Shown here in pieces: positions 1-64,000 of a stretch of 64,000 nt of DNA (position 1 is its first letter; each line of letters opens with the position of its first letter). This DNA is from Paraspadella gotoi. Lineage: Eukaryota; Animalia; Chaetognatha. Under the pieces are notes generated by a model. The model saw only the letters and a program-made list of their open reading frames with translations. It did no database searches and was not told the origin of the DNA. Both the position numbers and the translations under genes were made by a program. Where the stretch lies: NCBI GenBank assembly GCA_051294375.1, contig CM119268.1:7914308-7978307 (forward strand), read 5' to 3'.

Positions 1-1624
1 TGATAGAAAATTAAACAATATTTAAAATCTGATGAACAAATATCTTAGAAGATCGACTTCAAAGTTGTTTGAAAATTTCAGTTATACGTCCCTGATGAAT
101 AAAAAGCAGGCAAAAAGTAATAAATAAAATATCGAAGTTGTATTATCTTCCCACGAAATAATCTTTTAACGAATTTCTCTTTCACCGTGGAGTCGAGCTA
201 AAAATCTTTCGGTCAATGCGGATCGTAATTGGATTTCTCACGCGTTAACCAATCCCCGGTTTCATCAAAGGTTAAATCCATTATCCAAAAAAACCTTAAT
301 ATCGTTGATACAAAAACTCGTCATTTAGAAAAAAAAAATTAAAACCATTAGAAAAGGTCCTTTGAAATGAACCATCGCTTCGGCGTATCGTTAGCGTGTT
401 TCATATTTTTTTTAAAAAAAATCCATATAGAAAAAAAAATTATTTCTCTCTTTGTTAATTATATTCCCCTTTTTAATCAATTAATTAATTGGTCAATTCG
501 CTTCCCTGGACAACCGCCTGCCACGAAGGAGACCAGAGAGAATATTTAAATCAGTTTAAATATAAAAAAAAAATTAAAAAACACTTTTTTCTGATTGAAT
601 TTGTTATCCTCTCTCTCTCTCTCTCNNNNNNNNNNNNNNNNNNNNNNNNNAAGAGAAGAGATTATTTTTTTTTAAATGGCTCGATGATTTAACAAGTTTT
701 GATTTGTTTAATAGACAATTCGCCTCCACATAACAAATATATTTTGATGCACCAATAAACTGATTAAAAACCGCTAGTATTGTCCTATGTCATCGGATGC
801 GCGGGCTTTTGGCAAAAGATTTAGTGTAGCGCAAAGAAACCAAACTGATTTTCCGTCACATCATCTCACGCAGCGTCGAACCCGAAAGAAATTTAATAAT
901 AAATTACATACGTCTAAAAATGTTAATTCAACCTTATTTTTGTCTCTGATAGAAAATTAAACAATATTTAAAATCTGATGAACAAATATCTTAAGACAGA
1001 TCGACTTCAAAGTTGTTTGAAAAATTTAAAAGTTATAACGTCCCTGTGAATCACAAAAGTAGGCAAAAAAATAATAAATAAAATATCGAAAGTCTGAATT
1101 ATCTTCCCCACGCAATAATACTTTTTAAAACGAATTTGCTCTTTTCCAGGCCGTAAATTCCCTGTAAGTCCGAGCCTAAAAAATCTTCGGTCAATGCGGA
1201 TCGTAATTGGATTTCTCACACCACGCGTTAACCACGATCCCCCGGTTATCATCAAGGTTAAAATGCCATTATAGCCAAAAAACCTTAATATCGTTGATCA
1301 CAATAAACTCGTCATTTAGAAAAAGAAAAATATAAAACCATCTAGAAAAGGTCCTTTGAAATGAAACCCAATCAGCTTCGGCGTATCGTTAAGCAGTGTT
1401 TCCATATTTTTTTTTTTTTTTAAATCACATATAGAAAAAAAATCGTATTTCTCTTCTCTTGTTAATTTCAATTCCAGCCTTTATTAATCAAATTAATTAA
1501 CTGGTCAATTAGCTTTCCCTGGAGCAACCGCCCTGCCACGAAGGAGACAAGAGAGAATATTTAAATCAGTTTAAATATAACAAAAAAATTAAAACACTTT
1601 TTTTCCTGATTGAATTTGTTATCC

Positions 1625-1660
<36 letters not shown>

Positions 1661-1949
1661 CTCTGTCACGGTCTCTCACGATCCGTCGGTCAAAGGAAAG
1701 AAGAGTAAGTTTTTTTTATTACATGGCAATATTTTTTTAAAAAATTTAAATAAGTAAGAATCTCATAATCATATTCACTGTCTCGGCTCGTTCGCTCACG
1801 CCTCTCGCTCTCTATCACGCTCAAACACTCTCAAATGTTTTATGGTTATTAGAACAATTAATCGATTGAGAGAAAAATATTACCTGAACGTTAGTGGTCG
1901 AACGGTTGGAACGGGGGATTAATTTATGGATAACTTCGTTATTATGGTG

Positions 1950-1991
<42 letters not shown>

Positions 1992-4740
1992 ATAATTAAA
2001 GAAGAGAAAGGAAAAAGGAAATATACTTTGAGGGTCAGGTACTAGAGTAAATGATTTAACTATTAGCCCTTATTAATTTAATTTTATACCCTTACTTAGT
2101 TTTGCATGGAGATTGGATATTACAGTTAGGTAAAATTTGAACATTTAAAGAATACGTAGCTCAGACTTCTGTTTACGTCTTTGGAAAAAAAGCTTAAGCG
2201 GCGACTTTTTTTATATTTTCAAACCCAATTCAAATTAAAAACTTAAAATCAAGTGCGATAAACTCACAAACTCACACTCGTATGTTAACATAAAAATAAT
2301 AAAAATGAAAATAAATAAGCATTTAAGATTTGTTATTTGCTTCCGGAACGGGAGTAATTCGATTTATTTGTCATTCGAAATGTTTAGCCGTTTGTGGAAT
2401 AACTGAGCCAATATCCGCTTCTTTCTTGACAACGAGTCATGAATTCTTTTCTGAGTATAGTAGATGATTGGTCGTTTTCTTTTAATTCGTATTTTGAAAT
2501 TACGTGAAAAGAGGCTTGCTGCAATATGCTATTCATTTTTACAAATCGGTTTGTTGAGAAAAAGAGAGACGAGAGAGAGAAAGAGAGTTTGTGTGTGTCT
2601 GAAGGAAGATCCAGAAAAANNNNNNNNNNNNNNNNNNNNNNNNNTCAGGATCCGGGGATGACTTTGTGGTTAAGGAAAAAAGTTTATTTTGTATACGCAA
2701 AGAAGTAACCATATGATCTTCCTTCACTAATCTCGCGCTACCGACACCCCGAAAAGAAAATCTTAATAATAAAGTATACATACGTCTTAAATGATAATAC
2801 TTATTTTGTCTCTGATGAAGATAAAAGAAATATTTATAAACATCTGTATGAACAAAATATCTTAAGTAAAATCGACTTTCAAAGTTCGTTTTGGAAAAAT
2901 TTAATTGTATTACGTCCTGATGCATTAAAAGACGCCCGCAAACCCCACTAATAATAATAATAATATCGAGTGTGAATTTATCTTCTCACGAAATAATCTT
3001 TACTACGAAAATTTCTCTTATTCAGCCGTTAAGAATCACCTGTAGTCGCTTAAAAAATCTTTCGGTCAATTATGACGTATTCGTAATTGGATTTTTTTTT
3101 CTCACGCGTATTAACCAATCCCCGTTTCATCAAAGATAGTTAAATCCATTACTCCAAAAAAAAAAACCTTAATATTCGTGAAACAAAAAACTCGTCATTT
3201 AGAAAAAAAAAATTAAAACCATTAGAAAATAAAGTGTCCTTTTGAAATGAACCTCGCTTTCGGAACGTATCTATATAGTGCGTGTATCTTTCATAATTTT
3301 TTTTTTTTTTTTTTTTTAAAATCCATTAGTAGAAAAAAAAAACATATATTTTCTCCTTTTTAATTATATTCTTCCTTTTTAAATCAATAGATTTAATGAC
3401 GTCAATTCGCTTCCCTGTGAGCAACCCGGCTCACAACGCAAAAGTGAGACCATGATATGAGGAATATTTTAAATTCATGTTTAAATATAAAATAAAAAAA
3501 AAATTAAAAACAACCTTTTTTCTGATTGAAATTTGTATCCTCTTCTCTCTCTCTCTTCTCTTCTCTTCTCTCCTCTCTCTCTCTTTCTCTTCTCTCTCTC
3601 TCTCTCTCACTCTCTCTCATCTCTACTGCCTGCCTTGTCACGCGGTCTCTCACGATCCGTCGGTCTAAGAGGAAAAGAAGAGTAAGTTTTTTTTTATACA
3701 TGGGCAATATTTTTTTCAAAAAAAATTTTTAAATAAGTAAGAAATCTCATAATCATATTCACGTGTCTCGCGCTGCAAGTTCGTTGCTCACGGCCTCTCG
3801 CTCTCTATCCACGCCTCAAACACTTCTCAAATGTTTTTATGTTATTTTAGAAGAAATTAATCGATTGAGAGCAGAAAAATATATTACCTGAACGTCAGTG
3901 GGTCGAACGGTTGGAACGTGGGGGATTAAATTATGGGAATAACTTTCGTATTATGTTGAGAGAGGGAAAGAGAGAAGAGAGAGAGAGAGAGAGAAGAAGA
4001 GAAGAGAGAGAGAGGAATAATTAAAGAAGTGAGAAAGGACAAAATAGCGAATATACTTGAAGGGTCAGTAGCTAGCGAGTAAATTGATTTTAACTCACTA
4101 TTACCGTATTTAACTATTAGCTTATAATAAATATACCCTTACTTAGTTGCATGTGAGCATTGGATATTTACAGTTAGGTTAAAATTTGAACATTTAAGAA
4201 TACGTACTCAGACTTTCTGTTTTACGTCTTTGGAAAAAAAAGCTTATAGAGCGGCGACCTTTTTTTATTTTCTAAACCCTTACAAATTTAAAAACTTAAA
4301 AATCAGTGCGATAACTCCACAACTCACAACTCGTCTATATGTTAACATAAAAATAATTAAAAATGAAAATAAAATAAGCATTTAAGATTTGTTATTTGCT
4401 TCCGACGGGAGTTATTCGATTTATTTGTCATTCGAAATGTTTAGCCCGTTTGTGGAATAACTGAGCCAATTTTCCGCTTCTTTCTTGACTAACGCATGCA
4501 TTCTTTTCTGTAGTCTATATAGATTGGATTGTGTTTTTTTTAATCGTATTTTGTAAATACGTGAAAAGAGGTTGCTAGCCAATATGTATTCATTTTTTAC
4601 CAATCCCGGTTTGTTGAGAAAAAGATGAGCCACCCCGAGAAGAAGAAAGAGAGTTTGTGTTAGTGTGTCGAAGGAAGACCCCCAGAAAATTGTGATAGAG
4701 GTATCGGTGGTATAGGTTATCATTTTGTTAAAATCGGTCA
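1..4740. repeat. Three noisy tandem copies of a ~1.7-1.9 kb non-coding segment (probable assembly artefact)
   Basis: The same sequence (tgatagaaaattaaacaatatttaaaatctgatgaac..., gcggatcgtaattggatttctc..., cacgatccgtcggtc...) recurs at ~1, ~947 and ~2810. Copies differ by scattered 1-2 nt indels and are separated by 25-N gaps. Confidence 0.85.
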
Positions 4741-5275
4741 TTGAAAAATGAAGAGAAAGAGAGAGCGAGAGAGAGGAGAGAGAAGAGACAGAGAGAACGA
4801 GAAGAAGAGAAAGAGAGATGAGAGAGAGAGAAGGAGAGAGACACGGAGTGTCCCTCTAGACCTTCTCGTTGGCAGAAATGGAAAGTTAAACCTCAGTTTT
4901 GTTGTTTTTTGGCCACTTAAGTCGCAGTGCCTTGGCGTCAGAGAACGAAAGCACGAAACGGCCTCCGTGGTTGCGTGGCAGTGGCGGCGAGCCGTCCGGA
5001 GTGGAACTAGCGATTCGTAGAGAGACGAGAGAGGAGAGAGAACGAGAGGAGAGACGACGAGAGATGAGAGAAAGAGAAGATGAGAAGAGAGAGAGAGATT
5101 GTCCATGATTTCATGAATACCCTTCATTCCTTCTTAAAAGATAAGAAAGCGCGGACTCTACAGGCTCACTGGGACTCACTCTTGAATGTCTACCAATGAA
5201 GTCGTATAATATTTCTATGAAACTGTTCTTTCCGCTTTTGGGTTTTAATAAAAGATATTTGTGACGAGACTGGTG

Positions 5276-5620
5276 ATGTAATTCTTGCCTAAGAAAGTTC
5301 GAATCCCGTTGCTATCCTCTCATCCGACATTCCGACGCTGCTGCAGCCGTCGGCCGCCAGCCCCAGCCGCCACCCGCCGCCACCTGCCAACGTAATCGAT
5401 TGCCTCTCTTGCATCGTCGGAGTTTCCCGATCAGCACGAAAACTCTGAGTTCATGCGAAATTACCTAGTTACGAAAACAAATCTCCAGTAAAACAAACAC
5501 GCAGTTTGGACGGTGCGGGCGCGGTCCCGGTGGCGCGGCTAGGGCCTGCTGGATTCTTGGCTCCGGCACTGGCTCTGCAACCGGTAGCCCCCCTCATCAA
5601 ACCTACCCCGGTCACGGGCA
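5276..5620 (+). CDS. Candidate upstream exons of the Six3/6 gene (~5276-5391 and 5505-~5617)
   Basis: Two GC-rich islands with a donor AAC|GTAATC at 5391 and an acceptor ACGCAG| at 5504, reading SDIPTLLQPSAASPSRHPPPPAN and ...GSGTGSATGSPPHQTYPGH. The next exon (6898) starts at an acceptor with no ATG, so upstream coding exons are needed. Frames are disturbed by apparent errors. Confidence 0.35.
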
Positions 5621-6897
5621 AGGCTATACAGCACACTTTTGAGGCTGAGGCTCTCAAATTGTTATTTTTTTTTAGATTCCGTTTCCATTTTTTTCCCGGG
5701 ATCCTTATCGTGGATCAAGTCCGAGAATCGTGCCGATATAAGAGAACTTTATCTATTTATTCTTTTGTTTAGTCAAATACTGAGAATATACCCAAAAACT
5801 TCTGCCGATGAAGGAGCGACATGCTTGTCACCGAAGATTTGTTTTTGCACGAAAAAAGAAAACACATAACACTAAGTAAGAAATAGCCCTTCTGTTACGG
5901 TTTTTCTTTTACTTTTTCTGTCAGACGTTGAAGTTAAACTAATATTTATCTTTCGCGACCGCCGAAGTCTAGAAAAAAAAACTTTTTTCTCTGTATCGTT
6001 TGACATTCATATCCTATTATCTCGTTATTTTCACAACGTAAATATTTGATCGCTCCGCCTTCCATCGCTTCGTTTAGAAGAGGGAGGTTTTTGAACGATT
6101 GGGACTAGTTTTAAAATAATTAGTCAACAAATTTTAAACACGACAAAACTTTTTTACCCTGCTATATATATAGCAATTTTATCCGAATAAATGTGTTAAT
6201 TCCCTATTGCGTGAAGAGAATTAGGTAATTTTTTAACAACTCTTTCTTAAACATATATTGCTTATATTTTTTTTCAAAAATTCCCTCAACTTTTCTCCTT
6301 ATTCCCCGTTCTCGGTTTTGCCGTAAAGCGACTAGTGAAAAATTTTCGCGCTCGGCTTAAACCCTCTTCCCGAATCGTGAAGGCGGGCTCGAGCGGCTTT
6401 CAAGTCGTTTAAGCGGATTTATTTTCATAAATACGAGCGAATTTTAACGGCGAGACTTCATTTGAGAAACGTGGTCAGAGAAGACGGCGACGGCGACGAC
6501 GACGATGACGACGACGAAAAATTAGACGCGACGAAAACGAAGTCGATAATGGAGACGTTACGTTGAGCAACGAGCGAGCGGCTGCGTGTGCTTGGTGCGA
6601 ATGGAATTAAATCTCATTTTTCGTTCCTTAATTTATCAAAAAATGATTTTGTGTTGTTCGTTTGTTTTTTTTATTTTTTGAACCATGGCACCTCGAAAGG
6701 TTTATCTATCGACGCTGTACCGAAGTGACATCTAAGTTGTTTTCCTCTTCTTTTCTATTCACTGTTTGAAAAGATTAATTTTCTTTTTTTTATTTTATGG
6801 CTCATGAATAAGCGTCGATAGACAACAACAACAACGACGAAGACCGCAGTCTAAATTTGCCTCCTTCACCCCTTCACCCCCCCCCTCCTCCGAACAG

Positions 6898-17093
<10,196 letters not shown>

Positions 17094-19430
17094 TGATGAT
17101 TTTTCAAACGAGAATACAGCTACATTCGGGAGAATTCGATGTACTGAAGTTACATCCGGAATTTAAAAGACAAGATGACAACTTTTGGAGTTTATATTGA
17201 GATGGAAACGTCGAGAGTGACTTTCTTATTCGTTGTTTCCATTTTTAAAGCTGAAAAAAAATAAACGTTTATTTTTCCTTGCGTCGATTTCGACTTTGCG
17301 CAAAAGTTTATATTCTATAAATCGATTCCAAGTACCTAAAACTCTACTAAAATTATTAAAAATTTCATTTCTATACCTTTGTAGTTCGAAAAAAAAATAT
17401 CATTAAAAATTCTCTACGAATTGATAAATAAAGTTTAAGAGAGCATGCAGAAAGTACTTGCTATATCGATCGCGTGATGTGCATGTGCCATTTGACAATA
17501 TCTTAATCAATTCTCCCCTGGCTCCGTTTTCTATTCGATATCTGTCTGATATCTGTCCTCTTTCAGTTTCGTTTTTTTTTTTTTTACTTTGATTCTTGCA
17601 TCTTTTCTTGTATAATTTTCCTGTTTTTCTCTCTTAACATTTTTTTCCTTTTTATCTTTCCTTCTTTTTTTTTTCTTTTTACTCGGTTTTTAATCTTGAG
17701 ATTCTTTTACCTACGATTGAGGGATAACCTTTCTTTCTTGTATTTTACTTATTTAAGTATTTAATTTTTCATTTCTTTTAATCTGTCTTTTGTTTTTTAA
17801 TTGACGAATTTGTCAACTTTTTCAAAAAAACCATTCTAAAGTTTTTTTTAAACACTAGTCAAATTTTTTTTAAATAAAAAAATAGTAGCAAAAAAATGCG
17901 TAGCTTTTTCTAGTCCACTAGTTTATTATTAACATGATAGCGAATTTAAATAACTTTTGTTCCTACAGTATTATTTGAATTATTGCCATACAAAAAAATT
18001 TTTTCTCACACTCGCTTATCATTTGTGTGTAATTTGATTTTGTGAACTAAAGAACGCATTATGTCTTGGGGTTTGTAATTATTTATTTCATTTTTTTATG
18101 TGAAGTTTCTTTCCTGATATGAATATTGAATAATAAATATAATGATTACGTTTACTATCGATTATTATGAAACATATTAGGTACTAGGTAGCTGCTTTGA
18201 GGTATAAAAGTAGTTTGCTGTCGTTGAACTTTCAGAAACTCATGATGAGCTCAGTTTTGGTATTAAATTTGTATAACTAAAATAAATATTATCCATTCAT
18301 TCTATAAATAAGGTATATTGCCCGACTTTGGGCAGGCTCTGGTGGGTTACTAAGGCCTTTATCCCTCTTACAAGATGATATGATTGATTCAATATTTCAT
18401 GAGTTCAGTTTGCTAGTTCATATTATCATACAAACGTTCATTTCATTCAAACGTTTATCGTCACGATCCTTAAATTGTCTCCAATTTTCTTTTTTCCTTC
18501 TTTTAGATTTCGATTGAGTGATGTTCTGTTCGGTTGCTTATTGCTTGTTTTAAGCTTTAAAAAAAATTAGTTAATATTAATTGAAAATCAAATACATACT
18601 TTACCGCATTAAAATGAAACAGATCTTTAAATCCTATTCTGCTCATTGAAAACATTTATTCTCAATTATATTCATAGTTAAGTCAATGGCGAATCAAAAC
18701 GGGCACTCAACTAACCGTTTCGCGCCGCCACTGGTCTCGAGTTTCTTTTTTTTACCTCGATTTCCTCCGAACAAAAGAACGCGCAATTTTTTTTATTGAG
18801 TTCGATGATCGACGCCGAATCTTGGCGCCGAATCTCTTTGTCAAAATATTCTTTTTTTTTCGCCGAATCGGGATAAAGATCGCGTTTCCCAGACTTTGGG
18901 AAAAAAAAGAAAGAAAATTTGGAAACGAGTTTCAATTTCGGAAATCGTCATCGAGAGGCTCTTTCCTTCCTTTTGTCGTCGTCGTCGTCGTCGATATCGT
19001 CGTCGTCGCGTCACAAAAGATGGCATCTTTCTTCCCTTTCAATGTCGTCGGCATCATCGCCGGTTATCTGTGTTGTAATCAGATGATACTTTCGATCGCA
19101 TTCTTAGTGAGTTATAGTCATTCTCAATTTGTCTGTCACAACGATTTTTCAAAGTATTTGGCAATTGGCATAAAGTTACAGGAATAAAAGCGTTTAAATA
19201 CGTTTTTCCCAGCAATCGACGCGACGTTGACGTTGAAGAAAATGACAACGACGATGACGACGACGTCGACGATGACGACGACGATGACGACGACTCTGAA
19301 TGAAAGGCGCCATCGCAGATCGAATATCGATTTCGATTCGATTTCCAGTTTCGAAAATTTCTGACGGGTGATGGAATTCCTTTCTCTGACTCACCTTTTA
19401 TTCTTGCTGTCTGTCTGTCTCTCTTTCCGT

Positions 19431-19534
<104 letters not shown>

Positions 19535-19837
19535 ACCATTTCTCTTTTCCTTTTCCCATTTCCCCCTAACATCCACCTATCCCCCTCACTCTAACTTACC
19601 CGCGATCCTCACCTCGGAGACGGGCGATCGTTTCACGCCACGTCGCCCGCCCGTCACGACTAATCAGGCGGGGAAGTCGTTGGTCGGCGACGGACGAGAC
19701 GATGAGTGACAGGCGAGCGAGATCGAGTGGACAGGCGATAGATGGCGAAGCCGGGTTGTCGCTTCCAGTCAGAGAGAGATAGAGAGAGAGAGAACCGTTT
19801 TGTTTTCATTCTCCGTCGATAATTGATAACTTGGGGG

Positions 19838-19940
<103 letters not shown>

Positions 19941-21510
19941 ATGATAATGATGATGATAGGGTTCTAAAATTGAATATCAAAGCAGAAAAATATCGGGATA
20001 ACGACGACGAAAATTTTGTATCTTTATAAATTTTATAAATTTACACAAAAATTTCAGCTTGAATTATCGTAATTCTATTTTTTATCAACTCACTATAAAT
20101 TGTAGATTTCTTTTTAGGTATGAATTATTATGTCAAATACGCACATCAAAACACTTAGTTGCTCCCAGTTTACGAATATCACGACTTCCGTAATTGTTTC
20201 ACTAATCACTATTATTCCACATATCATCGCTTTTCCCGATCAACCCCGACCCCTTCCCCCGTCCCCTCCCCCGACCCCTTCCCCCTTCCCCTTCCCCCTT
20301 CCCCGGTCCTCTTCCCCCGTCCCCTCCCCCCGTCCCCTCCCCCTACTGAACTTCCCTTATCTCGATAATTTTCTCTTCCTCTAAATTGTCTTTCTCCTCG
20401 ACCGCACAAGAGTCCGACATTCACCCCGACGTAATTTCATCTTTCACTAATTCATTTTTCGACTCAGTAATTTGTGACATTCACCTTAGCACAGAATGTT
20501 CGAGCAACCATACAATATTTTTTAACGGTGTTATAACGTCGCACACAAATTTTCAAATCGCCGCCATTCTTTTTAAAATCTAAAAAAAAAACTTAACTTT
20601 ATAAATAATAATATTAATAATAATAATAAAACTTCTCCCGCCCTCATCCGACTATAAAATATTTGAACTCTTCTCATTCGGTGACGGGGTCTTCACCGCT
20701 CGTCAACGTCTCTACCTCCCCGAAAACTCCTTCACCACCCTCAAAACTTCTCCACCCCCCAATGTCCCCCTTCTGATTCCCCCCTATAAACTCGAGACCC
20801 TCCCCTTCAAAAACGTCGCCTCGAATTAAAACCGATCCGCGAAACACAAAAAAAAAAAAAATTAGATAAAAATCCCAAGAAAAAAAGATTTTGAATAAAA
20901 AAAAAAGTAGAAAAAAGAAAAAAAAAGAATCTTCTTGTTTTTGTAACCGAAGTAAAACTGGAATTTGTTGTCATTGAGACGAAGAAAGGCGGAGACAGGA
21001 GAAGTAATCTTGTATTCGCTGCCTTTTTAGGATGATGACGATGAACGAGGACGAACGAGAATGACGAATGACGACGAACATGAAAGACGAACGACGACGA
21101 CGACGACGACGACGAATGACAATGATAGAAAAGGACGAACTACTGCAAAGGACGGCGATGGACGACGAGAACTGTCGACAACGAATGACGACGACGACGA
21201 CGACGAACAGCGACAATGACGACGAACAACGAGGACGAAGAACCACGTCGACCAACGATTATTATGCGTTTTCGTGAGACCGGGGGTTTATTTTTTTCTC
21301 CCCAATTAACTCGAATAATTTTGACGATGATGTTGCTCGGCGTCGACGGTGAAACGTCTCTACGTGGACGACGAGGTTCGGAGATCTTCGTCCGGATGTG
21401 CTGGTGACGCTTCCGATCTCGAGGATCGTTAACGTAATTATCTTTCAAAAGATCGTTGACAACATAAAAACAATTTCTTGTTTCACATAATTTTATTGAA
21501 TTTTGTACGG

Positions 21511-22093
21511 TAAGGCGTAGTAAAATTTTTAAATTTAACTTTAATTAAAAATTCTAAAAGTGAGGAACGAACAACATTATCTTAATGAACATTTATGTAA
21601 TAAAAAAATTTATAATAAATTTTACAATTTATGCAGTAGGCCATATTTATACTAGTACTAAACCAATAAATGTTAAAATTTTCAAAACAGTTTTTTCTAA
21701 GATTTTTCAAAAAGAAATATAACTCTTTTTGAAAAATTCCTTCATTAAGTAGGTCAAAAATTAGAAAAGCTATATTTTAAGCTGAAATTAACTTTTTATA
21801 TATTAAATATAGTTTTTTTAATTTTTATCCTACTTAATGAAAGAATTTTTTAAAAATGATTTATATTTTCCTTTATCAACTTTGGACGAGGAATTCAAAT
21901 CTGCAATCAAAATTAAGAAAAAGCTTATTTTGAAATTTTTCGATTTTATAAGGATAGTACTATATATAAATATAGCCTACTGCGAAAATTAAAAAACATA
22001 AAATTAATTTTTTTTACAAATTAATGTTCACTGATGGTATGTTGTTCATAATTGACTATTAGAATTTTTGTATGTAACTTTCACTACGCCTTA
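21511..22093. mobile_element. Foldback MITE with 8-bp TSD (hAT-like), copy 2
   Basis: Ends TAAGGCGTAGTAAAA ... TTTCACTACGCCTTA, with TSD TTGTACGG at 21503-21510 and 22094-22101. Collinear with 8305-8958. Confidence 0.9.
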
Positions 22094-22231
22094 TTGTACG
22101 GGGTTAGCCATTTGTATCCAAATACTCATCATTTTCGAAAGTCGTTCAAATGTCCGTAATAAAATTAAGGTTGACATGGCGGGGACAAATCAGGGGAATA
22201 ACAACAACAACAACATCGAGACACCGACGAT

Positions 22232-22271
<40 letters not shown>

Positions 22272-22407
22272 AATCCCGACGGCTCTCGGGAGGAAAGAAG
22301 AACCCAGAAACGAATTCTGTTGAAAGAAATGCATTAGGAAATTCAAAAGGTGGAAATGGAGGAATGGAGTTTTCGCTAAACCCTTATCATTCTTCTCTTT
22401 CTTTCTC

Positions 22408-22459
<52 letters not shown>

Positions 22460-22772
22460 TTTTCTTTCTTTTATTTCCGCTTTCATCGTCTCGTCCTTCC
22501 TTCCTTTCCGATTTTTTTTTATATTTTCGCTGTCTTCGTAATTCTTCTTTTTTATTCGAGGGTTATCTTTATCACAATATATTTTATTGGTTATCATTTT
22601 GTCGAAATCCATCATCCCTAAAGTTTTATTAACATTTTACATTTTTTTGTCCTCTTTCGGTTTCTTACTTTCTCTCTTTTTTTATTTTTCTTTTTCTTTT
22701 TTTTTTCTTCTTTCTTAATTTTTCTTTGTCTCTAACTTCTTTTTTTTGTGAATTCTTTATTTCTTTATTTTT

Positions 22773-22806
<34 letters not shown>

Positions 22807-23735
22807 TTTTTCTTTCTTTCTTACTCGCATCTTTTTTTTTCTTTCTTTCATCTTTCTCACTCTCGGGGTTTTTCTGGATTAGCGCGAAATTTGAAAAGGG
22901 GATTTTTCGCGGAAAAGGAAAGGAATTCTGGATCTTCTTTCGACTCGCGCGCTCTCTTCCCCTTTCCCCTTTCCCCTTTCCCCTCTCACACCACCTCCCC
23001 CCTTTACTCACCCTTTCCAATCTCCATCTCCTTCATTCTTTCATGATCAATATCCAGTCACTCACCTCCTTTCCTACGCTTCTCCATTTCATGAAAGCTC
23101 TTCCTAGTCTGCCAATCCAATCCCTTTCCTTCACCCCTCTTCCTCCTCTTCCCCCTCTTCCTCCTCTCCGTATTCTTCATCCCTCTCCCCCCCTTTCCTC
23201 CACCCCTATTCCCCCTCTCCATATTCTTCATACTCCTCTCCCCTTTCTTCTCGCTTCCCGGTTTTGCATCAAAAATCCATCAAAATCTTAGCCGTTTTTT
23301 TTTTCTTTCTTCTTTATTTCGCTTTGAAAAGCAAAATTTTCCGCAGCTTTTTTTTTGTTCCATTTGAATGGAATCTCAAAACGCGAACGATTTACAAAGT
23401 TTTATGCGAAGCGACGATACGAAATAAAAGATAATTTCTTTCGTAATTTGTAAATTTATTCTTTTTAGAGCGAAAAGTGAAAACTTTTTTTAAAAAATCC
23501 GGAAATGAACTGAGTTCGAGGTGGTTAACCACGTCTTCTCTGTTAATTATCCATCGTGCTCGAAACACCGCTTCTTATTTTCGTTAGCTTATTTTTTTGG
23601 TTAGCCCTCTTTTTTTAACTTTTTGCCATGTCTCTATGTACTTTGTCTTTCGTTCTACCTATCCTTCTACCTATCCATACAGGTGTCATGACCCTAAGAA
23701 AAACATTCCCTTCTCTTTTGACTGGGTATCCCAGG

Positions 23736-23855
<120 letters not shown>

Positions 23856-24303
23856 CCCCGAGTTCATTCCCTGCCACGACCCGTTGTTGTTGTTTCAAGG
23901 ATCAATTTGTGTTTGACAAATCTGGCATGATACCTTTTCTTGTTCTTCCCTTGTTTTAAAAACATGAGCGACTCTGCGCGGATCCGGATTAAAACTTATA
24001 AAAACAAAAGACGAGGACGACGACGACAAGGAAACGAATGGAGAGGAAAGGAGAAAATAAAAAGGATTTGAAATAACTGTTGAGTTTAGTTTAAAAACAA
24101 TTAGCGCGAAAACCATCGAGAAAAAAAAAAGAGGTAATTGAACAGGTTAACGGTTTTTTGGAGGAAAAAAGAGATAGTTGTTGTCCCAATGTTAAGAGAA
24201 GAAAACCTTGTCATATTCATCGACAGATGACATGACGGTTACTGTGAGCACCGTATGAGCTTTCGGATTTTTTTTTTTAAATAAAACTAGGAAATGTGTC
24301 AGA

Positions 24304-24382
<79 letters not shown>

Positions 24383-24827
24383 TTTTCCTCCGATAGACCA
24401 AGAACCCCGGCGTTTCTGCGACGGTGGCATCGGCGGCGTCGGCGATCCCCGGCAGCGGTTAGCACTTATCTAGATTATCTATGACCAACGTTGGAAAAGA
24501 AGCCACCCCCCCTCCCATCTCCTTATATTTCTCCTCCTCCTCATCCTCCTGCTCTTCCTCCACTCCGTCGGTTATCCCCACTTAATATGAAACTCTGCTT
24601 CCTCCTCTCGGGTCCTTTTAACGTAACGCGGCCCAAGTAACAACGCCGTTACTTAATGCGTCGATGAACCCATCGTGAAAACAGGAAGTGACGTGGAAGG
24701 AAAAAAGGAGAACGGAATTTAGAGAAGAGAAAAGGGAGAAAGAGAGAAAAGAATAAGAGAGGAAGAGAGAGGAATAGAAGATGAGTGCAGGTCACATCTC
24801 TCTTGCAGTATCAGCCTATGTGTCATA

Positions 24828-25058
24828 CTATTGATGTGACTAAAATCCCACAACCGTTCATCAGCGGCCATTGATGCCGAGGGCAAGTCATTCCCTCCCA
24901 ACCCAAAGTCCGGGTTCTAGCCCGGTGGTCGTCTGCCAGTTAAGAGGACGGGGCGCTTAACCCGCCTGTAACATGGTGTTACAGCCTGATCCGAAGCTCA
25001 GGACTGCTTATATTGAACGGTTATGTCATTAACACTTATCAATAAATTACTGTCTCTC
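24828..25058 (+). mobile_element. tRNA-derived SINE-like repeat, noisy copy
   Basis: Collinear with 25248-25471 and 39693-39926 but with many small indels. May be a redundant assembly of the neighbouring copy. Confidence 0.7.
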
Positions 25059-25247
25059 ATTGGTGAGCCCGACTTCCGAACACAACAGCAACAACAACAC
25101 TTTCAGGCGACATGCCTCAACCTGGCGGATGCACTTTCCGCCCACAACACATCAGGCGACATCCTCAACTTGGTGACGAACTTTCACCAAAACAACAATT
25201 TACTAGAGAGAGACGCAACAGACTTCTCCCTACGGGAGGGGGGGATG

Positions 25248-25471
25248 TATGGTGGACTAAAATCCACCAACCGTTCATCAGCGGCCATTGATGCCGGAGC
25301 AAGTCATCGCCTCCCAACCCAAAGGTCCGGGTTCAGCCCGGTCGTCTGGCAGTTAAGAGGGACGGGTGCTTAACCCGCCTGTAACATGGTGTTACAGCCT
25401 GATCCGAAGCTCCAGGACTGCTTATATTGAACGGTTCTGTCACAACACATAACAATAATTACTGTCTCTTC
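25248..25471 (+). mobile_element. tRNA-derived SINE-like repeat (~230 bp)
   Basis: tRNA-like head GCGGCCATTGATGCCGGAG...CGCCTCCCAACCC...CCGGGTTCAGCCCGG with A-box- and B-box-like motifs. Repeated at 39693. Confidence 0.75.
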
Positions 25472-25682
25472 AATACTATATTATTGATTATTATAATCGG
25501 TAAAATAACTGTACTGATAAAAACGATTAAAGTAATTTAGTTGTGTTAGTTATAACGGATAATATAACTAATCGATTAAGTTAAACATTTAGAACTGAGA
25601 CAATTCTAAATAATTTCTCTCTCTCTCTCTCTCTCTCTCCCTTCTTTCACACAAAAAACTGTACAAATTTTCACAAATCATT

Positions 25683-25725
25683 GACGCTGAAGAAGGCTTG
25701 CATCCAAAGCCGAAACATGTACGTT
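25683..25725 (+). ncRNA. Minimal type I hammerhead ribozyme (Penelope-type)
   Basis: GACG-CTGAAGA-A-GGCTT-gcatcca-AAGCC-GAA-ACATGT-A-CGTT. Complete CUGANGA/GAAA/UH core, 5-bp stem II, palindromic ACAUGU stem III, 3-4 bp stem I. Confidence 0.85.
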
Positions 25726-28685
25726 TTATATGATAAAATAAAATTCGTTGTGAAACAAAATCATTTTGCCCCAATACATATAACAACGAAAAAGAAAGGT
25801 TATTACCACTAAATAATTTCAATAAAATAATTAGTATTTTTGGCAAATGCTTTTTAAAAGATACAGCAAATAATTATTTTAGAACATTTTGTTTACTCTT
25901 AAAATTAATAACTCTGATTTACCATTTGATTGCTTTGGAATTTGGAAATATTTTTTTTTCAAAATAAAATAGAAATAAAAGTCCAAGTTTGTTGCTCATT
26001 TGACATGTTACAAAAACTTTGTCTTGGCTCTGCAGAGTTACTAAGGACCTCATTCGTTTCAGCCATAACAGAAAAAAGAGCATCTAGTTTCAGAAATACG
26101 TTTAATTGATATTGAATTCAGGTAGAAAAATTTCGAATTATCTTTTAAGCTTATTGCCCCATTTTAAATTTTACGAATTATAAATAATGTTAAATCAGTA
26201 AAAAGGCAGAAACACGTAAATCAAATGAATATACATATGACCTATATGCTATGTGCTATGTGCTATGTGCTATATGCTATAAGACAGCTCGGTGTAAAGC
26301 TTTCTGTAATTTTGTTGTATGAAATTGTAATTGTATTTATATTTATCAAAACCTAGGACCGAAAACTGTAATCAGCATAATTAAAAATTATGACAACAAG
26401 TTAACTAACAGCAATAATGGTAAAAACGACAATGTTCCACTTTCATTAACATAATAACTGGATTCTTGTTTTTAATTTTAAGCAAACTTTTATCTAAAAT
26501 TTCTGAATAGACGCCAGGGAGCGCTACATTCGACAAGTGAAAGCAGTGGACCTCGATAAGACGTGATTTTGAACAAATGACCAGTTTTGTATAAATAAGG
26601 TTGAATTGTCTGTTGACTCGTGCGGAACTGAGTTGTTCAATTTTATTTCTGAGATATATTACAATGTCAAAGATAAGTTCTTACCATTTATAATACTATA
26701 TTTTGAATTCAATTTTTATTAATTTTTCTGTCCAAAACATTCAATTTATATTTTTTTATTTTCACTTTTTTTAAATCTATATATTTTTTTTATAATTTAA
26801 AATAAATTTAAAAAATAATATGTAAAAAATTATTTAAAATTAATAGAAATTATTTAAATTTAAATTTGTATAATAAAAGTGCATTAATAAAAAGAAATCT
26901 ACAAATATAAAAAAAATATAAAAATCATTAAAAATATGCTAATTACATTTATCTTTAAATTATATTATTTGAACTTGTGAGTGATTGAATAATTAACCCA
27001 GAGCAAAATGTTTGATATTTTTTTAATAAATTATTATTAAATCAGTTAAAAAAGTAATATGAATATTGAACAAGGTAGGTCAATAAATATGAGGTTGTTT
27101 TTTACTGTTTTTTATCTAAGGAAACGATTTAAAATATTATTTAATCAATATTATAAAAAATATTTGAAAAATATTAAAAAATATATAATTTAATAATTTT
27201 TAAAAAAATCACTGAAAAAAAATGTTACCAATTGCTGTTTATAATAGATATCCTATAAAATGGACCATACTTGTGTACATATTCATTATAATTAATTTAA
27301 ATTTTTCTATCTGGTATAGAAGCAGTGAGCTTTTCTTAACAGGTCATTGGGACACACTGTAGACTGCATAATTAAAACAGTCTGACTAAAGTAAGACAGC
27401 TGAATTCAACATCTTGATTTTGATCTTAACTGGAGCCTTTATTTAATATTTATTTCAATTTTGCCAACCCTACTCATATATACGTGTGATGATAATAATA
27501 ACTTAAAGGCCAGTACTTATTTTTTTAGGCACTACAAAAGGATTTTCTACCCACCCATTTATAAAACTGAACACAAATAAAATTAACTGCCATTTTTTAT
27601 GGTTTGTTTTAGAATTTATTTTAAACAAAAGATAAAGAGAATTAGTTATTTAGACAATTGTTATGATTTAAATACAAACAATACAATCCAAGAACGATGG
27701 CATATAAATAGTAACGAAAAAAAAATTTCACCTAAACGTTTGCTCCGTCACGAGCGATTCTAAAAAAGGCTACGCAATGTGTCATCACTATGAATTTACA
27801 TTAAATTTTAATTTTGATTATGAGTGCGGGATACAACGTTGAGAAAATGAGGCACCTTACTCGCGATTTGGGGCTTTCGGCCCAGCATCTTCGTCAACGG
27901 AACTTTGGTTTTATCTGCATCAGACTAAAAAATAACGCAGGAATCAGATTTGAGAAAAAAACGAAATTCAATCGCAAAAAAAAACAATGGTTTCGTTTTT
28001 GGCTCATCGTCATCAGGCGTTTTACGTTTATATCTACAGAACTTTCACTGTTACAAGACTCGGTAGAAAGGAGGGGGCAGAGTCCATTTTTTGAAATGAA
28101 GAAGCAATGGGATTCAACTATTAACGCGTATTAAATTACGAAAATTTAGAATAATTAAAAAAAAAGCGACACAAATAAGTTATGTTACATGTTAATCTCA
28201 TGATAGGTAAATGATGATAGGCTACCATGAAACCTCTTGTTTGAGATCATGGAAAACTCCCACTTTTTGGGCGAGGCCAAACTTGAGAATGGCCTTGCCC
28301 TATTTTTGGCGTTTTAATGGAGCCAAGCTACATCTACGTATCGTACATAAAAAGGAAATCCGCGCTCGGATTATTAATTATTAATCAATAAATAATTAAT
28401 TAATTAATCAATCGATTAAGAATATAAAAATACAGCAATTATACACACCAAAATGTATCAATTTAGTTTTACAAGTTTAGTTTATTTTTGTTTGCGATGA
28501 CGAATTAATAAATATCTAAGAAGTCAACAAACTCTCACACCAACAATTACATCTTCAACAATAAATACTGGGGATTTTTTGGATGGTAACGCACCCAGGC
28601 GCTCGAACCAATCAGACGCCGAGGCGTTAGACCAATGAGCGTTTAAGTAAACCAGGCACTCTACTACCAAAGTTGTATGGCACTT

Positions 28686-34455
<5,770 letters not shown>

Positions 34456-34830
34456 GGCGAAACAGAGCGGGGTGAGGTTTACTTTATGTAGCGAGGTGAG
34501 GTTAAAATTAGACCCGAGTTTCTCTTCGTTGGAATCGATTTTTGTGATTTCTCTTTGTTGTTGCTCAGTTCTTCTTTCAGTTCCTCAGCTGTTTCCTCAC
34601 AGCACGAGAAGCGAGCGTGAGCGAGAGAGAGACAGAGAGGGATTGGCCGCGCGTGCCAGCTCGTTGCGACGGCGAGAGAGAGCGAGAGAAAGACCGCGCG
34701 CGAGAGATAGGGATGGAGCCATTGACGCGCGCGCGACGATGACGTGCGTACGTGCGAATGCACGCGCTCCCTGGCGACGGAGGGAAGAAATATCTAGGAT
34801 TTTTGACGCACGCAAGGAAATCACGGGACG

Positions 34831-34930
<100 letters not shown>

Positions 34931-35238
34931 CGTGCAGAGACGAGGATGGAGAAGATTTTTTTTGTTGTTTTTCGCCAAAAAAAAAATCGATGAAAAATCG
35001 ATGAGGCGTTTGATTAACCGAGAGAGGCGAAGTTTTGACTCGCTCTCGTTAGCGTTTTGCAGAATCGACTTGCTCTCTCGCTAGCAGATGGAAAAAAAAA
35101 TTCGTCAATCGAGATTCGTCTCGTTCTCACCGTCGGAAGAGTGACGTGGATTTGAGATTAGAGATCGACTCGCTCTCGCGATCTGCGCGTGGCAAGATGG
35201 AAAAAGAACCGGGGACGGGGAGTCGAAACCCCTTTATA

Positions 35239-35287
<49 letters not shown>

Positions 35288-35298
35288 GAGGACCGACA

Positions 35299-35391
<93 letters not shown>

Positions 35392-35474
35392 AAGGGGGGA
35401 ACGATTCGTCGTCGTAATGGTCGTCGTCGTCAGCGTCGTTGCCGATGGAACAAAAGCCGAGGGTCTGACGCGTG

Positions 35475-35593
<119 letters not shown>

Positions 35594-37386
35594 ATCGATG
35601 GCAGAAAATATTTAGATGTATATAGTATGATGAGCCTATATGAAGTGTTTTTACACCTTAGAGATTACAACATTGAGGCTAATTTTTTAGTAAATCAGAA
35701 TTTCTTCATTAAATTAGTGATGCTAGTTAAGCACTGCTTAACTGCTTAATAAGCAGGGTATGGTTAACCTCGTCGTTTTTTTTCCGGTGAACTAATTATT
35801 GACCCGATTTAATGTTTTGAGTTTTCAGTTTTCTTCACCGGTGAATTCCTAACTAGCGTTTTATTAAAATACATAGCTTAAAATGATTTGCGCCTTCCAA
35901 CCCGAGATACACATTTACTTACTTATTACATAAACTTCCCCGTCGCTCGTACTTACTATTACCGGAGGATCCCGCCTCCGCCACCTCCGCCGCAGCCTCT
36001 GCCGCCGACGCAGAACGGGGTATAACATCTGTCCCCCCAAAAGCAGCGGCTTCGCTGCGTCCCCACTGTCTCCGCAGTCCCTGCCGCTTTTTAAGCCTCC
36101 TTCACGCCGACAACTCGAACGACCGTAAGGTTGGAACGTCACCTGCCCTCGTATTTGGAATCGAGGAAGGAGATCCCGGTAGGATTCTATTTTAATTTGA
36201 CAGAGATCTCGGTAGGATTTTTGAAAGAAGACTCATGGGTAGGTTTGAAAGGAAATTCCCAGGAAATGAATTAGTTGAATAGTGTTCAATAGTCATTAGT
36301 TGTAAATGAGCGAAACTAAATCTAAGATAATACTGTTATCTAAAAATAGTTTAATATTATTATAGACAGTATGTACATTAAGGCGGGCCAAAATTGAACA
36401 CTTTTTATAACTTCTAGTTTTCTCAAAAAAAATTTTTTTTTCCTTCTATTACTAAATCGATTTTCAATGCAACTTTTTGAATTAGTTCATTTGGTTGTTG
36501 CACTGAAGCTTTTAAATATTCATTAATATATAACAAATGACAAAAATGTGTTTTTTTTTTATTTCATTTTTTAAGAACGGATTTTAAAAAGTTGTATTAA
36601 TAACCTTTATATAACTTTTGAAGCTCTACCAGAATCTATTAAAAAGATAAATTTTAAAAATTATTTTTATTTTCATATTCTTTAACAGTCACTTAACCAT
36701 TATTTATTTTAAAGAACTTCTAGTTTTGAACTTGTTCCGGACTAATGTACATACTTTGAATGTCATCGTCTTGGCAAGGGTATTGCAAAATTTTTTTAAA
36801 ACTTTCATTCGGACGCGCTTTCCAATAAAATGGTTTTTGCAAACATAACCCCACCACGCTTTATCTTCAAACATCACGCACCCGCCCTGGACGTCTGCTG
36901 CATACCACAAAAAATAAAAGAATGCCAAAGAAAAGAAAAAAGAATGAAAAAGAATGAAATGAAGAAAAAGGAGCGATAAAAAACTCTCTGCTGAATTCTC
37001 CAGTGGAACAAAAGATTTTTTTTTTTTCATTCATCGTCCTTTAAGCGGTTCACTGTGTGCTGACGGGTTTTTGCTCGGTTTCTATCTTCGTCTTTTCTAC
37101 CTGATTAACCGAATTGATTTAAGGAACAGTTTTATAACCGTGAATATTTTAATAAGTCTGTACTAATAATTATGTCCGAGAAGCGACTATCAACAAACAG
37201 ACGACTTCGCATTGACGAAGGACTCGAATTTCGAACGGCCGCCTGGAACTTTACCCAAACTATTGTTGGCACCGATTTTGGTAACGACAATTCGCTCTCA
37301 TTTATTTTACACCGAAGAGCTTTTTCAAACTCCGATGCCTGAACAGCTTCGTCGACACATGGCCTCATCCCTCGACGACGACAAGA

Positions 37387-37418
<32 letters not shown>

Positions 37419-39191
37419 AGCGGTCGTCGCATGTCGTCGATTCCATCTGCCGTTTCATTTATTTTTCTTTCTTTTTTCTTTTTTCCTTTTTTTTTTCTTT
37501 TTCGCTTCAATTTTTTTTTTTTGGTTATCGCTTCTTACGATTTCGCCGGTTTTTCTTCGGTATATTTGTGGCACGGGGGTTCATTGTGTGTGTGACAGAG
37601 AGAGAGAGAGAGAGACCATCTGCCGAGAGATGCAGAAGATGCTTCACAAAAATCGATGTTTGAAAATAGGAGCATTGAGCGAAGGGAAGCGCCAATAATA
37701 TCTCACTGTCGAGTAATTGTAAAAAGAGGCAAAAATATAAGCATTTAAATAATTTATAATTTTGTGATATCTTCCACTTGTGGATACACACTGTTAATTC
37801 TTCCCTTTTTCTGTGATAACTGAGTCGATGTGGACGTTGTGGATAACTGGATATACACCGATTTGATCTGGATTACTAATTGAAATTGTTATTAATGAGG
37901 CGTTATATTAATAAATAACTCTTCTATTTATTGTTCACTATTTATGACATATTTCCGATCGAAAAAAATTTGTCATCTTTCCACGAACTGTCGCCGGCGG
38001 CCGGATTTATCGCAAACTGAGAAACGGACTGAACCGAAGTCCGGACTCTCCCTCGATCCGCTTTCGTCGTCGTCGTCGTCGTCCGTTTCCGCTTCACCGC
38101 CTCCACGCGATCGTCAACTGAGCTGACCCTCGCAGCGTTCCGCCCTTCCCTTCAGGCCCATTTCGTCGTCTTCGTCGTTCCATCTTCTTCATCGTCATCG
38201 TCGTCGTCATTCGACTGAAATAAAAACTAAAACCGCAGCTGCTGGCCGAATGGACTCATCATCTGTTGCATCGAGCAAATTAGCCCGGCACACGCTCTCT
38301 TTCTCTTTCTCCCTCTCCCTCTCTCTCTCTCTCTCGCTCTCTCTCTCTCTCGCCCTTAACACCTGTTCGTCACTTACCCATCCCATTGTGTTGATGATGT
38401 CCCTTGGGTTATCTCATGGATCTTCCGATCGATGATCGACGCCGAGGATGAGGTCGATGATACTCTGCTCGAGTTGTTGTTGTTATCCTTCGTTTTTTTT
38501 TTTAATTTCCCCCCCATCATGTTTTCTTACGAAATTCCAATGACTTCCTTCCGGTTTAAAACAAACTACATAGTTTTAACGGACAATAATTGACAGAATT
38601 AACTAACCTTAGTCAGATTGTTGACGCTAGCGAAAATTAATGACTAATTAATGAACTAATAAATCAATCATGCGAGAGATTTAATTATTTTATCCAGAAA
38701 AAAACAGACAGGAAACGCGACAGAGTATTGCATTGCAATGAGTTGAAAAAATTCATATGAAAGCGACGCAAAAATAATTAATACAGTTGAAACGTTTAAT
38801 AACTGTATATTTAAAATAAACCGACATAGCGCAGTTATGTAACTATACAACTACAAGAAAAAATTTTATGCAAGTTTTATCGCAATTCTTTTGCCATCCC
38901 TCAACCCTAAAAAAAAATTATACAATAAAAGCGTTGGGCCGTTCTTTTGTTGACAAGTAGATCAAAAATGCATTAGAGAATACGAAAGGCTGGCAGTATA
39001 AATCGACCATATCGAGAAAACAAATTAACTAAATTTCAATTTGGCAGCGTCATTACAGGAAAGTTAAAAATAACCGTATTAAATCGTATACATCGACAAC
39101 ATCGACTAAGCAGACTCCAATCCTCCCAAGTCTGAATCCTTCGCACAAACAAAAAGGCACACTCCCCTCTCCACCCTTCACTTCTCCGTTT

Positions 39192-41667
39192 CTAGTTCCT
39201 CCTCCTCACGCAGCACCCCCCCTCCTCCCCCCTCGCCTTACCCTCCGCGATCCCCATCCCCCCGTCCTCCCCTTTGGGCGTCCGCTGGTAAGTGATGAGG
39301 ATCTGATGAGCGGTGAACTTGTCGATGTTGGAGTAGAGGAGAGCGAGGACGAAGACGACGTCGTCCTCCCGTCGGGCGAGCAGTTCCGAAGCGAACTCCT
39401 CGAAGGGTTCCGCCAACGCTTCGTCCACGAAGATGGCCGCCGCCTCGCGGACGTCTCGAGAGAAACCGCCTTGGAAGCGGGGGAAGGGGGAAAAGAAAAA
39501 GAAGGGAGTGAGGGAGAGTGTTGAAGGGGGAGGGGACAAATTCGTAACGTCATTTGATTAAATGATACATTTTGGTCTCTTGCGCATTTAATAAGGGATT
39601 GAATGAATAAATGTAGGAATAAATAAATAAATAAATAAAAAGAATGAATTAATCGCTTTAATCAATTGAGAAGTATCTACTAAAAGAAGGAACTATGGTG
39701 GACTAAAATCCACCAACCGTTCATCAGCGGCCATTGGTGCCGGAGGCAAGTCATTCGCCTCCCAACCCAAAGGTCCGGGGTTCTAGCCCGGTGATCGCCT
39801 AGCAGTTAAGAGGGACGGGGCGCTTAACCCGCCTGTAACACGGTGTTACAGCCTGAACCGAAGCTCAGGGACTGCTTATATAGAATGGTTCTGTCACTGA
39901 TACATAACAATAATTACTGTCTCTTCAGAACCAACAACTAACCAATCAAGGCCACTCCAACTCTCTCTCACCGTTAATGTTTCTGACGTAAGAGTAATAC
40001 GGCGCGATTGAGGCGAACGGCAGCAAGAAGACGAAGACGAGGTCGAGAAGGAGGAAGTGCTTGGCGAAGGGATTCGAGGGAAGAACGCACATCACGCTGG
40101 AGGCGTTGACGTGGGAGTCGAAGGCGCCGCCGATCTCGCAACGAGCCGTCGACGGGAAGGAGTAGTTGAGGAGGATCGCCAGAAGCAACGCCGCTTGAAG
40201 AGCGAAGGCGAGAACGCGTCCAAAGACGTTCAACCACCTGGGGATGTTTCAGGGGGAAAGAGAAGTGTTGGAGAGAGGGAGTGGACGGTATGGATGGTTG
40301 ATTGCAAGACATTGTGATTCGAGAATGGAAAAAAATAATTAAGCAAATTCTTTAAAAATATTTTTAAGTAGCGCTTTTCCGTTTAAAAGTATTTGTATTT
40401 CTATGTAAATTGGCAAGGTAAGAGCCATCACACTAATACACCGTCACTCTTATATAATTGAGAACGTTCTTTATTAACGAGTCAAACACATTAATTCAAA
40501 CATTATATGAATTTGCCAATCACCAGTACGAAGCGTGCAGCGATTGCTTCAGAGTCGCCGGCATTCTTTGCTTGACGAAAATATTGAGGGCACACTGGAG
40601 CCTCAGCTGCACCCGTCGCTGCATCTCCAGCACTTCGGGATCGTCAGGGAACACGGTCGTCGACCGCTGTAACATAAAAAATGAGTAAATCATTTTTAAT
40701 TTTTTTAAATAATTTTTTAATCATTTTTAATGACAACTATCGCTATGCATGCTGAAGTGCTACTGTACAGAGATTTCTCAATAATTTTTTTCACGATAAC
40801 CATGCCCATTTCCCAACAAAACTGGCCCCCAAACCTTTCCAAACGATTACCGACCATTGCAATCACCACTTCTGACCTTGGCCCCCGGTGCTCCGCTATC
40901 CGCGCCGCCATCGTCGGGATTCTTCTCCGCCAGTTTGGCGATTTCCTTCGCGTCGTTAATGAGAGGTTGCACGACCGACTGACAGGCGGCGAAGTAGAGC
41001 AGGTAGGGCAGGTAGGCCACCACCGCCTGGATAAGCATCGCGAAGATCACGTAGCGCCGGAAAAAGTCGATGTCGTCTGAATAGAGAAAAGAAGGTCATT
41101 AGAGTTGAGGTTAGGTGAGGTCATTTGAGTTGAGATGACATGCGACGACCTCACCCTCAGCGGAGACAAAGTTGCTCGTCGTCCGACAGTAGGCGTCCAC
41201 GTAGGCGGAGAGGTGCGCCTGGAACTCGTCGGGGATGTCTGAAGAATCCATGGAGGAGGGGGCGGCGTCGACGGCGGGAAAGAAGCATCTTGCCGGATCC
41301 AAAACTTGGATTGCGACTAGAAAGCCTGTCGTGAAGAGAAATTCTTTAATTAACAAGTTAAGTTACTAACTAAAGAATCGATGGAGTACGTATAAATCTA
41401 AACTGGATTATTAGTAAAAACATCGACATTGTGATTTTTTAAAAAATTAAGTTACTAGAAATGATAATGTGCTCTTCATTAAATTAAAATATCAGTAAGT
41501 AGGTACGTAATTGTAAAACATAAGAAATTAATAAGCGAACCTGCGAGGGCACAGGGGATGAAGGAGCCGACTTTTCGGGCGAGACGGTCGGCAGGAAAGT
41601 CCACGTCGACCTCGGCGTAGATGCTGCCGAGGAAACTCGACACCACACCCCCTAACGAGTCCGTCAT
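39192..41667 (-). CDS. Innexin/pannexin-family channel; exons 41667-41541, 41325-41155, 41076-40877, 40666-40524, 40237-39972, 39469-39192
   Basis: DFPADRL before TM1; EL1 cysteines RCFFP...AYVDAYC; TM2 IQAVVAYLPYLLY with conserved Pro; EL2 FPSTARC...CVLPSN; C-terminal DVVFVLALLYSN. All five introns are GT-AG with matching phases. Confidence 0.85.
39693..39926 (+). mobile_element. tRNA-derived SINE-like repeat in the last innexin intron
   Basis: Cleanest copy. tRNA-like segment 39727-39799 with acceptor stem GCGGCCA/TGATCGC, B-box GGTTCTAGCC and a CTCCCAA loop reminiscent of tRNA-Gly. Confidence 0.8.
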
Positions 41668-42230
41668 CTTCCGTTGTTTTGTTTATTTACTGTTTTTGGT
41701 TTTTTTGCTTATTCAACAATTCGAGCTCTCCGAGAAAATTTCAATATTTTTTTGGGGTGTTTTGAATGAACCGAAATCCCGTGTTTTGCTTCAAACTTTC
41801 GTTTTAATATTTTTTGTTTCTGGCCCGAAATCGATGATGATCCAAGTTGGAGATTTTCCTGGGATCGCTCGTCAGAATCTCTCTCCACATCATCGTCTCT
41901 ATTATTTTAAAATCAATGAGGTTCATGTTAATTTTTATCGACAAATCTGAGCGCCTTCTGAGCGGCTTTGGCTAATGAACAAAAAAAATTTATCTTTATA
42001 AAGATATAGTTATTTAGCTTACAGGTGTGAAATCTTAAGATGCAGGCAAGGTAAAAAAAAAAGTAAAAAAATGTTAAGAGGACTCCAAAACGATAATGTT
42101 TCCTTTCAAACTCGAGTGATATCGAATGCAATAGCCCGAAGTGGTAACTTTTTTCCTTTAAATAAGTATTCTTGAAGTCGATGAGTCACTGACTTCGCCA
42201 GGCGGCCTCCCGCTGAAATCTACCACGCTT

Positions 42231-42250
42231 CCTCTTGCTCTTTCCGCTCA
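42231..42250 (+). promoter_or_regulatory. Candidate TCT/5'TOP transcription start of the snoRNA host gene
   Basis: CCTCTTGCTCTTTCCGCT contains YCTYTYY (TCTTTCC at 42239-42245) after a GC-richer stretch. snoRNA host genes typically start with 5'TOP tracts. Divergent from the innexin ATG at 41667. Confidence 0.45.
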
Positions 42251-43327
42251 ACAGTCAAAAAATGCGGCGAGTTGGTCGATTGATTCGATTTTCTTCACTC
42301 ATGGTCCTTGGCAAATTTCCATCCGCAGCTCGATGACGTCTTTTGTTTAACGTAATTGTGGCGTTTTTTCAGTAATCTTGCTTAGCTAATGCGATTGATT
42401 TATATCCGTTGTTAGGAAAGCTTTTTCTTGTATTTTAAAATCAAACGGAGATATGGTAGGAAATATAAAAAAGAAAGTTATGAAAAAAATATATATTTAA
42501 TTCTTACATACTGTTTTTTAAAGAATATTTTAAAATATTTTGATTGGTTCAAAAAACTTTTCAGACAGATTCCAGTATGAAAATATTATACTTTCGTATT
42601 TATCTCTGCTAGTTGTCAAACTACTGCTAAAGTACGATGACATAAATAAAAACTTCATTTATACGTTTGTTTTTAAATTTCTTCAGATCCTGCATCTTCT
42701 ATCAGACTAACCAACCAACTGAGAAACTGCAGCAAAATCATAAAGACTTACCTTTCCGAGATCGAGTCTTGTTGACCAATCACGAAACGAGAAACAGATC
42801 CTGACTCTTGCTCCTTATCTACATGGGCGAAATGAATAAATTCCAGTTGGATAAAGGATAAAATAATTTTATACTAAAGTTTTCTGTATTATTTTTAATT
42901 AACAATGCTGATGTGATAATAAAAATTAATATTATGTTTATCATAATATTAATAATCGGCAAATTGCAGTTCTTTGCTCATTTGTTTCCCGCCACTTTCT
43001 TCTCAGCGACATCTGACGATCGACGAGTTAAACATCAGACATAAAGAGAATCACGTGGCATCTCCTGCCTCGCCGGCTTCGGGTTCCTCCTCGCTTGGCC
43101 TGCGGCAATCCGCATTCCTCTTCCAAGCGTTTCGTCCACGAGGTGAAAGCGTGAGAGACCATTGATCACTCTTCGCTTCAACTCTATACTTTTTAGATTA
43201 TTTTTTTTTCTCGTCGATCACAAGCATTTGACGCAATGATTCAAGCTGCTTCAAGCATCATCCGGCTTCAGTTCAGACTCTTAATCAGGTAAGTTTAAAA
43301 CATGAGTTTGTGCATCCTTAATCTCGT

Positions 43328-43389
43328 ATCTGATGAGCTTTTACCGCCCCAGTCTGAGTTGAAATGACTGAGTGGTCTTATTCTGATTT
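43328..43389 (+). ncRNA. SNORD31: Box C/D snoRNA U31 (SNORD31-like), copy a
   Basis: TGATGA 43331; guide TACCGCCCCAGT + D' CTGA; D box CTGA 43383-43386. The guide is complementary to the LSU P-loop ACUGGGGCGGUA, and the +5 rule gives the E. coli Gm2251-equivalent G. Confidence 0.92.
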
Positions 43390-43558
43390 TTCTACGTTTC
43401 GTTTTCAGAAACGCCTAATAAACGTGAAGATCACTAAAATCACTGTATTTATTTTTAGTTTGGATTGTTCCTTGGCTCTCCACGGCCATAATCGCACGTG
43501 TTGGGGTCCGACCTAAAAGGTACAATATTAGTTGTAACATATTAACTCTTCTAAATGG

Positions 43559-43618
43559 TTAATGATGAATTATACCGCCCCAGTCTGAGTAATATGATTG
43601 ACTGGTTACCCCTGAAAT
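43559..43618 (+). ncRNA. SNORD31: Box C/D snoRNA U31, copy b
   Basis: ATGATGA 43562; ATACCGCCCCAGTCTGA; D box CTGA 43612-43615. Confidence 0.92.
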
Positions 43619-43868
43619 TTTTATATTAGAGTAAATCTTTTTCTTTGACTCCACCTTGTTGCTCATTAAGAATATAAATTTTATTTAGGTTAATGCCACG
43701 GACTTATCGCCATCCTATCGTGTTCGATACAAATTTACTTTGAGAAGTTGATGGTAAGTAAAGCAATTCTCGGAGTTATTCTAGGAAAGATCAATGATTT
43801 ATTTCAAATATTTTTTAACGCTTATACAAGCGTTTTTTTAATTTTTTTTCGTACACCGTAAGCATATT

Positions 43869-43931
43869 GATATGATGACCATATACCGCCCCAGGCTGAG
43901 AAAAATGATTGAGTGGTTTAAAATCTGAATT
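43869..43931 (+). ncRNA. SNORD31: Box C/D snoRNA U31, copy c
   Basis: ATGATGA 43872; ATACCGCCCCAGGCTGA; D box CTGA 43925-43928. Confidence 0.92.
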
Positions 43932-44117
43932 TTAAAAAAAATCATCGGGTAGCTTACAAAGCTAAGAATCGGTTTAATTAATTTTGAATTCTTTTTCAGA
44001 TTTGTGCCAAACAACAAGCTTCATATCGGCCTTTATGTGCAGACTGCTGTCAGAATTATTTGTTTGTCAAAGTAAGTTAATGAAGTTTTATTTATTATTA
44101 TTAGTTATTAGTAAAGT

Positions 44118-44198
44118 AAAGTGATGATTTTCATCCGTTCTCTGAGCAGCCGTTTTGGTACTAGTGATGCTTATTGTAACGAGGCATTTGTCTGAGAA
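44118..44198 (+). ncRNA. Dual-guide box C/D snoRNA with a U15-type D guide
   Basis: C GTGATGA 44121, D' CTGA 44142, C' GTGATGC 44164, D CTGA 44192. D guide ACGAGGCATTTG pairs with LSU CAAAUGCCUCGU (the U15/snR13 site). D' guide TTCATCCGTTC can pair with LSU GAAUGGAUGAA. Confidence 0.88.
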
Positions 44199-44334
44199 CA
44201 GTTTCACTGGAAATTGTAACGTCGTTACATTCCCTATCTAATACGATTTTATTTTTTTTTTTCAGATTTTATTCCAATGAATACGTCGTTTTTTCCATTT
44301 AATATTGGTAAGTCCCTCGTTATCAATATACTAC

Positions 44335-44460
44335 AGAGGCCAGAGTCATTAGTAGATTTATTGTAGTCTACTGATGCTAAGGTTCTCTAAAAGCAAGTTT
44401 CTGTCACCTATCCACCGCTGTTGTCTATAATTTCGGCGGTCACGAGTAGGCCGAACAGTA
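44335..44460 (+). ncRNA. Box H/ACA snoRNA (target unassigned)
   Basis: Hairpin 1 AGAGGCC..CATTAGTAGAT/GTCTACTGATG..GGTTCTCT; H box AAAGCA 44390-44395; hairpin 2 CCTAT..ACCGCTG/CGGCGGT..GTAGG; ACA at 44455 plus 3 nt. Confidence 0.8.
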
Positions 44461-44612
44461 ATTTAAAAACGATTTACTTATCAATCAATTTAACGCTTAA
44501 TTTATTCGTTTTAGGAATTGTTCTCCGACGAAACGCTGAATCCTACGCATCGTGCTGTCACAGCCATTTTGTAAGTTGGTTGGATTTATTAGCAATGTTT
44601 TTCTTAGGATTT

Positions 44613-44676
44613 TCTATGATGCTCATCCAGTTCTGCTACTGAACCAATATTGATGTCAATTTTACCATTCTGAATT
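44613..44676 (+). ncRNA. SNORD38: Box C/D snoRNA U38 (SNORD38/snR61-like)
   Basis: Variant C box ATGATGC 44616. TCCAGTTCTGCTA-CTGA matches the U38 guide and pairs with LSU AGCAGAACUGG. D box CTGA 44670-44673. Confidence 0.88.
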
Positions 44677-44827
44677 TTCAAATTCATGCGTTTTTCGCCA
44701 AATACCGTGTGAATATTTCCTAACTTTCTGCATTTTTATTCAGGTTTACTTGCCGTAAATAATCTTATTTGGACGCCCAAAAACCTTGGTAAGTTATGGT
44801 TTCAAATGTTTTCCATTAATTATTTAG

Positions 44828-44987
44828 GCACAGATCAGCTCCGACGAAATCTTTTCATGGTTTCGCCGGCGTTTCCTCCTGTGCAGATCAACGTCCTCGC
44901 ATGGGCCGAGTCTGAACAACTCGCGCGCGACCGCTATCCCAGGCTTTGGCCCTCGCGGCCGCCTGCGGACGAAGTATCGCAACATTC
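44828..44987 (+). ncRNA. Box H/ACA snoRNA with an enlarged, branched 3' domain
   Basis: Hairpin 1 GCACAG..CGAAATC/GGTTTCG..CTGTGC; H box AGATCA 44885-44890; second domain closed by CGTCC/GGACG; ACA at 44982. Pocket GTTTCCTC + ATCA fits LSU GAGGAAAC-U-C-UGGU, with 14 nt to the H box. Confidence 0.72.
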
Positions 44988-45163
44988 CATTTTTTTCTCC
45001 TGCTTTTACTTTTTTTTAATAATTTAAGAAAATTCATTCAAATTTTCTTTCCTTTTAGGACAACTGCTATACGATTAAGCGAGAGACCTTCGTTCTTTGA
45101 CGACGGTAAGTTTCCGGTAAAGAATTCGTTGAAAGACTTTCTGATTTTAGTATAAATGAGGCC

Positions 45164-45288
45164 TATTATGATGAAAAGCTCCCTCGTTATAGTCGGCATT
45201 CCTTAAGCTGGAGCCCGAAAGGGCGAGAACCCACCAGTTGGAATGTCGGCTTTGAATAATAACCTGTGAATACGTAACCTGACGTAAT
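45164..45288 (+). ncRNA. SNORD22: Long box C/D snoRNA, probable U22 (SNORD22) homologue
   Basis: ATGATGA 45168; CTGA 45279; terminal ATTA/TAAT pairing; long internal stem AGTCGGCATTCC/GGAATGTCGGCT capped by GCTGG-AGCCCGAAAGGGC-GAGAACCC-ACCAGT. This cap resembles the GAGCC..AAAGG..GAACCCAC apex of vertebrate U22 as I recall it. Length ~120 nt. Confidence 0.72.
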
Positions 45289-45964
45289 CCTATTTTACTA
45301 TTAAGCAGTATATTGTAAATTTAGTGATCTAATATTGTAATTTTTCTTTTCAGTTTTTGGCGATTCCCAAGGCAAAATACGTGACGCGCGAGGTAAATCT
45401 GCTTTCTTTTGATATAGATTTTTTTGGCTTCATTTATTTAATTGATTAGTTTTAGATTAATTAACAATCTTTTGTCATCGTATAACTTTCTCGAACTCTG
45501 TTCAATGAAATAGAATTTTCATGCTTTATCTTCAATTTTCATTAATCGATACATAATACTCAGACCGATATCAGTTTTATAACATGGATTAATTTATAGG
45601 CTATTACCGGCCTTCGCTCAAATTCAGCAATGCAAATCGCTTTCCAAACACGTATTCCTTCTTCCAAATGTTTGGCCGAAAATGAAAATTCTTGTTCGAA
45701 GGCTGTGAAACACTAGGCAGTCCTTTAAACAATTCAGCCTTTGTACGACAAGTTTCATCGAGTAGGCTTATTTGACCGTCGAGTTCGCGAACGACCAATG
45801 CAAATTAAAAAACAAAATATCGTTATGACCGTTTGACTCGAGCCACGTAATTTCCGGGGCTGTCGGTAGTAACCAATTTGATTGGATATCATTCTACTAG
45901 CGACCGGCTTTCGAGTTACGCCGCTCATTTAACCTCCGCGACAGTATTAAGCTGTAAGTCAAAA

Positions 45965-48900
45965 ATGGCGTCCGACGACGTGCTCTCTCAATCTCGCCCT
46001 TTATCGCCGTCCGACTTCCTTTACCCGGTCGACGACCCCAAAGATTTGGAGTCGGACCCCAACGCTTCCGCCAACCGTTCTTTGGATCAATCCTTCGGTC
46101 AGGATCAACTCTTCGGGGATAATGCTGGATCCTTCGATCCGTTTACCGACCCGTTCCAAGATTTGAGTCCTCCCTACCAATTGGAAAACGGTCCTGTCAA
46201 TTTAAAACGTCCTTTTGAAACAGGTTAATTATAATATTTTTTCATTTTGATGCATTATTTTTTAAAGATTTTTTTTAATAAAAGTGTAAGTTTGTGAGAT
46301 GTTTAGTGTTGAAGTAGCAGCGCCAGTTAATGTATTCGCCATGGGTGAGACGAGGGATCGACTAATTGAATATACAATATCGCGGAGGTTAGAGGTGAAG
46401 TTCGTGAATACTGATGAGCGAAAGTTTCTGCTCGAGGGCAGCGCAAAGAATATTGGCTATGGGGCAAAAGCGCCGAATTTATTTTCAGAAAAGCAAGGTT
46501 GGAATTGGATAACAAATTTTTATTCATAATTTTCTTACAATGCTGTATGGCTATACGGCTATGTCTTACCCATCAAACTCCAGGTCTTAGTTTTGACAAT
46601 TCGGCGTTTAATCCAGAATTTTTACGCCTGGAAAACCGATCCGATGCCGACGACAGCGAAGGAGGCGACAAAGGCAGCGACGACGATGACTTTTACGACG
46701 TTTCCTCCAGCTTAGGTAAGGCGTTGGGAGATATGCGTTAATTGTAGCTTAACTTTGACATAAATTGTTAACCTCGCTTCCAATTCTCGAAATCAGGGCC
46801 TCCGGTGAAACGACGTTCGGTCCTTCTCCCCGAGGAAGACGCCTCCGGCCTTTACGATGGCCTCGATGAGGCCGATACATCGCGGGCGGACGATTCGGTT
46901 GCCAAAGGTTCGTCGCTGAATGATGATTCCTTGGTTCAACTTGCTTGAATCGACTCTCACGTTAACTCGTCTTTTTCAGAAGGTACCGACGCCGGCGAGA
47001 TGGAATTGGAAGACCAGTCTTCGGAGGAAGAAGAGGCTGATAATGGGGAAGGTACGATTTTTCAAACAATTATACAGCCGAGTCGTCTTAACTCGGGCCT
47101 TACTTGCATTAACCGTAAAAACATAGCCGGATTATCGCCCGTTTTAGGTTCCACCAAAAAGCCAACTGAGCGAAAAGAAAGGGAACAAATTCCCAAGGAT
47201 CTCGAGTATTCCGTCGACTTCGAAGAAATCGATAACCTTTTGGATCAGGGGCTAGAGAAAGGGGTCAAGTCTTACAGGTTATTTTTTTGTGTAGACTTCA
47301 GTTTTAACCAATAATTTTTGCTGTACCTCGATTGTATTAAAAAAAAAATTCATTCCCAATCAGACGGAAAGCCGACGGAAAAATAGTTGACGTGCGAACT
47401 CGTTATACTTTGGTTCATCTCGGCAAAGACCCGTTCGAGGTGCTGCCTGACGGTTGGATCGAGCTGACACACGAGAGCGGCATGCCAATTTACCTGCATC
47501 GGCGAACCCGAGTCTGCTGGTAAGCTTTTCTTTGTCATTTGGTAATTTTGGATAATTAAGTAACCACAGCCGTCCTAAGCCACGTGCGAGATGGCTTAAA
47601 TTAATCCTTTTGTACTAATCTTATTCGGTAGTTATTTAAATTAAGATCATTGTACCCATTTACAGCTTGTCGAAACCGTACTCCATCGGACGAGGGTCTA
47701 CTCGCAAGCACGAGCTTCCAATCAGCGCCGTTCCCTGCTTTCAATACCGCCAAGCTCTCAAGCAGCGCGAAGAAATGAAGGAGCGCGCCAATGGTATTCC
47801 TAATTATTGACTTATTACGTCACAAGGGTAATATTTGTTCAACATAATTGTTCACTTGTCTTAGGCGCGACCGACGTGTTGACGATCCAAGAACCAGGCA
47901 AAACGGACGTGGTTCCCGTCATTCGAAATCCGCCCGAAGCGGGCGTCGCCGACAAAACTTCTCCCAAAGAAAAACTATCGACCTCTGGTGCTGCGGAAAC
48001 TGCTGAGGTAAGATAGATTAATCTTCACTACTATTTTTCCGCCGACGATGCTTCGGGGATCTAGGGAAAACTGGATCCGGCGAGGACCCTCGACGAATTC
48101 TCCTCTCGTGAAACACGATTGGCTTTTCGTCGATTCGCTAACCCTAAATTTAATTACCCACTTAATGCTACGACCCTTAGACGAGTTTTTCCATTTCCTT
48201 TCTCGTCCTTTTCCCCCCCCTTTTTAAAAAAAGGAAAGTGGGGTCTTGGCCGGTCCTAATTTTCCCTGTCCCGTCTCCCCTTTCGGCTCATTACCTTTTC
48301 CGCCGCGGCTCGGAATGTCCCAGTGAAGAGCGAATCCGCATTCTACGAACGGATAGCCGAGTCGTTTGGCGGTGAAGGCGTTGTATCGTTTGAAAGGGGA
48401 AAGTCTCGTCGGTAAAGAAAAAAAACGAAACGATCGATTTACACAAGAGAATTGTTCGGCCTCTTTTTCGCCGCTTTTCCCGTCAATCGTTTCGACAAAA
48501 GTCTCTTTTCTGCGAGATTGACCTTCCTGGTTTGACATCGAATGCTCAATTTTTGGGGTCATTTTTAGGCGGAAGTAGCTGCTCCCGAATCCGCGTCTCC
48601 GGAACCGATGGAAACGACGCCGATACCCGATTCTGTCCCATTCCTGTCGTCGCCGTCCGCGAGCCCCCTGCCGCCGCTACCCTCGGAGAATTCTCTTCTG
48701 CCGCAACCGCCACCTTCGTTGTCCTCTTCGTTGCCGGACGCTTCGACACCGATCATGAATGGGCCGCTCGGCGGGTGTCCCTTCAGCGGGCAAGTGATCG
48801 TCTGAATATTTTGATCTTGCCGTCATGTTGCGATTCTTAAAGCATTAATTTACTTACCATGATGGAAAAAAAAATTGTCACGTGTTGAAAAATTAATGTT

Positions 48901-51169
48901 ATTGTTAAATATTTTTTTAAAAATAATTTTAATATATTTTTTAAATAAAATAAAAATATTCATTTTAATAGTTTAAAATTATTTAAAGCTTACAGATATT
49001 TATAGTTTTTAATTTTTAAATTGAATAAAAAATATATTTTTTATTATTATATAATATATATTTTATTAGATTTATAATAATAATTTTTAATAAACAAAAA
49101 AGATTGATCCTTTATGAAGCAAATTAAGATTTTATTATTGTTGTATTAAATAATATATATATTTTTTAATATTAATAACTTTAAAAGTTATAAAGATAAT
49201 AATTTTTATTTATTAAAAGATTATTTAGCTTTATTTTTATTAATATAAATAAAAAATATATTTTAATATATTTATTATTTTAATATTTTTATTTAGTTAC
49301 AATGTTGTTATTTTCTTGACATTCTCTTACAGTTCTTCAGCCCCTGAAGCCGAAAACTCTCAAGGAGAGGCAACCGTCTCTACTAAGGACGCCTCCTCCG
49401 CGCCGGGCGACACTTCTAAAACGGATGAATCTCGTCGAAAGCAGACTGTAAAAGCAACGGAAATGCACGACTACTGCAAGAATCTTTTCGAGTTCGACCA
49501 TTACACCGTCAAGAGATTTAGGCGAGTGGATCAGTCGTTTCTCGAATGATATCGCCGTTGTTAATAAAAAAAAAGATTCGTGCAATTTAGTTAAAAAAAG
49601 ATGGAAAAGGCGTACGGAAATGTATAAAAAGTCTATTTAATTCATACGCTTTTTTTTTTTAGGTCCTGGAAGGATCGGCGCGAGCATCAGCGCGTAATGA
49701 AGAAAATCCGGCCTCAGATTCAATCGAAACTCATCACGTACAAACTCCCCGGAGATCCGACGGCGTTAGGCAAAGCCAAACTCGGCCGACAATTCCAACT
49801 CAATCCCGTCGGTGGGTTTTTTAAATTTGCCTTTCTTAACTCTGTCTCCACGCCACGTGGTCTTGCATCTTCTTTGCACGCAGCCATGCCATAGTGGAGA
49901 CGAAATCAATTCTAAAAATCGTCCATAGGAAGCAGGCGCGATTCTTTCGTGTTGTCGCCTGTGCCGTAAATCGTGACGAACATTTTCATCTTGAAATTTT
50001 GTAATTTATTATTTTACGTAAAATGTATTGATAGTCGTATCTCTCTTTTCTCGAGTTGAATCTTATTAATTTCTCTCTCGTCTTTAGGCAAATCCCCTAT
50101 TTGCGTGCTGCACGAGTACGTGCAACACGTTCTAAAGATCTCGCCAGAGTACGTGTACTCTGAGTTGGAGAATCCCCAGGAGCCTTACTCGTGCACGGTG
50201 ATTCTCAATGAAGTCGAGTACGGCCGCGGAACAGGGAGCAGCAAGAAACAAGCTAAACTCGAAGCCGCCAAAGCCACTATGAAAGTTCTCATTCCACAAC
50301 TATATGCAAAGGTCAGTTGATTTTAGAAATTGATTACTTAGTTTAGTTTGTCTTAATATTTCCGCTTTTCTTACTTTTCTAAACTTTATTTTTCGTATTC
50401 CATTCTCCCTGAATCCCCAGGGTGGCGAGACGTTCGACGACCAAGACGCCCTCAACGGGACGATCTCCTTTTTCAACGACATCCAAGTTGAGGATCCCCG
50501 AGTCACTGAATTCAGCCAAAAATCTGGTCAACCAGCGCCTTACCAAATTCTCATCGAGTGCCTCAAACGAAATTACGGTCAGTTTTTTTACATTGTACTC
50601 TTCTCGTTCTCGATAATAATCCTTTTTCTTTCTTTTCAAGGAATGGGAAACACCGACGTTAGCATGTCAATGGAGTTGTGCAAAAACCCCAAACGATTTT
50701 CTAAGTTCACCATGACCGTAGGAAAACATACCAAGGTAGGTTGTTTTCGAGAGACATTACTGCTTTACTCAATACTTTTATAATTACTAAACCGATTATT
50801 CTTACTTTTTCCCAACAGACTGTCAAGTGCAAAAACAAAAAGTTCGGGAAGCAGGCTTCCGCTCAGGGCATCCTCCAACTCCTCCACCCTCACGTCAACT
50901 CCTGGGGATCGCTGCTCCGCCTCTACGGCTACGACTCTCGTCAGCGCAACGAGCGGCGGAAGCGGGAAGAGGAGCAAGCGGTGACGGAGCTGCAGTCGCG
51001 CGCTCGTCCCAACCGGCCTAACACGGCAATCCTGGACAAGCTTCGTCTGGAAATGAACAAGCTCAACGCACTCCGGACCGCCTTCGAGCGCGGTCGGACC
51101 ACCTTTACTCCGGCAGACAAGAACGACTTGCCGTATAACAAAACCGCATTGCCTACTCTGGACCTTTGA
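45965..51169 (+). CDS. DGCR8: Microprocessor subunit DGCR8/Pasha; exons 45965-46223, 46584-46715, 46797-46907, 46980-47051, 47148-47277, 47364-47519, 47666-47793, 47865-48007, 48569-48789, 49333-49521, 49663-49811, 50088-50311, 50421-50577, 50641-50735, 50819-51169
   Basis: [10 protein letters not shown]; WW/Rhed [46 protein letters not shown] with the heme-ligand Cys; dsRBD1 [25 protein letters not shown]; dsRBD2 [48 protein letters not shown]; tail [13 protein letters not shown]. Intron phases are consistent. Confidence 0.95.
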
Positions 51170-51782
51170 TTTTTCTCTCCCTGGTCTCTATGATAGATCC
51201 AGGGAGTGACGGAAGGGTATTTGGTACTTTTAGCTTAATTTCTGTTCCTGTCAACTTGTTCTTAGGCCTTTACAATCATTTATTTTGAAATTTCCTCTGT
51301 ATTAAATAATTTGCTCTTTTCGTCGTGCTATTCTAATGTAATTAAAAAGCACTTTTGCGATTTAAAGTTGACTTGATTTTGGTAATGCTTTTAAGCAAGA
51401 CAGTTGCTAGAACTAACCTTGCTCGTCCTAATTAATAAATTGGCTATGAGCTCTCGAGTCTTGTTCTCAGAAAATTAGTTTTTTTATTATTCGAGATCGA
51501 TTTTCCTCCGGGGCTTCGTGCCCGCCGCGGAGATTTCGTGACGTTTTCGGCGAGGTTAGAAACCAAACTCGAATCTAATCGTCAAAAAAATAATCGCCTT
51601 GTACTTATCTTCATAAAAAACACGCTAGTCGAAAATTGTTTTTCTTCGAAACTAAGGACAAAGCACGATGATAACAGTATTTTTCTAGAAAAGTTTTCCG
51701 AGTCGGAACCTCAACTAAAATACTTCAATCTTAATTTGTAACTAGTTTTTAGCGAATAATCTTAATTTACAAAAACGTCGCC

Positions 51783-52431
51783 ATGTCGACGGAGGATGAT
51801 CTCGCCGAAACGACACTAAAAAAGACGAAATGGATCGAAGCGCGTCCAAGGGCGCAAAGCAACGAACGGCGCCGGTCATTTAACCGGACAGCGAACTCGA
51901 GCTTTGCCGGAAATCGTCGAGGACGACTGGGAGAGCGACGAAGACGGCGCCGAAAACTACGGCGCCAACTCTGATAATTCGCGCGAGAATTTTCCGAATT
52001 CCTCTTTACTCACTCCGCCCGACGTCGGGGAGAAACCAGCGTCGAGGCGTCGGCGGAAAGGGCGCCGTCGTCGCGATTCGTCCAAAGACGCGGAATCTTC
52101 GACGGTGGACTCGGCGCTGGTCATTCGCAGCCTCCAACTGGTTTCGTTATCCGAAGACGTTATCGAGGAGTTACTCGCAATGTCCCTCGATCTCAACAGG
52201 CGGTTGCGCGCGGAAGTCAAGCGGCGGGGCAGCGATTCGGGATCCTCGCTCTCAGCTGTAACCGCTCATTCCGTCAGGCGCATGTCGAAATTAACACTGC
52301 CGGCGGTGACGAGGAGACCGCCAGTGGCTGGGAGCGCCAAGGACAAAGGAGCGGCTGGGGGTGGCAAGAGTCGGAGAGCGATTGCGAAGCTGCAGCAGCA
52401 AGAACCGTGGAATGACAGATTCGGAAAGTAG
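51783..52431 (+). CDS. Orphan single-exon protein (~215 aa), probably split by a 1-nt homopolymer error at ~51903
   Basis: GC-rich island starting CGCCATG. ORFs 51783 and 51904 join if one T in AGCTTTGCCG is removed. Acidic, basic and coiled-coil-like segments; no family recognised. Confidence 0.55.
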
Positions 52432-53086
52432 GATTATTTCTGAGGAAAAAGATTTTTCCCAGATTGGTTATACTACAATATAAAAATGCGAACTCACTTT
52501 TTTTTTTGTTTCGAGAAAAAATGTTTCGTCCTGAGAATGCTAACGAGAAACTATAATTATTCTTACTATTATTACTCTTATTATTCTTGTGAACTGTAAA
52601 ATTAGTTGTTAATATATGTAAAGCTAAGATATTAATTCTATTCATATGGAAACTAATACGACAACAACGCAACACTTACAATCTTTTTTTTTAAACATTG
52701 AAACGGAATAATTTTTTTTAAATCGCACGCTGACAGTCGCCCACCTATTTCCATAAGACAACGAAATTCTCTGTAAATTATTCGCTCTTGTCAAATTACG
52801 CAAAAAGATGATACAAAAAGTTAATTTGAAATAATACAATGAAAAATATCAAGTGAAAACTATTTAAAACAAAAATTCTGTCTAGATTCTCAAACTTGTT
52901 TCCAAGACTTATCAGATAATGTGTCATTCTTTTGAATTTAAGACAAAGCATAAGAATTTTAAAACGTTTTAAAGTATTTAACGTAACAACACAAGACGAT
53001 ACCAAATACGAACGGTTTAGACAAAAGTTTAGACACTTCGGTTTTAAAAGACGCCTTAAAATTTTAATCCCCCGCAAAAAAAAAAT

Positions 53087-53261
53087 TGGAAAATTTTATT
53101 TTCGCCGACTGGAGTTTGGCTTCTATTAAAATACTGATAAAATTTTAAAATATTTATTTTTTAAAAAAAATTAAATAATTTAGTTATCCTAACCCTAAAT
53201 CACCCCTCACCCTAAACCAATCTTAACCCTAACCCCGATCGGCGAATGTAAAATTGTTCCA
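53087..53261. mobile_element. Small MITE-like element with internal CCCTAA-like repeats
   Basis: Terminal inverted repeats TGGAAAATTTTATTTTCGCCGA and TCGGCGAATGTAAAATTGTTCCA, with internal cctaaccctaaatcacccctcaccctaaaccaatcttaaccctaaccc. Confidence 0.65.
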
Positions 53262-54102
53262 CAGATTCCCGCCACTTTTTTCGAAATTAATAAAATTAAT
53301 CTTTCAAAGGATTCGCGAGTCGATATGAATTAAGATAATTGAATTTCTTTCATCTTAAAATTTTCTTTTTTCGGTTCAATGGCTTCAATATTTTTTATGT
53401 TAATTTTGGGTCTTAAGCTTTTATCCTCTTTCCAGTTTTACTTAACAAATATTTTATAAAAAAAAAACGCTTCTCCTGCAGTTATAGTTGAGGTAATATT
53501 ATTTTAACGATGCTCCCTTCCAAAAAGGGCTTTATCTGTAATAAAACTCAACAAGGAAGTCGTCTCAGGGTAATGGCTAAGACAGACGAAGGGTGGAGTG
53601 AATTTTTCACTCCTAAAAAGCAATCACGTGATTAAGACTGAAGTGAGGAGGCAAAAATCGAAGGTTAAATCAACATCATTACAAAGGCGCGGATGATTGG
53701 TCTTCGTTGGACCAGTTGTAGTTTTTCCACCAATTTTGTAAAAATTTTGTTTTTTAGCAGTAAATATCGGTAATTTACTTTACGAACAAACACGCTTTAT
53801 TTCGCAGTCGTTTCCAACAAAAATAAAAAGAGCGGAAAACAAATAACCGAAATCCCTCAAAAGTATTTCAAATAATCGGGAGATCTAATTTGTGAAACAA
53901 AGTGATTTCTGACGGATTGATTGTGGACGGACAATCAAATTTTAATTTGAATAGAATTCAATGCTTTCAATATCAGATCCATTTACGAAAATAACTATTC
54001 TTTTGTTTCATCATTTTATCGTATTATTAGTAAAAAAAATTTTCATATGACATTTCTAATGCTTATCTAATAAATGTTTGTATGGCTATGGGTAGTAATT
54101 TA

Positions 54103-54645
54103 TTAGAGAAACTCATCCTTGATCGTTTGGGCGTCGATGATAACGACGCCGTTAATCTCCACCGTCGTTGTTATCGGCGTCGCCGCCGCCGCCGCCGACG
54201 CGTTCGTCGTCAGCGTTTCCGCCGTGGCCGCCGATTCGTTCGTCATCAAAGTCGAGGAGGCTTCCGTCGTCGTCTCCGCCGTCGTCATCTTCGCCCGCTT
54301 GACGCTCGTCGCTGCGGCGGCGTCTTTTCCGTCGGCGCCCGTTGGCGGCGCTCGCTTCGACGCTTCAGCGACGCCGGGGTCGTTGTCGGGCGCCGTCGGG
54401 CCGGCGGTGACGAGGTCAAGGGAGTCCATGGCGAAGTTGGTCTTGGCGTCTTCGCGTCGGGAGTAACGAGCGCGGACGACGGACTGCATCGTCTGAAGTG
54501 GACGGAGGATTAAAAAAAAATATTTAGTATTTGTTAAACCATGAATAACAAAGAAATAACAACTAATAGTAGACGACAAAAATGAAAAGGTGAATGATAA
54601 ATTTCTAAATTCTAAATTTGTTGAACAAAATAAAAAACTTCAAGT

Positions 54646-54705
<60 letters not shown>

Positions 54706-56519
54706 CTCTCCCTCTCTCTCTCTCTCTCTCGTATCAAGAAAATATTGCTTCTGAAGATGAGATATATATTTTTGGGACGAAACCATCATTATTTCTAAAC
54801 CTCCTGATGCAGAATCTTCGACTTGATCCCTTTCTTCTGGTCCGCGATTCCGAGCAACTTCTTGAATTCGCTCCGAAAATTGTCCGAGAGAAACGCGTAC
54901 AGTATCGGGTTCACGCAAGAGTTAATGTAGGCCAAGCAGTTGCCGACCAACTGACGGTGGATTAAGAAATGAATAGATGCGAGAAAGGATTGATAATTGA
55001 GGAAATGTCATTTTATTAAATTTTATTCTCTACATGATTTACAAAGAATTTTGAATTGTTACAACGATTTTATTATTAATAAGTTGCAGACATGTTTCGA
55101 CTCAGAGATTTTCGAGTCTTCATCAGCGCTTTTTGACAGTTGTTGACAACTTATTAATAATAAAATCGTTGTAACAATTCAAAATTCTTTGTAAATCTCT
55201 ATACAACAACCAAAAGAAAGGATATACCATGGATCTCTACATGATAAAATATTCCGACCGATACAAAAAATTTAAAGAAAGCCAAAAACGCGGATCGATC
55301 AACGATTAATTCAAACTTTCGCGCCGCGACCCAACCGCAAGCATATTACCGCTCTCTATTTAGCGCAACGGAATCTTTTAACCTGAAAAAAAAACCCCTT
55401 CGTTAACTTCAGTGGCAGGTCTCTTAATTATTTTTAAAAAAAGGAGACGGAGAAGAACTAATTACTCCACTCGTTGACGAGCGAACGAGCCATTGGCTCG
55501 AGGTCGGCGGCGGAAGTCGAGAATGTCAATCGGTTCCAACGTTAATTGCTCATTCATTCGCGCTCGTAATTGACTCTGGTCACTGTGAGCATCGGTTGAG
55601 GAGAAAAATTAACTTTGATTGAAAAAAATATATATATTTGAAGATGCGGAATTTGAAATAAAAAAAAAATTTCTCACCCGGATAGGTTGGATCGGATTCG
55701 GTCACAAATCACCGTCGTAATTTTTTTTTTACAATCACAAACTTTTTTCTGATCACCCGCCTCCTCGCTTATCAATCACCAGCGAAACTTTTTTTTTATT
55801 CTAATCACCCACGAGCCAATCACCTGGAATATGACTTTAGTCGGCGACATTTCCCCTTCGCCGAAGACGTCCAGCATGAAGTTGATTTGGTTGGGAAGCC
55901 AGCAGAGGGCGAACACGAGGATGACGGCCACGACCATCCAAGTCACGCGCTTCTTCTGCGCCGACTTCGGCTTCCGGTCTCCATGAGCTGGGGGTGTCGG
56001 GAAGTTGGAGTGGGGGGGGAGTTGGAATGAATGGGGGGTTGGATGGGGGGTGTTATAGGGGTAGTTAAAGAAAGGGAAGTTGGAGAGGGAAGAGAATAGG
56101 TAGGGAAACGGTTGGAGGACGGTAATTGGATAGGGGAAGTTCGAAAGAAGACNNNNNNNNNNTAATGAGGGTTGAAAAGTTAAGCAGGGGATTTAAAGTA
56201 AACAATTATGGATAAAAATTTTGTATTTAACTTCGTGTAACCGAAATTGAGGAAGACAGTTGGAAAGGAGAGATGGATAAGTTGGAGGGTCGTCGGTTAT
56301 ATGAGCTTTGGACGGGCGAGAGGAATGAATACAAATCACGGGAAGAGAGAGAGAGACAAGAGAAGCGAAATGCCTACTGTGCCGGAGAAAAAAACAAGAA
56401 GACAGGAGAGAGCGAGGAGGAAGATGGAGGAAAAGGTGCGAGGGAAAAAGAGAGAGGAGGCGGAGGAGAAGTACAAAAGACCTATGTCGGTAAGAGAGAG
56501 AGAGACGAGAGAGAGAGAG

Positions 56520-56551
<32 letters not shown>

Positions 56552-56811
56552 AAGAGAGAAGATAGATAGAGAGAGAGAGAGAGCAGAGCATTTTTATTCT
56601 TTTATCATTCCGCCATCAGTGCGACTTTTTTCTCCAAATCAGCCATTCCTACTCAAGAGAAGAGCCGATCGTTTCCGTTTGCGGAAACTCTTTGCTCAGA
56701 ATTTTGAATTAAGGCTGTCACACTGGTGAACGTCAAAAGATCTGTTTTTATTATGTAAAGGTCAAAACGTGTATGAGGTTTTGTCATATTATGACATCGT
56801 CGCATATATAA

Positions 56812-56872
<61 letters not shown>

Positions 56873-56938
56873 AATTATGTAAAGGTCAAAACGTGTATGA
56901 GGTTTTGTCATATTATGACATCGTCGCATATATAAGGA

Positions 56939-57018
<80 letters not shown>

Positions 57019-58409
57019 CTCTCTTCTCTATCTATCTTTCTCCCATCCCGTTCTCACCCTTTCTCAATCCATTCGCCCACGCGAAAAGTGGCAACTTTCA
57101 ATCCATGATTGTCACTCTGATCACCTTTTTGACCCCGAGCACTTCCTTCTCCTTTTTTCGCGTTTCTCCCTCTCCCCTTTCGACCTCTCACCATCGTTCC
57201 TTTACGGGGACTTCAAACTGGACTGATACGAAAAAAATTGTAATATAATCGAAGCGAAGAGTTGTAAAATTGTTTCGTACTAATAGAAAAATACTTGACT
57301 TTTTTTTTCCACCAATTTATAACATTCTCGTTAGGATAGTTGCTAAGTTATAAACGTTTTCCTTGGAGAGTACATTTCTGAAGAAGCATTTTTTAACTTT
57401 TAAATTTCAGATAACTTGTCAGAAAACTTTACAATCAGCGTTAAATTGTTAAAAACTATTAAAATTTGAACGAAAAAAATGAACAAAAGTGACTCCGCGC
57501 TTGAGAGCCACTGTGATTATACTATTAAGAAATTAGAACATTTTTTCTGGTCAACATGAACGTCAAGCAGTTTTCTAACTAATAAATATTATAAAAATAA
57601 TATACGGTGAAAGAATTACGAGTTTAATCAAATCTTTTTGTATCAGTCCAGATTGAAGTCCCTGTAGTGTGAACCTCACGCCGCGCCACGCTCCTACAAG
57701 GCGCAACAACAACTACGACCCTTGTTCATTTATCATTGCCTAAATACTCGCCGCCACCTGGGCCCCCCCCAAAAAAAATTGAAATTTTTCAGTACAAAGC
57801 GAATTTCTTCTTTTTCTCAAACCTATTCATGAACAATCGTTTAAGCTTTTAGAAATAGTAAATCCAACCTATGGTCCATTTTCATCATGACAATTTTATA
57901 ACCCGGTTTTGGCACATTCTTGAAAGATTTTATCGGTTCGCCCATTCCATGCTTAGCCGACCTTTGAGATACAGCCACCGATCGCCAGTGTCACCCCTCA
58001 GCCACCATTCGAGGCCAATAACCTTGCGCAGCTTGACATCCGGGTTTCCTGGTCGTGAGAAGTTTGTGGACGAGAACTCCGTATAAAACCGAAATGAGTA
58101 GGATGGGGAGAAGATAACCGAATGTCAGGAAGCAGGCCGTGAAGACTTGATGCTGGAGAAGAGGGAGGGATAAGGAAATTAGGAAAGGGATGGAGAGAGT
58201 AAGAGAGAGANNNNNNNNNNGAGAGAGAAATGTAAAAAGTCGTACATTTAATATTAGACGAAGCAAATGCCAAGTCTTTGTGTCAAGTGACTCTCAGAAT
58301 GTAGTATAAAAATAAGATTGATAACTTAATGTCAGATTGCCAGGGCGATATGACCGAGGACGGAAAAGTAGACGTGCCAGGTTGCAGAGCAAAACCGGCA
58401 AAAAAAAAG

Positions 58410-58443
<34 letters not shown>

Positions 58444-60068
58444 ACCATCCCTCTTATCATCTTGTTCCTCTCCCATCCCTTCTCCTCCTTTGACTCATTA
58501 GGAGCAGAATTTTAATCAAGTGAAAATAATTTTTTTTTATTTTTTCATCTCGGAACAAAAAAAAACAGACTTTTAAGGTTTTTCTCTCGTTTTTACCCAA
58601 AAAAATTTTCGCTGCCAAAAAAAAAAAAAGACTAAACTCATTAGCGGGTTTCGTTTGGGTGAACATTATGGGCGTAAGTGAATGGAATGATTTGTGGTTA
58701 TCTATGGGCAGAGGGCGCGTCGCCCGCGACGTCCATATTAATTCGAGCTATATCGCCCCTAGGGGGGGGGGTGAGGTTAGGAGGGGTGGGTGGGAGGATG
58801 GGGCGAGGCGACGCTGTCTCGCTCTTCATTTGCATTTCAGGTTTTATCTTTGATGCTGTCGTTGTTGTTGTTGTCGTCGTTCTTTTTCTCCCTCTCATCT
58901 CTCTATATATAGGTCAATTCTGGGATCAAGAAGCAATCTTCCCCCTGATTCGCGACCAGTGACCACTAAGGCGGAACAAAAAACAAAAAAAACAAAAAAA
59001 CAAACTGAGCAAATACCATAAAATTCATCAAATTATAGTAAAGATGATGATTTTTTATGGTTTTTTAACTTTTTTGCCAATTTATCATGAAAATTTCCCC
59101 ATCGTTATAATACTAATTTTTATGTAACATTTTGGATTTTATCTTAATTTTTTTTATAAATATAACTATTTCTTACATATAGCTAAATATTCAAATGCTT
59201 CAGCGTGTCATTACAACAAAGTAACAAAATGATGAAAAGATGATAAATATCGGTTCAGTGATGAAAGGACAAAAAAAATTATTGCAGAATATTTCAAATT
59301 GTAAAAAGTGTTAAATTCTCGCCCGTCTTGGTGTCCACGTTCTTTATCTTGGCGTGGACGATAGCGACTACTATATGCAAATTAGTTTTCGGAAGAAGAG
59401 TCTCTTCTTTCTCCTTCAACTTATCTAGTACCATACGGCTTGAAAGAATAGTTTTTTTTTTTAACTATGAAAATGTCTGTTTTCGTCATATTTTATATGA
59501 TCCATCGTTGTTTTTTTTCTTTTTTTTTTTTTTAGATTTATTCATGAGCGGAAAACGTTAATTGCTTTTTGGAATATTTTGAATTAATTTTGTGCATTTT
59601 CATTATTTTCGCGTCATAAACATTTTTCTTGGGGGAAAAAAAGAGCAATAATATATTACTATAATAATAAAATAAGGCTTTTTTATTAAGGACTTAAACC
59701 CGCGAAACATTTTTTTTTCGTACTACGTCATTTCCTCTGACAAGGACGTAACATAACATAACATAACTCATAAGATAATACTAAAAATAATTATGTCTCT
59801 GGCTTCACCTTTCCTAACCTCCACACCCCCCGCCACCCCCGCCACCGCCGCCTCCCTCTCACCCCCCCACCTCACCCTCTGTCTGGCGTCGACGCGGACA
59901 ACGGGATCTGCGCTCATCATCTCCAGACGATCCTTGGCGAGACAGATGGCCCGACGCTGCCCGTTGTATTCGTACTCGTGCACCATGAAGGCCACGCCCA
60001 CCGGGATGTCGACGACGGCGAAGACGAGCCACACTACCGACGTCACCGCCCAGGCGATTCGCTCCGTT
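54103..60068 (-). CDS. Rhodopsin-class neuropeptide GPCR, allatostatin-A/galanin receptor-like, TM4 to C-terminus; exons 60068-59876, 58152-58023, 55987-55824, 54950-54801, 54492-54103
   Basis: TM4 [12 protein letters not shown]; ECL2 Cys; TM5 [17 protein letters not shown]; TM6 [23 protein letters not shown]; TM7 [24 protein letters not shown]1-3 exons are not visible (upstream or within N gaps). Confidence 0.88.
55027..55245. mobile_element. Penelope-like terminal-repeat insertion with inverted arms and target-site duplication, in a GPCR intron
   Basis: Perfect 51-bp inverted repeat (55036-55086 / 55147-55197), direct repeat TCTCTACATGAT at 55027 and 55234, and a hammerhead between the arms. 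Confidence 0.8.
55086..55129 (-). ncRNA. Minimal type I hammerhead ribozyme (Penelope-type)
   Basis: Minus strand reads GCG-CTGATGA-A-GACTC-gaaaatctct-GAGTC-GAA-ACATGT-C-TGC: intact core, GUC cleavage triplet, palindromic stem III. Confidence 0.88.
57205..57664. mobile_element. Tc1/mariner-type MITE (TA TSD)
   Basis: TA|CGGGGACTTCAAACTGGACTGATAC ... GTATCAGTCCAGATTGAAGTCCCTG|TA; no coding capacity. Confidence 0.85.
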
Positions 60069-60099
60069 CTGGACATTGGGGAGAGATTTTTAGTCGACG

Positions 60100-60745
60100 A
60101 AAGGGAAGGGAGGAAGGCAGGGATGGAAGGTGGGAAGGGAAGGGAAGGGATGGATGGGGAAGGGGAGAAGTGGGGGGAAGGTAGAGAAGATGGGAAGTGG
60201 TAAGGGAAGAGGAAGCGGAGGGAAGGGAGAGAAGGAGGGAGAGGGAGGATGGGAAGGGATGGGAAGAGAGGAAGGATGGAAGGGTGGAAGGAGGGAAGGA
60301 AGGGATGGATGGGGAAGGGACATGCGGAAGGATGGGAAGGATGGGAAGAGAATGGGGTAAGGGAGGAGGGAAGGAGGAAGGAGAAGGATGGGGAATGGAA
60401 GATGGAATGGAGAGGAAGGGGACTTGGGAAGGAATAGTGGGAGGGTTGAAGGGAAGGGAAGGGAAAGAAAAGTGAGATGGGAAGGGAGGATGGGGAGGGA
60501 TGGAAGGGGATGGGAAGAGATGGGAAGGGATGGAAGGGAAGGAAGGAAAAGGAAGGGATTCTGGGGAGAAGTATGTGGAGGGATTGGGAAGCGATGGGAA
60601 GCAGATGGAAGGGAAGGGAAGGGATGGAAGGAGGGAAGGGATGGATGGGATGGGAAGGGAAGGATGGGACAGGGAAGGGAAGGAAGGGAAGGGAAGTGGG
60701 AAGGATGGAAGCGATGGAGGGGGAAGGGAAAGAATGGAAGGGCGC
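60100..60745. repeat. Polypurine (GGGAA/GGGAT)n low-complexity tract
   Basis: About 650 bp of almost pure G/A on the + strand. Explains the overlapping G/R/E- and P/S/L-rich ORFs. Confidence 0.9.
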
Positions 60746-62554
60746 GGGGTTTGAAGGATTGGTCGTTCCGGGTGGTCTTGGGTTTTAACCCACGAAGGAG
60801 GCGGTCGTCCGTCATTGCGGATGGGGTCGCGGTGGTTACCGGGTCAAGTTATTAGTCACCTTCGACTCGTTCAAATGGAAATGAGACAACGGGGACATAT
60901 TTCTAGAAAAGGGGAAAAGAAACCGGATTGGCTGATGGTTAAGCGGTGAAGCGGTGCTTCCGATAAAAGGGAAACCGTATGGGCGGAGGCGTTAATGAAA
61001 ATATGGAATCGGAAGGAGATTGGGATTAAGATTAAGATTAAGATTAAGATTAAGATTGAGAAGATGCAGAATAGTGGACGAAGTGGTAGGGGATAATTTA
61101 AATGGCGAGCCAAACCGGCCGTCGACTCTGTCATCTGTCATCAAACGTTAGCTTCATCGATAGCAATCATCGATCATCATCAACTGCAGCGAAATAAACT
61201 TTTTCGTCAATATCAACGTCAGCATTATCATCATCAATCATCATATTTAATCTCCTTTTTTTGACTCGTGATGCCATTTTAACCTCTTCTCCATCTCCTC
61301 CCAAATTTGACCTTTGACCCTCGCGAGTTCTGTAGATCGAAAAAAATTTTTCCCCTTTTTTCCCCCCAATTTCATAGGACGAGGGCGAGTAGCCCGAAAC
61401 TGCTCTGCTTTGCTACTGGGATGCTTTAACTACAGTCATAATAGTTTTGCAACGAAAAAGTGAAAACTGATGATGGGCCTTCTTGCCCTTCCTCGTTTCA
61501 AGGCGGCCCTCAGTTAGACAATTTTCTTTAGATAATTTTAGCTACTGGCTGAGATTATAACATGAGTTCACTCGTCCTAGAATTATCGCTCTGTTTCTTA
61601 CATTTCCTACTTCGTCATCTGCTCGTCTTATCTATCAAAAAGCACTTAAGCTTAGTTTAATTACCTTCTGAATTATCTTCTCGTAATCTTCCTACCATTT
61701 GTTTCCCGATCGTCGTTCAAACTTACCCTCACCCCTTTCTCTTCCATATTCGCTTCCTCCAGTTCACTTACCTGTAAGCCGAGGACTTCATAGGAAAAAC
61801 GACAGCGAGGAATCTGTCGAACGACATCAGAACTAAGAGATAAATGGAAGCGTAGGCCGTCCAGTACTGGGTGAAGTTCACCTGGAGGGCGCAAGGGGTG
61901 TGAAAGAGCTTTCACAATGAAATTGGTACAACCCAATATGAAAACTATCTTCCCCCTGACTTTGGACAGGCAATGGTGGATACTACTAGGTAATAACACA
62001 ACTGGGCCCTGCGAGCTTTCTCTCAAGACCCTCACACTTAAATTCACAAACGTGCAGAAACGTAATTTTCTTCTAACGTCTCTTTTCCGAACAAAATTGA
62101 CATNNNNNNNNNNNNNNNNNNNNNNNNNNNNNNNNNNNNNNNNNNNNNNNNNNNNNNNNNNNNNNNNNNNNNNNNNNNNNNNNNNNNNNNNNNNNNNNNN
62201 NNNNNNNNNNNNNNNNNNNNNNNNNNNNNNNNNNNNNNNNNNNNNNNNNNNNNNNNNNNNNNNNNNNNNNNNNNNNNNNNNNNNNNNNNNNNNNNNNNNN
62301 NNNNNNNNNNNNNNNNNNNNNNNNNNNNNNNNNNNNNNNNNNNNNNNNNNNNNNNNNNNNNNNNNNNNNNNNNNNNNNNNNNNNNNNNNNNNNNNNNNNN
62401 NNNNNNNNNNNNNNNNNNNNNNNNNNNNNNNNNNNNNNNNNNNNNNNNNNNNNNNNNNNNNNNNNNNNNNNNNNNNNNNNNNNNNNNNNNNNNNNNNNNN
62501 NNNNNNNNNNNNNNNNNNTCTCTCTCTTCTCTCTCTCTCTCTCTCTATCTCTCA

Positions 62555-62592
<38 letters not shown>

Positions 62593-64000
62593 TCTCTCCC
62601 TATCGAAATGGAGGTCCCATAATAAAATCCCGTCTTCATCAATCTTAGCTTTCGTTGAGACTTTTTTTTCGCTAACCGTGATCGCCGTCTTTCAAATCGT
62701 CGAAAATCATCATCAAAAATCATCATCATACTCATTCGTTCATCGTATCGTGTCGTCGTCGTCTCACAAAACTTAAAGACGCAAAAAAAAATTATCGTCG
62801 TCGACGGCAATGATTTGTTTCCAGGCGGCGGGGCAGCAAAGGCAGCGGGCGCAGCGGTCAGCGAGCTGACGAGCGTTTGTCTCCAGCCCAAAAGAAACAA
62901 AAGGGAAAATCGAAGAATGAGATAATGTTGTTTGTTTGATCCACCATACAAAAGTAGTGTATCAAGATGGATTCAGATTTTCAAACCACAAACGCTCACA
63001 CAAGTGACAACATATAATATACTTTAATTTATAAACACTTATTCAAGATTTGAAATTTCTCAACAATGAAGAGATCCCGGTCAATTTTTATCGGCATTTC
63101 CTAAATTATGCAAAATTAGCTTACAGAATCGAATTTGTCAGGATACAGTATGACGCTCTTCTATGTCGCGTAATTTAAACGTATTATATTATGAAATATA
63201 ATAAAATAATATAAATTATTATAGTTTATTAGTTAATATATTTTTAAATTTATTAAATATAAATAATTAACATAATAGAATCTATTATACTAATATAAAA
63301 TATCTCTCTCTTTTTAACTACATTTCGCAGAGAAAGTCTATTCGCTTTTGTAAGGAAAGGCGTTTCCCGAACAACAAAGAGATAATAAGGAGAGTTTTAA
63401 AAGATCGCTGTTTGCTTTATACGTCACCATTAGCCTCCTCATTAGCAAGTCTCGTTTAGGGTTTTCAGTGCTCTCTCTCTCTCTCTCTCTCNNNNNNNNN
63501 NNNNNNNNNNNNNNNNNNNNNNNNNNNNNNNNNNNNNNNNNNNNNNNNNNNNNNNNNNNNNNNNNNNNNNNNNNNNNNNNNNNNNNNNNNNNNNNNNNNN
63601 NNNNNNNNNNNNNNNNNNNNNNNNNNNNNNNNNNNNNNNNNNNNNNNNNNNNNNNNNNNNNNNNNNNNNNNNTCTCTCTCTCTCTCTCATTTCCTTTCTC
63701 GCGCCTCGTCACTCTTTCACAAAAGATTCCTTTTGACTTCGTCAGATTCAGAAAGAACGGAACAAATACGGAGCCCGAGAGAACGAACTACGAATTAATA
63801 AATTAATCATTTCATTAAATAAAGAGAATATAATAAAAAACCTGTTTTTTTTTAAGATGGCGGATTGGATGAGGAGCGAGAGAGCGATGCGAATTAATGA
63901 TTTCCCTCGTTAAGGCATTCTGGTTTACATACTTTTTTCAGTCTGTTGTCGCATTGGGCAATATATATCCCTCTCTATTGGGCATATATATCCCTCTCTC

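Follow-up and report, generated by a model that had tools for sequence, protein, structure and literature searches.

A spliced transcript in the window (the whole 64,000-nt stretch of DNA that was analyzed) carries one snoRNA in each of its introns 1–8 and continues, in a contig unbroken from exon 8, beyond the start codon of Pasha/DGCR8. Because the Pasha start lies in the last exon of the spliced RNA, the carrier probably forms the opening part of the Pasha message and not a non-coding gene of its own, and by a modest margin we favor reading the snoRNA host as the 5′ leader, or routine read-through, of that message. The eighth snoRNA is likely a counterpart of U22. The host layout is itself routine—both flies and vertebrates have non-coding genes that host several snoRNAs—and what is unusual is the probable Pasha link together with the likely U22 homolog; our literature search found no earlier report of a snoRNA host–Pasha link or of a non-vertebrate U22.

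A ten-exon transcript with eight intronic snoRNAs

The evidence for splicing comes from the assembled contigs of one run (X1), whose RNA status is presumed. These contigs define nine splice joints, all nine GT..AG, which link ten exons; together with Rfam and guide comparisons they place a single snoRNA in eight of the nine introns, the arrangement of a UHG/GAS5-type host.

43052..43057, + strand: E-box CACGTG, candidate Myc site (motif scan), ~60 nt before the predicted start
43117..43123, + strand: TCT/5′TOP-type initiator CCTCTTC, predicted +1 = C43118
43113..43288, + strand: exon 1 (contig ungapped over 43113-43286; joint 43286-43457, cut +2)
43459..43519, + strand: exon 2 (contig joints, as for exons 3–9)
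43689..43753, + strand: exon 3
44000..44071, + strand: exon 4
44266..44307, + strand: exon 5
44515..44570, + strand: exon 6
44744..44788, + strand: exon 7
45059..45105, + strand: exon 8
45354..45392, + strand: exon 9
45393..45599, + strand: intron 9, empty (25% GC, without C or D box)
45600..46223, + strand: exon 10, first coding exon of Pasha/DGCR8 (contig 5, loose ends)

An earlier note on this DNA had proposed a non-coding gene of nine exons, beginning at 43197, with one structured RNA per intron. Its order of eight intronic RNAs, one to an intron, was borne out, but exon 10 had been missed and with it the ninth intron, which holds no such RNA; the contigs also take exon 1 back to 43113 or earlier and move the start of exon 2 to 43459. 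The contigs use neither a candidate intron at 43151-43196 nor a candidate acceptor at 43408, and a snoZ5 match across exon 9 and intron 9 (E 5.9, no boxes) was set aside.

The absence of coding capacity holds for exons 1–9. The leader ahead of the Pasha ATG spans 963 nt and contains ten upstream ATGs, and its longest ATG-initiated ORF, at 49 aa, was matched or exceeded in 249 of 500 shuffles. The description as a gene without an ORF fails at exon 10, where 365 nt of UTR are followed by the Pasha ATG at 45965.

On the promoter side, CCTCTTC is the sole TCT match that the motif scan returned in 42800-43600, and an RNA contig begins beside it at 43113, with the caveat that contigs cannot fix transcript starts. 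A TCT motif and an E-box ahead of exon 1 are likewise found in vertebrate and fly snoRNA hosts. In Drosophila Uhg1, Uhg2, and Uhg5, Myc peaks center on E-boxes, a precedent by which the E-box here is a candidate Myc site.

C/D snoRNAs commonly follow a rule of 70–80 nt from box D to the acceptor. All six C/D RNAs here lie at 70–73 nt, which fits splicing-coupled snoRNP assembly as described for AQR.

The snoRNA cargo and a likely U22 homolog

43325..43392, + strand: SNORD31 (U31) copy 1, intron 1, Rfam 43.8 bits
43555..43621, + strand: SNORD31 copy 2, intron 2, Rfam 54.4 bits, 12-bp target match
43867..43934, + strand: SNORD31 copy 3, intron 3, Rfam 41.5 bits, 11-bp target match
44117..44198, + strand: double-guide C/D RNA, intron 4, with SNORD15-like D guide and SNORD17-like D′ guide
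44333..44460, + strand: H/ACA RNA of the SNORA3/45 family, intron 5, Rfam 38.6 bits (gathering 51), E 7e-5
44611..44676, + strand: SNORD38/snR61 C/D RNA, intron 6, Rfam 43.3 bits (gathering 45; snR61/U38 clan)
44826..44986, + strand: H/ACA RNA, intron 7, with SNORA10-like 5′ hairpin and GC-rich 3′ domain
45163..45287, + strand: long C/D RNA, intron 8, likely U22 (SNORD22) homolog by Rfam, motif, and fold

Guides were compared with three eukaryotic LSU rRNAs, foreign sequences that occur in prokaryote assemblies (L050, L047, and L038, the last without its 3′ end). These were picked from the 19 loci that fitted the target pattern out of 43 returned; a further 22 viral loci held no eukaryotic rRNA. 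Complementarity to conserved LSU sites is evident for this cargo apart from the intron-8 RNA. Only the three SNORD31 copies reach gathering-level Rfam scores, and all three carry a D′ guide predicted to direct LSU Gm4166 (human numbering, as throughout); that of copy 1 forms a 12-bp match in both LSU rRNAs that cover the site. Of the other families that the earlier note named for an Rfam check, SNORD38 and SNORD22 matched, each below gathering. The intron-6 D′ guide, with an 11-bp match in two of three LSU rRNAs, is predicted to direct Am1858. The D guides of the U31 copies and of the U38 RNA gave no clear, consistent target in the three foreign LSU rRNAs.

The D guide of the intron-4 RNA is SNORD15/Me28S-Am2589-like: it is identical to that of SNORD15 at 15 of 15 letters, makes a 12-bp target match in all three LSU rRNAs, and is predicted to direct Am3764. 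Its D′ guide resembles that of SNORD17 (U3797 site), but, compared by eye with human SNORD17, a G faces the target U. A C opposite the fifth guide letter occurred in none of 16 rRNA-like loci, so the SNORD17-like guide stays imperfect, and a joint target pattern for both guides had no match in viral and genome contigs.

The two H/ACA RNAs, left unnamed in the earlier note, can now be assigned. That of intron 5 (fold z −4.2) has a 5′ pocket predicted to direct LSU U3899 and a 3′ pocket that probably directs U3938. The SNORA3 target context is present in all three LSU rRNAs, yet the site was not among the best nine matches of the pocket scan, so the assignment draws on the Rfam alignment and target context. 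The 5′ hairpin of the intron-7 RNA is predicted to direct U4491: in SNORA10-like fashion its pocket pairs around this residue, 14 nt from box H, the site is the best match of the pocket scan in both LSU rRNAs that cover it, none of 1000 strand shuffles equaled the score, and UCAGCUCCG is common to this RNA and human SNORA10. No plus-strand Rfam match places it in the SNORA10 family proper (RF00264), and its 3′ pocket yielded no convincing target, including the 18S U210 site of the second SNORA10 pocket. U17/SNORA73 and U19/SNORA74 were considered for this RNA and dropped, having no Rfam match.

SNORD22 was the only match of the intron-8 RNA among 4227 Rfam families, at 12.7 bits (E 3.1) against a gathering score of 50 for RF00099. 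The RNA is covered by an isolated contig (45152-45305), folds with z −2.6, and combines C and D boxes with a central stem bearing a GAGCC..GAACCCA loop, as in U22. The motif GAGCC..GG..GAACCCAC occurs once in the window and in none of 100 shuffles, and by eye compensatory pairs account for the differences from human U22 in the motif-closing stem and in the GNRA mini-hairpin. The resemblance extends to the C box context, the GAGCC–GNRA hairpin–GAACCCA loop on a long stem, a similar length, and the position as last snoRNA of the host. That this is instead an unrelated long C/D RNA we consider improbable: the score far below gathering, the 3′ half left unaligned to the SNORD22 model, and the lack of a SNORD22 match in an 841-nt scan would all suit such an RNA, but the single family matched was the one named beforehand, and neither the motif nor the compensatory changes are readily accommodated. 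In the portions of the literature available to us, U22 is given as vertebrate-only, and as needed for 18S rRNA processing in vertebrates by a mechanism described there as unknown. A distant homolog would mark the kept letters—GAGCC, the GNRA hairpin, and GAACCCA—which point to the functional core of U22.

The labels U31, U15, U38, and U22 proposed in the earlier note thus stand through Rfam, guide identity, and motif, U22 as likely and below gathering. Its statement that every assignable guide targets LSU applies to the seven predicted LSU guide RNAs and not to U22, which is no LSU modification guide; for the intron-8 RNA the three foreign LSU rRNAs gave no convincing LSU target and no clear, consistent rRNA match.

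The relation of the host to Pasha

45965..51169, + strand: DGCR8/Pasha coding region, multi-exon (Pfam dsrm E 4e-14; PDB DGCR8 E 4.5e-20, 3.8e-9)
45682..45758, + strand: hairpin A in the Pasha 5′ UTR, weak candidate Microprocessor substrate, z −2.4 to −3.2
45840..45926, + strand: hairpin B in the Pasha 5′ UTR, ~32 bp, candidate Microprocessor substrate, z −4.1, −3.1

The WW/heme region, dsRBD, and C-terminal Drosha-binding tail of the encoded protein are all DGCR8-similar, and its N-terminus aligns from residue 1 with a full-length relative, P0003 (E 2e-11). Contig 5 (689 nt, depth 160) links exons 8, 9, and 10 and ends at the donor of Pasha exon 1; loose ends there map to two acceptors of Pasha exon 2, so that this donor joins 46584 or 46617, both in frame. 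Contigs across the exon 10–Pasha exon 2 junction sum by subtraction to a depth of ~90–210, a depth argument that draws on this one junction; the host exons reach 236-253 and the unspliced form 8.4.

If the host is the leader of Pasha, one transcript starting at the TCT/TOP initiator would run through eight intronic snoRNAs to exon 10 and the Pasha frame. Lariats freed by splicing would be trimmed into C/D and H/ACA snoRNPs, of which seven may modify LSU rRNA (Gm4166 three times over, Am3764, Am1858, U3899/U3938, and U4491) while the U22-like RNA may aid 18S processing. The ten upstream ATGs precede several junctions, compatible with NMD of the spliced RNA, and with the two hairpins they suggest that most ligated copies would either be poor templates for translation or be lost to NMD or to cleavage by Drosha–Pasha. 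A single growth-responsive promoter could in this way yield much snoRNA and little Pasha.

Against the leader it may be said that the expression data are all contigs of one run of presumed RNA status, that a contig spanning two genes is no proof of a single transcript, that the depth of contig 5 lies under that of the host exons, and that the long form, with its ten upstream ATGs, would make a poor mRNA. The last two points also favor a stand-alone non-coding host of the Uhg/GAS5 type that ends in exon 10 near an ATTAAA at 45804, with a Pasha promoter just downstream and the contig representing joined overlapping ends or minor read-through. A host poly(A) site with a separate promoter behind it would suit the ATTAAA and the CCAAT, ETS-like, and YY1-like motifs ahead of the ATG (45795-45970, including the ATTAAA), but the motifs are short consensus matches; the contig is unbroken, the junction past exon 10 has a depth comparable in order to that of the host exons, and hairpin A precedes the ATTAAA and would be left out of such a Pasha mRNA. 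We hold a stand-alone host to be rather unlikely. Less likely still, to the point of being a long shot, is an operon-like unit in which spliced-leader trans-splicing at or in exon 10 resolves one pre-mRNA and frees a short-UTR Pasha mRNA. Some long-branch invertebrate lineages do trans-splice, the host and Pasha are tightly spaced, and a quick tree, built from the final 380 residues of 45 selected Pasha proteins with that of the window left out, gave a long branch; the tree did not place the taxon, an SPSB3 search was uninformative on it, and no loose end was seen at the exon-10 acceptor or within the exon, although assembly can lose short tips.

Returning to the host as Pasha leader, a more elaborate version is tentative, and we would sooner bet against it: Pasha would have adopted an eight-snoRNA host as its leader, so that a TOP/E-box promoter makes guides, U22, and Pasha, and Microprocessor cuts the leader hairpins, thereby disposing of spent host RNA and capping Pasha output. 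Counted in favor of the leader as such is a likeness to the Dgcr8/pasha hairpins cleaved by Microprocessor: the message here also begins with two long hairpins, although in mouse Dgcr8 one lies in the UTR and one in the CDS, whereas here both are in the UTR, are candidate substrates, and have no Rfam match. A Pasha mRNA containing hairpin A must start no more than ~80 nt from the exon-10 acceptor. Against background hairpin A is unexceptional, z −2.4 being attained by 16 of 403 windows; one of 403 attains −4, and widening the flank reduces the z of hairpin B to −0.6. Were Pasha mRNA made via the host, the capacity for microRNA processing would come to depend on a ribosome-biogenesis promoter, and the known hairpin autoregulation of Dgcr8 would double as a host disposal route. 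In human cells DGCR8 also directs snoRNAs to the exosome, so the arrangement would form a one-locus feedback loop joining ribosome biogenesis, snoRNA turnover, and microRNA capacity. A Pasha search of metagenomes returned two loci, both with only the 3′ part of Pasha and without 5′ flanks.

Known hosts and the origin of the locus

Independent of the Pasha question is whether the locus descends from a bilaterian ancestor of SNHG1/UHG (U31, then terminal U22) that later gained guides. U31 and a likely U22 that is the last snoRNA, as in human SNHG1, speak for such descent; the locus further resembles SNHG1 in its short non-coding exons, one snoRNA per intron, and predicted TOP-type start. Against it, two of the eight SNHG1 families (U22, U25–U31) are common to both and six are missing; the other cargo is hosted in human by RPS3, SNX5, RPL27A, RPS8, and RPS2; and U31 and U22 would co-occur by chance in roughly 19-35% of cases, a rough estimate. 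In comparison with SNHG1, U31 is triplicated here, two H/ACA RNAs accompany the C/D RNAs whereas SNHG1 is all C/D, and the last exon enters a protein-coding gene. Descent from SNHG1 is thus conceivable, with the balance somewhat against it, and the ancient U31–U22 host proposed in the earlier note is unproven.

Its comparison with UHG holds for the multi-intron snoRNA host as such, a kind of gene already known among invertebrates from Drosophila Uhg1–Uhg8, which likewise have an E-box near the start. Drosophila Uhg1 is said to carry multiple U31 copies and, reportedly, other SNHG1 families; our literature check found no SNHG1-family names for it. We know of no U22 in the Drosophila Uhg genes. 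Uhg1 differs in being described without another growth-relevant transcript, and the available portions of the literature contain no Pasha link for these genes.

Human precedents for a TOP-started host directly upstream of, and co-annotated with, a protein-coding gene are U17HG/SNHG3–RCC1 and U19HG/SNHG4–MATR3. These carry two snoRNAs each rather than eight, U17HG lies ~9 kb from RCC1 whereas here the last exon is shared, and the partner here is a Microprocessor subunit. The human snoRNA atlas gives RCC1 and MATR3 as the hosts of SNORA73 and SNORA74, while reviews assign U17 to U17HG, a non-coding gene that precedes RCC1. The genes neighboring the snoRNA cluster in the window are an innexin-like gene and Pasha.

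Structure of the host gene

The most fitting description of the locus is a TOP-type host of several snoRNAs that ends in the first coding exon of Pasha/DGCR8. Contigs from X1, one public sequencing run that is probably RNA and consists of contigs only, were aligned to 42500-46500 and contain nine splice joints, all with GT..AG borders (9/9).

Promoter motifs (motif scan) and exons (X1 contigs) of the host
43052, plus strand: E-box
43117-43123, plus strand: TCT-type initiator, adjoining the 5' end of the contig
43113-43288, plus strand: exon 1
43459-43519, plus strand: exon 2
43689-43753, plus strand: exon 3
44000-44071, plus strand: exon 4
44266-44307, plus strand: exon 5
44515-44570, plus strand: exon 6
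44744-44788, plus strand: exon 7
45059-45105, plus strand: exon 8
45354-45392, plus strand: exon 9
45600-46223, plus strand: exon 10

An earlier note, made from the sequence alone, had placed a non-coding gene at 43197..45392. The cluster is real and the gene is a multi-snoRNA host, but that interval left out the first 84 nt and all of intron 9 and exon 10, and the X1 contigs point to a coding last exon. Intron 9 is without snoRNA boxes. Between its predicted start and the Pasha ATG at 45965, the leader spans 963 nt and holds 10 upstream ATGs; its longest ORF is 49 aa, a length matched by 249 of 500 shuffles. The host works like SNHG1, GAS5 and the fly Uhg genes. A review and a bioRxiv preprint describe vertebrate snoRNA hosts as 5'TOP genes, and fly Uhg1, 2 and 5 are described with Myc peaks on E-boxes. 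Separately, a low-depth contig (6.15; 44760-45105) keeps the whole of intron 7 between exons 7 and 8; this intron, with its GC-rich H/ACA RNA, possibly splices more slowly.

The snoRNA cargo and its predicted targets

Introns 1-3 each carry a U31, as originally proposed; these are the only three Rfam matches at gathering level in the whole window, all to SNORD31. With E up to 10, Rfam also bears out the U38 in intron 6 (snR61/SNORD38 clan, 43.3 bits) and matches the intron 5 RNA to SNORA3 (38.6 bits). The intron 7 RNA has no plus-strand Rfam match; its long 3' domain (44890-44980) is rich in GC and has one hairpin more than usual, and the pocket scan gave no convincing target for it. The C/D snoRNAs of introns typically lie 70-80 nt from the acceptor, and in six of six C/D RNAs here the end of box D lies 70-73 nt from it. 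Such constant spacing is hard to reach by chance and fits splicing-coupled assembly, as described for AQR.

Target predictions used three foreign eukaryotic LSU rRNAs, standing in for the organism's own: L050 (356-6687), L047 (1282-6358) and L038 (1-4607), which are eukaryotic rDNA contaminating prokaryote genome assemblies. Pairing of the U31 D' guides extends over 12, 12 and 11 bp in both LSUs spanning the site; the D guide of intron 4 forms 12 bp in 3/3 LSUs and the D' guide of intron 6 forms 11 bp in 2/3. The corresponding human sites are G4166, A3764 and A1858, respectively (snoRNA atlas supplement PMC4914119, rows of file 1). The claim of a dual guide in intron 4 stands for its D guide, identical to that of SNORD15 and Me28S-Am2589. 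The D' guide is imperfect: SNORD17-like, with 9/11 letters equal by eye, it places a G opposite the target U, and no exact complement occurs in the viral and genome contigs or rRNA-like loci searched. It may have decayed, or may mirror a lineage-specific rRNA change. The 5' pocket of the intron-7 RNA, with box H 14 nt away, forms 8+6 and 6+6 pairs about an LSU U. In L050 this U lies 325 nt past the U31 site, an offset that identifies it as U4491, the target of SNORA10. When the pocket strands were shuffled 1000 times, no shuffle paired as well, and the RNA has UCAGCUCCG in common with human SNORA10. The SNORA3 5' pocket in intron 5 suits U3899, 135 nt after A3764, in 3/3 LSUs; this site was absent from the top 9 of a generic pocket scan.

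The long C/D RNA of intron 8 is very probably homologous to U22, in line with the original reading. Scanned alone, its sole match among 4227 Rfam families was SNORD22 (E 3.1), at 12.7 bits far under the gathering score of 50, and scanning 841 nt did not pick it up; since SNORD22 had been named beforehand, dividing E by the family count gives a fairer value, ~7e-4 by hand calculation. The motif GAGCC..GG..GAACCCAC is present a single time in the window and in 0/100 shuffles, a significance overstated because the pattern was built from both human U22 and the intron-8 RNA. By eye and by folding, a long stem in both closes a loop of a GNRA-capped mini-hairpin plus GAACCCA. Human U22 has CCAG/CUGG as closing stem and GCCU-GUAA-AGGU as mini-hairpin, against CUGG/CCAG and GCCC-GAAA-GGGC here; the changes are thus compensatory. 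An isolated 154-nt contig over this RNA (45152-45305, depth 2.9) hints weakly at a stable RNA. A 2010 paper states that no U22 had yet been found in invertebrates, and the 2016 snoRNA atlas (PMC4914119) enters it as 'Vertebrates'. Our literature searches turned up no invertebrate U22. Marz et al. reportedly described some invertebrate homologues in 2011, which makes the novelty of a non-vertebrate U22 uncertain.

Descent from an ancient U31-U22 (SNHG1) host, as the earlier note had it, is not established: 2/8 snoRNA families of human SNHG1 are present here, an overlap with a chance probability of ~19-35% in a simple model of 100-200 families. The human hosts of the remaining cargo are, in the atlas (PMC4914119), RPS3, SNX5, RPL27A, RPS8 and RPS2.

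The likely link to Pasha

The downstream gene is DGCR8/Pasha by Pfam (dsrm, E 4e-14), by PDB DGCR8 matches (E 4.5e-20 and 3.8e-9) and by named homologues. Its N-terminus aligns from residue 1 with P0003, a full-length relative (E 2e-11); the nearest Pasha relatives are 84-87% identical and form a long, unplaced branch, and the organism is a bilaterian invertebrate. Contig 5 (689 nt, depth 160) includes the joints between exons 8-9 and 9-10 and continues without a break as far as the donor at 46223, whence two loose contig ends lead to in-frame acceptors at 46584 and 46617, 33 nt apart. Both Pasha exon 2 acceptors occur in RNA contigs, giving isoforms that differ by 11 residues. Junction depth at this donor, by subtraction from a depth bin, is ~90-210, a range that hinges on how a short connector contig is counted, versus 8.4 unspliced and 236-253 for host exons.

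We lean, by a little over even chances, toward host and Pasha as one transcript, building on the observed splicing, cargo, guide complementarity and contig continuity. The TCT/E-box would drive transcription, the introns would release snoRNPs that are then trimmed, the guides would modify seven or eight LSU sites, and the U22-like RNA would aid 18S processing; upstream ORFs, NMD and cleavage of the hairpins would remove most of the ligated RNA, so that little Pasha is made. In human cells DGCR8 brings the exosome to snoRNAs, and such action here would complete a feedback loop. Because contigs measure depth poorly and a two-gene contig is no proof of one transcript, continuity and depth are supportive only. 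A stand-alone host, with Pasha under its own promoter, is a less likely but serious alternative: an ATTAAA at 45804 and CCAAT, ETS-like and YY1-like motifs upstream of the Pasha ATG speak against a single transcript. A zero-depth bin in intron 9 (45448-45581) would confine any separate Pasha start essentially to exon 10. A trans-spliced operon of the two is improbable.

The layout of the host is familiar; what is new is the Pasha link and the likely non-vertebrate U22, both from one data set. Human precedents for hosts running into coding genes are RCC1 and MATR3 (PMC4914119 and reviews). Within the text available from the literature searched, no report joins a snoRNA host to Pasha, and a dedicated search for read-through wording on snoRNA hosts found nothing.

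Hairpins in exon 10 and neighboring features

Two folds lie in the UTR part of exon 10.

45682-45758: hairpin A, fold z -2.4 to -3.2
45840-45926: hairpin B, ~32 bp, z -4.1 and -3.1, or -0.6 with wider flank

Among 403 background windows, z -2.4 was reached by 16 and -4 by 1; given the 28 overlapping windows scanned in exon 10, hairpin B is notable and hairpin A alone is not. Stems of at least 27 pairs are not rare by count either. In mammalian Dgcr8 mRNA, Microprocessor cuts two 5' hairpins. A fly study reportedly provides the counterpart.

Within the Pasha gene, two background windows at 49915-50145, inside the intron that precedes the dsRBD1 exon and at its end, also fold well (z -4.9, -2.5), and a very AT-rich intronic stretch with inverted-repeat-like AT runs (48840-49330) could be a small transposon remnant. 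An ORF at 51785-52431, on the same strand as Pasha, starts ~600 nt past its stop. On the minus strand, an innexin-like gene (39946-41640; weak Pfam match, E 0.0024) lies head-to-head with the host, and its 5' end may share a promoter region near 42800-43100. Also on the minus strand are an exon of SPRY-domain SOCS box protein 3 (SPSB3; 34021-34450), 59-72% identical to animal homologues, and exon fragments at 55776-60203 resembling a peptide GPCR, presumably allatostatin-A/galanin receptor-like.
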